Below, piece after piece: positions 1 to 64,000 of a stretch of 64,000 bases of DNA. The stretch comes from Verrucomicrobiales bacterium (GTDB lineage: Bacteria > Verrucomicrobiota > Verrucomicrobiia > Verrucomicrobiales > SLCJ01). The notes beneath the pieces are model-generated. The model was not told the origin of the DNA. It worked only from the letters and a program-made list of their open reading frames with translations, and ran no database searches. Numbering within the stretch: the first letter of the stretch is position 1; every line of letters begins with the position of its first letter. The position numbers and the translations under genes were made by a program. The stretch spans positions 32,031 to 96,030 of the forward strand of contig JBJTQJ010000014.1 in the NCBI GenBank assembly GCA_046075565.1. Direction: 5' to 3'.

Positions 1-75
1 GATACCGACATGCGCAGGAGGTAACGCGGAGGTAGCGGGTGAAGTGTCAGAAAAGACACTCGCCGCATCTGGTAT

Positions 76-561
76 TCAACCCGGAATCCGGTTCAGCGAC
101 CACAAGGTTCCATTGAGCACGGCGGCAAAACCAACCCAAGCGAGGTAGGGCCAGAGCAAAGCGGCGGCCAAACGATCCACCCGGTGGAATGCGATGATCG
201 TCCAAGCGATGGCCGCCCAGAGGAAGAGGATTTCCACGAAGGCGAGGTCGGGACGCCGCAGACCGAAGAACAACGGTGTCCAGGCCGCATTGAGGGCGAG
301 TTGCACGAAAAAAATGGCAAGTGGTCGGCGTTGCGCGGAAAAAACACCCTGGCGCCAGACCAGCCAGGCCGCCACCGCCATCATGGTGTAAAGCACCGAC
401 CATACCTTGCCGATCAACGATCCCGGAGGCGTCCACGAGGGCTTGATCAATTCGGCATACCATTCGCCGGGCATGGACCACGCTCCCGGCACCACAGCGG
501 CGAAACAAATCAATAACCAACCACCGAGGCCGAGCACGGACTTGCCGGAAATTGTCTTCAT
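76..561 (-). CDS. tspO: TspO/MBR tryptophan-rich sensory protein
   Basis: WYAELIKPSWTPPG, LNAAWTPLFFG and LLWPYLAWVGFA motifs; five hydrophobic segments. Confidence 0.9.
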   Translation of the reverse strand: MKTISGKSVLGLGGWLLICFAAVVPGAWSMPGEWYAELIKPSWTPPGSLIGKVWSVLYTMMAVAAWLVWRQGVFSAQRRPLAIFFVQLALNAAWTPLFFGLRRPDLAFVEILFLWAAIAWTIIAFHRVDRLAAALLWPYLAWVGFAAVLNGTLWSLNRIPG

Positions 562-659
562 GTTTGTAACCTATGATTCCGAATCCCATCGCATGCCATG
601 ACAAGCCAGACTAGGGACACGCGGTTTACCGAGTAACTGGAATCCGGGTCATGGCCGCC

Positions 660-2888
660 TCATGGAGTCTTCTTTCCGGCGGCGGCGATGCTTTGTTGGA
701 TCTGGGCCCCGGCGGCGGTGGCCATGGTCCGGATATTTGCGTCGGGGTCGGCCTGGAACTTGGAGGCAACTTCCAGAGCGAAGGGCTTGGGCACGATAGC
801 GATGCCATTGAGCATGACGCGTTTCTTATCGCGGGTGTCGGCAAGGATTTCCGCTTGTCCCCACCATGCGCGCTGTTGGGCGTCGGTCCGCTTGCGATCG
901 CTATTCATGGCAAGAGCCCGCACAAATGCCTCGAAAGCGACCGTCTTGATCGCATCGGAATTTCCGCTCGTGGCGAGGCTGGCGAGCCGATCCAACTGGC
1001 TATCATCCGGCCAGTCACGCAGGGCGAGAACCGCCGCGATCTTCAGGTCAACGTCGCCGGTGGTCAAAACACGATCAATGGCTTTGGCGGCGGCGGGACT
1101 GCCGGTCAGGCCGAGCAGGGCGAGGGAAGACTGTTGGGTTTCCTTGGAGACATCGGAGGCAAGGCCCTTCTCGATTGCCGGCACAAGTTTCTCTTTGGAT
1201 TTCGCCCGTTCCATCAGCACTTCCATGACCTGCTTGGCGGTCATGCGGGTGCCGCTGCCCTTGGTCTCGATCATGATCCGCATAAAATTCTCGGCGTGCG
1301 TCTCATCGGCGAAATTGCTCATGGCCTGAACGGCGGTTTTGGCATTCTCGTCGTCGGCGGTGATTGCGATATTGGTCAATTCGGGGATCGCGTCTTTCAT
1401 CCCCCTCATGGCGATCACGCCCATGAGCTTGCGCTGGATACTCCCTTTGGTCTTGCCAAGCTGAACGAGAATGGCATCCTCGACGCCTTCGCCTCCCATC
1501 TGCTCGAGTTTCGACTTCACCCTTCTCTCCAGATTCTCCCGATCATTGGCGGGCATTTCAGCCGGAGGAAGCAAATAGGGCGTGATTAGATTCACCATCT
1601 CCGCGCTACCACTCGTGTTGCTTTCGTCATTCACATATTCGATGACGCGCTTTTGTTCCTTCTTGGCTCCGCTGCCGGAGGAGAGCTTGGCAACCGTGCC
1701 TCCGATGATCAGCACGCCGCTGATGATACTGATAATAGTCCATTTCAACACCGGTGATTTTGCCTGAGGACGCTGATAATGGGAATGCAGCACTTGCGGC
1801 TGGGCAACTTCGATGGGACCGGCAGTCGGCCCCTGAACCACGGGAACTTGAGAAGAAACCGGTCGAACGGGAGCACTGCCGAGACGCACGGCACCGCTGC
1901 CAGCGCGCACGGGTCCGGAGCCAGGGCGGACCGGACCGGAACCTGCCATGGGCGAAGAAACCGGAGAGGCGGTGGCGGCCGGCGGAGCGCTGAGCCGAGG
2001 AGAAGCGACGGGGGTAGCCCCGGGAATGATGAGCCGGGGCGCGGATTGGGAGCCGGGAATGACGAAATCCGCATTGAAGAAAACCTCGAGGGCCTCCTGG
2101 GCGTTTACGGGTCGCTGGTTCACATCGCGATTCATCAACCACATGATCCAGTCGCAAGTGCGTTTGGTCAGGTCGGGCCGGATATCGAGCATCGGCGTGA
2201 GCCGGTGCGAGAGGTGAGCCGACATAACCTCTGCGGCGGTGTCGCCGTCGAAGGGGTATCGACCGGTGAGGCCGTAATAATACATGCACCCCATGGCATA
2301 AAGGTCGGTGCGGCCATCCAGCGGCAGACGCTCGAACTGCTCGGGTGCCATGAAGTGAATGGAACCGAGAATGGCATCGTTGAGCCCGATCGTCTGCTGG
2401 CTCGGTTTGGGGCTGAACTTGGCGAGACCGAAATCGAGCAATTTGAATTGGAACTTGCCGCTGGGCAGCCATTTCACCATGAGGTTGGTGGGCTTGATGT
2501 CGCGGTGCACAAGCGCCTTATCTTGAGCGGCTATGAGCGCTTCCAAGGTCTGGGAGACCATTTCGGCGAAGTCGTCTTCGGTGAGAAGCCCGCGATCCAC
2601 GACCTGGTCGAAGGTTTCGCCATCCACGAGTTCCATGACCACGAAGACACCGTCGGAGTCGGTGCCAACATCATACACGGAAACCACATTCGGGTGCTGG
2701 AGGGCTGAAAGCAAATGGGCTTCTTTAAAGAGACTCTTGGTCGGATCCTCGTCAAAAGCCTCGCTTTCCTCGGGTGGGAGCAGGCGTTTGACCGCCACCT
2801 CACGTTGCAGGTGGGTATCAAAGGCTCGGTAAACAGCACCGATGCCCCCTTGGCCGATTTTCGCCTTGATTTGGTAGCGCTCGCTCAT
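660..2888 (-). CDS. Hanks-type Ser/Thr protein kinase with Pro/Ser-rich linker, TM helix and C-terminal HEAT-like repeats
   Basis: GQGGIGAVY, VAVK, HRDIKPTN, DFGLAK and APE motifs; TM WTIISIISGVLIIGG; start taken at MSERYQ. Confidence 0.9.
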   Translation of the reverse strand: MSERYQIKAKIGQGGIGAVYRAFDTHLQREVAVKRLLPPEESEAFDEDPTKSLFKEAHLLSALQHPNVVSVYDVGTDSDGVFVVMELVDGETFDQVVDRGLLTEDDFAEMVSQTLEALIAAQDKALVHRDIKPTNLMVKWLPSGKFQFKLLDFGLAKFSPKPSQQTIGLNDAILGSIHFMAPEQFERLPLDGRTDLYAMGCMYYYGLTGRYPFDGDTAAEVMSAHLSHRLTPMLDIRPDLTKRTCDWIMWLMNRDVNQRPVNAQEALEVFFNADFVIPGSQSAPRLIIPGATPVASPRLSAPPAATASPVSSPMAGSGPVRPGSGPVRAGSGAVRLGSAPVRPVSSQVPVVQGPTAGPIEVAQPQVLHSHYQRPQAKSPVLKWTIISIISGVLIIGGTVAKLSSGSGAKKEQKRVIEYVNDESNTSGSAEMVNLITPYLLPPAEMPANDRENLERRVKSKLEQMGGEGVEDAILVQLGKTKGSIQRKLMGVIAMRGMKDAIPELTNIAITADDENAKTAVQAMSNFADETHAENFMRIMIETKGSGTRMTAKQVMEVLMERAKSKEKLVPAIEKGLASDVSKETQQSSLALLGLTGSPAAAKAIDRVLTTGDVDLKIAAVLALRDWPDDSQLDRLASLATSGNSDAIKTVAFEAFVRALAMNSDRKRTDAQQRAWWGQAEILADTRDKKRVMLNGIAIVPKPFALEVASKFQADPDANIRTMATAAGAQIQQSIAAAGKKTP

Positions 2889-2970
2889 GGACCTTTGGTC
2901 GGAATTTGGGGGATCCCGGAGTTTCAGGCAATTCGGAAATGCGGAATTTCGGGAATTCTGGTGGAAATTT

Positions 2971-3291
2971 TTACGATTTGGTCGGCCATTCCAATTGGAG
3001 AGTCCCATTTTCGACCCGAAGCCGATACACCAGGACCCCGGAGGCGGCGGGCGGGGTCAGGGCCTCCCCGGTCCCGAGGTCGAATCTGGCCCCGTGCCAC
3101 GGGCATACCACGCATCCGTCTTCGATCCAGCCGTCGGACAATGGGGCTTTGGCGTGCGGGCAGACGTCATCCATGGCGAACCACTGCTCCGTGGTGCGGA
3201 AAACGGCGATCCGGGTCTCCCGGACGAGAAAGCAACGCGACGCCCCGGATGGGAATTCGGCCACGGGGAGCAGGGAAATCCAATCGCTCAT
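2971..3291 (-). CDS. Rieske [2Fe-2S] ferredoxin
   Basis: CPH and CPWHGARFD Rieske motifs; start taken at MSDWIS. Confidence 0.9.
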   Translation of the reverse strand: MSDWISLLPVAEFPSGASRCFLVRETRIAVFRTTEQWFAMDDVCPHAKAPLSDGWIEDGCVVCPWHGARFDLGTGEALTPPAASGVLVYRLRVENGTLQLEWPTKS

Positions 3292-3302
3292 TCGCAGCTC
3301 TC

Positions 3303-3731
3303 CTAGTAGGCACCGGAGTTCCTGTCTTCGTTCGTGTGGTGCCGGGCGGCGTTCAGGTAGAGTTGCTCCTCGATGCACTTGGTGAGCGTCGCCATGTCCA
3401 CCGGTTTGCCGAGCATGATTAGTTCGCCGGATTCGGCCACACTGTGGCGGCTGACCTCATCGCGGGCGACGAGGGCCGTGAGCATGATGACGGGAATCCG
3501 CGCGGTCTGGCTGTTCCGCCGGAGTTCCGTGACCACGTCTCCCCCGTCCATACCGGGCATCACGACATCAAGCAGGATGAGGTCGGGCAGAAAAATCCGC
3601 GCCGCCTGGGCCGCTCGCTGGGCCTGGTTTTCCTCCTGAACTTCATAAATTCCTGTTCGTTCGAGGTTGAACTTGAGCAGCTTGGTAAAGCCGGCCTCAT
3701 CGTCCACCACGAGAATGCGTTTTTTTATCAT
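3303..3731 (-). CDS. single-domain response regulator (receiver)
   Basis: ILVVDDE, LLDVVMPGMDG, MLTA and KP receiver motifs; no output domain. Confidence 0.9.
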   Translation of the reverse strand: MIKKRILVVDDEAGFTKLLKFNLERTGIYEVQEENQAQRAAQAARIFLPDLILLDVVMPGMDGGDVVTELRRNSQTARIPVIMLTALVARDEVSRHSVAESGELIMLGKPVDMATLTKCIEEQLYLNAARHHTNEDRNSGAY

Positions 3732-3746
3732 AGGGTTCTCCTTTTT

Positions 3747-5045
3747 CTAATCAGATTGAACTTGTATCGAAGCGCCGTCGTCGCGCAACTTCTCCTTTTG
3801 CCCTCCACTTTGGATGGCGCGCAGGGTGACGGTCATGCAGGTGCCCTTGCCCGGTTCACTGCGGCAAACGATCCTGCCGCCGTGGAGTTCGATGATTTTC
3901 CGGCAGATAGAGAGGCCGAGGCCCGTGCCCTCACCGGTGGGTTTGGTCGTGTAAAACGGGTCGAATATCCGCTCCATTTCGGCGGCCGGGATACCGCATC
4001 CGGTGTCCTCGACGGAAACAAATACCACTTTGTCGCCGCGACGCAGCCGCTCGGCGGCCCGGCTCCCCGTGTCGGTGGGTTCTCCTTCGGCCATCACCCC
4101 GAAACGGGTGGACACCCTCAGGGTGCCTCCGCCGCGACCCATGGCGTGCAGGGCATTCAAGAGCAAATTGAGCAGGACCTGCTCGAACTTTGGCACGTCG
4201 AGGGAAACACTCGGCAGCTTATCGGCCAACGAGACTTCCAGTTCGACATTGGTGCGAAGGCGATCGTGTTTGGTGAACAGGAGTGTATCGCGGATCACCT
4301 GGTTCAGATCCACGTTGCGGAATTCGAGATGCCGCGAGGCCGAGAAATCCACCAGCCCGTGGATGATCTTTTCCGCACGTCGCACCGCCTTCCGCATCTC
4401 TTCCAGGATTTCGAGGAAATTCGGGTCGACGTCGTCTGGGAGTTGGCTCAGGTATTCCACGCCCATGAGGATGAGCGCGAGGGGATTTTTCACTTCGTGG
4501 GCGACCCCGGCAGCGAGGCGGCCGACAGATTCCAGTTTCTCTGCCTGGATGAGCATCTCCTGGGTGCTACGCAGCTCGAGGTTGGCGGCCTCAAGGTTAC
4601 GATTGAGTTGCAGGAGTTGGCGCTCCGCCTTCTTGCGCGCGGTGATCTCAGTGCTCATGCCTGCCACTCCGGCGATACGCCCGCTTTCATCATAAACCGG
4701 CATTTTCATGGCCAGCCAATGCCGCTCCTCACCGCGCACGACCGATGACTCCTCGAAGTTCAAGGAACGACCGGCCATGATCACGGCCGTGTCGTGGGAT
4801 AGATACATATCGGCCTTCGCGGCGGGAAACAAGTCCTGGGGACGACGACCGAGAATCTCCGAGCGGTCCATCCCGATGAGTTGCTCGTAAATGCGGTTCA
4901 CCATGATGTAGTGACCTCCCAAATCCCGCACAAAAAGCAGCATCGGAGCATTGTCCACGATCTGCCCGAGCAGGGCGTGGCTCAACTTGAGATCGACGGT
5001 TTTCTGCGGAGGATCAGGATCCATGGCTGGACTCTTCCGCCTCAT
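3747..5045 (-). CDS. cytoplasmic PAS-domain sensor histidine kinase (NtrB-like)
   Basis: PAS/PAC region; H-box AHEVKNPL; N-box NLLLNA; DTGCGI, FDPFYTTK and GTGLGL. Confidence 0.92.
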   Translation of the reverse strand: MRRKSPAMDPDPPQKTVDLKLSHALLGQIVDNAPMLLFVRDLGGHYIMVNRIYEQLIGMDRSEILGRRPQDLFPAAKADMYLSHDTAVIMAGRSLNFEESSVVRGEERHWLAMKMPVYDESGRIAGVAGMSTEITARKKAERQLLQLNRNLEAANLELRSTQEMLIQAEKLESVGRLAAGVAHEVKNPLALILMGVEYLSQLPDDVDPNFLEILEEMRKAVRRAEKIIHGLVDFSASRHLEFRNVDLNQVIRDTLLFTKHDRLRTNVELEVSLADKLPSVSLDVPKFEQVLLNLLLNALHAMGRGGGTLRVSTRFGVMAEGEPTDTGSRAAERLRRGDKVVFVSVEDTGCGIPAAEMERIFDPFYTTKPTGEGTGLGLSICRKIIELHGGRIVCRSEPGKGTCMTVTLRAIQSGGQKEKLRDDGASIQVQSD

Positions 5046-5081
5046 GCTTCCAGATTATTCCCCTATTGGCAACCATTCATT

Positions 5082-6677
5082 GTGCAAAAAACCCTGGAAA
5101 TCGTTCTTTGTCCTGAATTAGCGGATCAATCTCCGGCCCAACGAGCCGCTGCGGCCAAGGTGCTGGGCCTCCCGGAGGCGCGCTTGACCGGGGTGCGGCT
5201 GCGGAAAAAATCCATCGACGCCCGCCACCGTCCCGTGCGCATGCGCCTGCAAATCGAGGCCTGGTGGGACGAATCGCCACCGGGAGAACCTCCACCCGTG
5301 GCCGATCACACGCGCTACCCAGAGGTTCCGTCGGCCGCGCCCGTGGTCCTCATCATCGGCTGCGGCCCAGCCGGAATGTTTGCGGCTCTCGAATGCCTTC
5401 GCCTCGGTCTCAAACCGGTCATTCTCGAACGCGGCAAGGACGCGTCGGCCCGTCGATACGACCTGCGCCCCGCGCTCATGGAAGGCAGGATCATCGAGGA
5501 ATCGAATTATTGCTTCGGTGAAGGCGGAGCTGGGACCTATTCCGATGGCAAACTTTACACCCGCGCGACCAAACGCGGAAATGTATACGATGTCTATGAA
5601 ACCTTCGTCGCCCATGGAGCATCGCCAGAGATCCTCACCGACGCCCACCCGCACATTGGTTCGAATCGCCTGCCGAATGTCGTCAAAGCCATGCGCGCCA
5701 CCATCATCGATCGCGGTGGTGAGGTTCATTTCCAAACCAAGGTGACCTCCTTGCTCGTGGAGGGCTCCGGCGCGGGCCGCCGCATCCTCGGCGCACGCAC
5801 CGCCGACGGACGGGAATGGCTCGCTGATGCAGTCATTCTCGCCACCGGCCACTCCGCCCGCGATATTTATGCCTTGCTCGCCGACGAAGGTATCCGCATG
5901 GAAGCGAAACCATTCGCCGTGGGCGTGCGCATCGAGCACCCCCAGGGATTGATTGATCGCGTGCAATACCACCTTCGCCCGGAAGAATCACGCCCATGGC
6001 ATCTGCCGGCCGCCCGTTACAATCTCGCCTGCGAAATCGAAGGCCGGGGCGTGCATTCCTTCTGCATGTGCCCGGGCGGCTTCATCGTGCCCGCCGCCAC
6101 CTGCAACGACGAGGTCGTGGTCAATGGCATGTCGCTGGCCAAACGTGATTCGCCCTTCGCCAACAGCGGACTCGTCGTGACCGTGCAACCGGAAGACACC
6201 CTTGCCTTCGAAGCCGAACACGGCATCCTCGCCGGCATCGCCTTCCAGAAATGGCTCGAACGGCGGGCCAAGGAAGCCGGAGGCGGCGGACAAACCGCGC
6301 CCGCCCAACTCACGGGGGACTTTCTAACAGGACGCATCTCATCCGAAACCCTGTCCACCTCATACAAACCCGGCCTCAACTCCGCTCCGATACACGAGCT
6401 GCTTCCGGAAGGGATCGTGACACGCATGAGGGAAGGACTGAAACGCTTCGGACGCTCGATGCGCGGATTCACCGGGCCGCAAAGCCAGATGATCGGATTC
6501 GAGACCCGGACTTCATCACCGCTGCGGATTCCGCGGGACAGTGCAACCCTCGAACACCCCGAAGTCCGTGGACTCTTCCCAACTGGGGAAGGCGCCGGTT
6601 TCGCCGGCGGCATCGTCTCCGCCGCCCTCGATGGCATGCGTGTGGCCAAGGCTGTGGATGCGGTTGTGCGGAGATGA
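5082..6677 (+). CDS. uncharacterised FAD-dependent oxidoreductase/dehydrogenase (COG2509-like)
   Basis: IIGCGPAG, FGEGGAGTYSDGKL, SFCMCPGG and GEGAGFAGGIVSAA; GTG start at 5082 inferred. Confidence 0.85.
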   Translation: MQKTLEIVLCPELADQSPAQRAAAAKVLGLPEARLTGVRLRKKSIDARHRPVRMRLQIEAWWDESPPGEPPPVADHTRYPEVPSAAPVVLIIGCGPAGMFAALECLRLGLKPVILERGKDASARRYDLRPALMEGRIIEESNYCFGEGGAGTYSDGKLYTRATKRGNVYDVYETFVAHGASPEILTDAHPHIGSNRLPNVVKAMRATIIDRGGEVHFQTKVTSLLVEGSGAGRRILGARTADGREWLADAVILATGHSARDIYALLADEGIRMEAKPFAVGVRIEHPQGLIDRVQYHLRPEESRPWHLPAARYNLACEIEGRGVHSFCMCPGGFIVPAATCNDEVVVNGMSLAKRDSPFANSGLVVTVQPEDTLAFEAEHGILAGIAFQKWLERRAKEAGGGGQTAPAQLTGDFLTGRISSETLSTSYKPGLNSAPIHELLPEGIVTRMREGLKRFGRSMRGFTGPQSQMIGFETRTSSPLRIPRDSATLEHPEVRGLFPTGEGAGFAGGIVSAALDGMRVAKAVDAVVRR

Positions 6678-6817
6678 TAGTGACCTATACTTCCTCAACG
6701 ACTATCACTGCAGTGTCGAAACGTTCCATCATCGAGGGTATTGTTGAAGACGTGAAAAAATCATTGCCCCCTCCTGTCACCCCCAAAAAGGACTGACGAT
6801 TGGGCTTCTCCTTCATG

Positions 6818-7032
6818 AACCCTGAAGGGGTTTAGCACCAAAGCCCGGGGTTGGGCCGAAGGGCCTACCCCGGGATAGTTTCAAATCATGAGAGTCGAAC
6901 CCTGCAAGGGTTCTGTCCCCCGCTTGACACGACAAAACCCTTACAGGGTTTGGCAAATTCCCTTCTCCGATCCCCGGGGTAGCCCGGCCAGCCGCGCAAC
7001 CCCGGGCTTCGGGACACAATCCCGTTGGGATT
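6818..7032. repeat. composite palindromic REP/REPIN-like element (A-B-A / A'-B'-A')
   Basis: AACCCTGAAGGGGTT 6818, AACCCTGCAAGGGTT 6898, AACCCTTACAGGGTT 6936, AATCCCGTTGGGATT 7018; AAGCCCGGGGTTG (6841) is the reverse complement of CAACCCCGGGCTT (6997). Confidence 0.75.
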
Positions 7033-7137
7033 GAACCGGAAATCCGAAGATGTATACGCTCAAACCTGTCTCACCGCATTTCCATCAAGGTCAGGATGTC
7101 TTTGCCTTGCCTTTACAGTAGACTTCTTCCATCGCTA

Positions 7138-8511
7138 CTACGGCTTCCCGAAGTTGGCGAGATTATCGCGGAGGGCTTGATCAGCGGTCGCACGCCAAGC
7201 GACGGATTCTTCCGCCTTCACGCGGTTCACTCCGGTGAATTTGGCGGGCTCGAAGCCCTGCGCCGACTGGCGGACGGCTGCAGCCGCGCTGGTGAGGGTG
7301 CTGATGGCCTTTCTCCTCACATCCTGTTCATTGGGTTTGATCTTCTTGGTGCTCGCATCCTCTGCCGCATTGAAACCCAGCAACTCCGCCACCGCCGGGA
7401 ACTTCTTGTGGTCCTCGAGAACCTGCATCGGAGATCCTCCGTTGCCCGCGAGGCCTTCGAACTGGATCTGGCCAGCGGCATATCGCGCGCAGGCGAGCGC
7501 CGAGGCCACGCGTGTCATCGCATCATACTCGGCGATCATCCTACCCTCCGTCAGATAAGCGGCCACTCCCACTGTCTTCCAATCCATTTCCCCGAGCGGA
7601 CGCAGGAAGGCGCTGTTCATCGCCGAAAAACCGCTCACACCCCGTTGGAACAACTCGCCGCGTTTGGCAGCGGGCAAAGCGATGATGCCTAACAAACCGG
7701 CATCATTTGCATCAAACACCGCCGCGCCTCCGACCGGCGATCCCGAGCCGACAATCAGAACCGGTTGCCCTGCCGCCGGCGGCGTCCCCTGGACCGCGGA
7801 ACTCCACGGGTCTCCTTCGCCAAGAACGATCAGTCCCATATTCTCACGCAAGGTGCGGTCGGCGGGAACCCACTCGAGTGCGGTGAACCCCTCGGCTTCC
7901 TGCACTTCCAAGCGGGCGACATCCGCCGCGCCCGCGACTTGCAATTGCCCGAAGCGCGTGAGTTTGTTGCCATTCGCGGCGGTGATGGTGAGCTTCTGAT
8001 GCCCACCGAACACATGCGCAGCCGTGTAAAGCCAGAGTTTGTCCCCTTCGCGCACGAGAACACCGAATCCCTTGCCGCCTTCGCCCTCGATCACCACCAG
8101 CGATTCGCGTTTCTTCGTCGCCTCGGCACGCATGTCGGCGGGAGCCTGTCCGTCGTTGGTGGGCATGGAAATACCCGCCCGGGAAAGGAGCGATTTGGCC
8201 GAGGCCAATTCCCGATCCAACTGGTAGGCCTTCTCCATTTGCTGACGCGTGTTCTCGCGTTCCTGTTCCATCTGTTTGATCAGGTTTTCTTGATCCTCGC
8301 GGGACGCCTTCTCGATGGCGGTCATTTGCTCTTGGAGTTGCTTCTCGCGCACCAGGGCGGATTCCTGGGCGATGCGAATATCCGCTTCCAGACGGACACG
8401 CTCGGCCTCCCAGGCCTCCCGCTCGGCGTCCAAGGATCCATCCTTGCATCCGGTGGGCAATAGAATCAGGGCAGGCACAAGACAGGCAATGGCACGGAAT
8501 CTCGTTTTCAT
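7138..8511 (-). CDS. putative lipoprotein with coiled coil and trypsin-like peptidase fold
   Basis: lipobox-like LLPTGC; E/Q/R-rich coiled coil; YTAAHV and ADVARL. Confidence 0.65.
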   Translation of the reverse strand: MKTRFRAIACLVPALILLPTGCKDGSLDAEREAWEAERVRLEADIRIAQESALVREKQLQEQMTAIEKASREDQENLIKQMEQERENTRQQMEKAYQLDRELASAKSLLSRAGISMPTNDGQAPADMRAEATKKRESLVVIEGEGGKGFGVLVREGDKLWLYTAAHVFGGHQKLTITAANGNKLTRFGQLQVAGAADVARLEVQEAEGFTALEWVPADRTLRENMGLIVLGEGDPWSSAVQGTPPAAGQPVLIVGSGSPVGGAAVFDANDAGLLGIIALPAAKRGELFQRGVSGFSAMNSAFLRPLGEMDWKTVGVAAYLTEGRMIAEYDAMTRVASALACARYAAGQIQFEGLAGNGGSPMQVLEDHKKFPAVAELLGFNAAEDASTKKIKPNEQDVRRKAISTLTSAAAAVRQSAQGFEPAKFTGVNRVKAEESVAWRATADQALRDNLANFGKP

Positions 8512-8714
8512 AAAGGAAATAAGCTACCCTTCATGGGAGAACATTTCCGGCCTCCAGACAAGGAAAATTTCACGGAAATCGGGGACCGGAATCCCCGATT
8601 GTCGCCCGCGAAAACAACGGAATTCCCACCCCTTAGCCGGGAAAGACACCGAAATCCCTCGCGACGGCAGCTTTTCTTTGCCCGAAAGGCGGATCTGGGT
8701 ATGGTCTACACCCC

Positions 8715-9329
8715 ATGGCACTCGAGAAAATTTCTTCCGTAACCGGCACCGGTGTCTTCATTCCGGGGGCCGACATCGATACCGACCGCATTATCCCGGC
8801 CCGCTTCATGAAGTGCGTGACCTTCGACGGGCTCGGCGAATACGCGTTCTATGACGCGCGTTTCGACACGGATGGAAAACCAACCGAGCATCCCTTGAAC
8901 GACCCACGCCACGAGGGCGCCTCCGTGCTGGTGGCCGGCCTCAATTTCGGATGCGGTTCCTCCCGTGAACATGCCCCGCAAGCCCTCTATCGTTATGGCT
9001 TCCGCGCCGTAATCGCCCAGTCCTTCGCCGAGATTTTCTTCGGCAACTGCACCACTCTCGGCATCCCCTGCGTGATCGCCGACGAAAAAACCGTCGAGGC
9101 CCTGCGCGCCGCCATCGCGACCGACCCCAAAGTCGAAATCACGGTTGATGTAGCCGCCCGCGAGGTTCGCGTAGGGGATCAGAAGTTGCCGGTCACGGTC
9201 ACCGATTCGGCCCGCGAAGCCCTTTTGGCCGGAAAATGGGATCCCATCGGCGATTTGCTCGAAGGCGCGACGGATGTCAATCGCACGGCTTCGGCGCTGC
9301 CCTACATGAGCTTCACGCCGGGCTCCTGA
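8715..9329 (+). CDS. leuD: 3-isopropylmalate dehydratase small subunit
   Basis: DIDTDRIIPARF, NFGCGSSREHAPQA and SFAEIFFGN. Confidence 0.96.
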   Translation: MALEKISSVTGTGVFIPGADIDTDRIIPARFMKCVTFDGLGEYAFYDARFDTDGKPTEHPLNDPRHEGASVLVAGLNFGCGSSREHAPQALYRYGFRAVIAQSFAEIFFGNCTTLGIPCVIADEKTVEALRAAIATDPKVEITVDVAAREVRVGDQKLPVTVTDSAREALLAGKWDPIGDLLEGATDVNRTASALPYMSFTPGS

Positions 9330-9353
9330 ATCTCTCCCCCGCCCCGCTTTTCC

Positions 9354-9968
9354 ATGGCTTGCGACCTCCGCCACGAGTTGGAGCTGGCCCGGGAAACCGG
9401 TGCTCCAGTTTGTGGTATCGACGAAGCCGGGCGTGGGCCATTGGCTGGCCCGCTCACTGTGGCGGCGGTGATTTTACCGGAAGGTTTTTCGCTCCCCGGA
9501 TTGGATGATTCGAAGAAACTTACCGCCCGGCGCCGGGATGTCTGCCATGCGGCCTTGATGGCCAACTCGGAAGTCCGCTGGCACTGCGAGGTCATCGAAA
9601 CGGAGGAAATCGATCGTCTCAATATCCTCGGGGCCACCCGCGCGGGCATGCGCCGGGTCGCTCTCGCCGTCGGAGCTGCCGCCGCGCTCATTGATGGATT
9701 GCCCGTGCCGGATTTCCCCATCCCCCAGCGCGCCCTCGTTGGGGGCGACGGGCTTTCGCTTTCCATCGCGGCCGCCAGTGTCATCGCCAAAGTGACCCGC
9801 GACCGCATCATGATGGAAATGGATCGGCTTTATCCGCAATATGGCTTTGCAAAACACAAGGGATATGGCACAAAGGAGCATCTCCGCGCATTGCAAACCC
9901 ATGGGCATACTCCGATCCATCGCCGCTCGTTTGCACCCGTTGCTCAGGCGACCCTGGGCCTCGGATGA
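9354..9968 (+). CDS. rnhB: ribonuclease HII
   Basis: GIDEAGRGPLAGP, DDSKKL, SIAAASVIAKVTRD and HKGYGT. Confidence 0.96.
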   Translation: MACDLRHELELARETGAPVCGIDEAGRGPLAGPLTVAAVILPEGFSLPGLDDSKKLTARRRDVCHAALMANSEVRWHCEVIETEEIDRLNILGATRAGMRRVALAVGAAAALIDGLPVPDFPIPQRALVGGDGLSLSIAAASVIAKVTRDRIMMEMDRLYPQYGFAKHKGYGTKEHLRALQTHGHTPIHRRSFAPVAQATLGLG

Positions 9969-10338
9969 TCTCGGACGTGGGGAAATCGGGCGCATCGGTG
10001 AGCGTATCGCCGCGCTCACCCTCACCGCCCGTGGATACAAGATCCTGTGGCGGAATTTCAAATCCAGCCACGATGGCGAAGTCGATATCGTGAGCCGCCA
10101 TCGCGACACTCTCGTTTTTTCCGAAGTAAAGACCCGCACCGGCGACTCGCACGGTCGCCCTTCGGAAGCCGTCACCCCCGCCAAACAACACCTCATCCTC
10201 CGCGGAGCCCGAGAGTGGCTCTCCCGCCTGCCGGATCCCGATAACGTGCCCACCCGCATGGACGTGATCGAAGTCATCCTCACCCCCGGAAAAAAGCCGG
10301 AAGTGACGATCATCGAGGATGCTTTCGGGGATGAGTGA
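9901..10338 (+). CDS. YraN family (UPF0102) putative endonuclease
   Basis: GRIGERIAA, GEVDIV, FSEVKTR and EAVTPAKQ; start uncertain (ATG 9901 overlaps rnhB). Confidence 0.85.
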   Translation: MGILRSIAARLHPLLRRPWASDDLGRGEIGRIGERIAALTLTARGYKILWRNFKSSHDGEVDIVSRHRDTLVFSEVKTRTGDSHGRPSEAVTPAKQHLILRGAREWLSRLPDPDNVPTRMDVIEVILTPGKKPEVTIIEDAFGDE

Positions 10339-10452
10339 AAAACTATATTCTGCAAGCCCTCGGGCGAGTGGAGCAAAATCAGTGCGAAAACGCCACGCAT
10401 GAACGATCAGACGGCGCGTTCGCAAATCCTCCAACTTCGGACTCCACGCTTC

Positions 10453-10902
10453 TCATGATGCTCTAGATTCCGGTATCCAGTGCTCGAAGTTCAACCCTTG
10501 CTGCTCGAATTTGAAGAAATCATTATCCCGGGAGACCCAAGTGCAGGCATGCTCGATGGCCACCGCCGCATGTTGGGCATCGGCGATGCTTTTGCCCGTG
10601 GCCCCGGTTGACCGACAGAGGCGGGAAACCAATTCCCAGTGCCGCTTGCCGGGAAGCAGCCAATGGCCATTCGCCTCGTTCATCATGGCATCAATAACCG
10701 CCAAAGCCTGGGGAAGCGGTGTGGGGCCATTGGGAAAACGCGGGTTGGTGACAATCCTCACGAATCCCCCGGCCACCAAAGGCGAAAGCCCGAAGGCGTG
10801 CTTCCCAAGGATCGTCCCCTGCAATCGAGCCCGATAGTAAGCATGGTCCAACTGGTCTTCCCGATGGGCATAAACCAGGATATTCACATCGAAGGCAATC
10901 AT
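10453..10902 (-). CDS. vapC: PIN-domain toxin, VapC family
   Basis: DVNILVYAH, FVRIVTNPR, IADAQHAA and SRDNDF acidic PIN motifs. Confidence 0.9.
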   Translation of the reverse strand: MIAFDVNILVYAHREDQLDHAYYRARLQGTILGKHAFGLSPLVAGGFVRIVTNPRFPNGPTPLPQALAVIDAMMNEANGHWLLPGKRHWELVSRLCRSTGATGKSIADAQHAAVAIEHACTWVSRDNDFFKFEQQGLNFEHWIPESRAS

Positions 10903-11153
10903 GGGCGATACTCGTGTAGTTCTTCTGCCACCATGAGTTCAGCCATTTCTTGCGGACTCGTATCCACCCGATTTGCCCGCTCCGGAGCAAAAGTTGGCAT
11001 TTGGAAAGGCGCATCCGAGGCGGGCAACAACGGTTCACGGAACGCGGTAAGAAGAGCGTCATTCACCACAGCACTGATACTAGTGTTGCGCTCGGCTGCC
11101 CGCTTCTTTGCCTCAAGAAACAAAGCGTCATTGACAATGAGGGTAGTTCTCAT
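10899..11153 (-). CDS. vapB: ribbon-helix-helix antitoxin, VapB family
   Basis: MRTTLIVNDALFLEAKKRA N-terminus; ATGA overlap with vapC. Confidence 0.85.
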   Translation of the reverse strand: MRTTLIVNDALFLEAKKRAAERNTSISAVVNDALLTAFREPLLPASDAPFQMPTFAPERANRVDTSPQEMAELMVAEELHEYRP

Positions 11154-11161
11154 GATTACGC

Positions 11162-11189
11162 ATCATACGTATGCACGCTTAATTTTCAA
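11162..11189 (-). promoter_or_regulatory. sigma70-like vapBC promoter with overlapping palindromic operator
   Basis: minus strand TTGAAA-16 nt-TATGAT ending 8 nt before the vapB ATG; palindrome CATACGTATG 11164-11173. Confidence 0.6.
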
Positions 11190-11456
11190 GGATAATTTTC
11201 GTTAATCGCCCCTTTGGGGATGCGTTCACCCAGTGCCTGCTTCCCGGCCAGAACGCAATGATCGCTTGCCTGCGCTGCCACGCACCCCGGCCTCTTGGAA
11301 GATTTGGCGCCTGCCTGTTGAATGCTTTGGGAAGTTGATCTTGTGCAGTCGATCAAGGAGATGCTATTCTCAACCTCGTGGTCGGCTCACCCTGCCACAC
11401 ATTCCCATGGCCCGATGCCCATCCCGCATCGTTCACAAACCACACCCCACCACCCA

Positions 11457-11801
11457 ATGAATATTCCGGAATCTGATTGGCGTCGTTTCAAGGAAGTGCA
11501 TGGAATCCTCATTCAGCGATATTGCTCACAAGTCTTGGAAGAGCTTCTCGAAGTGGCTCAAGGAACGGATCAGAGCCCGCACGACCGTTATTTGAAGATC
11601 TTTGGCATGATTCGGGATCGTGACAAAGAATTGGGCCGTGTCTTCGATGATTTCCGCCGTTCAACTGCGGTGTCCCAGTTGGGGCTCATGCGATCCATGG
11701 GGCTTCTAGCCGATGAAGAACTGGCTTCATTTTCCGAGGAGACTCGGCAGCAAGTGGACAGTTACGCCGTCATGGCTTCACGGCTTGGGGAACCGGACTG
11801 A
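11457..11801 (+). CDS. small helical hypothetical protein
   Basis: clean ORF MNIPESDWRRFKEVH...; plausible protein composition; function unknown. Confidence 0.7.
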   Translation: MNIPESDWRRFKEVHGILIQRYCSQVLEELLEVAQGTDQSPHDRYLKIFGMIRDRDKELGRVFDDFRRSTAVSQLGLMRSMGLLADEELASFSEETRQQVDSYAVMASRLGEPD

Positions 11802-11894
11802 CATGGCAAAACCTAACTCCGATTCTGTCGGGGCTACCCCTTGATCCGTAGCGGCACGTCTTCCCGTGCCGAGTGAGCGACGCTCCACCCCCAG

Positions 11895-12065
11895 AAAGCG
11901 CCGTCGCTGCCGGCGCACTCCAACACAGGGGCTAAGATTGGACACCGCACTCGACAGGTAGCTCTTGATCACGAACCGGCCTCGTCACCCCAAGAGCTGG
12001 GAAGAATCCCAGCAGTCCAAAAGCCTGCGGCGCTCTCGCGCATCAGCGCCGCAGGCTCTGGACTG
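11895..12065. repeat. cluster of REP-like palindromes
   Basis: GCGCCG-TCGCTGC-CGGCGC-ACTCCAA 11898-11923; GCTGGGA-AGAA-TCCCAGC 11996-12013; inverted repeat 12013-12034 / 12045-12065. Confidence 0.65.
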
Positions 12066-12095
12066 TCACCGTAGATAGTGCAGTAGCCGACAGCC
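12064..12095 (-). repeat. 32-bp direct-repeat copy of internal nadE sequence (13854-13885)
   Basis: TGTCACCGTAGATAGTGCAGTAGCCGACAGCC vs TGTCGCCGTAGATGGTGCAGTAGCCGACCGCC, 29/32 identical; both read AVGYCTIYGD. Confidence 0.85.
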
Positions 12096-12350
12096 TCCAG
12101 CCCGGCAAACGCCATCCCCCTAGCGTCGCCAATCGCTTCCCCCTCATCAAAGTCATCCGGAGCGACAAATCCCCCCAAAGCCGACAACCTCGCCACCGCT
12201 TGCCAGGCGTGAGCCCGGTCCTCGGACTTTTCCCAACAGCGCAAAAAAGTCTTGCGCCAAAGCGTCGTGCGGACAGGATTCTTCCAAGGCCGCTCGAACG
12301 AGCCCCGCCTCGGCAAGGACGGAGTCTGCCCTTCCGGGTCGCTTTTTCCC

Positions 12351-12388
12351 CATAACAACGACCGGTCGCTCAATAAAACTGTTAGCGG
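12351..12388 (+). mobile_element. attI-like integron core site (left boundary of the cassette)
   Basis: AATAAAACT-GTTAGCGG; GTTAGCGG (12381) is the exact reverse complement of CCGCTAAC (13246) at the attC R'' box. Confidence 0.55.
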
Positions 12389-12428
12389 AAAAAACAAGCC
12401 CTCTCATTCGCGCAATCGCACAGATTCC

Positions 12429-13252
12429 ATGAAAAACTTCTACTACGTTGACGCCACCCAGGAAGTCCAGGGGCCTTTGCCGCTTGAAGAACTTGACGCG
12501 CTCCATAGGTGCGGAAAGATAACTGCTATGACCCAGGTATGCTTGGAAGGAACAGAGGTTTGGACGCCATTTTAACAACTTCCCCGACCTTCGGCCCCAA
12601 AGGAAGAGCCAAGAAAAGCAGAAGCACCCGCTACTTCTTTTGGACTCTGGTAAATTGCCCTGCCTGCGGCAAATCCGTTTCTAGGAACGCGCCATCGTGT
12701 ATCGGTTGCGGAGAGCCGCTAAAAACGCCAGAAGAGATTCTCGCCTCAGGCCATGCAAAAGCAATAAAGCCGGACGAGACTATCGGAATTCTTCTTTTAG
12801 TTTTGCCCACGGTTTCGGCTCTCCTGATAGTTTTCTGGATTGGTAGCATGAATTTACTTCAAAATCCGGGATCGACTCTTGCGTTCATTGTGATTGCCAC
12901 AGTGATTGCGTGTGGGCTTTTAGTTGGATTTGAGGCCAACCAACTCGGGGTTGGCAGCGACACAGATATCGACGATAAAGGAAGCAAGAAGACAGGACCT
13001 GTTGGCTGGGCCGTATTCACGATGCTTATGTGGGTTATTGGATATCCGGCTTACATGGGGCATCGCTCAAAATATGGGGCGAACGATTTATTATTTGGTG
13101 CCATCTTGACCACTTTCCTTTTCATAAGCGCAATCTTTTATATCAATTATGCCATCGAGGAAAAGAAGGCACAGGTTAGGGCGGGTGTTCGTGAAGTTCA
13201 GAAAGAGCTAGACGATTTGGAGAGAAGTTTCCGCTACAACAGCAACCGCTAA
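12429..13252 (+). pseudogene. integron cassette gene: GYF_2 (DUF4339-like) domain, zinc ribbon and multi-TM region, disrupted
   Basis: MKNFYYVD..QGPLPLEEL..VWTPF then TAA at 12573-12575; Pro/Glu linker continues in frame; frameshift near 12637-12647 into LVNCPACGK..CIGCG and TM helices; AT-rich. Confidence 0.7.
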
Positions 13253-13334
13253 CAAGCCGTGCGTGGCAACCGGCGATAGCGCCCCTGGTTGAATTTGGAG
13301 CTTGCCCCGCCGGTGCCACCACTCTACATTGGTT
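13247..13334 (+). mobile_element. integron attC site with mutated R' box
   Basis: R'' CGCTAAC, 5 nt, L'' GTGCGTGG ... L' CCACCAC, 5 nt, ATTGGTT; two unpaired bases at the expected positions; stop codon of the cassette ORF lies in R''. Confidence 0.8.
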
Positions 13335-13374
13335 TTTGAAGGTTGATTTGATAGCGATGCGTTGTGCTGCCAGT

Positions 13375-13408
13375 TCAAAAATCAAAAATCCGCACTCGTC
13401 ACTCGTCA
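13375..13408. repeat. short tandem heptamer repeats
   Basis: (TCAAAAA)x2 then (CACTCGT)x2. Confidence 0.5.
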
Positions 13409-13467
13409 ATCACGGGGTTTCCCGATAACTTTCAATCTGCCTGACGGACCACACTAGCCCGCGCCGC

Positions 13468-15096
13468 TCACTCCCGGAACCTCTGCGCGATAGGCATGCG
13501 TCGGCCGATGCCGAATGCTTTGGTGGTCACGCGGAGACCGGGCGCGGCTTGGTGGCGTTTCCATTCGTTGCAATCGACCATGCGGATGATCCGGCGGGTG
13601 GTTTCGGCATCGAAGCCATCGGCGATGATTTCGTCCCCGCTCCAGTGGCGTTCGACCAGACGTTCGAGTATGGCATCGAGCACCTCATAGGGCGGGAGTG
13701 AGTCCTGGTCGGTCTGGTCCGGGCGCAACTCCGCGCTCGGGGGTTTGGAGATCGTGCCGGGAGGAATGATTTCTTTTTCCCGGTTCATCCAGCAGGCGAG
13801 ATCGTAGATGCGGGTTTTCGGCACATCACTGATGACCGCGAGTCCGCCGCACATGTCGCCGTAGATGGTGCAGTAGCCGACCGCCAGTTCACTTTTGTTA
13901 CCGGTGGTGAGCAGCAAATGACCGAACTTGTTCGAGATGGCCATGAGAGTCACGCCGCGCAGACGCGCTTGCAGATTTTCCTCGGTCACATCGGGGGCGC
14001 GACCCGCGAAGACGGGCGCGAAACTCGCGAGGGCGGCATCGACCATCGGACCAATCGGCACGGTGTGGGTGGTGATGCCGAGATTGGCGGCCAAGCGCAG
14101 GGCATCGGAAATACTATGGTCGGAAGAGAAAGGACCTGGCATCAGCACTCCGAACACATTCTCCGGTCCGAGGGCTTCCGCCGCGAGGGCGGCGACCATG
14201 GCGGAATCAATGCCGCCGCTGAGGCCAAGCACAACCGATTTGAATCCACACTTGCGCACGTAGTCGCCAAGACCGAGCACGAGAGCGGCGTGTAATTCCG
14301 AGCATGGCTCCATCCAGACGGGCTTGATGACGGGTGCGTCCAACTCCACAACCCTTTCGCATTCCTCGAAACCGGGCAAGATCGCGCGGGTGGCACCATC
14401 GGCGCCCACCAGCAATGAATGGCCATCAAAGACAAGTTGGTCATTGCCCCCCACGGCGTTCACATAAACGATGGGCACACCCGACTCTCGAGCGGTTTCC
14501 CCGAGCATTCTGGATCGGGTCTCCGGTTTTCCGAGATGGTAGGGCGAGGCGCTCAGATTGAGGATCAGTTTCGCGCCTGCTCGCACCAAATCGGCTGCGG
14601 GATCGCGGCGATACAATGGCGCGGGCAAATAGTCCTCATCCCAGATGTCCTCGCAGATGGTGATACCACACGGCAGACCGGCGAGTTCGATCACCTGGAC
14701 TGAATCGGCCGGTTCGAAGTAACGTGCTTCATCAAAGACGTCGTAGGTGGGCAGACGGGTTTTCGCGATTTGGTGTTTTACCTTCCCCCGCTCAAGGACG
14801 GCGGCTGCATTGAGAAAAGGAGCGCCCTGGCCAGTAAGGTTAGGCGCGACATAACCGACGAGTAAGGGAACTTCCCTGGTAGTGAGCGCGAGTTCCTCCA
14901 ATGCGGAAAGTGTTTTCGGCAAGAAAGCGGACTTGAGAATCAGATCCCGCGGAGGATACCCGGTGATGGCGAGTTCGGGAGCAACGATGATTTCAGCTCC
15001 GGCTTCGACAAGCCTACGGTAACCCGCCGCGACACGGGCCGTGTTGCCGGAGATATCTCCCACCGTGGGATTGATTTGCAGAAAACCGATGCGCAT
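13468..15096 (-). CDS. nadE: glutamine-dependent NAD+ synthetase
   Basis: nitrilase domain (PELAITGYPP, ICEDIW) plus GLSGGIDSA, TGNKSE and PPSAELRPDQ. Confidence 0.96.
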   Translation of the reverse strand: MRIGFLQINPTVGDISGNTARVAAGYRRLVEAGAEIIVAPELAITGYPPRDLILKSAFLPKTLSALEELALTTREVPLLVGYVAPNLTGQGAPFLNAAAVLERGKVKHQIAKTRLPTYDVFDEARYFEPADSVQVIELAGLPCGITICEDIWDEDYLPAPLYRRDPAADLVRAGAKLILNLSASPYHLGKPETRSRMLGETARESGVPIVYVNAVGGNDQLVFDGHSLLVGADGATRAILPGFEECERVVELDAPVIKPVWMEPCSELHAALVLGLGDYVRKCGFKSVVLGLSGGIDSAMVAALAAEALGPENVFGVLMPGPFSSDHSISDALRLAANLGITTHTVPIGPMVDAALASFAPVFAGRAPDVTEENLQARLRGVTLMAISNKFGHLLLTTGNKSELAVGYCTIYGDMCGGLAVISDVPKTRIYDLACWMNREKEIIPPGTISKPPSAELRPDQTDQDSLPPYEVLDAILERLVERHWSGDEIIADGFDAETTRRIIRMVDCNEWKRHQAAPGLRVTTKAFGIGRRMPIAQRFRE

Positions 15097-15111
15097 GAAT
15101 GGAAGGGAATT

Positions 15112-15864
15112 TTACCAGAATCCGTAACGACCAGTGGCCATCACATGGATCCCGAGAATGAGATTGGCGACGCCATGCGCGACCACACAGGCAGTGAGAC
15201 TGCGGGTGCGGACGGCGAGAGAATACAGCAACAGGGCCCAAAAGAAAGCGGCTGCGTAATCGGCCGGCTGGTGCACCAGGACGACACCGCAGACTGAACC
15301 CACGAGCGCCCGCCAGTGGTGGGTGCCAAATGGGACGGTCCACATGCCATGATGGGTCGGGACCAACCAGCGCATGAGGAACCCGCGCCAGAAGACTTCC
15401 TCCAACAGAGCTACCACTACCACCATCCGAAGGAACCGCATCACGATGGCCAGCACGGGAACCGGCGCTTCCGAAGGATCAAAACCTTGCATCCTCGCCT
15501 GCACGCCCAGGTAGGAAAGCCAGCCAGCCGAATCTTTGTCATACCCGAGACGGTGATAGAGTTCGCAAGGCAGAATCCAGAGCGCGATGCCGACGGCACC
15601 CACGATTAGGCCGAGGCCGAGATGGCCAAGCGAGGGGACATCAAATTGATACTGTTTCCACCACCAGACGAGCAGAGCGCCGCAGAGGACGGTCTGCAAG
15701 GGATACACCCACTGTTCCGGTGCGCGCACATACCATGGGGCGTCGGGCGAATTTTTTCCGAAGTTGACGAGCAAGAGCAGCAACTGGAAAAACACCAGCG
15801 GCGCGATGTGGGCGAGCGAGCGGTCCTTTCGCCAATTCTGGATGGGTGAGGAGGCCGCGCTCAT
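15112..15864 (-). CDS. CAAX prenyl protease-related (Abi/CPBP) membrane protein, exosortase-associated type
   Basis: EEVFWRGFL and AHGVAN motifs; multiple TM segments; start taken at MSAASS. Confidence 0.8.
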   Translation of the reverse strand: MSAASSPIQNWRKDRSLAHIAPLVFFQLLLLLVNFGKNSPDAPWYVRAPEQWVYPLQTVLCGALLVWWWKQYQFDVPSLGHLGLGLIVGAVGIALWILPCELYHRLGYDKDSAGWLSYLGVQARMQGFDPSEAPVPVLAIVMRFLRMVVVVALLEEVFWRGFLMRWLVPTHHGMWTVPFGTHHWRALVGSVCGVVLVHQPADYAAAFFWALLLYSLAVRTRSLTACVVAHGVANLILGIHVMATGRYGFW

Positions 15865-15890
15865 GGTTATGGGTGGTTGGAACGAGTTCC

Positions 15891-17090
15891 TCATCCCGCC
15901 TCGGCGGCGGGCCGGAGCCCGAGTCGCCCGACGAATCGTTCCATCCGGTTCATGGCTTCCTTCAGCTCTTCGAAACCGGTAGCATAACAGCAACGGAGGA
16001 AACCCTCGCCACACGAGCCGAAAGCCGTGCCGGGAACAGCGGCCACCGCCTCCTCGTCGAGCAGACGGCGGGCGAATTCCTTGCTGGTGAGTCCCGTGGG
16101 GCGAATGTCGGGGAAAACATAAAAAGCCCCGCCGGGTTCGAAAGTCGGCAGGCCCATGGCATTGAGACGATCCACGACCATGCGGCGGCGTTGGTCGTAG
16201 CTGCGGCGCATCATTTCCACGGCGGCGGCTCCGTTTTCCAGTGCCTCCAGCGCCGCAAACTGACTGGTAATCGGTGCGCAGAGGATGCCATACTGGTGGA
16301 TCTTCATCATCGCTTCGATCAGCACTTCCGGCGCACACGCATAACCGAGACGGAAACCGGTCATGGCAAAGGCCTTGGAAAATCCGTGCAGGAGCAAGGT
16401 GCGCTCCTTCATGCCCGGCATGGCCGCGATCGAGGGATGCGCTTTGCCATCGTAACGCAGTTCACTGTAGATCTCGTCGGTGATGACGATGAGGTCGTGC
16501 TTGATGGCCAATTCGGCGATGCCGCGCAATTCTTCAGGTTCGATCACCGCACCCGTGGGATTTGTCGGAAAGTTCAACATGATCACCCGCGTGCGGGGCG
16601 TGATAGCGGCCTCCACATCGGCGGCGCGCAGTCCGAAATCATCTTCCGGTTTCGTCGTCACCACGACAGGCACTCCGGAAGCGAGGCAAATCGATGGCGA
16701 ATAGGAAACATAACAAGGCTCGTGATAAATCACCTCGTCACCCGGTTCAAGCAGAGCGCGGAAGGCGAGATCCAAGGCTTCGGATACCCCGACCGTGATG
16801 AGCACTTCCTTGAGTGGCTCGTAACGCACATGGAAAAAGCCCTCGACATATTTGGCCACCGCCTCGCGCAGTCTCGGCATACCGAGATTCGAGGTGTAGC
16901 TGGTCATCCCCTTCTCGAGCGAGAAGATGGCAGCCTCGCGGATATGCCATGGGGTGACGAAGTCAGGTTCACCCACGCCAAGGGAAATCACCCCTTGGCG
17001 GGCCTGCACGAGTTCAAAAAACTCGCGGATACCGGAACGAGGAAGCCCGGCGACATGGGAAGCAATGCGGATACCCGATGATGAACTCAT
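15891..17090 (-). CDS. class I/II PLP aminotransferase (AlaT/YugH-like)
   Basis: SLGVGEPDF, NPTG, DEIYSEL and GFSKAFAMTGFRLG. Confidence 0.92.
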   Translation of the reverse strand: MSSSSGIRIASHVAGLPRSGIREFFELVQARQGVISLGVGEPDFVTPWHIREAAIFSLEKGMTSYTSNLGMPRLREAVAKYVEGFFHVRYEPLKEVLITVGVSEALDLAFRALLEPGDEVIYHEPCYVSYSPSICLASGVPVVVTTKPEDDFGLRAADVEAAITPRTRVIMLNFPTNPTGAVIEPEELRGIAELAIKHDLIVITDEIYSELRYDGKAHPSIAAMPGMKERTLLLHGFSKAFAMTGFRLGYACAPEVLIEAMMKIHQYGILCAPITSQFAALEALENGAAAVEMMRRSYDQRRRMVVDRLNAMGLPTFEPGGAFYVFPDIRPTGLTSKEFARRLLDEEAVAAVPGTAFGSCGEGFLRCCYATGFEELKEAMNRMERFVGRLGLRPAAEAG

Positions 17091-17114
17091 GGTAAAAAGA
17101 GAAATGGTTCGGGA

Positions 17115-17600
17115 TCAGGGCGCGACCGAAAGCCGCTCGTTCTCGGCGGTTCCTCCGACCAGGAACCCACCTTCCTTGTAGGCCTTCAGCACAAAGTGGG
17201 TGGCGGTGGAGAGCACGCCTTCGAGGGTGCTCAATTTTTGGGAAACGAAACTGGCAATCTCGCGAAGGTCGCGGCCGTGGATGAAAACCGCCAGGTCATA
17301 ACCGCCGCTCATGAGATAGCAGGCACGCACTTGGTCGAAGCGGGCGATGCGCTGGGCCAGACGATCGAACCCACCTCCCCGTTCCGGGGTCATTTTCACT
17401 TCGATCATGGCGACCACTTCGTCGCGTTCCGCTTTCTCCGGATCGACGATAGCTTTGTAGCCGAGGATCGTGCCATCCGCTTCCCATCCGGCCAATTTGG
17501 CGACCACTTCCGAGGAGGGCAGGCCGGACTTGGCCGCCAGATCATCGATCGGGCAGCGGGCATCCATTTTCATCAATTCGAGCAGGGGGTCATGGGGCAT
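17115..17600 (-). CDS. Lrp/AsnC family regulator (AlaR/YugG-like)
   Basis: N-terminal HTH; YLMSGGYDL and STATHFVLK; lies upstream of the aminotransferase. Confidence 0.88.
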   Translation of the reverse strand: MPHDPLLELMKMDARCPIDDLAAKSGLPSSEVVAKLAGWEADGTILGYKAIVDPEKAERDEVVAMIEVKMTPERGGGFDRLAQRIARFDQVRACYLMSGGYDLAVFIHGRDLREIASFVSQKLSTLEGVLSTATHFVLKAYKEGGFLVGGTAENERLSVAP

Positions 17601-17742
17601 GGCGGGAAACTTGGGAAAGTCGGATGGATAACAAACACCAGCCGAGCGGGAAAATCCACCTGAAATACCCCGGATTTTTGCCCTGCGCTCAGCGAGCGGT
17701 GGAGCCTCTGCCGTTCATTCCCACGTGAATATCCATTTCAGG

Positions 17743-17848
17743 GGCAGGGACCGCTGCCCTCAGCGGTCCGAGAGATCGCGAGGCCATCGGAAGTGCGAGG
17801 ACACGGCGACTACGCCCCCGCGGACCGCTGGGGACAGCGGTCCCTGCC
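17743..17848. repeat. inverted pair of REP-like palindromes
   Basis: GGCAGGGACCGCTGCCCTCAGCGGTCCG (17743-17770) and near-perfect reverse complement at 17821-17848. Confidence 0.75.
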
Positions 17849-17933
17849 TTGTCGAGGGGAATATCGTGTCAAATGAAGTGGTGACCCGCCTAGGCTAGCC
17901 TGCACCTCATGCCCCCAAGCCTGCGCATCGGCC

Positions 17934-19223
17934 TTACGGCGTCTCACCAGCGATGATGTCGTCGAGGGTCTGGCGGCGGCGGACGACGCGGGCGCTCTCG
18001 CCGTTGACCAGCACCTCGGCGGGCAGGGAGCGGGAATTATAGTTCGACGCCATGACGAAGCCATAGGCCCCGGCGCTCATCAGCGCGACGAGGTCGCCCG
18101 CCGCGAGCGGGGGCAACTCGGCATCCTGCATGAAAAAGTCGCCGGTTTCGCAAATTGGACCGACCACATCCACCTTCTCGCGGTTTTCCCCGGTCGGCTG
18201 GCGGAGCGGCACGATCTCGTGATGGCCCTGATAGAGGGCCGGACGGATGAGGTCGCCCATACCCGCGTCGACGATTTGGAAGGTTTTAGCCGCCCCCTTC
18301 TTTGTGTAAAGCACTCGGGTGAGCAGCACCCCGGCGTTGCCGACGATCAGACGACCGGGTTCAAGCAGGACGCGCAGGCCCAAATTAGCCAACTCCGGCA
18401 CCAACCTCTGGGCATAGAGATCGAGGGTGAGCGGACGTTCTTCTTCCGGCAGACGCTCCCACCAACCCGGGTCGCCGCTTTCCAGAGAACCGTGGTAAAC
18501 GATTCCGACTCCCCCGCCAATGGAGAAGAATTCGATGCCATGTTTTTCCTTCAGATGCCGCGCCAGTGGAGTGACCTTGCGCACGGCTTCCTCGAAAGGA
18601 CCGACCGAGGTCAATTGCGAACCGATGTGCATCTGCACGCCGCGCAAACGCAGGTGAGGGAACAATGCGGCCTTCTCGTAGGCTTCGGCCACCCTTTCGA
18701 AGTCCACGCCGAATTTATTCTCTGACTTTCCGGTGGAAATGTATTTGTGGGTTTTGGCATCCACATTCGGGTTCACGCGCAGGGCAACTGGAGCGACAAC
18801 GCCCATTTCACCGGCGATGGCGTTGATTGTCTCGAGTTCCGCTTCCGATTCGGCATTGAAACAATAAATCCCCTGTTCCAGGGCATAGCGGATCTCATCC
18901 GCGGTTTTGCCAACGCCGGCGAAGGTGCATCGGTCGGCGCGACCGCCCGCCTTGAGCACGCGGAACAACTCACCGCCCGAGACGATATCGAATCCGGATC
19001 CCAGATCGGCGAGGGACTTCAGCACCGCCAGGTTCGAGTTGGCCTTGACCGCATAACAAACGAGATGATCCAACGGCGCGAGGGCTGCGTCGAGACGCTT
19101 AAAGTGATCGGAAATCGTGCCTTGGCTGTAAACATAGAGGGGCGTGCCGTGATCACGGGCGAGATCGCCGAGAGCCACGCCCTCGCAGTGGAGTTGACCG
19201 TCTTGGTAGTGGAAGGAATGCAT
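17934..19223 (-). CDS. lysA: diaminopimelate decarboxylase
   Basis: YAVKANSN, HIGSQ, EPGR, GPICETGD and AYGFVMASNYN. Confidence 0.96.
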   Translation of the reverse strand: MHSFHYQDGQLHCEGVALGDLARDHGTPLYVYSQGTISDHFKRLDAALAPLDHLVCYAVKANSNLAVLKSLADLGSGFDIVSGGELFRVLKAGGRADRCTFAGVGKTADEIRYALEQGIYCFNAESEAELETINAIAGEMGVVAPVALRVNPNVDAKTHKYISTGKSENKFGVDFERVAEAYEKAALFPHLRLRGVQMHIGSQLTSVGPFEEAVRKVTPLARHLKEKHGIEFFSIGGGVGIVYHGSLESGDPGWWERLPEEERPLTLDLYAQRLVPELANLGLRVLLEPGRLIVGNAGVLLTRVLYTKKGAAKTFQIVDAGMGDLIRPALYQGHHEIVPLRQPTGENREKVDVVGPICETGDFFMQDAELPPLAAGDLVALMSAGAYGFVMASNYNSRSLPAEVLVNGESARVVRRRQTLDDIIAGETP

Positions 19224-19271
19224 GGTGGGATGGGAAAGTTCGGGAAGATGGTGAGATTGCGGCCCCGACCA

Positions 19272-21227
19272 TCATTCGCCTTCATAACGAAGGAGGAAGA
19301 AGGTATGACGCGGATCATTGCCTTGGAACCGCCGGATCTTGGAGAAAAACCGGGCGTCGTCAAGCAGAGTGAATCCGTCCGGAACAGTCGCCCGGTTGAA
19401 CGACTGCAAGCCGTAAACCACATACAGAGGCGATTTGCTCTCTCGTGCGACTTGGATCAGTTCCTCCAGTTCTTGCCGCGAACTGATGAATTTCGCTTTC
19501 GGATCGTAGATGTCGTGGAGAATATCGCTGCCGAGCCCATAACCCGCGGTGAGGGCCTGCCCTCCGGGACCAGCCTCACGCAGATTGGCAAAGGCGTCGC
19601 GGATTTCCGGAAAGGGTTCGTGCGGGTTGCGCACCAGATTGGCCACCTGGGGCATGGCGGTGGCGAGGAAAAAGCCAAGTGCGGCGGGCAGGGCCATGGC
19701 CAATCCCCCGCCCCGTCGCCAGGCTTTGCCCGCAAGATGGCTCCAGACGATGGCCCAGCCAACCACCACCGCCGGGAGCAGGAAGGTGGAAAAGCGCGGA
19801 TAATAATACCAGTCCAGCGCGGCCGTGATCAATAGATGGGCAATTCCCGCGAGAGGCACGGCCATCAGAATCCACCCGGCCAAATGATGCCGTTTGATCG
19901 CCCATAACCATCCGCCGATGGCCAGCAAAACCGAGACCCCGATCAAACACCATCCGGCGACGGGAGCTGAGCCAAAAAGCGAGGTCCAGGTCACGATGGC
20001 GTGGTCGCCGGGTTGGGTGGGCACATCATGGGGCAAACCGAGAAAAAGATGACTCAGGAAATCGGACAAGTTGCCCGGATCGAGTTTCATGAATTCCTCC
20101 TCGGCGGGTGCGCGGGTTTTCGAGGCATGGAGGAATTGCAAAAGATTCGGTCCCATCACCTGGAGGAAAACCGTCGCGCCGACGACATTTGATAGAACCA
20201 AGCGCCCGAATTGCGGGAACATCGGACGTTGTTTGCGAGCCCCCACCACAACCATGATCGCGGCAAGGAAGAAGGCCACACTCACCCAGAGATGCATGAG
20301 GGATGCCCAGAGCAACAGTGCCTGGGCCAACCCGAAGCCGAGCCACCATCGCCATTTTCCGGAGTCCAGGCCCTTGATCAACGTCCAAGCGGCCAAAGCA
20401 GCGGCAAATATCCCCGCCGAATAGGAACGCGCGTCCACTCCCCATTGGATATGCCATGGATGCACGGCTAACAGAACGGCCGCCACCAATCCCGCCGTTG
20501 TGCCTCCGAAGCGCCGGGCCAGGGCGGCCACCAGCAAGATGGTGGCGAGCCCGTAGACCATCGATGGCAAGCGCACGACCCATTCCCGAAATTCCCAGCG
20601 ATCCGCCCCGGTCGTGGAGCGCCAGCTTTCAAGGCAGGCCCGGGCAGGCACGCCGATGACCGTGTGATTGGTCGGCTTGCGGAAATGGAACCAGGTGTCA
20701 TGCCATGATGCCTCGCGAAAAACCGATCCTCCCCCTTCCCCGGTTCCTTTTCCCGCATCATGGGATCCGGAAACACGCTTCATTTGTAGGCCTTCGTCGT
20801 GCCAAAATCCCCCGGTAAAGGTCGTCCAGCGAAGTCCCAGAGCGAGAGCCAGGCAAGCGACCAAGGAAAGTGGATAGAGCCAGCGGCTGCGGCCGCTTCC
20901 CGTTTGTGGGGCCTCGCTCACTTCCGCTGCCGGAGCCTGCCAACGCCGATGCCAAAGCGGTGAGGTGGCGGCCGCCAATGCGAGCAAAACGGCATTCCCG
21001 ATGGCGAACCAATACATGCCAAAAGCGGCGTAATCCTTCACCGGAGCCCATGTCCCGTCGGTCCAGGTTTGTGCCAGCCTTGGCGTGGCCTTGGCCGCAT
21101 CCCCGGCAAAGCTCCGGGAAAGCAGGAAAAACCCCACGGCTCCGGCAAGGAGCAGCACGACCAACCACAGGCGCTCCCGCCGTCCAGAGGGAGTTGTCGG
21201 TGGATTTGTGTCGTTCCTCGGTTTCAC
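19272..21227 (-). CDS. GT-C fold membrane glycosyltransferase (PMT/ArnT-like)
   Basis: FWHDE, EWVVRLPS, HPWHI and DARSY motifs; many TM helices. Confidence 0.7.
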   Translation of the reverse strand: MKPRNDTNPPTTPSGRRERLWLVVLLLAGAVGFFLLSRSFAGDAAKATPRLAQTWTDGTWAPVKDYAAFGMYWFAIGNAVLLALAAATSPLWHRRWQAPAAEVSEAPQTGSGRSRWLYPLSLVACLALALGLRWTTFTGGFWHDEGLQMKRVSGSHDAGKGTGEGGGSVFREASWHDTWFHFRKPTNHTVIGVPARACLESWRSTTGADRWEFREWVVRLPSMVYGLATILLVAALARRFGGTTAGLVAAVLLAVHPWHIQWGVDARSYSAGIFAAALAAWTLIKGLDSGKWRWWLGFGLAQALLLWASLMHLWVSVAFFLAAIMVVVGARKQRPMFPQFGRLVLSNVVGATVFLQVMGPNLLQFLHASKTRAPAEEEFMKLDPGNLSDFLSHLFLGLPHDVPTQPGDHAIVTWTSLFGSAPVAGWCLIGVSVLLAIGGWLWAIKRHHLAGWILMAVPLAGIAHLLITAALDWYYYPRFSTFLLPAVVVGWAIVWSHLAGKAWRRGGGLAMALPAALGFFLATAMPQVANLVRNPHEPFPEIRDAFANLREAGPGGQALTAGYGLGSDILHDIYDPKAKFISSRQELEELIQVARESKSPLYVVYGLQSFNRATVPDGFTLLDDARFFSKIRRFQGNDPRHTFFLLRYEGE

Positions 21228-21384
21228 AAAGATACCATGGCCAGATGGAGCCGCCGGGCAAGAGGAAGCGCCATATCAGGGCGGAGCGCCAGAAGAAGAA
21301 CGAATTCGGCTTGCATTGCCGTTTGGAAACCCCGATCTTCCCTTTCGCTGGAAATTCCGCTTCAATGCTCACCCATTGATTCAC

Positions 21385-21840
21385 ATGCCTTACCGAATCT
21401 GCAAATCCCTCGAAATCGAAAATGGACACATGTTGTCCCTTCACCCTGATAAGTGCCGATTTCCCCATGGCCATACCCGCAAGGTCGAATTCACGCTCGA
21501 GGCGGCGGAGTTGGACGCGGCAGGCATGGTTTGCGATTTCAAGATCATCAAAGAGGCGGTGGGTGATTATCTGGAGACCTTTGACCATGCCCTGTGCATG
21601 AACACCAAGGACAAAATGTATCAGGTATTCAAGAAAGCCTATGGAGAGAGGGTGATCGGCTTTGAGAATACGGAACCCACTACGGAGGTCATGGCCAAGG
21701 AATTCTTTGATGCTTGCACCCGGCATTTGCAAAATTATGCCGACGCGCCCACGGCTGCCTACCCCCTGCGCGGCAATGTGAAACTCATCTCCGTGCGGGT
21801 TTGGGAAACCAGCAGTTCATGGGCCGAATACTCCATCTGA
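21385..21840 (+). CDS. queD: 6-carboxy-5,6,7,8-tetrahydropterin synthase (QueD/PTPS)
   Basis: CRFPHGHT, MVCDF, FDH, PTTEVMA and VWET. Confidence 0.88.
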   Translation: MPYRICKSLEIENGHMLSLHPDKCRFPHGHTRKVEFTLEAAELDAAGMVCDFKIIKEAVGDYLETFDHALCMNTKDKMYQVFKKAYGERVIGFENTEPTTEVMAKEFFDACTRHLQNYADAPTAAYPLRGNVKLISVRVWETSSSWAEYSI

Positions 21841-21848
21841 CCCGCTCC

Positions 21849-22682
21849 ATGGCCAAGAAGAATCTCCCCGACATCCAAAAGACTCGCGACACCCGCGGCA
21901 TCCCCATCGAGCAGGCGGGCATTTGTGATCTTGCGTATCCGATTCATGTGCTCGACCGAGAGGGCAAACCGCAACGCACCATCGCCAACATCTCCATGTC
22001 GGTGCATCTGCCGCACCACTTCAAGGGCACCCACATGAGTCGGTTCCTGGAAATTCTCTCCCGTCACGAAGGAGAGATCACCATGCGCACGCTTCCGGCC
22101 ATCGTGAAGGAACTCGAGGAAAAACTGGAGGCCGAGAGCGCGCGGGTGGAGGTCGAATTCCCCTACTTCATCGAAAAGGCCGCACCGATCAGCGGAGCGA
22201 AAGCCAAAGTGGCCTGTCAGGTCCGTTTCCTTGGTGAATCGAAAAAATCGCGACGCGACTTCGCCTTGCGTGTCGAGACCCCGGTCATGACCCTCTGCCC
22301 GTGCAGCAAGGAAATCAGCGACTACGGCGCGCACAATCAGCGCGGCCATGTCACGATCGAGGTGCGCACCCGCCGCACCAAAGGTGGTTGGGACATGATG
22401 TGGATCGAGGACTTGGTGGAAATTGCAGAAAAGTCCGCCTCCGCCCCGATTTACGCGCTATTGAAACGTTCCGACGAACGGCATGTGACCATGCAGGCCT
22501 ACGACAATCCGGTATTTGTCGAAGACCTCGTGCGGAACGTGGCCGTCCGTTTGAAGCGGATCAAAAGCGTCACCTCCTTCGAGGTCCGCGCCATCAATCA
22601 GGAAAGCATCCACGCCCACAATGCCTTCGCCTGCGTGGTCTGGAAACGAACGGGTGACGCCAAGCGTCATCGCTCGTCGTAA
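21849..22682 (+). CDS. folE2: GTP cyclohydrolase IB
   Basis: KGTHMSRF, TLCPCSKEIS, GAHNQR, NPVFVED and ESIHAHNA. Confidence 0.95.
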   Translation: MAKKNLPDIQKTRDTRGIPIEQAGICDLAYPIHVLDREGKPQRTIANISMSVHLPHHFKGTHMSRFLEILSRHEGEITMRTLPAIVKELEEKLEAESARVEVEFPYFIEKAAPISGAKAKVACQVRFLGESKKSRRDFALRVETPVMTLCPCSKEISDYGAHNQRGHVTIEVRTRRTKGGWDMMWIEDLVEIAEKSASAPIYALLKRSDERHVTMQAYDNPVFVEDLVRNVAVRLKRIKSVTSFEVRAINQESIHAHNAFACVVWKRTGDAKRHRSS

Positions 22683-22809
22683 CGGCGGCAAGATTTCAAT
22701 TGCGGAGGGCCACGAAATCGCCATGGCGTCCCGGTTAAGCGTCCCACATCCATGTGCTGTTCATTTCACCGTGTAAGATTGGCGTCGGACTCGCGTATCT
22801 CAGGCCCAA

Positions 22810-24333
22810 GTGAAACACGTTTTCCATCTCCTTTTCGCCACCTCTTGCATCGCCCTCGCCCGCGCCGATTCGCACGCTGTCATTGCCGGAAATGAGGATG
22901 CCGCCCGCGCGGCCTATCCCCGGCCGTTCTCCCGGCCTCCTTCCGTGGGTCAAGACTACGATACATGGCGAGATGCCAAAGGTCCCGACATCGGCGAGAC
23001 GATGGTTGACCCGAAGCGCCTGCCCTCACGCGTCGACAACTCCACCCGCCCGGAATTCCCTCCCATCTACAAGCAGTATGGTGGTGCCTGCGGTCAATTC
23101 ACCGCCATCGCCTCGATGCTCACGTATGAAATGAATGTCCACGGCGGCACGCACGCCGATACCGAAGCACGGCGATTCCCTGCCGACTTCTCATGGAACA
23201 TGATCAACAGCGCCAACAAGAGCAACGGTTCGGAAGCGTATCACGGCTGGGAAGTGGCCAAACACATCGGCATCCCTACCGTGCAATCCTACGGCACGGT
23301 CCACCGTAAGGAAGCCGGTCCTTGGCCGAATGGCTACCAGATTTGGCGCGAGGCCATGGAGTATCGTGTCGCAGGCTACCGATACACTCCCGCGCAAACC
23401 GTCGAGCAAATCAATGAAGCCCGCGGTTGGCTCTTCGACCGGAACAACCCCAGGGAAGGCAAGGAATCCATAGGTGGGCTGCTCGCGCTCGACGGACGCA
23501 TGGGTGAATTGGAAAAAGTCACCCGAACCATTGCCGAAGGAGGGCATCTGGCCGGCGAAGATGTCTGGATCCGCTGGGGTCCGACCGGATACGGACACGG
23601 CATCACTTGCGTCGGATATGATGACAATGTCGGTTTCGACGTCAATGGCGATGGAAAGATCACCAACGACATTGATACCAATGGCGATGGCCGGGTCACG
23701 CTGGCTGACTGGGAGCGTGGCGCCTATATCGTCGTGAACTCATGGGGTGAGAAGTGGTCGAAGGACGGCAAAATCTATCTGCTCTATAGCGCCATGATCG
23801 ATCCCACGTGGGAGCGCGGCAACTACCTCGGGCGCATCGAAGTTGCCCGCCAGATTCCACGCCGCACCCTCAAACTCAGACTCACGTGCGACAATCGCGC
23901 CGATCTGCGCGTGAAGATCGGGATCGCCCGTAACAAGGATGCCGAACAGCCAGAACATGAGTTCGCCCCACAACCTCTGAATGGTTGGCCGCTCTTCGGC
24001 GAACGAGGCCAGGTGGGGAAAGTGCCCCTCGCCGGCCCCGGCGATTCCTCCCCCGTGGAAATTGGCATTGATGTCACAGACCTGTTTGGAAAGCTTGGTC
24101 CCGAGGCCGCTGATGAAGCACGCCTGTTCGTGCGTTTTGACCGCACCAAAGGCAGCAAGATGACAGGCGAATTGCAGGCATGTGCGGTCCGCAGCTATGA
24201 TGCGAATGGCGGGTTTGTCAGTGAAGAAGTTGTCGAGATTGAAAATGGAACCTTCGGCCCCGAGACGCTGAAGATTGCGACTTGGATCGGACAAGAAACC
24301 ACCAATCTGCCGACGACTCCGGAGCCACAGTGA
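22810..24333 (+). CDS. secreted papain-like (C1) cysteine peptidase
   Basis: signal peptide; LPSRVDN, QYGGAC, GHGITCVGYDD and VNSWG. Confidence 0.8.
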   Translation: MKHVFHLLFATSCIALARADSHAVIAGNEDAARAAYPRPFSRPPSVGQDYDTWRDAKGPDIGETMVDPKRLPSRVDNSTRPEFPPIYKQYGGACGQFTAIASMLTYEMNVHGGTHADTEARRFPADFSWNMINSANKSNGSEAYHGWEVAKHIGIPTVQSYGTVHRKEAGPWPNGYQIWREAMEYRVAGYRYTPAQTVEQINEARGWLFDRNNPREGKESIGGLLALDGRMGELEKVTRTIAEGGHLAGEDVWIRWGPTGYGHGITCVGYDDNVGFDVNGDGKITNDIDTNGDGRVTLADWERGAYIVVNSWGEKWSKDGKIYLLYSAMIDPTWERGNYLGRIEVARQIPRRTLKLRLTCDNRADLRVKIGIARNKDAEQPEHEFAPQPLNGWPLFGERGQVGKVPLAGPGDSSPVEIGIDVTDLFGKLGPEAADEARLFVRFDRTKGSKMTGELQACAVRSYDANGGFVSEEVVEIENGTFGPETLKIATWIGQETTNLPTTPEPQ

Positions 24334-24368
24334 AATCTGATTCGTGGGTGGTCGGAACCCATCCGCGT

Positions 24369-24428
24369 GCCGAGCTGGCTTACCCTTCGTAGCCGGTAGG
24401 GCGAAGTAAGGGGCTCGGCGTTCCCGGG
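24369..24428. repeat. nested palindromic REP-like element between convergent genes
   Basis: GCCGAGC...GCTCGGC outer arms enclosing CTTAC/GTAAG and CTTCG/CGAAG. Confidence 0.5.
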
Positions 24429-24452
24429 AGGAATGGCCTCGCGACGACTGTC

Positions 24453-25841
24453 TCAACACCCTAACAAGCCTGCCACAGCTTCCGCCGCATCGATGTCACT
24501 GCCCACGGCATTCGCTCCTTGGCCGAGATACACCGGCTGATCGAGCGGATCGGTCGTGACCAGGCCATGACTTCCTTTGACGAGTGTGGGATCAAGAGGC
24601 ACGACTTCGAGCAGCCCGCGTAAGCCGAGCTTTTTCTTGGCCAGAAATGACAGGATTTTCAGTTTCGGAAACGCCAGTGTCGGGTCGATGTGCAGTTCGC
24701 AAGGATCGTAGCCGGGCTTACGATGGATATCGATGCAGCGGGCGAAATCGGGAGCCTGCTGGTCATCGAGCCAGTAATAATAGGTGAACCATGCATCGGG
24801 TTCAGCCAGCACAATCAGGTCACCAGCGCGTTGGCCAGCCGCTGTATCGGGCGTCCATCCGAATTCCGCTGGTTCGCAAACGCGCGCAACGCCGGGTTCG
24901 CCAGCGAGGAGGGATTTGACTTCTGCGAGGGGTAGCCCGCCCTGCACATAAACATGGGCGACCTGATGGTCGGCGACAGCAAAAGCGCGCGAGGCTCCGG
25001 CATCGAGAAGTTCGAGGCCCAGTTCGTCTTTCACCACGAGCCATCCGGCGCGACGGAGGACACGATTGAGAGAAACCGGTCGCGAAACAGGAGTGATGCC
25101 GTATTCGGAAAGAATAATGACCCCGACATCGCGGGCCTCGAACCAGTCGACGAGATCGGTGACAAGGGTATCGACAGCCGCCAGTTCTCCGGCTGTGCCC
25201 GGGTCGTCAGGTCCGCTGCGTTGGAGCGGGTAATCGAGATGGGGTAGATAAACAAGCTGGAGAGTTGGGCGATGCTTTTCCTCGATCCAGCGGGCGGACT
25301 CGGCAATCCAGCGGCTGCTTTCAATCCCCGCCGCCGGTCCCCAGAAGTGGCGGAATGGAAAAGGTCCAAGCTGGTCAGGGCGCTGGATTTCAAAGCGCGT
25401 TTCCGGCGGAGTGGTGTAGATGTCGAAGATTTTCCTGCCGTCGGCCGGATACATCGGTCGCGGGGTGAGGGCATGTTCGACCTCGGAATACATGTTATAC
25501 CACCAGAAAGTCTTGGCCGTGGTCGCTCCCGGGCGGGCTCGGCGGAGCCGGTGCCAGATTTTCTGGCCGTTGACGAGGGCGTCCGGTTGTTTCCAAAACT
25601 GAACCTCACACAACTCGCGGTGATACCAGCCATTGCCGACGATGCCATGCCCGGCGGGCGATTGGCCGGTGAGAAGGCTGCTCTGGGCCGAACAGGTGAG
25701 CGCCGGAAAGGTCGGGGGAAATGCAGCCAGACCGCTCCGGTCGGCCCGGGCCCGCAACCGGGGCATGGATCCGCTTTCCAGGTGTCGCCGGGTGAGCCCG
25801 ACGACATCGAGAACGACCCACCGGTTGTTTTCCTGCGCCAT
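24453..25841 (-). CDS. alkaline phosphatase superfamily nucleotide pyrophosphatase (EboF-like)
   Basis: LDVVGL, FPALTCSAQ, HGIVGNGW, YLPHLDY, SEYG, DIHRKPGYDP and GSHG. Confidence 0.85.
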   Translation of the reverse strand: MAQENNRWVVLDVVGLTRRHLESGSMPRLRARADRSGLAAFPPTFPALTCSAQSSLLTGQSPAGHGIVGNGWYHRELCEVQFWKQPDALVNGQKIWHRLRRARPGATTAKTFWWYNMYSEVEHALTPRPMYPADGRKIFDIYTTPPETRFEIQRPDQLGPFPFRHFWGPAAGIESSRWIAESARWIEEKHRPTLQLVYLPHLDYPLQRSGPDDPGTAGELAAVDTLVTDLVDWFEARDVGVIILSEYGITPVSRPVSLNRVLRRAGWLVVKDELGLELLDAGASRAFAVADHQVAHVYVQGGLPLAEVKSLLAGEPGVARVCEPAEFGWTPDTAAGQRAGDLIVLAEPDAWFTYYYWLDDQQAPDFARCIDIHRKPGYDPCELHIDPTLAFPKLKILSFLAKKKLGLRGLLEVVPLDPTLVKGSHGLVTTDPLDQPVYLGQGANAVGSDIDAAEAVAGLLGC

Positions 25842-26118
25842 GGGCCAAGATGGCGCAGTGGCTGCTTTCAGGCAAGCTTGGCAAAACACCGCTCGATAAT
25901 CTTTGATTCCATCTTTCATCCGTTCCAAAACGTTCTTTTATCTGGAAGCAAAATTTTCCCTGAAAAATGGGAAATGCCTGCTATACTCCCGGTCCCCGTC
26001 GGAATGCCTTGGAAATCTAAGGTGTTGGCAAACTGCAGGATTGAAAAATCCGGCCGATTGCCCGACTCAATTCCCCGGTTTGGCCGGTTAAACCACCCCA
26101 GCCCCTATCGAAAAGAAA

Positions 26119-30804
<4,686 letters not shown>

Positions 30805-30856
30805 TCCGCTAGCAACAAATCCTTTACCACACTCTCTCCCCAACCAGCATCCATCC

Positions 30857-32353
30857 ATGGGCAAAGCCACCGGATTCCTCGAAGTTGACCGCCAGACCAT
30901 TCCCGACCGCTCGCCGCTCGAGCGTCTCAAGGATTGGAAGGAAATCCATGAACACCGCGACGACAAAGCGGTGGGCAAACAAGCGTCGCGTTGTATGGAT
31001 TGCGGCACGCCTTATTGCCACACCGGGATCATGATCAGCGGGATGGCCAGCGGCTGTCCGATCAACAACCTGATTCCCGAGTTCAACGATCTCGTTTACC
31101 GGAATCGTTGGAAGGAAGCCCTCGAACGCCTGCGCAAGACGAACAATTTCCCTGAGTTCACCGGTCGCGTTTGCCCGGCCCCCTGCGAAGGTTCCTGCGT
31201 GCTCGGTTCCATCGAACCGGCGGTGACAATCAAGAACATCGAATGCTCCATCATCGACCGGGGATGGGAAGAAGGCTGGCTGACCCCGCGGGTGCCCGCG
31301 CACCGCACCGGGAAAAAAGTTGCCGTCGTCGGCTCCGGTCCGGCAGGTCTCGCCTGCGCCGATCAATTGAACCAAGCCGGCCACACCGTGACCGTCTTTG
31401 AACGCGCCGACCGTCTGGGTGGGCTCCTCATGTATGGCATCCCCAACATGAAACTCGACAAAACCGAAGTTGTCGAGCGCCGCGTGCAACTCATGCGCGA
31501 TGAAGGCGTGCAATTCATCACGAATGCCAACATCGGCGTGGATGGTGAATGGACGTCCGCACGTTTGCAGAAAGACTTCGACGCCATCGTGCTCTGCTGC
31601 GGTGCCACCCAAGGGCGCGATCTCCCCATCGACGGACGCGACGCCAAGGGCGTTTACCTCGCGATGGAATTCCTGACCGACAACACGAAATACCAGCTCG
31701 ACCACGGGTTTGATGGGAGCAATCCCACCCTCAACGCTACCGGCAAGGATGTCGTGGTGATTGGCGGTGGTGACACCGGCACCGACTGCGTTGGAACAAG
31801 CCTGCGCCAGAAATGCAAGAGTGTGGTCCAGCTTGAGATCATGCCCCGTCCGCCCGAATCCCGCGCCGCCAACAACCCTTGGCCGGAATGGCCGAAGGTT
31901 TACAAAATGGATTACGGCCAGGAAGAAGCCGCCGCCGTGCAAGGTGCGGATCCACGTCACTACCTCGTGCAGACCCGCCGGTTCCTCAAGGAGGCCGATG
32001 GCAACTTGGCCGGCCTCGAGATCGTGGAAATCGAATGGGCCAAGGACGAGAACGGCCGCATGTTCCCCAAGGAAAAGCCGGAAACCGTGCGCGTGCTACC
32101 CTGCCAACTTTCTCTTCTCGCCCTCGGCTTTACCGGCCCGGAACAAGAGATCGTGAAAAAGTTCGGCCTCGAAACCGACACCCGCAGCAACGTCAAGGCC
32201 AACCACGGCGCCTTCACCACCAATGTCGCCGGGGTCTTCGCCGCCGGTGACATGCGCCGTGGACAATCCCTCGTCGTCTGGGCCATCAATGAAGGCCGCG
32301 GAGCGGCGCGCGAATGCGACCGTTTCCTCATGGGAAAAACCTGCCTCCCTTGA
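30857..32353 (+). CDS. gltD: glutamate synthase small subunit
   Basis: [25 protein letters not shown] and [14 protein letters not shown]. Confidence 0.98.
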
Positions 32354-32437
32354 GGCGGGGCTGCATGCTTCCTGATCGGCGGGTTCGCGCCTGATGCCTC
32401 TGGCTCATCCAAGAAAGCGGGTCGTTCCTCCCGTTTT

Positions 32438-32543
32438 GGAGCCACCACAATCCCGTGGTGGCGGCACAAGGTGAGTGGCTGGGGACACAAGGGCTTTTGC
32501 CTTGGCGGTTCTATTGCCGCCACCACAGGATTGTGGTGGCTCC
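32438..32543. repeat. inverted pair of REP-like palindromes
   Basis: GGAGCCACCACAATCCCGTGGTGGCGGCA (32438-32466) and reverse complement with one mismatch at 32515-32543. Confidence 0.75.
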
Positions 32544-32607
32544 GAAGATTCCACTCAAGCGAATTTGGTGCCTGAGTTCCCAACCGAGCCCCACGGGCTT
32601 GCCCGCT

Positions 32608-32682
32608 TGGCTCCGGCGGTAGGGCTCGAACCTACGACCTAGTGGTTAACAGCCACCCGCTCTACCGCTGAGCTACGCCGGA
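32608..32682 (-). tRNA. tRNA-Asn(GTT)
   Basis: TCCGGCG/CGCCGGA acceptor stem, TAGCTCAGCGGTAGAGC D arm, CT-GTT-AA anticodon loop, GGTTCGAGCCC, encoded CCA. Confidence 0.97.
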
Positions 32683-32923
32683 ATGCTTGCGGACTGGTAA
32701 TTTCGCCAGTGGGATGGCTTTGGCAAGTGGAAATTGGGACGAATTTCCGGGCAGCCCCCCGGTTTTCTGGACTGACCGCCGGGACGCCCGCCGCTGGAGC
32801 TGGATTGGCTACCCTCCGACCTTTCAGACCAGTGGGACAAACTTTCCGGTCTGCTATCTTGAGTCTTTGAGCGAAGCGGTCTTGTGTCTTTCTCCCTCCC
32901 GCCGTAGTATTGCCCTTCGCCCC

Positions 32924-33922
32924 ATGCCCGTCTGTTTCTCCACCTGCTGGAATGGATCACGCCACAGTCACGGCGAGGATCTCGTGCGTGAAATCCTCGA
33001 TCTGGGCTTCGACACCATCGAGGTATCCCACGGCATGAAGGTTTCCCTTTTGCCCGGCATCCACAAAATGGTCGAACAAGGCAAGGTGAAGGTCTGCGGA
33101 CTCCACAACTTCTGCCCCTCCCCGGTCGAGGTTTCGATTGATGCCCCGGATTGTTACGAGTTCACCGACATGCGGTCCTATGTGCGCGAGCGGGCTCAGA
33201 AATTGACGCTCCAGACCATCGACTTCGCGGCCGAACTGGGTGGCAAGTATGTCGTGCTGCACATGGGTTCGGTGTCGATGCCCAAACTCACCGAACGCCT
33301 CGAAGAGTTGGTGCGCCGGGGTGAACTCAACTCGCGCGCCTACGTCGAGGAGAAACACGCATTCATCAAAAAACGCGAACGCCTCGGACCGCACTACTTC
33401 CAGCGCGCGATTGACGCCCTCTCCCGCCTCGCGGATCATGCCGCGAGCCGTGGCATCACCCTCGCCATTGAATCTCGCAGCCACTACGAGCAGGTCCCGA
33501 GTGAACGGGAGATGATCGCCCTGCAGGACCACTTCAACGATCACCCCGCCGTCGGCTACTGGCACGATTTCGGCCACGTGCAACGCAAACACAACCTCGC
33601 CCTGCTCGACCACACCCAATGGCTCACACGCATGTTGCCCCGTCTTGTCGGTTGCCACGTGCACGACGTCGAGTGGCCCGAACGCGACCATAGGGTTCCT
33701 TTCCACGGTGACATGGACCTCGCCAACCTGCTGGCAATGGTTCCCCACCATCTTCCTCTGGTATGGGAACTCTCCTTCTCCCGCCGGCGCGTCCACATCC
33801 GCCGCGGGAAAGAGATATGGGATGAACTTTTTCCAAATCCAAATCAACCCCCGGCGCCGCCAACCAACCCGGAGATGAGTAAGAGGGTCGTCTCAATGGC
33901 CGAACAACCGGCTGCGGATTAA
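32924..33922 (+). CDS. sugar phosphate isomerase/epimerase (AP endonuclease 2 TIM barrel)
   Basis: GFDTIE, LHNFCP, VVLHMG, LAIESR, WHDFGH, HVHD and DHRVP. Confidence 0.85.
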   Translation: MPVCFSTCWNGSRHSHGEDLVREILDLGFDTIEVSHGMKVSLLPGIHKMVEQGKVKVCGLHNFCPSPVEVSIDAPDCYEFTDMRSYVRERAQKLTLQTIDFAAELGGKYVVLHMGSVSMPKLTERLEELVRRGELNSRAYVEEKHAFIKKRERLGPHYFQRAIDALSRLADHAASRGITLAIESRSHYEQVPSEREMIALQDHFNDHPAVGYWHDFGHVQRKHNLALLDHTQWLTRMLPRLVGCHVHDVEWPERDHRVPFHGDMDLANLLAMVPHHLPLVWELSFSRRRVHIRRGKEIWDELFPNPNQPPAPPTNPEMSKRVVSMAEQPAAD

Positions 33923-34011
33923 CCCGCATCTCTCACACTTTTTGTAACGAGACGCAGGGCTTTTTGGTGTGGCAAGGAAAATGCAACACCGGACCGCCCT
34001 AGTCGGTGCGG

Positions 34012-37000
34012 TTACGCTGGTCGCCATTCTTTCACCGCCGCCTCAAAGGCCGGATCGAGATCGATACGGAAGCGATCGGCGGTTGCAACGCGGGTTTCGC
34101 GTCCGTCGGGACGTTGGAAGAGAAGGTGCAGGGAAGTGGCGCCAGGGTAACGCGTGACGATTTCGAAAATCCGGTCAAGTTCGCTGGCGCGGCTGCGCGC
34201 TGTATCAAGCACGAGGGTGTAGGCGCCCGGCACGTCGATTTTCGGGGTCGGTTTGGTCAAAACCTTCGCCTCCTCGACGATGATTTGGCGTCGGTCGTCC
34301 TCGCCACCACTGCCGGAGGCTTCGACATATCCTTTGATCGCCACCACCGCGCCTTTTTGCAGGATGTTCGAGCAGGCATCATAAGACCTTCCGCGCAACA
34401 TCATCTCACAGCTTCCTGTTAGATCTTCCAAAACGGCGGAGAGAAATGGCTTTTTCGTGGTCTTGCTATACTTGACCGCCGATTCGGCGACCAGCCCGGC
34501 GAAGGCGTAAAGCTTGCGGCGGCGGTCGGTCTTCACTCCACGGGTGATCGACTCAAGGGCCCCAATGGCCCCGAGCGGGCGGTGGATGCCGCGCGCGAAG
34601 ACCGACTTGTAGGCATCAAGGGGATGGCCGCTGACAAAGAAGCCCAGCAATTCCTTTTCGTCAGACAAAAGGGTATCTTTCGACCATGGCTCGACCATGG
34701 TTTCATTGGCAGCCACACGTGGGGGTGCCGTGAAGAACATTTCGTCGAATAGGGTATCCTGTCCGTTCTTGCGATCGCGTTGGGCCGAGGCCGCGCCTGC
34801 CAGAGCTTTTTCCACCCGGGCAAAAAGATTCCACCGCCATTCATCGGTCCAATCGAAAGCGCCGGCGCGCACGAGGCTTTCAAGCACCTTCCGGTTCACC
34901 ATCCCGGTGTCGAGGCGCATGACAAAATCCTCCAGCGATTGGAAAGGACCATTCTTCTCCCTTTCCTCGACCATGGCTTGCACCGCGCCTTCGCCGACAT
35001 TCTTGATGGCGCTCATCCCATAGCGAACGGCCCGGCATTGGGATGGTTTTTCCCCCGGTCGGATTTCCGGTTGGAACTTCAGGCCGCTGCGGTTCACATC
35101 GGGAGGCAGAATGGCGATGCCCATGCGGCGGCATTCCCCCACGTATTCCGTGATTTTTTTTGTCTGGTTGACTTCACTCGACAGCAGGGCCGACATGAAC
35201 TCGACCGGATGATTCGCCTTCAGGTAGGCCGTGTGGTAAGTGACGACCCCGTAGGCCGCCGAGTGGGACTTGTTGAAGCCATACTTCGCGAATTCCTCCA
35301 GCAAATCGAAAATGTCGTTGGCCAAGGCTTCCGCGATACCGTTGGTGTCAACACATCCCTTCACGAAGGTGGCGCGTTGCTCGGCCATTTTTCCGGCATC
35401 CTTTTTCCCCATGGCACGGCGGAGAAGGTCGGCTTGCCCGAGTGTGAACCCCGCCAGGAGGTTGGCCACCTGCATGACCTGCTCCTGGTAAACGAGAATA
35501 CCGAAAGTCTCCTTGGAGATTTGTTCGATGAGCGGGTGTTTGTAAACCACCGTCTCCGTGCCCTTTTTCCGCGCAATGTAGTTCGGAATGAACTGCATCG
35601 GCCCCGGCCGATAGAGCGCGAGGATGGCGAAGATGTCCTCGATGCGGTCGGGCCCGAGATTGCGGGTGGCATCAACCATGCCGACCGATTCCATCTGGAA
35701 CACGCCTTTCGTTTCCCCTTTGGCCAACATCTGGAACGTCGCCGCGTCGTCGAAACCTTCTTTGTCCAATAGGAAGGCCGGAGTGTGCGCCCGGATCAAA
35801 TCCAGCGCGTCGTGAATCACCGTGAGCGTCTTCAGGCCCAGGAAGTCCATCTTGAGCATGCCCAGTTCGGTCAGCGGCCCCATGGCGAACTGGGTGATGG
35901 TTTCCCCGCCCGAGTCGCGGGCTAGCGCGACGTGGTCGTCGAGGTTGCCATCGCCGATGATGATCCCGGCCGCGTGCACGCCCGCGTTCCGGCTCAGGCC
36001 CTCGAGGTAGGTGGCGTAGCGCCAGAGTTCCCCGACCCGAGTATCATTGGTGATCAGTTGGTCCAACTCGGGAACCATCTTCCTCGCCTCTCCGAGCGTG
36101 ATGCCGAGCTGTTCGGGGATCATCTTGGCCACGATATCGGTTTCAGAGAAACCCCAGCCGAGCACGCGGCCGACGTCGCGCACCGCGCTCTTGGCCAGCA
36201 TCTTGCCGAAGGTGATGATGTGCGAAACGGAACGGTCGCCGTATTTTTGCCGGACATACTGGATGACTTCACCACGGCGGTCCTGGCAAAAGTCGATATC
36301 GATATCGGGTGGGCTCACCCGCTCCGGGTTGAGGAACCGTTCGAAAACGAGGCCGAAACGCAGCGGGCAGATGTCGGTGATGCCGAGCAAATAGGCGACC
36401 AGCGAACCGGCGGCCGATCCCCGGCCCGGCCCGACCGGAATTCCCTGCTCGCGCGCCCACGAGATGAAATCCCGCACGATGAGGAAGTAGCTGACAAATC
36501 CTTTCTCCTCCATCACCAGGATTTCCCGTTCCATGCGCTCGCGCAGATCGGAGTCCTTCTTCGCACGTTCGGCGCCGTAACGTTCAACCAAACCCTCCTC
36601 GCAAAGCCGGCGGAAACACGCGTCACGTGTCTCTCCGCCCGGCGGATCGAATTTCGGATACTTCTCGATGCTGGTGGAATCGAGTTCGATTTTGACATTG
36701 CAACGATTGGCGATTTCGACGCTTGTGTCGAGCGCCTCCGGCCAATCGGCGAAAGCCTCGGCCATTTCCTCCGGACTCTTCAGATACAATTCCGGCGAAT
36801 AATGCATTCGTTTCTCGTCGATCTTCCGCGCCCCCGTGCCGATGCAGATCAACACGTCATGCGCCTCGTGGTCCTCACGGCGAAGGAAGTGCGCGTCGTT
36901 CGCCGCCACGGCTTTCAACCCGTATTCTTTGCAGAAGCCTCGCAGCACCTCGCGGCATTTCGCCTGCGCCTCGAATTGGTGGTTGTGAACTTCGAGGAAA

Positions 37001-37554
37001 AAGTTTTCCGGACCGTAGATGTCGAGGAACGACTCGAGGCTCTCGCGCGCGAGATCCATCTGGTCCTGCACGATGTATTGATTGATCTCGCCTTGGAGGC
37101 ATCCACTGAGGCAAATGATCCCCTCGCGGTGTTCGCGCAGGAGCTCCTTGTCGACGCGCGGCTTGTAGTAGAAGCCTTCGAGGTAGGCACGGGAGGAAAG
37201 TTTGATCAGATTCGCCCAACCGGCGTTGTTCTCCGCCAGCAAGGTGAGGTGCGAGTAGTGCTTCCGGCCCGGAATCTGACGCCGGTCCCCGCGCGTGCCG
37301 GGGGCGAGGTAGACCTCGCAACCGAGGATGGGTTTCACATCGACGGGTGCGCGGTTGTTGTCCTTGTCCCTCTTCCGCGCCTTCTTCGCCGCCAGGTAAA
37401 AATCCACCGCCCCGAAAAGGTTGCCATGGTCGGTCAAGGCCACCGCCGACATGCCGAGATCACCGGCCTGGTAGATCAAATCCAGCGGCCGCACCGCCCC
37501 GTCAAGCAGGCTGTATTCGCTGTGGACATGAAGATGGACAAATTCCCTCGCCAT
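34012..37554 (-). CDS. dnaE: DNA polymerase III alpha subunit
   Basis: HLHVHSEYSLLDG, GPGRGSAAGS, PPDIDIDF, KMDFLGL and YGFNKSH. Confidence 0.98.
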   Translation of the reverse strand: MAREFVHLHVHSEYSLLDGAVRPLDLIYQAGDLGMSAVALTDHGNLFGAVDFYLAAKKARKRDKDNNRAPVDVKPILGCEVYLAPGTRGDRRQIPGRKHYSHLTLLAENNAGWANLIKLSSRAYLEGFYYKPRVDKELLREHREGIICLSGCLQGEINQYIVQDQMDLARESLESFLDIYGPENFFLEVHNHQFEAQAKCREVLRGFCKEYGLKAVAANDAHFLRREDHEAHDVLICIGTGARKIDEKRMHYSPELYLKSPEEMAEAFADWPEALDTSVEIANRCNVKIELDSTSIEKYPKFDPPGGETRDACFRRLCEEGLVERYGAERAKKDSDLRERMEREILVMEEKGFVSYFLIVRDFISWAREQGIPVGPGRGSAAGSLVAYLLGITDICPLRFGLVFERFLNPERVSPPDIDIDFCQDRRGEVIQYVRQKYGDRSVSHIITFGKMLAKSAVRDVGRVLGWGFSETDIVAKMIPEQLGITLGEARKMVPELDQLITNDTRVGELWRYATYLEGLSRNAGVHAAGIIIGDGNLDDHVALARDSGGETITQFAMGPLTELGMLKMDFLGLKTLTVIHDALDLIRAHTPAFLLDKEGFDDAATFQMLAKGETKGVFQMESVGMVDATRNLGPDRIEDIFAILALYRPGPMQFIPNYIARKKGTETVVYKHPLIEQISKETFGILVYQEQVMQVANLLAGFTLGQADLLRRAMGKKDAGKMAEQRATFVKGCVDTNGIAEALANDIFDLLEEFAKYGFNKSHSAAYGVVTYHTAYLKANHPVEFMSALLSSEVNQTKKITEYVGECRRMGIAILPPDVNRSGLKFQPEIRPGEKPSQCRAVRYGMSAIKNVGEGAVQAMVEEREKNGPFQSLEDFVMRLDTGMVNRKVLESLVRAGAFDWTDEWRWNLFARVEKALAGAASAQRDRKNGQDTLFDEMFFTAPPRVAANETMVEPWSKDTLLSDEKELLGFFVSGHPLDAYKSVFARGIHRPLGAIGALESITRGVKTDRRRKLYAFAGLVAESAVKYSKTTKKPFLSAVLEDLTGSCEMMLRGRSYDACSNILQKGAVVAIKGYVEASGSGGEDDRRQIIVEEAKVLTKPTPKIDVPGAYTLVLDTARSRASELDRIFEIVTRYPGATSLHLLFQRPDGRETRVATADRFRIDLDPAFEAAVKEWRPA

Positions 37555-37679
37555 AAAGCCGGAACCTAGCATGGCCCCGGGAAGGGCGCAAAAAAAGCGG
37601 GGATTTCCCGTCGGAATTCCACCGATTTGTCGGGCCATCCGGCGGTTGCGTGGTCCACGGCTGGAGCCGATATTTGCGG

Positions 37680-39146
37680 ATGAAGGACGCGACGGCGCAT
37701 ACGGATTCGGGGGGCTGGAACTGGGACCATTCTTACGCCCGTCTCCCTGCCCTCTTTTTCGCCCGGGTCGCCCCCGAATCCGTGGCCGAATCCCGGATGA
37801 TCATCTTCAATCACGCGCTGGGCACCGAACTCGGTTTGCAGGCCGGTTACCTTGCATCAGAGGAGGCCGCTGGTTTCTTCACCGGCAATCGTTTGCCCGA
37901 GGGCGCGGAGCCCATCGCACAGGCCTACGCAGGCCATCAATACGGAAGATTCACCGGTCTCGGTGACGGCCGGGCTCTTCTGCTCGGCGAACATCTCTCG
38001 CCGGACGGAAAAAGGTGGGATATCCAACTGAAAGGCTCGGGCCGGACTCCCTATTCCCGCAATGGGGATGGCCGGGCGGTCGTCGGGCCGATGCTTCGCG
38101 AATACCTGATCAGTGAGGCAATGCAAGCCCTCGGGATTCCGACCACTCGTTCGCTCGCCGTGGCGGCAACCGGCGAATCTGTCTGGCGGAATGAACCCTC
38201 GCCGGGAGCCGTGCTCACCCGGGTGGCGGCGAGTCACATCCGGATCGGAACCTTCGAATGGGCCGCCGCGCATGAAGACAAAGCGGCACTCGTCGCCCTT
38301 CTGCGCCATACGGTCGCCCGTCACTATCCCGGCTTGGAGCCCGGCGACGCGCGCGCCTTCTACCGGGCGGCGATGGAACGCCAACTCGCCCTCGTGGCCG
38401 AGTGGATGCGAGTGGGTTTCATCCACGGGGTGATGAATACCGACAACGTCGCTCTTTCCGGTGAAACCATCGACTACGGGCCGTGCGCATTCATGGACGC
38501 TTACGACCCCGATGCTGTTTTTAGCTCGATTGACCATGGCGGCCGATATTCTTTTGCCAATCAACCATCGATCGCGCGATGGAATATGGCGAGACTGGCC
38601 GAGGCCCTTCTGCCCCTGTTCAGCGAGGAACGCGGCGAAGCCATTGATTTTGCCAACGAAGTTCTGGGTTCGGCCGAAGAGTATTTCCAGAGAGAGTGGC
38701 TCGGCATGATGCGCCGGAAAACCGGGCTGCATACCGCCGAAGACGGAGACATGGATCTGGTCGAAGATCTACTCGACCGCATGCACCAATCCGGCGCGGA
38801 TTTTACCAATACCTTTCGTGCACTTTGCGGTGCGGGAGCACTGGAGAAATGCCCGTTCGACCAGGAGAGCCTGCGCGAATGGCACGGACTCTGGCAAGCA
38901 CGCCTCGCCCGAAACGGTCAAGCGCCCGAAGCAACCCTGCAGGTGATGCGGGCCGCCAATCCGGCCGTGATTCCGAGGAACCATCTTGTCGAGGATGCCT
39001 TGGCCTCAGCGACGTCCGGTGACATGAAACCTTTCCAGAACCTGCTCCGCATTTTGGCCTCGCCCTACGAGGAACCAAAGGAACCGGGCTATACCGAGGC
39101 GGCTCCGGCGGGGGTGCCACGGCATGTGACTTACTGCGGAACCTGA
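37680..39146 (+). CDS. selO: SelO/YdiU protein adenylyltransferase
   Basis: YAGHQYG, LGDGRA, QLKGSGRTPYSRNGDGRA, HGVMNTDN and C-terminal TYCGT. Confidence 0.93.
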   Translation: MKDATAHTDSGGWNWDHSYARLPALFFARVAPESVAESRMIIFNHALGTELGLQAGYLASEEAAGFFTGNRLPEGAEPIAQAYAGHQYGRFTGLGDGRALLLGEHLSPDGKRWDIQLKGSGRTPYSRNGDGRAVVGPMLREYLISEAMQALGIPTTRSLAVAATGESVWRNEPSPGAVLTRVAASHIRIGTFEWAAAHEDKAALVALLRHTVARHYPGLEPGDARAFYRAAMERQLALVAEWMRVGFIHGVMNTDNVALSGETIDYGPCAFMDAYDPDAVFSSIDHGGRYSFANQPSIARWNMARLAEALLPLFSEERGEAIDFANEVLGSAEEYFQREWLGMMRRKTGLHTAEDGDMDLVEDLLDRMHQSGADFTNTFRALCGAGALEKCPFDQESLREWHGLWQARLARNGQAPEATLQVMRAANPAVIPRNHLVEDALASATSGDMKPFQNLLRILASPYEEPKEPGYTEAAPAGVPRHVTYCGT

Positions 39147-39220
39147 CCAAATCGCACGCTTGCCGAGAGCGCAGCAAATTCATGCTGTGATGGCAAGCAA
39201 GATGGTCCATCTTTGCAACC

Positions 39221-40069
39221 ATGTCCGGCAAACGGAAGAAGCTTCCAGCGGCCAAACCCTCCACCCCTTCCCATTTTGTGGTGGAGGTCAATGGCTTGAC
39301 CGTGGAGAGGAATGGCACGGGCATCCTGCAAGGGGTGGACTGGCGCGTCAGGACACGACAGAACTGGGTCATTCTGGGGCCGAATGGATCGGGTAAAACG
39401 TCGTTGCTTAAATCCCTGACCGGCTATCTCATGCCGACCGAGGGAGACATGAAGGTCCTCGGCGAACACTATGGCGAATCGGACTGGCGTGAACTCCGCA
39501 AACTCATCGGCTTGGTCAGCTCGAGCATCAGCCAGAAGATTCCCGGTGAGGAGTCCGCGCTTGAAACCGTGGTCAGCGGCAAAAACGCGATGATTGAACT
39601 CTGGGGGCGCATCACCAGGAAAGATCGGACGGCGGCCATGGCCTGGTTGGAAAAAGTGGAATGCCCGCACCTCGCGGACCGCCCTTGGCGGGTGCTTTCC
39701 CAAGGTGAGCGCCAAAGGGTGCTGATCGCGCGCGCGCTGATGGCCGGTCCCGCACTCTTGATACTCGACGAACCTTGCGCGGGGCTGGATCCCGTGGCGA
39801 GGGAGACGTTCCTTCGTTTCCTAAGTCGCCTGGCCAAAAGCAAGGAAGCCCCCACCCTCGTGCTGGTCACACACCACGTGGAGGAAATCGGACCGGCCTT
39901 CTCTCACGTGCTCCTACTCAAGGAAGGAATGGTTCTCGCCGCGGGGCCAAGGAAGAAAACTCTAACAAGCTCGTTGCTCTCCGCGACCTTCGGTTCAAGC
40001 TTGGCCTTGGAGAAGAAGGGCGGCCGATATCACTTGCGCGTGAAAGGGACAAGCTCGTCCGTGGTTTGA
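39221..40069 (+). CDS. ABC transporter ATP-binding protein (YlmA/ModF-like)
   Basis: GPNGSGKT, LSQGERQ, ILDEP and VTHH. Confidence 0.88.
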   Translation: MSGKRKKLPAAKPSTPSHFVVEVNGLTVERNGTGILQGVDWRVRTRQNWVILGPNGSGKTSLLKSLTGYLMPTEGDMKVLGEHYGESDWRELRKLIGLVSSSISQKIPGEESALETVVSGKNAMIELWGRITRKDRTAAMAWLEKVECPHLADRPWRVLSQGERQRVLIARALMAGPALLILDEPCAGLDPVARETFLRFLSRLAKSKEAPTLVLVTHHVEEIGPAFSHVLLLKEGMVLAAGPRKKTLTSSLLSATFGSSLALEKKGGRYHLRVKGTSSSVV

Positions 40070-40118
40070 GAAACCTCAACGGAGGTGGAGCGGATGGTCA
40101 AAGGACCGAGCGCAAGGA

Positions 40119-40979
40119 CTAAGACCCCGGGAGCACGACGCGGCGGCGGCTGCAACCGATGCCATCAATGCCCATTTCAATCAAATCGCCGGGCTCAAGC
40201 CAACGGGGCGGTTTCATGCCCATGGCCACACCGGAGGGCGTGCCGGTGGCGATGATGTCGCCGGGAAGCAAAGACATGAAGCGGCTGGCGTAAGCAACGA
40301 GAAACGCGACCGGAAAGACCATGTCGGCAGTGGTGCCGCGCTGCCGGGGTTCCCCATTGACTTCCAGCCAAAGGGAGAGGGCCTGCACATCCTTGATTTC
40401 TTCCGGTGTCACGAGATAGGGACCGAGCGGGGCGAAACCATCGTGCGATTTGCCCTTCATCCATTGGGCGTCATGATCCTTTTGCCATGCGCGTTCGCTC
40501 ACGTCGTTGATGAGCGTGTAACCGGCAACGTGATCCATGGCTTGCGCGACATCGACCCTCCGGGCGGGTTTGCCAATTACCACGGCCAATTCGACTTCGT
40601 AGTCGAGTTTGCGCGCGCCTTCGGGGTAAACCAGATCATCGAATGGCCCGCAAAGCGCCGAAGTTGCCTTCATGAAAAGCACGGGCTCGGCAGGAACCCC
40701 CCGGTTCTGGAACTCCCGCGCGTGGTCGGCATAGTTCATCCCGACACAGAGAACTTTCGAGGGCCTCGCCACGGGCGGACCGATGCGGGCACCTTCGGGC
40801 ACGAGGGGAATCAGGTCGTCGGATTCACGCAGAATATTGCGCAACTTGCCTAGCTGACCGTTGGAGAAAAAGTCGGAATCGAAGTCATCGATGATCGCGG
40901 AGACATCGAGACGTTTTCCATTTTCCAACAGAACGGCGGGCTTTTCGAAACCCGGTTCGCCGAAGCGGAAAAGTTTCAT
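40119..40979 (-). CDS. fumarylacetoacetate hydrolase family protein
   Basis: VGMNYADH, DYEVEL, NDVSER, KGKSHD and TGTPSGV. Confidence 0.92.
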   Translation of the reverse strand: MKLFRFGEPGFEKPAVLLENGKRLDVSAIIDDFDSDFFSNGQLGKLRNILRESDDLIPLVPEGARIGPPVARPSKVLCVGMNYADHAREFQNRGVPAEPVLFMKATSALCGPFDDLVYPEGARKLDYEVELAVVIGKPARRVDVAQAMDHVAGYTLINDVSERAWQKDHDAQWMKGKSHDGFAPLGPYLVTPEEIKDVQALSLWLEVNGEPRQRGTTADMVFPVAFLVAYASRFMSLLPGDIIATGTPSGVAMGMKPPRWLEPGDLIEMGIDGIGCSRRRVVLPGS

Positions 40980-41060
40980 GCTGGAAGGTAGTGGTTGTTT
41001 CCGGAAACCCGCGGGCCGAACCACCACCATGAGGGTGAAGGTTCGGCCACGGTAATCGGA

Positions 41061-41939
41061 TCAAGCCTCGCCGATGGCGAAGCGTTTGAAGCGCTTGACT
41101 TCAAGAGTGTCGCCGGCTTTCGAACCGATGGCCTTGAGAAGGTCGGCGATGGTCTGGTCGGGGTCTTTGATGAACCCTTGCTCGAGCAAGCAGACTTGGC
41201 TGTAGAACTTGCCCATCTTGCCTTCGACGATTTTGGCGATGGCGGCAGCAGGTTTGTCTTTCACTTGTTCGGCGGCGATCTCCTTTTCCTTCTCGATGAC
41301 TTCGGAAGGCACCTCGTCGCGGCTGATGCAAATCGGGCTCGCGGCGCAGATGTGGAGGGTGATGTCCTGGACGACCGACTTGACGTCGGCGTGTTGAAGC
41401 GTCTCGGCCTTGCCAGCGGCAACTTCAAGCAAGACGCCAACGCGGCCCTGCATGTGAATGTAGCTGGCGAGGCGGCTGCTTGCTCCGGCGGTGAAGCGGG
41501 CCAGACGCTTGATGACGATGTTCTCGCCGATTTCCGCGATCTTCGCTTTGACGGTTTCTTCGACGCTCAGGCCAGCGGTGGCGGAGGTGGAGAGAAACGC
41601 GGCGGTGTCGCCATCGGCGACGGCCGTGCCTTGGAGCAGGGCGGAAAGCTCTTGCACGAATCCGCGGAAGTTCTCGTTCTTGGAAACGAAGTCGGTCTCG
41701 CAGTTCACTTCGATCATCGTGCCGGTGGAACCGTCGGCACTGATGGCGGCTTGAACAAGACCGTCTTTGGCTTCGCGGTCGGCTTTCTTGCCGGCCTTGG
41801 CGATGCCTTTCTTACGCAGGATGTCTTCGGCGGCGGCAAGGTCGCCGTTCGCTTCGGTGAGCGCGGCCTTGCAATCCATCATTCCGGCGTTGGTTTTATC
41901 ACGGAGTTCCTTGACGAGGGATGCGGTAATGGCTGACAT
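41061..41939 (-). CDS. tsf: elongation factor Ts
   Basis: LVKELRDKTNAGMMDCKAAL and EVNCETDFV. Confidence 0.98.
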   Translation of the reverse strand: MSAITASLVKELRDKTNAGMMDCKAALTEANGDLAAAEDILRKKGIAKAGKKADREAKDGLVQAAISADGSTGTMIEVNCETDFVSKNENFRGFVQELSALLQGTAVADGDTAAFLSTSATAGLSVEETVKAKIAEIGENIVIKRLARFTAGASSRLASYIHMQGRVGVLLEVAAGKAETLQHADVKSVVQDITLHICAASPICISRDEVPSEVIEKEKEIAAEQVKDKPAAAIAKIVEGKMGKFYSQVCLLEQGFIKDPDQTIADLLKAIGSKAGDTLEVKRFKRFAIGEA

Positions 41940-42030
41940 GAAAAAAGAGATACGTTGATTTGTTAGATTTCAAGAGGCCGGGAGATTCCCCGTCGGATGA
42001 TAATCCAACGGGGCTCACCGGACCGGATGC

Positions 42031-42714
42031 TCAGCGGCGTCCGGATTTGAGAATTTCCTCGACCAGGTGCTGGAGGATCAGGCGGATGGCGCGAATGGCG
42101 TCATCATTGGCCGGGATCGGGTATTGCACGGCGGTCGGGTCGGCATTGGTATCAACCATGGCCACGACCGGAATCTTGAGACGGCGGGCCTCGGCAACAG
42201 CGATGCTTTCGCGATCGGAGTCGATTACGACTACCGCGTCCGGCAGACCGCCCATATTGCGGATGCCTTGCAGGTTGCGGGTCAGTTTTTCACGCTCGCG
42301 GTTGAGCGAGGAAAGCTCCTTCTTGGACATCGACTTGAACAAGGGGGACTTCTCGATGTTCTCGAGCTCGCCGAGGCGTTCGATGCTCTTGCGGATGGTT
42401 TCGTAGTTCGTGAGCATGCCACCGAGCCAGCGGTGGTTGACGTAGAACTGTCCGGTGGCTTCGGCCGCTTCTTTGACGGCTTCCTGGGCCTGGCGCTTGC
42501 AGCCCACGAAAAGGACTTTTTTGCCCTTGGTGGCGACTTCCCCGAGGAACGCGGTGGCCGCATCCAGGCACTTTACGGTTTCCTCGACGTTGATGATGTG
42601 GATGCCACCCTTCTGCGTGAGCAGGTAGGGCTTCATGCGGGGGTGCCACTTTTTGCTCTGGTGCCCGTAGTGCACCCCGGCTTCGACGAATTGTTGGACG
42701 ATTTCGCTGATCAT
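42031..42714 (-). CDS. rpsB: 30S ribosomal protein S2
   Basis: AGVHYGH, RWLGGMLTN, VDTNADP and PANDDAIR. Confidence 0.98.
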   Translation of the reverse strand: MISEIVQQFVEAGVHYGHQSKKWHPRMKPYLLTQKGGIHIINVEETVKCLDAATAFLGEVATKGKKVLFVGCKRQAQEAVKEAAEATGQFYVNHRWLGGMLTNYETIRKSIERLGELENIEKSPLFKSMSKKELSSLNREREKLTRNLQGIRNMGGLPDAVVVIDSDRESIAVAEARRLKIPVVAMVDTNADPTAVQYPIPANDDAIRAIRLILQHLVEEILKSGRR

Positions 42715-42835
42715 ATTTGTAGGTTCCTTCCTTGAATCAGGTCGGATGGATGTAGGAGTGGCCGCATGTTGCCCCGAGCACGGAAACCTGAGGTTCCGGC
42801 TTCTCCTGTTGGTGTGCGGCACCGGGGAGGGCATG
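42715..42835 (-). promoter_or_regulatory. structured rpsB 5' leader (possible S2 autoregulatory RNA)
   Basis: long leader with GCCGCA...TGCGGC pairing, an ACAC motif and hairpin 42781-42798; position matches known S2 leaders. Confidence 0.4.
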
Positions 42836-43061
42836 AAATCTAGACTGTTCACCGGTTTCGGCAACCTCTTTTTTGCCAATTCCAAGCGGGGGCTCGGTCC
42901 GCCCGGAGCGGGGACGCGGCCTCCCCGCCGCGGAGGCCACGGGTGCCGCTTCCCCGGGCGCCCCCACCCCGTTCCGTGTCGGGGTTTTCCCGTCCTTTTC
43001 GGCCCATTCAGGGAGACTTTTGCCTTGCGCCGAGGTCCCCCTTGGGGCTTTTTCGCCGCTT

Positions 43062-43949
43062 ATGAAAACGCAAAAAGTTGGCTTCGTGGGCGTGGGCCGG
43101 ATGGGCGCGAATATGGCGCGCTGCCTCGCGGAAAAAGGGTTCACGGTGAGCGTGGTCTATGACGCGAGGATGGAAGCCGCCTCGGAGCTGGCACAGGAAC
43201 TCGGCTGCGCTAGGGCGGAGAAACTGGCCGACGTGACGGCGTTGGCCGATGTGATTCTAACGGTTGTGACCGACGACGCGGCCATGAAGACCATCTTGGC
43301 ACCCGATGGCGACAGCCTGCTCATCGGCGCGGCTGGCAGAACTTTCATCCACTGTGCGACGGTGAGTCCCGAGTCGCACGAAGGCGCGGAAGCAGCGGCC
43401 AACTCCGTCGGGGCGCACACCTTGGCTGCGAGCATGGCCTCGAGTATCACCCAGGCGCGGATGGGCACGCTTTACCTCATGGTCGGCGGCAAAGCCGAAA
43501 CCTTCGAGGCCATGAAACCTCTCCTCGAAGCACTCTCCCAGTCACTGCGTCATGTCGGCCCGGTCGGCGACGCGGCGCGCTTCAAAGCGCTGGTGAACAT
43601 GGTTATGAATATCAACACGGCCGGACTCGCTGAAGGTCTGGGCTTGGGGGCCGCCCTCGGCCTCGACCTGAAGACACTCAAAGAGGTCTTTTCACAAACA
43701 GGAGCGAATTCACGCGTGCTGGAGACCGACGGAGACGACATGATCCAGAGAGAACACGATTGTTTCTTCTCCGCCGCCCACGCGGCCAAAGACAGCGGGA
43801 TCGCGAATGCCCTAGCCGTCGCCAAGGGTGTCGAAACTCCCCTTTCGCTCGCTACGGAAAATCAATACCGCCGCCTCATCGATTTCGGACGCGGGCAACT
43901 CGACAAATCAGCCGTGGCCGAACTCACCTTCCCCGGCCGTCAGGACTAA
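43062..43949 (+). CDS. NAD(P)-dependent beta-hydroxyacid dehydrogenase family protein
   Basis: VGFVGVGRMGANMA and KALVNM. Confidence 0.88.
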   Translation: MKTQKVGFVGVGRMGANMARCLAEKGFTVSVVYDARMEAASELAQELGCARAEKLADVTALADVILTVVTDDAAMKTILAPDGDSLLIGAAGRTFIHCATVSPESHEGAEAAANSVGAHTLAASMASSITQARMGTLYLMVGGKAETFEAMKPLLEALSQSLRHVGPVGDAARFKALVNMVMNINTAGLAEGLGLGAALGLDLKTLKEVFSQTGANSRVLETDGDDMIQREHDCFFSAAHAAKDSGIANALAVAKGVETPLSLATENQYRRLIDFGRGQLDKSAVAELTFPGRQD

Positions 43950-43961
43950 TCCACCCGGACC

Positions 43962-44702
43962 ATGAATCTCCCCACAGAATTCCGCAACCGCACCGGTGAA
44001 CGCATCGACCATGTCTTTCATCCCGGAGTCGGCGAGGTGAAGGAAAACACGATTGTCATTATTGCCCACGGTCTGACGGGCAACCTTGATCGCCCGCAAC
44101 TCGCCGCGCTCGCGGATGGTCTTTCGGAACGGGGCTGGCCCTGCTTGCGCATCAGCTATCCGGGAAACGGGAATTCCGAAGGAAATTTCGGAGATTGCAC
44201 CATCACGAAAGAAGCCAACGATCTAACAGATCTGCTGGATCTCTTGCCCGCTAATTGCCGCATCGCCTACGCCGGTCACAGCATGGGCGGTGCCGTGGGA
44301 GCGATGGCCGCCGCCCGGGACGCTAGAATCCAGACACTGGTTTCGCTCGCGGGCATGGTTCACACCGCCGCATTCTACGAACGCGAATTCGGTTCCCTGG
44401 TTCCCGACCGGGATTGCCTGTGGGAAGAAGAGCAATTTCCTCTCTCCGCCGCTTTCGCCAATGATCTCCGCAGCATGGGCGATGTGCTGGCGTCCGCCAC
44501 CCGCGTGACCGTACCGTGGTTGTTCCTTCATGGAGCGGAGGATGATCTGGTGCCGGTGCAGGACAGCCGCGACGCTTATGCTGTTGCCCCGGGCCCGAAA
44601 AAAATCGTCGAGATTCCAGATGCCGGCCACTCATTCGATGAAAGCAGCTATGCGGTGCTGGTCCGGGAGATCGACGAATGGCTGCGCGCCCATCTGGGGT
44701 AA
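43962..44702 (+). CDS. alpha/beta hydrolase
   Basis: AHGLTG, GHSMGG, HGAEDDLV and GHSF triad. Confidence 0.9.
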   Translation: MNLPTEFRNRTGERIDHVFHPGVGEVKENTIVIIAHGLTGNLDRPQLAALADGLSERGWPCLRISYPGNGNSEGNFGDCTITKEANDLTDLLDLLPANCRIAYAGHSMGGAVGAMAAARDARIQTLVSLAGMVHTAAFYEREFGSLVPDRDCLWEEEQFPLSAAFANDLRSMGDVLASATRVTVPWLFLHGAEDDLVPVQDSRDAYAVAPGPKKIVEIPDAGHSFDESSYAVLVREIDEWLRAHLG

Positions 44703-44816
44703 ATCTACAAATGGACGTGAACACTTTGGCGATGCGCCAGGAAGCGTGCCCATCCCCAAAAGTATGGGATTCCGCTCAGGCTCCGCGATTCTTGATTCAA
44801 TCGAAAAATTTCCCGC

Positions 44817-44844
44817 TTGCAATATCGAGTCGTGAATTTACAAT
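44817..44844 (+). promoter_or_regulatory. sigma70-like promoter of the putative metal operon
   Basis: TTGCAA-16 nt-TACAAT upstream of 44878. Confidence 0.5.
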
Positions 44845-44877
44845 GAAAGGTCCTCGTGCCGCCAATTCTACGGCGAA

Positions 44878-45285
44878 TTGAAATCACTTCTAAAATCCCT
44901 CTTCACGGTGGCCGCCTGCTTGTATCTCGGCGGGTCCCACCTGGCCGTGCTTCAGGTGGTGGCGTGGACGGGCATGCTTGTGACCTACAGCAAAGAGGAC
45001 GGATTTTCGACCGGGTTGAAAGACACCTTCAGCGGGGCAAAGCCTTGCTGCATGTGCAAGGCGATACGCTCCGCGCAAAAAGCGGAGACCGATGAAACAA
45101 AAGGAGCCCCGGGTTCGGGCGCGAACTCCCTAGCCAAACTCGCCAAGGAGATGTTGGCCGGCAAAATCCCTTCCGGGATCGTGTTGATCCCAAGTCCGGC
45201 GAAAAAGCCGGAATTCCCAACCGGCGGAACAATGTGCGCACGCGGCGAACCACCGCCCGTGCCCCCTCCGCGGCATCTTGTTTGA
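44878..45285 (+). CDS. small membrane/exported CxxC protein with C-terminal polyproline (DUF2946/CutF-like leader candidate)
   Basis: hydrophobic N-terminus, KPCCMCKAI and C-terminal RGEPPPVPPPR; TTG start. Confidence 0.7.
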   Translation: MKSLLKSLFTVAACLYLGGSHLAVLQVVAWTGMLVTYSKEDGFSTGLKDTFSGAKPCCMCKAIRSAQKAETDETKGAPGSGANSLAKLAKEMLAGKIPSGIVLIPSPAKKPEFPTGGTMCARGEPPPVPPPRHLV

Positions 45286-45465
45286 TCCAAGATCCGCCTT
45301 GTCTCTTTGAAGGTCCACGGCCATCGGCCTTGTAGATCCGAGGACAGGCAATCTGAAATCCCTTTGGGGAGAGCAGTGCCCGCGTGTCGGCACCACAAGA
45401 ACTCCCCTTACGACTCTGGTCGCGCGAATCCGGTCCAACCGGCTGCGCGAGGACAACCGGCCAGA

Positions 45466-45499
45466 CCTCCTGTCGGGCACCCCCGTGTCCGGCAGGAGG
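45466..45499 (+). promoter_or_regulatory. 15-bp stem-loop containing AGGAGG
   Basis: CCTCCTGTCGGGCAC-CCCC-GTGTCCGGCAGGAGG, fully paired if two G-U pairs are allowed. Confidence 0.6.
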
Positions 45500-45520
45500 A
45501 CAGACCGCATCGACAATCCA

Positions 45521-46198
45521 ATGACGAACATTTTCCAAAGTATCACATCTGGCTTCGCCAAAGAGCGTTGCCGAGGGATGACCCTCGCCGAGCTGCTCTT
45601 CTCCATCACCCTCATCATGGTCCTTGCTCTTTTGATCGCCGGTGGCTCGGCCAAGCTCAATGAACGGAGCAAGGCCACCCGCTGCTGCGCCAATCTCCGG
45701 GCGCTCGCGATGGCCTCCATCCAGTATGCCAGCGAAAATTCACTTTCACTCCCCGCGTCATCGCACCAGCGTCGCTCTGGAATAAAGTCCTGGACAGTTT
45801 CACTCGGAGACTACCTGCAGGATCGCTCGGTTTTCCGATGTCCATGTGACGAAAATGAAGGGCGAGCGCACAGCTATGCATTGAACGACATGGTGACCGT
45901 GAACCCGCCCGGGGCGCCGAGCAGCAACTACTCACGTCTTCCCGCCATTCCGCAGCCAAGTCACACCATCCTTTTCGCAGAGATGACCCCTGGCTATGAA
46001 AACTCGGATCATTTCCATTTTTCCTACTTTCAAGCGGCCAGACGCCTTCCACCGGCTGTTTTCACGGCGGCGGTCGCGCATGAACGCCATTTCGGGGGCG
46101 CTTGTTATGCTTTCACAGACGGACATGCCGAATGGCTCACGGCCAATGAAGTGGATGCACGACTCACCAACCCCGACAGCGGTTTTGTCTTTCCCTGA
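45521..46198 (+). CDS. prepilin-type N-terminal cleavage / H-X9-DG domain protein
   Basis: RG|MTLAELL class III signal, CCANLRAL, FRCPCD and HFGGACYAFTDG (H-X9-DG). Confidence 0.85.
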   Translation: MTNIFQSITSGFAKERCRGMTLAELLFSITLIMVLALLIAGGSAKLNERSKATRCCANLRALAMASIQYASENSLSLPASSHQRRSGIKSWTVSLGDYLQDRSVFRCPCDENEGRAHSYALNDMVTVNPPGAPSSNYSRLPAIPQPSHTILFAEMTPGYENSDHFHFSYFQAARRLPPAVFTAAVAHERHFGGACYAFTDGHAEWLTANEVDARLTNPDSGFVFP

Positions 46199-46234
46199 AT
46201 ACCACACCACTCCTGTTCAACATCCGAAACTCTC

Positions 46235-47176
46235 ATGATATCCAATTCCATAACCTGCCTCCACGGACATCGCAAATCGTTAGCCGGAAACATTCTCGCC
46301 GTATTCCTGATGCTCTTCGCAAGTGCCGGGGCGCACGATCATTATGCGGCAGGCATTGACGATCTCAATGCGAATGGAAAACCCGACGCGGGCGAGCCCT
46401 TGAAACTCGTGGGCACCACCGGCGAGTCGAAAATCCGGCATCTTCTCGCCCGACCTGTCGGCCAGCGCTGCGGCGGCCATTACATGCTGGACGAATTCCC
46501 GCGCACCTTGCACCCGTTTGAAAGCTTTGCCCTGACCGCCTTGTCGGATGGACAATTCGGTGACAAGTCACCAAATCACGCGCATACCGGAACCTGGATT
46601 TGGGTTGAAATCATGGCAGTAAGCGGGCCTGAAGGAGGGATTTTTGGATTTTGGGAGGCCGGCCAGCAGGGACAAGGAAACTCTCCGACCCACGCGATGA
46701 TTGCCAACCAACCCACCGGCAATCCCGCTTTCGTCTTGAGCGAAGGAATCGATGATGAGGAAGAAGATCCATCCGGCCACATCCATGGCCGAGCCTGGAG
46801 CGCTAACAAACCAGGTGAGTATGCCCTCACATTTCGCCTGATTGACCGCTCAACCACCGGTCCGAATGACGGGCCATGGCATACCCCGAGCCGCTCCTAC
46901 ACCTATCAATTCAAAACCGGCCCAGCATTCCAACCGGTCATAACGCGCGCTCCCGGCGGGCACGTCGTCCTGATCTGGCCCGCCCGCATCGGAATATTCG
47001 AGAACTACGAAACAGGACTCCCATTCGGAATCAACAGGGCACTATCGCCTGCCGGACCTTGGACCAAGATCGGGGAAATCATCGCCGGAACCACCGATAC
47101 CGTCAGCTTTACCGATACATCTCCTCCACCCGGAGCCGCTTTTTACCGACTTGATTTCCAGTGGTCTCCGCCATGA
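46235..47176 (+). CDS. secreted His-motif protein, putative metal binding
   Basis: signal peptide ending AGA|HDHY; HAHTG and GHIHGRAWSANKPGEY; C-terminal FTDTSPPPGAAFYRL. Confidence 0.7.
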   Translation: MISNSITCLHGHRKSLAGNILAVFLMLFASAGAHDHYAAGIDDLNANGKPDAGEPLKLVGTTGESKIRHLLARPVGQRCGGHYMLDEFPRTLHPFESFALTALSDGQFGDKSPNHAHTGTWIWVEIMAVSGPEGGIFGFWEAGQQGQGNSPTHAMIANQPTGNPAFVLSEGIDDEEEDPSGHIHGRAWSANKPGEYALTFRLIDRSTTGPNDGPWHTPSRSYTYQFKTGPAFQPVITRAPGGHVVLIWPARIGIFENYETGLPFGINRALSPAGPWTKIGEIIAGTTDTVSFTDTSPPPGAAFYRLDFQWSPP

Positions 47177-47247
47177 AATCCGTTTGTAGATCCTCACGAC
47201 ATTTCCCTTCTATCTCAAATCAAAAAACAATGACAAACTGAACAAAC

Positions 47248-48090
47248 ATGAACCACACAAACCAAACGAACCCGTATAGTCTCCCCGGCCATTCGATAGC
47301 AGCACCCACCGCTTTGGCGATTCTTGGTCTGACAATCTCGACGGGAACAGCACTAGCCCACCTCACATATACGGGGAGAAATTTCGGCTCCATCATGCCA
47401 AATCCGGCGGGGGCCACTGCTTCTCTGACGGCCAATGTTTCGAGTAGCTTCGGCTGGGCCGACGCCACGGACCTGGATCTCGGAGACAGCCATCGCACCC
47501 GGGCCTTCCGGTTCACTTTGACCGGGCAGGGATACGTGCGCATCGGTGTCACGGCGACAAACTCGTCGGTTTTTTACCCCGCTTATTCCCTCTATTCAGG
47601 ATTAGCACAAGTGCCACCGGAAAATCCGGGCCACGACGGTTCGGCGGTGTCTCAAGCCTGGCTGGCCACTCTACCCGGCTCCCAGGAGGGAGTGTTCAAT
47701 GCCCTCGGAGATTGGGCGATTGGAAATGATCCGCTGCTCGATGCGCAGAGCAATGTCCTCATCCCTGCCTCGCTGCGGCATTTGGCTTACATCGCCCATT
47801 TCGCCGATGGAAGCGCCTCCAATTATGGCCCAGCAAGCGGTCTCAACGGCGATGGACTTGCCGATGGCTATGTGGAAGGCGGCTTGCTCCTGGGACCAGC
47901 AGATTACACCATTGTCGTTGGAGGCGGCGACTATGCCGCTCAACTGACACAGACCGGCCCTACCTATCCCAGTTTCCCGGTCCGCGTGGACCTTTTCGTC
48001 ATTCCCGAACCGGGAACCGGAGCGCTCGCCCTCGCGGGCATGTTCATAACCCTTCTTCGAAGACGGAAAATGGGTATTCTTGAATCCTGA
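47248..48090 (+). CDS. PEP-CTERM sorting domain surface protein
   Basis: signal peptide ALA|HLTY; C-terminal VIPEPGTGALALAGMFITLLRRRK. Confidence 0.9.
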   Translation: MNHTNQTNPYSLPGHSIAAPTALAILGLTISTGTALAHLTYTGRNFGSIMPNPAGATASLTANVSSSFGWADATDLDLGDSHRTRAFRFTLTGQGYVRIGVTATNSSVFYPAYSLYSGLAQVPPENPGHDGSAVSQAWLATLPGSQEGVFNALGDWAIGNDPLLDAQSNVLIPASLRHLAYIAHFADGSASNYGPASGLNGDGLADGYVEGGLLLGPADYTIVVGGGDYAAQLTQTGPTYPSFPVRVDLFVIPEPGTGALALAGMFITLLRRRKMGILES

Positions 48091-48132
48091 TGCCGACCCT
48101 CCGCTCGGTTTGGAACAAAAATTTCACTCCCT

Positions 48133-49380
48133 TTACGCAAAACGATCCGGATCCAGGAGCGACAGATCGATTCCCGTCCGTTCACCATCGACGATGGCTC
48201 CGGCCAATTGACCGGTGATGGGGGCGAGGCTCAGGCCCATCATGGCATGGCCGGTGGCGATGACGAGATTGCTCGCGGCTTTGGTGCGCCCCAGATACGG
48301 CATGCCATCGGGAGAACAGGGGCGGAGACCGCGCCATGGTTCGATGCCCTGGAAATGCGACTCCTCGAAAGCGGGATAGTATTGGCTGGCGGCGCGGATG
48401 ATGCCATGCACCCGGCGGCGGGTGATTGATTCGTCGCGCCCGGCGATTTCCATGGTTCCGCCGAAACGGAGTTGCCCGTTCATGGGTGTGACCGCAACGC
48501 GGGCTTCGGTGAAGATGGCGCACTTGCGGGGAAGTTGGACCGGCTCCTTCACGGTGAGGCTGTAGCCTTTGCCCGATTGCATCGGAAGCCGCAAGTCGAG
48601 CCCGTCAAGCATGGTGTCAGACCAAGAGCCGGCGGCCAGAATGAATTCATCACCTGCGACTTCGCCCCGGTTTGTCTTCAAGGCGGCGAGCTTCTTTCTC
48701 TCTTTTCGCCAGCCCAAGGCCTCGGCTTGCCAAACGAAGTCGCATCCCTCGTCGAGCAAAGCGCTCTCAAGCGCCGCGATGAATTTCTCCGGTGATAGAT
48801 GCGCATCCTTTGGATAGAGCACACCTCCAACCGCCGATGTGGTCACACCAGGTTCGGCTTCGGCCAAACCTTTGGCATCGAGCACCTCGGCGGGGATGCC
48901 GAGTTTCTTCGCTTTCGCCGCCGCGGCTGCTTCTTCCTCGAGTCCGTGTCCTGTGCGGCAGAGCATGATCAATCCGTCGGTCACGAGTCCGAGATCTTGG
49001 CCGCTTTCCTGCCAGTTGATGAAAAGTTGGCGGCTGGCGAGGCTCAAGTCGCGAATCAGGGGAGCGCACCGGTTCACATGCTCCCGCGTGGCAGCGCGCA
49101 TGAACTTCCAGCCCCAGTCGAGAAGTCCGGCATCAATGCGTGGTTTGATGAAAAACGGACTTTCGGGATTCCACATCCATTTTAATCCGAGGGCAACCAT
49201 CCCCGGCGCGGCCAACGGCACAAAGTGACTGGGCACAATCATTCCGGCATTGCCATAGGAACAGCCATCGCGTCTTTGTGGCTTTCGCTCGACTACCGTG
49301 ACTTCATGCCCGCGGCGGCGGCAGGCGAGCGCGCAGGATAAACCGATGACCCCTGCTCCGAGAATGACGACGCGCGACAT
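48133..49380 (-). CDS. D-amino acid dehydrogenase family (probable D-hydroxyproline dehydrogenase)
   Basis: GAGVIG, SYGNAG, GKGYS, GLRPCSPDG and GHAMMG; operon context. Confidence 0.85.
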   Translation of the reverse strand: MSRVVILGAGVIGLSCALACRRRGHEVTVVERKPQRRDGCSYGNAGMIVPSHFVPLAAPGMVALGLKWMWNPESPFFIKPRIDAGLLDWGWKFMRAATREHVNRCAPLIRDLSLASRQLFINWQESGQDLGLVTDGLIMLCRTGHGLEEEAAAAAKAKKLGIPAEVLDAKGLAEAEPGVTTSAVGGVLYPKDAHLSPEKFIAALESALLDEGCDFVWQAEALGWRKERKKLAALKTNRGEVAGDEFILAAGSWSDTMLDGLDLRLPMQSGKGYSLTVKEPVQLPRKCAIFTEARVAVTPMNGQLRFGGTMEIAGRDESITRRRVHGIIRAASQYYPAFEESHFQGIEPWRGLRPCSPDGMPYLGRTKAASNLVIATGHAMMGLSLAPITGQLAGAIVDGERTGIDLSLLDPDRFA

Positions 49381-49396
49381 AAGAATGATGAAATTG

Positions 49397-50338
49397 TTAG
49401 TCCAGGGCACCGGGCCGGATGCCGCAGCGGAGCGGGTCCTCCGCTTCCAGAATCAATATGGAATCGGCCGTGACGTGAGCGCGTCCGGTGACGACCGGGC
49501 GGATCGAACCGCTCTCGCGATCCTGCCAAGTGAAGCTCCCTTGGAATTTCGTGCCGAGAATGCTTTCCTGGATCCACGTTTCACCTTCTTCAAGGTCGCC
49601 ATCGGCGGCGAGGCAGGCGAGTTTTGCGCTTGTTCCGGTTCCACACGGGGAGCGGTCATAGGCTCCGCCGGGGCAAAGAACAAAGTTGCGGGCATCTCCT
49701 CCACTGGCCGGCGGTCCGAAGAACTCCACATGATCGACATCGGGGTAGCCGGCAGCACGCACGGCCTCCATGATGGCGATACTATCGCGGGTTAGATTCG
49801 TGGCTTGCGAGACATGCAGGACACGTTCGCCCGCCGGAACGAGGAAAAAGGTATTGCCGCCCCAGACGACATCACCGGAGACGCGGCCGAGGCCGGGAAC
49901 CTCCACCGTGACATCCTTGGCCAGACGTCGGCTGGACACGTTCCGCACGGAGATCGAAGCATCATCATGCAGCACTGCCTTGACAATGCCGACGGGTGTT
50001 TCGAAAGAGTGTTCACCAGGCCCGATTTTTCCCAACCAGTCGAGTGTGCGCACGACGCCGATGAGGCCATGGCCGCACATGCCGAGGTAACCCACGTTGT
50101 TAAAGAAGACCACCGCGTTGACACATTCCTCAACACGCGAGGGAGCCAGCCATGCACCAACGAGGACATCCGAGCCCCGAGGTTCGTTGACAATAGCGGA
50201 CCGCCAATGATCATGTTGGTCGCGCAGCTCGGCAAGCATCCCGGGGGCGGTATCCGCAATCAAGGCCGGGCCACCTTCAATAACGACCCGGGTCGGCTCA
50301 CCTGCGGTATGCGAATCAATGACCCTGATTTTTTCCAT
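49397..50338 (-). CDS. 4-hydroxyproline 2-epimerase (proline racemase family)
   Basis: DSHTAGEPTR, EPRGSDVLVG, GMCGHG, NFVLCPG and DRSPCGTGTSAK. Confidence 0.9.
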   Translation of the reverse strand: MEKIRVIDSHTAGEPTRVVIEGGPALIADTAPGMLAELRDQHDHWRSAIVNEPRGSDVLVGAWLAPSRVEECVNAVVFFNNVGYLGMCGHGLIGVVRTLDWLGKIGPGEHSFETPVGIVKAVLHDDASISVRNVSSRRLAKDVTVEVPGLGRVSGDVVWGGNTFFLVPAGERVLHVSQATNLTRDSIAIMEAVRAAGYPDVDHVEFFGPPASGGDARNFVLCPGGAYDRSPCGTGTSAKLACLAADGDLEEGETWIQESILGTKFQGSFTWQDRESGSIRPVVTGRAHVTADSILILEAEDPLRCGIRPGALD

Positions 50339-50341
50339 GGC

Positions 50342-51454
50342 TTAATCGAGAACGGGAGCGGAGCAGGTCATTCCGTGTGCTTCGGCCACGGGAGCGCAGG
50401 TCAATCGCCCGCCCTGGCAGTTGATACCTTCGATGAATTCGGGGCGCAAGCGGCAGGCTTCGGATAAACCATGGTCGGCGAGCAGGGAAAGGTAACGGAA
50501 GGTCACGTTGCCCAAGGCCTGGGTGGCGGTGCGGGCGTAAGCACCCGGCATGTTGGCCACGCAATAGTGCAGGACTCCTTCTTCCTCATAGACCGGATCG
50601 GCATGGGTGGTCGGGCGGGTGGTTTCGGCGCAGCCCCCCTGATCGACCGCGATGTCCACGAGCACACTGCCCTTGGGCATACACCGCAGCATCTCGCGGG
50701 TGATGAGCTTGGGAGCCTTCGCCCCAGGCACCAGAACCGCGCCGATGATGAGATCAACGCGTGACAGAAGATCCATGAGGTTGGCCTCGCTCGAGTAAAG
50801 CGTGTGCGCGGTCTGCATGGTGATGTCGAGGAAACGCATCCTCTCGAGGTCCACTTCCAGGATGGTCACATCGGCTCCGATGCCCGTGGCTACGCGGGCG
50901 GCATTGACTCCGGCGGTTCCTCCACCGAGCACGATGACCTTGCCCGGAAGCACGCCCGGCACGCCGCCCAGCAGGACACCGCGGCCATGGCAATGGCGCG
51001 CGAGATGGTAAGCTCCAACGACCACCGACATGGAGCCAGCGATCTCACTCATCGGCTCGAGCAAAGGCAATCGGCGGTTGACCTCGATGGTTTCGTAGGC
51101 GATGCCGGTGCAACGGGTGGCGACGAGCGCTTCGGTCAGCTTACGGTCCGCAGCCAAATGCAGGTAGGTGAACAAGATCTGTCGCTCGCGGAGACGTGCG
51201 ATCTCCACCGGCTGGGGTTCCTTCACTTTCACGATGATATCGGCCTTCGCAAAAACCTCGTCGGCGGTTTCCACCAGTTCGCAGCCGGCGGCAGAATATT
51301 CAGCCGTCGTAAATCCGGACCCATCACCGGCCCCGGTTTCGACAACGACACGATGGCCGTTGCGAATCAACTGATAGGCCGCGCTCGGTGTCAGAGCCAC
51401 GCGGTGCTCCTGAGGTTTGATCTCCTTGGGAACACCGATGATGGAGCTATGCAT
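50342..51454 (-). CDS. ald: alanine dehydrogenase
   Basis: [30 protein letters not shown] and YCVANMPGA. Confidence 0.95.
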
Positions 51455-51466
51455 GGGAAACCGCCT

Positions 51467-52414
51467 TTATTTGGATTTGCCTCCCAGATACGCTTTCGGC
51501 ACCACCGGCGCATTGGCAATCCCGTGATGGATGACCGCGAGCACATCCTTGCGCTCCTTGCCGGTAAGCACCTTGCGCGGTGCGCGAACCCATTCGGTGC
51601 CGAGTCCGCATTCCTGGACGCAAAGTTTGATGTATTGCACGAATTTGACCACCGTGTCGAGGTGGAGGAGCGGCGTGAACCAGCGATAGACAGCCAGCGC
51701 TTTTTCCCATTCGCCTTCCTGCATGAGGTCCCATAGGTATTGGTTCTGGGCCGGGAAAGCGATACCGGTTCCGGCCACCCATCCGTCGAGGCCGAGGATA
51801 CCGGATTCGAGCGCGAGGTCATCCACACCCGTGAAGATGGCGAAACGATCGCCGACGGTGTTGCGCAGATCTGTAATGCGGCGGGTATTACCCGAACTTT
51901 CCTTGAGAGCGATGATGTTTTTCTCTTTCGCCAGCTTCGCGAACATTTCCGGAGTCACGTCGTTCCCATAGCTGATCGGGTTGTTGTAAATCATGATCGG
52001 CAGCCCGGTGCAGCGGGTGACGGCGAGGAAGTGGGCGAGAGACTCGTCCGGGTCCGGAGTCTTGTAGCACATGGCCGGCATGACCATGAAACCATCGGCC
52101 CCGAGTTTCTCGCAATCGCGGGCGAATCGCACCGCCTCCATGGTGCTGGTCTCGGCAACTCCGGAGAGCACGGGCACACGTCCATTGACCGACTTGACCA
52201 TCTCGGCCATGACGAGGCGTTTTTCTTCCGCCGTGAGCATCTGGTTTTCGCCCAGCGAACCGAGGAAGACCAACCCTTTCACACCCGAGCGGATGAGCGC
52301 GTCGGCATGGGCGGCGGTGCCGGGAAGATCGATTTCACCGGACTTTTTGATTTGGGTGGTGATGGCGGGGAAAACTCCTTGCCACTTGTGGCGCGTGCGG
52401 GCGGATTTTTTCAT
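51467..52414 (-). CDS. DapA-like protein, probable 1-pyrroline-4-hydroxy-2-carboxylate deaminase
   Basis: WQGVFPAITT, LGSLGEN, YNNP, LKESS and GVDDL; operon context. Confidence 0.82.
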   Translation of the reverse strand: MKKSARTRHKWQGVFPAITTQIKKSGEIDLPGTAAHADALIRSGVKGLVFLGSLGENQMLTAEEKRLVMAEMVKSVNGRVPVLSGVAETSTMEAVRFARDCEKLGADGFMVMPAMCYKTPDPDESLAHFLAVTRCTGLPIMIYNNPISYGNDVTPEMFAKLAKEKNIIALKESSGNTRRITDLRNTVGDRFAIFTGVDDLALESGILGLDGWVAGTGIAFPAQNQYLWDLMQEGEWEKALAVYRWFTPLLHLDTVVKFVQYIKLCVQECGLGTEWVRAPRKVLTGKERKDVLAVIHHGIANAPVVPKAYLGGKSK

Positions 52415-52456
52415 GGGCAAGTCAACCACCATCCGGCACCGCTTTCTAGGTCGATT

Positions 52457-54550
52457 TCACGGCTTGACCGTGGAATTTGATCCCATCGCGCGGGGACCGG
52501 ATGTCTTGACGACCTCAGACCAGACCGGTCGAGCGCTCGCAGCGCCCAGAGGATCTTCCTCATTCCCGGACACTTGCAGCCGGTCTTCCGGACCTCCTTC
52601 AACCGCGAAGGCCTTCTTCTGGCGGCCCGTGTCGGCGAAACGATTGTTCCGAAAGATGTTATTCCCCGGGGTTATGCGGTCGGTAGCAAGGAAATCCTTC
52701 AATTCCGGGTAGGCGGCGGTGCGGACGCGGGCGTCGGGAGATGAGAGAATCTTCTCCCAGTTTTTCCGAATCCCCGGATACATGTCCTTGCCCCAGGTAT
52801 TGAGGAAAAAACTCATCTGCAATGGCAGCGTGCAGTCCCTGAATCCATTCGCCTCGATAATGTTATGATCTCCACCGTGGATCATGACTGTCCAGTCGCC
52901 ATCTTCGCCACCAATCCCATCGAAGAGATTCCCTTGCACGAGGACGCCGTTGGTCCCGTTGTCGATGTAAACCGCCGAGCGCCGTCCTCCCTGACGTCCG
53001 ATATCCATGAACACGTTATCACGCACCACCGTGCCCCGGCGCAGCGGGTTTTCCCCGAGGTTGAAGTAAACCGCGCCCATATCGCGGAAGTCCAGACATG
53101 TCCTGCGGAAAAGATTGCGCTCGATGATAAAATTATTGCCCTTCACTTCGATGGCGACATGGGGCAATCCTTCGAACAAACAACCGCGAACAATATGCCC
53201 CGCGCCCTCGAGCATGATGGCGGGACGGAACACCTTGTTCCACCAGGACAGTCGTTGGAATGAACAATGCTCGACCAGATGTTCGGAGGACTTCAATTCC
53301 ACTTCATCCCCGCCCTTGAGAAGAATGCCTCCCGCGCCCAATTCTTCAAACCGGCAATCGCGGAAGGTGATGGACTGACCATCCACGACCGCGCCATAAC
53401 CGGCCGCGTCTTGGAATCCGCATCGGGAAACCACGAACCCATTCACACTTTCGGCTTGGAGAAGGTGGCCGCGCGATCCCTCGAACTCCACGCCTTCGAT
53501 GGAAATCCCCGAAGCCTCACGGACCAGCAGCAATGGAGGTTCACCGCCCAGCAACCGCATGTTGTTGGTGCCTTTTTCCTTTGCTGCCGGTGGCCAGAAG
53601 ACAATGCGTTTTCCAGTCACATCGAGGTGGTATTCACCGGGTTTGGAAATTTCGCAGAGGGCATTGGTGATCCTGAACCATGGGTGCATCCATTCTTCCA
53701 TGCGGATCCCATCGACCTCGCCATAGGCGAGCCGGAATTCCGACTTCGCCACGTCGATTCCAGCAATGCGGTTGAAACTCCATACCCAATCCTGGCAGAG
53801 CACCCCTTCGAGCCAGAGATCTTTTTCCGCAACCCATGCCGACATCCGGGCGTGGCGGAAGCGGAAGGTCCCGCCGCGTTTGTAAAAGTCGGGCCCGCCT
53901 TCGCCATCACGGGTGGGTCCACGTTCGACGACCGCCTCCGGCCGGGCCGTGCCCACATCAGGCCATTGCGCAAGGGTGAGACGCTCCCTTCCCGAGTAAA
54001 GCAACCACGGGGCGATCTTCTCGATTTCGACGGCATTGAACCCCCGGCGGCTGAGTTCACCGGGATTGCCATCGGCGATCCTTGAGAGATCAATGACTCG
54101 CACGTGGGCTCTCGCTTCTTGCGACAAGCGGGCGAGCGTTTCCGCATCAGGTACCGAAACCGCTTCCGCCAGCACGGGAAGAAATCCACTGAGCACTGTC
54201 CCCTTCTCACCCCAGATGGTCAGGTTCCCTCGATCCGGACCGCTGTGTTTGCCTTCAATCACCCCGATCTTTTTCATCCTGTGAGTGCCGGCGTTCAGGT
54301 GGATGGTTCCATCGCCATTGGGACGCCCGGCCGCCGCCTTCAGTGCGCGTTCGAGCGAGCGGAAGGGTTCTGCCGCCGTGCCGGGGGAGGCATCGTTGCC
54401 GAGGGCATCGACATGAACCTCCCGTAAGTCCTGAGCATGAACCACCGAAACCAATCCGCTGCAGACAAACCAGGCGGCGAAAACAAAAGCGAGCCCCATG
54501 CGGAGACCAAAGGTCAAATGCGGAAGAAGCAGACTGGAACGTGCTTTCAT
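52457..54550 (-). CDS. secreted right-handed parallel beta-helix protein
   Basis: signal peptide; GNDASPGTAAEPFRSL and repeated beta-helix turns (DMGAVY, VYIDNG); ATGA overlap with upstream gene. Confidence 0.8.
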   Translation of the reverse strand: MKARSSLLLPHLTFGLRMGLAFVFAAWFVCSGLVSVVHAQDLREVHVDALGNDASPGTAAEPFRSLERALKAAAGRPNGDGTIHLNAGTHRMKKIGVIEGKHSGPDRGNLTIWGEKGTVLSGFLPVLAEAVSVPDAETLARLSQEARAHVRVIDLSRIADGNPGELSRRGFNAVEIEKIAPWLLYSGRERLTLAQWPDVGTARPEAVVERGPTRDGEGGPDFYKRGGTFRFRHARMSAWVAEKDLWLEGVLCQDWVWSFNRIAGIDVAKSEFRLAYGEVDGIRMEEWMHPWFRITNALCEISKPGEYHLDVTGKRIVFWPPAAKEKGTNNMRLLGGEPPLLLVREASGISIEGVEFEGSRGHLLQAESVNGFVVSRCGFQDAAGYGAVVDGQSITFRDCRFEELGAGGILLKGGDEVELKSSEHLVEHCSFQRLSWWNKVFRPAIMLEGAGHIVRGCLFEGLPHVAIEVKGNNFIIERNLFRRTCLDFRDMGAVYFNLGENPLRRGTVVRDNVFMDIGRQGGRRSAVYIDNGTNGVLVQGNLFDGIGGEDGDWTVMIHGGDHNIIEANGFRDCTLPLQMSFFLNTWGKDMYPGIRKNWEKILSSPDARVRTAAYPELKDFLATDRITPGNNIFRNNRFADTGRQKKAFAVEGGPEDRLQVSGNEEDPLGAASARPVWSEVVKTSGPRAMGSNSTVKP

Positions 54551-57500
54551 CTGCTGAGAATACGGACGCGGATGACACATGCGGTGAAGCCGGCGAGGAT
54601 GAATCCGATCAAAACAACCAGATTCGCTTTCATGGTGTCCCACTCGCGGAAGAAGTATATTTTCTTCGATCCGAAAAAGACATTCGGCATAATGGCGCGG
54701 CGGTTGTCGGTGCGCTCGATCTCCGCTTTCTCATAGAGCAGCCTCGTCTTCTCGTTCCAATAGACATCACGCGCCTTAATGCCTGTTTGATCCCGGAGTC
54801 GCCGGGCCATCTTTTCCGGATCGAGCGTTCCGTTGGCATAATCGAGACCGAATTCCCGCACGAGACGCGAGACATCTTTGGCATCGCGTCCTCTCATCAT
54901 GACCAGCGGGATACGCGCCTCCTTGAGGAGTTCCAGCCTTGCTTCTTCTTCTTTTGTCGCCGTTCCCTTGGGTATTTCCTTGAGCTGGTTCGTCTCAAGA
55001 TCCACGGCATCGAGCAGACGGGACAACGGATTCGCGCGCGCCTGGGCCAGCACCATGCCCTCGTAGGCCCAGCGCAGGGGCATGAGTTCGCAGAGGGCGG
55101 GAACTTGCAGCTTGCTGGGCGCATGCTCCTCCGTGCCTCGCCAGCGGGTGAAACTGGAAAGAAAATCCAGATCGCGGTTCATCTCCTCGTATTTGATCAA
55201 GGCCCCGCCGAGAATGATCTGCGGGATCAACACGAGCGGGATGATATTGAGCGCGGTTTTGGCATCGCGCACGGTCGCGGAGATGAAAAGCCCGGTCACC
55301 ACGCCGGAGAGGTTCGCCAGGAACATCCACAACAAATGAAAATGGGTCATGTCACGGATGCCGAGAATCGCGTTCCCGATCACAAGATAAAGAGAACATT
55401 GGATGAGCGAGAACACGGAGAGACTCGCGACCTTGGCCCCGACATAATAGAAATTCCGGCGGTGGTGGTTACGTTCCCGGCGCAAGATGGCCCGGTCGCG
55501 GATGATTTCATCCGCGCTATTGGTGAGGCCGAGGAACATCGCCACGACCAGACTGAGGAAGAGATAGGTGGGAATGTGGAAGGCGCTTCCGAAGTTATAC
55601 GGACCGTCTTCGGAAAACCGCATGGTCATGGCCACGAGCACGGCTAGCGCGGGCGCCTCCACGAGGGTGGTGGCCAGATTCGCCTTGTTGCGCAACTTGG
55701 CTAGAAAGCTTCGTTTGAGTTGGGTGAACCATTGGACCATCTCGTCGCGCATGCCCGGTGTCGGCGGTTTCGGCAACGGGCGCGGCCCCTCCCCTCCTTC
55801 GGTCTCCGCACGAATCACCGGGCGCGAGAGTTCTTCGAGCAACCGGTGGGCTTGGAAGCGGTCGCGCCAGTAGACGGGTGGAAAGCGCCGGGCCGGCCGC
55901 AAGCGCCCGCGATGGTCTTCCTCGTGAATCACATCCCCGGATGGATCGAGCACGGGTGTCTCCAACACATCAAAAATGAACTCAGGCTGACGGCGCGTGC
56001 CCTCCACACCTGCTTCATGGGCCGGGACCCCGGGTAATTTCACTCCTTCCTCGGCATACGCTTCGTTGAAGTAGTCCAGCATCTCCGAAGGTGTGCCGGA
56101 AAAAGCAAGACGTCCGCCGTGGTCGAGCAGGACCGCCTTGTGGAACATGTGGAAAAGCCGCGCGCTCGGCTGGTGGATCGAAACAAGGATGATCTTGTTG
56201 TGCGCCATGCCCCGGATGATCTCGAGCACGTTCTCGGAGTCTTTTGAAGAGAGCCCGGAAGTTGGTTCATCGAAAAGATAAATGTCGGAGATCCCGATCA
56301 CATCCATGCCGATGTTGAGGCGTTTGCGCTCCCCATGCGAGAGCACCTTGTGTTCGGGGTCGCCTGGCAGGCGGTCCCGCCGCTCTTTGAGGGAGAGCTC
56401 GGCAAGCTTCGCCTCGATCCGGCGCTGGCGCTCCGCCCTGGAGAAGTGGGGAGCGCGCACGGCCGAGGCGGTAGCCAGGTTTTCCTCAACGGTCAACAAC
56501 GGGTCAAAGCCCTCTTCGTGCGGCATGAAGGCGATATACCGCCTCAGTTCGTCCGTCCGACCATAGAGTCCGATGCCGTTGAGCAGGACATTGCCCTGAT
56601 CGGGGGCGAGTTGTCCGGAGAGGATGCGCAACAAGGTTGATTTCCCGCATCCGCTCGGCCCCATCACACAAATCATCTCCCCGCGCCGGGCTTCGAAGGA
56701 AACGGAATCGAGCGCGCTCTCGCGCCGGTTGAATGCATGCGAAACATCCTTCACTTCCAGACGGGAAATGATGTTGCGCTCTTCCTCGATGATCCGGTCG
56801 CTGAAATGACACCGCAGGAATTGATCCTCGCTCAAGGCCAAGGTTTCCCCATCCTCGACGAGCACCCGCGTGCGCACCGGCAGTCCTTCGAGCAGGATCG
56901 GGCGCGGTGATTCGAGCACTTCGACTTGTCCGCTCTTGCGATCATAGTCGCATTCGATGCGGAGCAGGATATCGCCGGGTGCGCCGGGCGCGAGCAGGAT
57001 ATCGCCGGGCCGGAGCAATGCCGGGTTGTTAGAAACGAGATAGTCGGTGCGGTCCGCCACCAATTCGAAGCGACCGCCCATGTCCCTGGCCCTTCGCCGC
57101 AGGTCCCCGAGCCGCACCGCATTCCCGCCCGGCAGGAGCAATGCCTCCCCGGGATTCACACGGATGGTCTCGCCCGGTTCCAATTTCTTCCCGTTCAAGG
57201 TGATGGCCGTGGGTTTCAGCGCCTTGATTTCGGTGGTGAGTCCGAAGCCGACCTCGATGATGCTCTGTTTCGAGCGTTTGCGCTCGACGGTGATTTGGTT
57301 GCCCCGGCCAACATACAGGAAAACACTGCTGGCGGAGAGATCGCGACGGGCATTGAAATAGAACAACAACTCCTGAAAAGCGATGGTCACCTCGCCGAGA
57401 TAAAGCTGCTGTCCCTCGTAGAGCCGGCTGAAGCCGCCCGGTTCCACCGCCCTACCCCGGACGACAATTTGTTGCTCACCGATATTCTTGAGCAACACAA

Positions 57501-58146
57501 GGTTCCGGTAACGGAAGACCGCCACCTTCACATCCGAGGGCAGATTTTCCAGCCGCACATCACTGTCCTCGCCCGGTCCCACCACCAGCGATTCCAGCGG
57601 TGAGCCCATACCTTCGGGCAAGGGTTGGGCGGGCCCGCCCCGGGCGTTGAGCTGATAGACGATATCGATCGCCTCTCCCGCGATGCCCAGCGCCGTCATG
57701 AACCGGTAGAAGACCGCCAACGCACCGGTGCGCATGCCCGAACGCGAGACCAACATGTAGAGCCGCACGCCGAGGAGGATTTTTTCCTCCATACTCAGCC
57801 GGTTGGCCAACGAATCGGCGATCACATCCAAATCACGAGGGTCCTGCAATGCCGCCAGATAACGGGCACGGAGTTCACCATAAAAGGATTCCGGATAATC
57901 GTAGCGAAGGAAACCGAGTATCGAATCAACCTCCACTTCGTCAATCTCGCCATCCACCCTCGTAAAGGCGGCAAAGACATGGATCAGGTCGGGCAGGTTC
58001 GATTGGATGACCGGCGCGGCGGTGGGCCGGAAGAAGCGCACTAGTCGTTCGAGTCTCCGCCGCAGGGGATTGACCCCGAACAATCGACCGAAGGACCGGG
58101 GAAGGGTCGGCTGCGGGTCCGGTGGGCTGGCGGGAGAATTCGGCAT
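54547..58146 (-). CDS. fused ABC exporter: TerB-like domain, FHA-like region, ABC ATPase and ABC-2 permease
   Basis: FTRVDGEIDEVE; beta-rich middle region; GPSGCGKST, LSHGERKR, FDEPTSGL and SIHQP; C-terminal TMs with LIPQIILGG. Confidence 0.8.
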   Translation of the reverse strand: MPNSPASPPDPQPTLPRSFGRLFGVNPLRRRLERLVRFFRPTAAPVIQSNLPDLIHVFAAFTRVDGEIDEVEVDSILGFLRYDYPESFYGELRARYLAALQDPRDLDVIADSLANRLSMEEKILLGVRLYMLVSRSGMRTGALAVFYRFMTALGIAGEAIDIVYQLNARGGPAQPLPEGMGSPLESLVVGPGEDSDVRLENLPSDVKVAVFRYRNLVLLKNIGEQQIVVRGRAVEPGGFSRLYEGQQLYLGEVTIAFQELLFYFNARRDLSASSVFLYVGRGNQITVERKRSKQSIIEVGFGLTTEIKALKPTAITLNGKKLEPGETIRVNPGEALLLPGGNAVRLGDLRRRARDMGGRFELVADRTDYLVSNNPALLRPGDILLAPGAPGDILLRIECDYDRKSGQVEVLESPRPILLEGLPVRTRVLVEDGETLALSEDQFLRCHFSDRIIEEERNIISRLEVKDVSHAFNRRESALDSVSFEARRGEMICVMGPSGCGKSTLLRILSGQLAPDQGNVLLNGIGLYGRTDELRRYIAFMPHEEGFDPLLTVEENLATASAVRAPHFSRAERQRRIEAKLAELSLKERRDRLPGDPEHKVLSHGERKRLNIGMDVIGISDIYLFDEPTSGLSSKDSENVLEIIRGMAHNKIILVSIHQPSARLFHMFHKAVLLDHGGRLAFSGTPSEMLDYFNEAYAEEGVKLPGVPAHEAGVEGTRRQPEFIFDVLETPVLDPSGDVIHEEDHRGRLRPARRFPPVYWRDRFQAHRLLEELSRPVIRAETEGGEGPRPLPKPPTPGMRDEMVQWFTQLKRSFLAKLRNKANLATTLVEAPALAVLVAMTMRFSEDGPYNFGSAFHIPTYLFLSLVVAMFLGLTNSADEIIRDRAILRRERNHHRRNFYYVGAKVASLSVFSLIQCSLYLVIGNAILGIRDMTHFHLLWMFLANLSGVVTGLFISATVRDAKTALNIIPLVLIPQIILGGALIKYEEMNRDLDFLSSFTRWRGTEEHAPSKLQVPALCELMPLRWAYEGMVLAQARANPLSRLLDAVDLETNQLKEIPKGTATKEEEARLELLKEARIPLVMMRGRDAKDVSRLVREFGLDYANGTLDPEKMARRLRDQTGIKARDVYWNEKTRLLYEKAEIERTDNRRAIMPNVFFGSKKIYFFREWDTMKANLVVLIGFILAGFTACVIRVRILSR

Positions 58147-58183
58147 TTTCGTGATCGGGCGCGCCCGTGCCGCAAGGCCGAGA

Positions 58184-58795
58184 TTACGCGGGTGGTCCCC
58201 ACCAGAGGATGGCGCAGACCAGAATCAGCACACCGTAAACCAAACCACCCGCGCAAAGCAACCTCCAGCGTCCGGTCGTGGCCGTGCCCCAGTTGACTTG
58301 ATCCCGCATGAGATACGGCATACCCACCCAGAAAAGACCTTTGATGATCGCGGCGTAGGCCAGGACCACCAGCAGCAATCGCGACTGTGGTTCCTTCAAA
58401 AAGGCCGCGTCGAGGGGAACCGCCGCCGCGAGGAGCAGCAGGCATCCGAGCGCCCGGACCGCCAGGAATTCGTCACAATACAGGATGACCAGAAACACCG
58501 CCAACGGCACCACGATCATCAGGAAAGGGCGCAGGTGGTAAAACTCGCCAAGATCCATTTTGGGAATATTGATCACCCCGAGATTCAGGCCTTTGAAAAG
58601 AAAGAATGCCCACAGTCCGGACACCACGAGCAGGATCTGCCCGGCGAGGGTCGAAAAAGGAAACTTCTTCAGCCAATTGCGCACGAGGTCGCCTTTCACC
58701 AGCGCGAAAGCATGGGAAGCAACCAGCCACGCACCCACGGCGATGCCCACCGTGCGCAACCCTGTCGGACTCTGATTCAGCGTATCGTAAATCAC
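58184..58795 (-). CDS. hypothetical multi-pass membrane protein
   Basis: about six hydrophobic segments; same orientation as neighbours. Confidence 0.75.
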   Translation of the reverse strand: MIYDTLNQSPTGLRTVGIAVGAWLVASHAFALVKGDLVRNWLKKFPFSTLAGQILLVVSGLWAFFLFKGLNLGVINIPKMDLGEFYHLRPFLMIVVPLAVFLVILYCDEFLAVRALGCLLLLAAAVPLDAAFLKEPQSRLLLVVLAYAAIIKGLFWVGMPYLMRDQVNWGTATTGRWRLLCAGGLVYGVLILVCAILWWGPPA

Positions 58796-58874
58796 CCGGC
58801 AAATGGACCCTCATTTCGGCAAAAGAAAAGCGAAATCAACATTCGGCACCCGCCAGTTCCCCTCCCGCCGCCCC

Positions 58875-59570
58875 TCAACCCCAGTCACCGATACGGGAAT
58901 CGAGGTTGATGACTTGTCCGCTGATGTGCGTGCAGGTGGCTAGAAAAACAATGGCTCGCGCGCTTTCGGCGACGGTGGTGAATCGGCCGAGGGCATGGGC
59001 GGCCAGTGCCTTTTGCTTGACCGCCTCGGGCAGTTGGCGGGTCATTTTCGTTTCCAGAAAGCCGGGGAGAATCATATTGGCCCGGATGTTCTTTCGCCCG
59101 TATTCCAGGGCAAGGGAACGGGTCCAGCCGATGAGGGCGGCTTTGGCGGCAGCATAGTTCGTCTGGCCAACCGCTCCCGCCAGGGCGGAAAAGGACCCGA
59201 TGGAAAGGATGGATCCTCCGCCGGAGCGGAGCATGCCCGGCAGAACGGCCCGGGCGCAGCGCACCGCCCCGCGGAAGTCGGCCTCCATTACCTCATCCCA
59301 AGCCGCTTCGTCCATACGGGCGAGCGGGTTATCTCGGGTGAGCCCGGCACAATTGACGAGCAGGGTGCAATTTTTCACACCGCGAAAGAAGCCCTCGACC
59401 GAAGCCGGGGACGTGACATCGAGTTCGGCGCGTCCCGGAGCATGGCAGACCCAGCCGGCGGCGCGCAGTTCCTTCATGATGACGCCACCGAGATCGCCAG
59501 CACCGCCCGTCACGACCGCACAAACGGTTTCCTCGGGTCTGTTCTCGGGCTGGGCGCTGGTGGATTCCAT
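58875..59570 (-). CDS. SDR family oxidoreductase (FabG-like)
   Basis: TGGAGDLG, VNCAG, YAAAK and PGFLET; start uncertain. Confidence 0.88.
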   Translation of the reverse strand: MESTSAQPENRPEETVCAVVTGGAGDLGGVIMKELRAAGWVCHAPGRAELDVTSPASVEGFFRGVKNCTLLVNCAGLTRDNPLARMDEAAWDEVMEADFRGAVRCARAVLPGMLRSGGGSILSIGSFSALAGAVGQTNYAAAKAALIGWTRSLALEYGRKNIRANMILPGFLETKMTRQLPEAVKQKALAAHALGRFTTVAESARAIVFLATCTHISGQVINLDSRIGDWG

Positions 59571-59653
59571 ACAATGACTAGCTTGCACCGGGATTCCCCT
59601 GCCGCCAAGCGCGGACATTTGACAAACCTCTCCCCCTCCCCCAACCTGCGGGC

Positions 59654-60079
59654 ATGTCATTTCCCCTCCGTTCTCCACGCGCCGCTGTCGGCGGCATCAT
59701 GGTTCTCGGCCGTATCCTCGATAAAATCCGTCTCCAGGCTAAAGGCGGACTGCCACATGGCTACCATCTCGGGGTGATTGAAGGCAAACGCACCTTCGAC
59801 GACCGCATCTGCCGGTTTCTGGGGGTGAATTTCGATGCCCTGAGTGAACGGGTATTGGCAGGGGGCACGGATGAGGAAATCCTCAATTGGTGTTTCGAAA
59901 CCGGTCGTCGTCCCGACGCCGAATAGATCGAAATCTTCAACGGCTTCATGAGCAAACGCGGCTGGCGCGACGCGGCCACCGCCGGTCTAACCGAACAAAA
60001 GGCCGCCGCCGGCTTGGCCGGAAGAGAAGATATCCTTACCTTCTTCGACCTCATGGATGCGGAAGAAGGCCGGGCATAA
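59654..60079 (+). pseudogene. DUF5069-like protein with in-frame TAG at 59924-59926
   Basis: LRSPR..GRILDKIRL..GGTDEEILNWCF; frame continues after TAG as IEIFNGFMSKRGWRD..TFFDLMDAEEGRA to TAA at 60077-60079. Confidence 0.75.
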
Positions 60080-60093
60080 GCAGCACTGCCCGC

Positions 60094-60624
60094 TCACTTC
60101 GGAGAAATGACCACGCTATCGGCGCGATAGACGACTTTCGCGTTCGCACCTTCGGCGAGATATTCCAGGGCCGAGGTGGCCGGAATGTTGTTCAAATCGA
60201 TCGCGCTCACTTCGGACTCATGCAGTTTGCCCGTGGGATCCATGATGAGGATGTTTACCGGCACTTGTTTTTCGCCGAGTTTGCGGCGGATGACACCGAC
60301 GGCATCGCGGAAGGACTCACCGTCGAATTTCACCTTGTCGAGATTCACGGCCGCGAGTTCCGGTTTGATGGCCTGGCGGGCGGCGGCCTTTTTCGAATCA
60401 TTGATGCGCGTGACCAAATCCAAGGTTGGAATGTGATTCGGCACGGCGGTCAGGACACGGCGGCTGACCGCTTCGGCGGTGGCGACATCGCCGGATTCAA
60501 AGGCCTTCGAGGCGGACCGGTGGAGATCCTCGATGGTTGGTTCGGCGGCAGTCGCGGGACTGGCAAGGGCAAGGGCGGCTAGTGCGGAGAACCAGCCGTG
60601 GCAGAGAGGCAAGAGGCGTTTCAT
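60094..60624 (-). CDS. secreted hypothetical protein (TPR-like helix plus secretin/STN-like domain)
   Basis: signal peptide; DKVKFDGESFRDAV and IDLNNIPATSALEYLAE pattern. Confidence 0.6.
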   Translation of the reverse strand: MKRLLPLCHGWFSALAALALASPATAAEPTIEDLHRSASKAFESGDVATAEAVSRRVLTAVPNHIPTLDLVTRINDSKKAAARQAIKPELAAVNLDKVKFDGESFRDAVGVIRRKLGEKQVPVNILIMDPTGKLHESEVSAIDLNNIPATSALEYLAEGANAKVVYRADSVVISPK

Positions 60625-60669
60625 GGCCCCCTTCTAGCAGGAACGGCGGCCAATCGGCAAGAAAAAAAC

Positions 60670-61044
60670 TCACGCCTCGTTCCAATCGAGCGCGCCTTTG
60701 CGCAGGATATAGAGGTAGGCAATAAAAAGGATGCCGACGAATCCGAGGGCGCTCCAGAACGGTGCCATGGAGTGCTGGATCATGTCCTGGAATTGGACCG
60801 CCCATGGATAGAGGAAGACGACCTCGATGTCGAAGAGCACGAAAAGCATGGCCACGAGGTAGAACTTCACGCTGAACCGCGGCTGGGAGGGGCCGATGGG
60901 CAACATGCCGCACTCGTAGGGGGAATCCTTGGTCTGGGTGCGCTTCCCGCTGCGACCGAGCAGCACGCTCAACAGGAGCACGGTGGCGGCGAAGCCGACG
61001 GCAATCAGGATCTGGAGAAGGACGGGGATGAAGTCGCTCTGCAT
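60670..61044 (-). CDS. nuoA: NADH-quinone oxidoreductase subunit A
   Basis: PYECG, FYLVAMLFVLFDIEVVFLYPWA and KGALDW. Confidence 0.96.
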   Translation of the reverse strand: MQSDFIPVLLQILIAVGFAATVLLLSVLLGRSGKRTQTKDSPYECGMLPIGPSQPRFSVKFYLVAMLFVLFDIEVVFLYPWAVQFQDMIQHSMAPFWSALGFVGILFIAYLYILRKGALDWNEA

Positions 61045-61187
61045 GCGCGTGAAATCTGGCCTGTGCGGGCATTTTGCGCAAGCCCGAATCCATGCCCCCG
61101 GGCGGGGGAATCCGCGGGAAAAAACCCGGTCAAAATGTCCACCCGGGGCTTGCTTGCCCGCCGGGGCTCGCCATAGTTCCAAGACCC

Positions 61188-63815
61188 ATGTCCGACTCCC
61201 GAATCGAGCCCATCGACGTTGCCGACGAAATGTCGAAATCCTTTTTGGACTACTCGATGTCCGTCATCATTTCCCGGGCCTTGCCGGACGTGCGCGACGG
61301 CCTCAAACCGAGCCAGCGGCGCATCCTTTTCGCCATGAATGATCTCGGGCTCGCCCCGAACAAACAGCACCGGAAATGCGCGAAAATCTGCGGTGACACG
61401 AGCGGGAACTACCACCCCCACGGGGAGGCGGTCATTTACCCGACGCTGGTGAACATGGCCCAGCCATGGTCGATGCGGGAAAGGCTCGTTGATGGCCAGG
61501 GCAACTTCGGCTCGGTGGAAGGCGACCCGCCCGCCGCCATGCGTTATACGGAAGCGCGCCTCACCCACCTCGGCCTCGCCCTCATGGCCGACATGGAAAA
61601 GGACACGGTCGATTTCGTGGCCAACTACGACGAGACCCGTACCGAACCGGTGGTCTTCCCCGCCGCCCTCCCGAACCTGCTCGTCAATGGCGGCACCGGC
61701 ATCGCTGTCGGCATGGCCACCAATATCCCGCCCCACAACCTCGGCGAGGTCGTGGACGGTGTCTGCGCCCAGATCGACAATCCGAATATTTCCACCGAGG
61801 AACTCATGGTCCACATCAAGGGACCGGACTTCCCCACCGGTTGCACCATTTGTGGCGTGGCCGGCATCCGTGATTATTTCCGCACCGGACGCGGCAGCAT
61901 CCGCGTGCGCGGCAAGGTCGAAATCGAAACCGACGACCGCGGCCGCGAGAAGATCATCCTGTTGGAAATCCCTTACAACGTGAACCGCGCCACGCTCATC
62001 GAGCGCATCGCTGAACTCGTGAATGAAAAGGTGCTCACCGAGATCAGCGCCATCCGCGACCTCTCGGACGAAAACACCCGCGTGGAGATCGAGCTGAAGC
62101 GCGACGCCCGCGCCCAGGTGGTGGTGAACAACCTCTACAAGATGACGGCCCTCGAGAGCACGTTCAGCGTGAACATGCTGGCCATCGACAACCGGCGTCC
62201 GCGTCTGTTGGCGGTCAAGGATGCCATCGCGTGTTTCATCGAGCACCGCCGCGAGGTCGTGCTGCGCCGCACCCGTTACCTCCTGCGCAAGGCGGAAGAA
62301 CGCGCCGAAGTGCTGGAGGCTTTCCTGCTCGCCCTCGGTCACCTCGATGATTTCATCCGCCTCATCCGTGAATCGAAGAACCGCGACGAGGCCCGCGAGA
62401 AATTAAAGGCCTACGATTTCAGCGAAGAAGCCGCCCGCTCCCTCGGCCTGCTCATCCGTGGTCAGGCGAACGTGCGCGATGGCCGTTACAAGTTCTCCGA
62501 GCGCCAGGTCAATGCCATTCTCGAACTCCGCCTCTACCAGCTCACCGCCATGGAGCAGGACAAGGTGAAGAACGAATACGACGGTGTCATCGCCGAGATC
62601 CAGGACTTCCTCGACATCCTCGCCCGCGAGCAACGCGTGCTCGACATCATCAAGTCCGAACTGCGCGAACTGAAAGCCAAACACGGCAACCCGCGTATGA
62701 CCGGCATCGAACACGCGGCCGGCGACATGAACATCGAGGACTTCATCGCCAACGAGGCCCAGGCCGTCACCATCACCCACCGTGGCTACATCAAACGCAC
62801 CGCCCTCAGCGAATACAAGGCGCAGAAACGCGGCGGCAAAGGCGTGAAGGGCATGCAAACCGTGGCCGGACAAACCGACGACGAGCCCGGTGATTTCGTC
62901 GAGCACCTCTTTACCGCCAGCGCCCACGACTATCTTTTGTTCTTCACGAATATCGGTCGCGCCTACGTGGAACGTGTTTTCGAAATTCCCGAAGGCGGCC
63001 GCGCATCCAAAGGACGCAACATCCGCAACGTGCTCAATCTGAAAGCCGAGGAAAAAATCGCCGCCATCCTGCGCGCCGAACGCCGCCTCGACGACAACGG
63101 TCAGGATGTGACCTTCGCCGAAGATGCCGGTTTCGTATTCTTCGCCACCCGCAGCGGCAAGGTGAAGAAGACCTGCCTGCACGACTTCCGCAATTTCCGC
63201 AAGGACGGCATCATCGCCATCAGCCTCGAGGAAGGCAATGAGATCATCGACGTGCGCCTGACCACGGGCGCGAACGAGATCATTCTCGTGACCAAAGATG
63301 GCATGAGCCTGCGCTTCCTCGAAGAAGAGGCCCGCCCCATGGGTCGTGACACGGCCGGCGTGCGCGGCATCAATCCTGAGGATGGCGATGTGGTTGTCGG
63401 CCTCGCCCTCGTCGAAGAGGAAGCCATGTTGCTCGTCGCCTCCGCCAATGGCATCGGCAAACGCACCGGCTTCGAGGAATACCGCAAACAAAGTCGCGGC
63501 GGCAAAGGCATCATCACCATGAAGGTGACCGACAAAACCGGACCGGTCATCGGAGTGCTCGCCGTGCATGACACCGACGAACTGATGTGTATGACCAGCG
63601 GCGGCCTGAGCATCCGCATCCGCGTCGCGGAAATCCGCGAGACCGGACGCAACGCCCAGGGCGTCAAACTCCTCAGCCTCCGCGAAGGGGAAACCCTGCA
63701 AGGCATCGCCCGCGTCATCCCCGATGGCGACGAAGACGGCACGGAAGAAACGGCTCCCGAAGCCGCTGGCGAGAGCCCGGCAAGCGAAGATGCCCCCGCA
63801 GACGGGGAATCCTGA
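61188..63815 (+). CDS. gyrA: DNA gyrase subunit A
   Basis: RALPDVRDGLKP, YHPHG, AAMRYTEAR and GyrA-box QKRGGKG. Confidence 0.98.
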   Translation: MSDSRIEPIDVADEMSKSFLDYSMSVIISRALPDVRDGLKPSQRRILFAMNDLGLAPNKQHRKCAKICGDTSGNYHPHGEAVIYPTLVNMAQPWSMRERLVDGQGNFGSVEGDPPAAMRYTEARLTHLGLALMADMEKDTVDFVANYDETRTEPVVFPAALPNLLVNGGTGIAVGMATNIPPHNLGEVVDGVCAQIDNPNISTEELMVHIKGPDFPTGCTICGVAGIRDYFRTGRGSIRVRGKVEIETDDRGREKIILLEIPYNVNRATLIERIAELVNEKVLTEISAIRDLSDENTRVEIELKRDARAQVVVNNLYKMTALESTFSVNMLAIDNRRPRLLAVKDAIACFIEHRREVVLRRTRYLLRKAEERAEVLEAFLLALGHLDDFIRLIRESKNRDEAREKLKAYDFSEEAARSLGLLIRGQANVRDGRYKFSERQVNAILELRLYQLTAMEQDKVKNEYDGVIAEIQDFLDILAREQRVLDIIKSELRELKAKHGNPRMTGIEHAAGDMNIEDFIANEAQAVTITHRGYIKRTALSEYKAQKRGGKGVKGMQTVAGQTDDEPGDFVEHLFTASAHDYLLFFTNIGRAYVERVFEIPEGGRASKGRNIRNVLNLKAEEKIAAILRAERRLDDNGQDVTFAEDAGFVFFATRSGKVKKTCLHDFRNFRKDGIIAISLEEGNEIIDVRLTTGANEIILVTKDGMSLRFLEEEARPMGRDTAGVRGINPEDGDVVVGLALVEEEAMLLVASANGIGKRTGFEEYRKQSRGGKGIITMKVTDKTGPVIGVLAVHDTDELMCMTSGGLSIRIRVAEIRETGRNAQGVKLLSLREGETLQGIARVIPDGDEDGTEETAPEAAGESPASEDAPADGES

Positions 63816-63865
63816 TCGCTGGTTTCGTTACGCAGTCTGAGAGTTGCGATTTCACGCTGCGGGGT

Positions 63866-63897
63866 GAATCCGAGGGGTATTGACCCACCTCGGATTC
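63866..63897. terminator. hairpin downstream of gyrA
   Basis: GAATCCGAGG...CCTCGGATTC 10-bp arms; no U tract. Confidence 0.35.
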
Positions 63898-64000
63898 CGA
63901 GCCCAAGCGCAGCTTCTCATCCGACGCATCGGGAGAGCCCAACGCCGATCACTCCAAGCCGTCCGAATCGCTCACGCGATTCCACGTGCGGAAGATGGCG

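Follow-up and report, generated by a model that had tools for sequence, protein, structure and literature searches.

Which metal, if any, is handled by a block of four co-oriented genes within the window (the whole 64,000-nucleotide stretch of a Verrucomicrobiales contig analysed here), and how might its expression be controlled? The first-pass annotation proposed a capture or handling module for Cu, Zn or Ni at the cell surface. The four genes and the motifs described in them were confirmed, all on the + strand of the ORF listing (Table 1), and no transporter gene was found within the block. On the evidence presented below, the block is probably a copper-linked envelope cassette whose expression is controlled in cis by a sensor that acts as a nascent chain. 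The promoter-like site at the head of the block did not rise above chance, with 3 such sites in 5 kb compared with 1.8 ± 1.3 in shuffled sequences. The AT-richness claimed for the block was real but modest: its GC content was 57.1%, the 5-kb flanks had 59.7% and 60.0%, and 6% of same-size windows across the 64 kb had a GC content as low or lower.

Table 1. Positions of genes, protein motifs and RNA elements in the four-gene block
Feature	Position	Strand	Details
Sigma-70-like promoter candidate	44817-44844	+	TTGCAA-16-TACAAT; 9/12 consensus matches
ORF1	44878-45285	+	135 aa, TTG start (ORF listing)
ORF1 Q..AW..M	44953-44976		residues 26-33
ORF1 PCxxC	45043-45057		residues 56-60
ORF1 PPVPPPR	45253-45273		residues 126-132; then 3 residues and TGA
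RNA hairpin at ORF1 stop	45270-45297	+	4+6 bp, one bulge; stop codon in loop; U-rich run 3′
Structured ORF1-ORF2 intergenic leader	45286-45520	+	235 nt
15-bp hairpin	45466-45499	+	3′ arm holds AGGAGG
AGGAGG	45494-45499		21 nt upstream of ORF2 ATG 45521
ORF2	45521-46198	+	225 aa from likely true ATG 45521; listed ORF 45485-46198
ORF2 DHFHF	46007-46021		residues 163-167
ORF2 H-X9-DG	46088-46123		residues 190-201; H202 adjoins
ORF3	46235-47176	+	313 aa, predicted secreted
ORF3 H-D-H	46334-46342		residues 34-36; predicted mature N-terminus
ORF3 DPSGHIHGR	46766-46792		residues 178-186
ORF4	47248-48090	+	280 aa, PEP-CTERM
ORF4 PEP	48004-48012		residue 253; then hydrophobic stretch and RRRK

A putative leader family at the head of copper-linked operons

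ORF1 had no match in Pfam or NCBIfam and belongs to a large unannotated Verrucomicrobiota family. A threshold of E ≤ 1e-3 gave 2,926 representative clusters; species genomes contained 447 relatives, and members occurred in 44 of 201 sampled Verrucomicrobiota genomes. Its TTG start is supported by the alignment of the homologues' N-termini, and Q26, A29, W30, M33, G53, P56, C57, C60 and P129-131 were invariant in 28 family members. When 180 members were compared, Q..AW..M, which lies within the hydrophobic N-terminus, was present in 178, PC..C in 176 (with a His directly before the Pro-Cys, HPCxxC, in 154) and the C-terminal P.PPP motif in 124, most of which end 1-5 residues later. Most of the 56 members lacking P.PPP have a PPPR-like ending, and 47 of them carry PP in the last 25 residues. 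Q..AW..M and PCxxC were separated by exactly 30 residues in 169 of 174 members. The strongly constrained N-terminal segment exceeds the needs of a simple leader, which counts against reading ORF1 as one.

The first same-strand downstream gene and the first five were counted by Pfam label for 84 family genes in 79 loci, nearly all of Verrucomicrobiota type. These genes were mostly copper-linked. The first gene encoded a TonB receptor in 22 cases, a propeller plus di-haem CCP/MauG-like protein in 12, a cytochrome c in 7, an ORF2-like protein in 4, an HMA protein or a MetA-type barrel in 3 each, and a CusF-SCO1 fusion or an ORF4-like protein in 2 each. Within the first five genes the counts were 22 for MauG-like proteins, 22 for TonB receptors, 16 for CusF-SCO1, 13 for ORF4-like proteins, 8 for PepSY_TM, 7 for HMA and 2 for CopC. 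TonB receptors, some then followed by PepSY, were recurring neighbours of ORF1-family genes, a kind of neighbour that the first-pass annotation had suggested looking for. The family gene always stood at the head of a same-strand operon of varied content; multiple copies per genome, each before its own operon, were seen at loci such as L033, L040, L052, L067 and L077, and genome G123 had three. The cargo of the family mixes uptake-type genes with chaperone- or detoxification-type genes, a mixture that would fit either sign of regulation.

Comparison of ORF1 with CutF and CruR

The analogy with Rhodobacter CutF and Bordetella CruR, drawn in the first-pass annotation, held for the design of ORF1 (size, hydrophobic N-terminus, Cys motif, PPPR and position at the operon head) but not for DUF2946 homology, which was undetectable. 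Like CutF of the Rhodobacter capsulatus cutFOG operon (Ozturk et al. 2021, 2023, 2025), ORF1 is small (<150 aa), has a hydrophobic export signal and a Cys metal motif, carries PPPR near its C-terminus only a few residues before the stop, and comes first in a same-strand operon that is copper-related in the family, with a proposed cis-acting, translation-coupled role. Its PPPR is the core of the CutF GPPPRL; the functional motif is given as P109-EPEGPPPRL-118 in the CutF preprint, where a PPP-to-PAP change abolished Cu regulation (bioRxiv 10.1101/2025.02.05.636593). In contrast to the CxxxC of CutF, ORF1 has CxxC with a His ahead, plus the invariant Q..AW..M membrane segment, and its cargo is not a multicopper oxidase. 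The CutF intergenic region is <100 nt long with an adjacent SD-shielding stem-loop, whereas the gap after ORF1 is 235 nt and the family median is about 210 nt.

CruR (Bp2923) is the DUF2946 uORF of cruR-bfrG-bp2921 in Bordetella pertussis. ORF1 resembles it (PMC9426467) in its CxxC motif, in the long gap before the next gene (162 nt at the CruR locus), in heading operons akin to the cruR-bfrG-bp2921 triad (a TonB receptor in 22 of 84, PepSY_TM then in 8), and in the likely logic of a copper-acquisition system that copper shuts off. The arrest motif is RAPP in CruR but would be PPPR in ORF1, and the distance from CXXC to that motif is tightly kept at 45 in CruR/DUF2946 as opposed to 61-72 in the ORF1 family. 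EF-P is reported not to be involved in CruR, where Rho terminates; no C>G bubble specific to the intergenic region was found in the ORF1 family. By language-model score (0.89-0.90), the named clusters nearest to ORF1 were of DUF2946, DUF6769, DUF6660 and CzcI types, a lead only. No homology of ORF1 to DUF2946 was detected: PF11162 (DUF2946) matched none of 28 family members at E ≤ 5, hhalign of the family with five verrucomicrobial DUF2946-like proteins gave a probability of 1.1%, and the Cys-Pro spacing differs.

The 235-nt intergenic leader had a minimum free energy of -123.9 kcal/mol compared with -103.8 ± 5.7 in shuffles (z -3.53) and no match in Rfam. The hairpin at the ORF1 stop scored z -2.1 (73-nt segment); similar hairpins occurred at L002 and L003, but not family-wide, the family mean z being -0.50 at the stop and -0.84 in the intergenic region versus -0.29 within the ORF. 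With neither family-wide RNA structure nor an intergenic C>G bubble, no candidate readout device was found. Because the SD-holding hairpin lies ~180 nt past the ORF1 stop, it is beyond direct melting by a stalled ribosome.

Alternatively, ORF1 could be no regulatory leader but a small membrane protein that persists in the cell, for instance a membrane-tethered copper chaperone or a thiol-based assembly factor. It would then work in trans or pair stoichiometrically with the cargo proteins, and its PPPR tail would be a structural or interaction motif. The invariant Q..AW..M and its exact spacing from the Cys site argue for a folded, membrane-embedded function; in addition, no RNA switch was found to be conserved across the family and leader-less cassettes exist, as 3 of 43 ORF2-ORF3 loci with room had no ORF1 match. 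Nevertheless, we consider a stable ORF1 rather unlikely. Constant placement at the operon head and multiple copies per genome before their own operons are typical of cis-acting leaders, and PPPR with a few residues and the stop is the motif reported as functional in CutF. Moreover, the linker from the Cys site to PPPR is unconserved in sequence yet bounded in length (61-72), and the Atlas model of ORF1 is poor (pLDDT 0.59).

For the cis-acting sensor that we favour, we infer from the design of ORF1 and its genomic context that ORF1 would be translated at the membrane, sent there by its hydrophobic N-terminus. The H-P-C-x-x-C site, held 30 residues past Q..AW..M, would face the periplasm while the ribosome reaches an EF-P-dependent slow spot at the C-terminal PPVPPPR. 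Copper on the already exported Cys site would alter the ribosome's dwell at PPVPPPR, and the dwell time would decide whether the 235-nt leader permits expression of ORF2-4. By analogy with CruR and CorA/MopE, we lean towards expression at low copper, that is, acquisition, over induction by copper.

Conserved synteny and His motifs in the putative cargo

Among metagenome loci with room, an ORF2-like gene lay directly upstream of ORF3 in 43 of 48, and ORF1-like and ORF2-like genes were both upstream in 40 of 48. ORF4-like genes occurred in 23 of 49 ORF3-centred loci, and all four families occurred together in 15 of 40. The conserved synteny and conserved His and Cys residues on which the first-pass annotation had staked its proposal were therefore both found, the residues being invariant or nearly so in family alignments. 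Conservation of the cassette motifs was well beyond chance.

A start at ATG 45521 gives ORF2 a prepilin leader, with KERCRG ahead of MTLAELL, and the genome has a prepilin peptidase gene; ORF2 would be an inner-membrane-anchored, prepilin-like DUF1559 cargo protein. Although ORF2 itself fell under the Pfam and TIGRFAM cut-offs, its subfamily (n = 34) matched N_methyl in 32 members and SBP_bac_10 (PF07596) in 28, with H82, D163, H164, H166, F167, H190 and D200 invariant. ORF2 shares the prepilin methylation motif and C-terminal H-X9-DG of the DUF1559/H-X9-DG proteins (PF07596, TIGR04294) of PVC bacteria, whereas its subfamily is distinct in the invariant H82, D-H-F-H-F and two Cys, and in being fixed within a leader-headed cassette with proposed gating. 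The expansion of H-X9-DG proteins that the first-pass annotation cited for PVC bacteria was not seen in this genome, which had only two other PF07596 matches, both weak. In the portions of the literature available to our search, no published function was found for the family. If our reading is true, this pilin-like family of unknown function gains its first testable role.

ORF3 (model pLDDT 89.2) would be secreted cargo that starts with H-x-H, carries a GHIHGR site and ends in an FN3-like domain (residues 230-313). In its family (n = 46), DPxGHIHGR, including H182 and H184, was invariant, H34 and H36 were present in at least 90%, and 22 members matched NF038134 weakly. The His-rich sites of the cassette might serve zinc or nickel scavenging rather than copper: the His-only motifs and the N-terminal X-X-His of ORF3 (mature H-D-H) would also suit Ni(II) or Zn, and the ORF3 N-domain is distantly like choice-of-anchor M/TIGR03769. 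The latter domain is associated with ABC transporters of the 'anchored repeat' kind. In Corynebacterium diphtheriae, a Zn/Zur-regulated cluster is annotated as encoding anchored repeat-type ABC transporter proteins together with surface-anchored ones (PMC6711530). A survey of CutF-like proteins likewise indicates that Cu-specificity is not universal, His-only types occurring with Ni/Co genes, but it places Cys-type proteins with copper genes (PMC9973294), and ORF1 has the Cys pair H-P-C-x-x-C. A zinc or nickel role is also made improbable by the family's neighbours (CusF, SCO1, CopC, HMA and CorA-fold/MauG-like proteins) and by the modelled fold of ORF4; an unsystematic look through 79+80 loci noticed no Zur- or Nik-type genes.

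A predicted CorA/MopE fold in ORF4

Cleavage of ORF4 between A and HLTY would make His38 the first mature residue, and H38, W70 (within GWAD), H82 and H129 were invariant in its family (n = 42). The model (pLDDT 85.6) matched CorA in Foldseek (E 4e-9) and aligned with CorA 4bz4_A at Z 16.1 (rmsd 3.4, 174 of 199 residues) and with MopE 2vov at Z 13.7; the best unrelated structures followed at Z values close to 10, with roughly 100 residues aligned. ORF4 is thus predicted to have the fold of the copper proteins CorA (Methylomicrobium album BG8, PDB 4BZ4) and MopE (Methylococcus capsulatus, PDB 2VOV), which have the di-haem partners CorB/SACCP (PMC3912023). Its model covers nearly the whole CorA chain, the protein is predicted to be surface-exposed, and the invariant Trp probably lies near the kynurenine precursor position, judging from the offset of the aligned ranges. 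Unlike CorA/MopE, ORF4 has a PEP-CTERM anchor, Asp for the His of CorA W-x-H (GWAD; the other invariant His are H38, H82 and H129), a host that, on the present data, falls in no known methanotroph lineage, and no sequence-level match: the Pfam CorA model matched neither ORF4 nor any of 201 sampled genomes. The cassette has no MauG-like partner and none of that type was found in the genome; ORF4 relatives adjoined MauG-like di-haem enzymes in 13 leader-centred loci.

Comparative evidence thus supports the proposed metal module and, because ORF1-family operons contain copper genes and the ORF4 model matches CorA/MopE, links it specifically to copper. Signal, PEP-CTERM and prepilin motifs suggest a surface location for the cassette proteins; two exosortase genes are present in the genome, and ORF4 would be exosortase-anchored surface cargo. 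Acting jointly, ORF2-4 most likely capture copper in the envelope or pass it along. That the cassette has instead a generic role in adhesion, secretion or the cell surface (pilin-like, PEP-CTERM, FN3), with structural His and no part in metal handling, appears very improbable. FN3-like and beta-sandwich domains are frequent in adhesins, PEP-CTERM proteins are often tied to exopolysaccharide or biofilm functions, and the block lacks a transporter. However, His and Trp are invariant in three different proteins at positions fitting metal-site logic, the match of ORF4 is specific to CorA and MopE, whose scores clearly exceed those of other sandwiches, and the head gene comes from a leader family whose other operons hold copper genes. 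Long relatives of ORF4 combine an ORF4-like domain with a second domain that carries GWTH and gives weak PF18252 matches.

Anatomy of the four-gene block

The four co-oriented genes claimed by the first-pass annotation were all found on the forward strand, and every motif that it had named was located in the four ORFs. ORF1 encodes the CxxC/PPPR small protein, the proposed leader; ORF2, ORF3 and ORF4 encode a DUF1559/H-X9-DG prepilin-like protein, a secreted protein with H-D-H and GHIHGR motifs and a PEP-CTERM protein, respectively. The intergenic gaps are 235 nt between ORF1 and ORF2, 36 nt between ORF2 and ORF3 and 71 nt between ORF3 and ORF4. Because a prepilin leader (...KERCRG/MTLAELL) follows it, an internal ATG was taken as the likely start of ORF2. 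The host genome (3.9 Mb in 129 contigs) was 100% complete by markers.

The promoter-like site at 44817-44844 is weak: it agrees with the consensus at 9 of 12 positions, and the three sites found in 5 kb, versus 1.8 ± 1.3 in shuffled sequences, are at chance level. The AT-rich character of the block held in direction, with a GC content of 57.1% versus 59.7% and 60.0% in the flanks, but was weak in degree, as 6% of equal-size windows were as low or lower. On its upstream side the block borders an alpha/beta-hydrolase gene, and on its downstream side a convergent gene of the FAD-dependent D-amino-acid-dehydrogenase-like type; both are unrelated to the cassette, and neither of them recurs beside it in other loci. 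Among sequencing runs listed as containing this DNA there are none of RNA and four of DNA, which come from one freshwater-metagenome study and of which one may be the source.

Coordinates of the genes, hairpins and related loci (ORFs, hairpins and neighbours in window numbering; L numbers are handles of extracted loci, each with its own numbering)
Feature	Position	Strand	Description
Upstream neighbour	43962-44702	+	alpha/beta-hydrolase gene
ORF1	44878-45285	+	135 aa, TTG start
Hairpin	45270-45297	+	TGA of ORF1 in loop, then U-rich run
15-bp hairpin	45466-45499	+	holds AGGAGG, 21 nt ahead of ORF2 ATG
ORF2	45485-46198	+	long ORF; likely start ATG 45521, giving 225 aa
ORF3	46235-47176	+	313 aa
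ORF4	47248-48090	+	280 aa
Downstream neighbour	48133-49410	-	FAD-dependent D-amino-acid-dehydrogenase-like gene
DUF2946-type genes	L081:1486-1833, L083:1489-1860, L084:1489-1890, L090:1495-1821	-	
Propeller-MauG-like examples	L004:6620-9289, L015:6732-9368, ~20 further loci		870-1470 aa
Long two-domain ORF4-like genes	L072:11055-12359, L064:11085-12380, L016:9137-10210		
CusF-SCO1/SenC fusion examples	L061:8248-9168, L071:8977-9891		
HHG(R/Q)DF proteins	L004:10047-10931, L005:2254-3081, L029:6733-7653		

ORF1 belongs to a large family with fixed motif spacing

ORF1 matched no model in Pfam or NCBIfam. A word-indexed search returned 31 relatives, and Q26, A29, W30, M33, V35, G53, P56, C57, C60, A62, P126 and P129-131 were invariant in the family alignment (n = 28). 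When the family profile was searched against 1.84 billion representatives, 2,926 clusters (at 50% identity) matched at E<=1e-3 and 2,220 at E<=1e-10; nearly all of the best 150 matches were full-length, in proteins of about 110-220 aa, and the family as a whole falls mostly at 110-190 aa. Among 180 family members, Q..AW..M was present in 178 and PC..C in 176, with His directly ahead of Pro in 154, and the spacing between these two motifs was exactly 30 in 169 of 174. A C-terminal P.PPP was found in 124 of the 180, with 1-5 residues between the motif and the stop in most of them, and most of the other members end with a PPPR-like run. The PC-to-PxPPP spacing ranged from 61 to 72, with a median of 67. 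In ORF1 itself, PPVPPPR occupies residues 126-132 of 135 and the protein ends ...PPVPPPRHLV-stop, while the N-terminus, as judged by eye, has a hydrophobic stretch of ~30 residues after K2 and K6.

Scanning a single genome for each species recovered 447 relatives, from which 79 loci were kept. Nearly all of these were titled as Verrucomicrobiota-type; two bore other names and a few were called only 'bacterium'. The loci titled Blastochloris and Bifidobacteriaceae MAG (L026 and L056) nevertheless carry a verrucomicrobial leader and neighbours, and these titles are probably binning errors. The family was present in 44 of 201 sampled genomes of the phylum and in 34 of 104 genera, concentrated in some lineages. 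It has one copy in this genome, whereas 16 genomes from a single genus within the order gave no match.

ORF1 resembles CutF-like leaders and has no detectable sequence match to DUF2946

To our knowledge, descriptions of copper-sensing leader peptides (CutF, CruR) date only from 2021-2025 and come mainly from Pseudomonadota and Bacteroidota. PMC9973294 defines CutF-like proteins as shorter than 150 aa, with a signal peptide, a PP motif among the final 15 residues and a neighbouring gene on the same strand less than 1000 nt away; this downstream gene is typically one of metal homeostasis. ORF1 passes in size, PP motif and same-strand neighbour (235 nt to ORF2), and the Cys/His motif of the putative exported part is present in its family as PCxxC (176/180). 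The functional motif of Rhodobacter capsulatus CutF, given as ...EGPPPRL-stop in bioRxiv 10.1101/2025.02.05.636593, has the PPPR core in common with ORF1 (GPPPRL in CutF, PPVPPPR in ORF1). The long ORF1-ORF2 leader is nearer to that of Bordetella CruR than to that of CutF.

Membership of DUF2946 was examined and rejected at the sequence level. PF11162 matched 0 of 28 family members at E<=5, and hhalign against five verrucomicrobial DUF2946-like proteins returned a probability of 1.1%. According to PMC9426467, CXXC and the C-terminal RAPP of DUF2946 lie ~45 residues apart, whereas the ORF1 family has CxxC and a PPPR end at a spacing of 61-72. A language-model look-up placed ORF1 nearest to the clusters DUF2946, DUF6769, DUF6660 and CzcI (score 0.89-0.90) with few shared features, and serves as a lead only. 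Because ORF1 has the size, PP motif and neighbour that the rules ask for and the DUF2946 comparisons were negative, we filed it by analogy as a putative leader that works like CutF and CruR; it falls into the rule-defined CutF-like class and, as far as these comparisons show, outside Pfam DUF2946.

Small proteins of the DUF2946 type (CxxC ... R[AG]PP end) were seen in a few Verrucomicrobiota, with 2 of 151 genomes over the Pfam cut-off; in a set of 81 genomes, a group that is probably again Verrucomicrobiota, DUF2946 matched 0. Since true DUF2946-type proteins also occur in Verrucomicrobiota, two unrelated leader types coexist in the phylum.

Genes behind the leader family

ORFs in the 79 loci were called crudely (greedy longest ORFs) and clustered, and cluster representatives were labelled with Pfam. 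The first same-strand gene downstream of the 84 leaders was most often a TonB-dependent receptor (22), followed by a beta-propeller plus di-haem CCP/MauG-like protein of 870-1470 aa (12) and cytochrome c (7). Singletons accounted for 7, and in 6 cases there was no such gene (contig end or opposite strand). ORF2-like genes came first in 4, and an HMA protein, a MetA-type outer-membrane barrel and 'unk278', a divergent ORF4-like family, in 3 each; the remainder fell into other small classes. When the five nearest genes downstream were counted, MauG-like proteins and TonB receptors were each counted 22 times, CusF-SCO1 fusions 16, ORF4-like proteins 13, PepSY_TM 8, HMA 7 and CopC 2. These counts of TonB receptor, MauG-like, CusF-SCO1, HMA and CopC genes tie the leader family to copper genes. 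The arrangement of Bordetella cruR-bfrG-bp2921, as laid out in PMC9426467, matches the leader-TonB-dependent receptor-PepSY triad of the ORF1 family.

Giant proteins that combine a beta-propeller, a di-haem CCP/MauG-like part and cytochrome c stand directly behind leaders, and are then usually followed by ORF4-like PEP-CTERM proteins.

ORF4 is predicted to have the fold of the copper proteins CorA and MopE

We found 374 relatives of ORF4, and the residues invariant in the family include H38, Y41, R44, W70, H82, H129 and D130, of which H38 is the predicted first mature residue. The C-terminus has a PEP motif, a hydrophobic helix and a basic tail (VIPEPGTGALALAGMFITLLRRRK). HMM scores for PEP-CTERM were just below cut-off (PF07589, 16.9 versus 20.7; TIGR02595, 15.1 versus 16), PF07589 was present in many ORF4 homologs, and the host genome has two exosortase genes over cut-off. 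In its motif, helix and basic tail, and with a genomic exosortase, ORF4 fits the features of a PEP-CTERM protein.

The top Foldseek matches of the ORF4 model (pLDDT 85.6) were the methanotroph copper proteins CorA (4bz4, E 4.3e-9) and MopE (2vov, E 2.2e-6). VIA-align gave Z 16.1 for CorA, with an rmsd of 3.4 Å over 174/199 residues; MopE followed at Z 13.7 (185 residues aligned), and whatever ranked below these two had Z near 10 over ~100 residues. The overall fold of the model is therefore that of CorA/MopE. At the sequence level, ORF4 had no match to PF18252 at E<=0.1, and a search of PDB sequences with the ORF4-family profile gave 0 matches at E<=10. PF18252 at E<=1e-4 matched 0 of 201 phylum genomes and likewise 0 control genomes, so this count is uninformative on absence.

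The Cu(I) ligands of CorA are Kyn62, H64 and H114, and CorA is co-transcribed with the MauG-like CorB, according to PMC3912023. In the ORF4 model, W70 would stand at Kyn62 and D72 at H64, as judged from the offset of the aligned ranges and not from a residue alignment, and the invariant H129 could stand in the place of H114. By analogy with CorB and CorA, the propeller-MauG-like and ORF4-like neighbours are a comparable pairing outside methanotrophs. The cassette itself has no MauG-like di-haem partner, and one query did not find the propeller-MauG-like type in the genome, whose one CCP_MauG gene (contig 94) is unlinked to the cassette. Such a partner is present in 13 related leader-centred loci.

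Long ORF4-like proteins have a second domain with GWTH, where ORF4 has GWAD, and weak matches to Cu_bind_CorA (PF18252). Because it is the second domain of these relatives that has GWTH and the PF18252 matches, the ORF4-like domain appears to be a paralogous variant whose site has changed. Other long relatives (the proteins P0084 and P0091) have DUF7453 instead of the GWTH domain.

ORF2 and ORF3 have invariant His residues

In the ORF2 subfamily (n = 34), full conservation was seen at E24 (the Glu typical of pilins), C55, P78, H82, W91, C107, D110, N122, D123, D163, H164, H166, F167, H190 and D200, whereas H202 was retained by at least 90% of members. N_methyl was matched by 32 of the 34 at E<=0.01 and DUF1559 (SBP_bac_10, PF07596) by 28. 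The window's own ORF2 protein had no PF07596 match and scored 20.7 bits versus the 21.2 cut-off of the prepilin methylation model (PF07963), with G/MTLAELL visible. The H-X9-DG motif is present as H190-FGGACYAFT-DG, at 16.1 bits versus a cut-off of 19 for TIGR04294. A prepilin peptidase is present in the host genome, where two other DUF1559 matches were found, both weak.

ORF3 has 100 relatives. D178, P179, G181, H182, H184 and R186 are invariant in its family, while at least 90% of the sequences retain H34 and H36 (n = 46). Because H34 comes directly after an A-x-A-type site, mature ORF3 probably starts with H-D-H. The ORF3 model (pLDDT 89.2) has an FN3-like C-terminal domain at residues 230-313 (Z 6-7.5, VIA-align). 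No specific fold match was obtained for the N-domain within this model, since the Foldseek pdb rows were of generic Ig/FN3 type and VIA-align covered only the C-terminal domain. In distant relatives, a PEP-CTERM anchor takes the place of the FN3-like tail. A complex prediction for ORF2 (46-225) and ORF3 (34-313) scored 0.01 versus a mark of 0.32, which speaks neither for nor against binding.

Membership of ORF3 in choice-of-anchor M (NF038134) was rejected at 19.3 bits versus a cut-off of 55 (E 9e-4). Among 46 ORF3-family members, 22 matched choice-of-anchor M below cut-off (best E 5.2e-6) and one matched TIGR03769, and any relation to these families would be distant at most.

Conservation of the cassette

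In the leader-centred loci, tblastn matched ORF2-like genes in 12 of 79, and ORF2-, ORF3- and ORF4-like genes occurred together in four (L002, L003, L011 and L032). A second set was centred on ORF3: a metagenome scan gave 275 relatives, 80 loci were kept and the four family HMMs were applied. Where there was at least 1.5 kb of room, an ORF2-like gene lay directly upstream of ORF3 in 43 of 48 loci; ORF1-like and ORF2-like genes were both upstream in 40 of 48 loci with room. An ORF4-like gene was present in 23 of 49 loci with downstream room, and all four families in 15 of 40. These results indicate that ORF1-ORF2-ORF3 is the cassette core and ORF4 a frequent fourth gene. Additional ORF3 paralogs were common in this set, and cassettes were flanked by CusF-SCO1 in three loci and by MauG-like genes in three. 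No TonB-receptor match was seen in the ORF3-centred loci.

RNA structure around the leader

The 235-nt ORF1-ORF2 leader was more structured than shuffled sequences (z -3.53) and has two hairpins, at the ORF1 stop and ahead of ORF2. A ribosome on PPPR would cover the 5′ arm of the first hairpin, and a predicted stall in ORF1 is plausible. Across 83 leader genes there was no excess of structure, with a mean z of -0.50 at the stop, -0.84 in the intergenic leader and -0.29 inside the ORF, and no leader-specific C>G excess (C-G skew) was found across the family. Intergenic folding in four syntenic loci was uneven (z -3.7, -4.6, -1.2 and -0.2), and Rfam had no match in 44600-48300 at E<=1. Because no conserved structure or skew signal was found across the leader family, the coupling of such a stall to downstream expression is probably not uniform across it. 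We lean slightly toward expression of the cassette at low copper over induction by copper, because cargo of these types (TonB receptors, CorA-like) is copper-repressed in known systems.

Discussion

The main claim of the first-pass annotation, a surface module for handling a metal (Cu/Zn/Ni), gains support from the conservation of gene order, from Cys and His residues that do not vary, from the copper genes found near the leaders and from the predicted CorA fold of ORF4. One possible, though rather improbable, form of it would be a copper relay across the envelope that works independently of TonB and is switched by a nascent-chain sensor of copper. ORF4, as an exosortase-anchored CorA-fold receptor, would capture copper at the surface, the H-x-H/GHIHGR protein ORF3 would ferry it, and ORF2, an inner-membrane-anchored DUF1559 pilin-like protein, would accept it via its invariant His cluster; the sensor family would have no sequence kinship with DUF2946. 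If this relay existed, the DUF1559/H-X9-DG proteins, a PVC family of unknown function, would serve in the periplasm as receptors that bind a ligand or metal and are built on a pseudopilin scaffold, and kynurenine-type or related copper capture would reach far beyond methanotrophs.

The mechanism class, a copper leader, is already known; what is apparently new in the literature searched is this family of leaders, its cassette and the DUF1559 link. Searches on copper/DUF2946, Verrucomicrobia and DUF1559 gave no description of any of the three. The stem 'Verrucomicrob' is absent from the main text of PMC9973294, whose full supplementary list may contain members. With ~2,900 clusters, the ORF1 family represents a CutF/CruR-like design in Verrucomicrobiota. 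That so large a family has the same design and no detectable sequence relationship to DUF2946 suggests that nascent-chain metal sensing has either diverged extremely or been invented repeatedly. The cassette also gives a first genomic context to three unannotated families, namely the His-cluster subfamily of DUF1559/H-X9-DG, the choice-of-anchor M-like family and the PEP-CTERM relatives of CorA/MopE.

Respiration and N2O reduction in freshwater and soil habitats are limited by copper supply. The leader-headed loci map a putative copper regulon of modular make-up in Verrucomicrobiota that are abundant in fresh water and soil, composed of TonB receptor/PepSY, MauG-like/CorA-like pairs, CusF-SCO1, HMA and CopC. 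Fusions of CusF with SCO1/SenC were seen in 16 of 84 leader neighbourhoods. Proteins of ~300 aa without a Pfam match, with the predicted mature start HHG(R/Q)DF, also recur in leader-headed copper loci; they end in ...W(R/K)F, an ending frequent in outer-membrane barrels.
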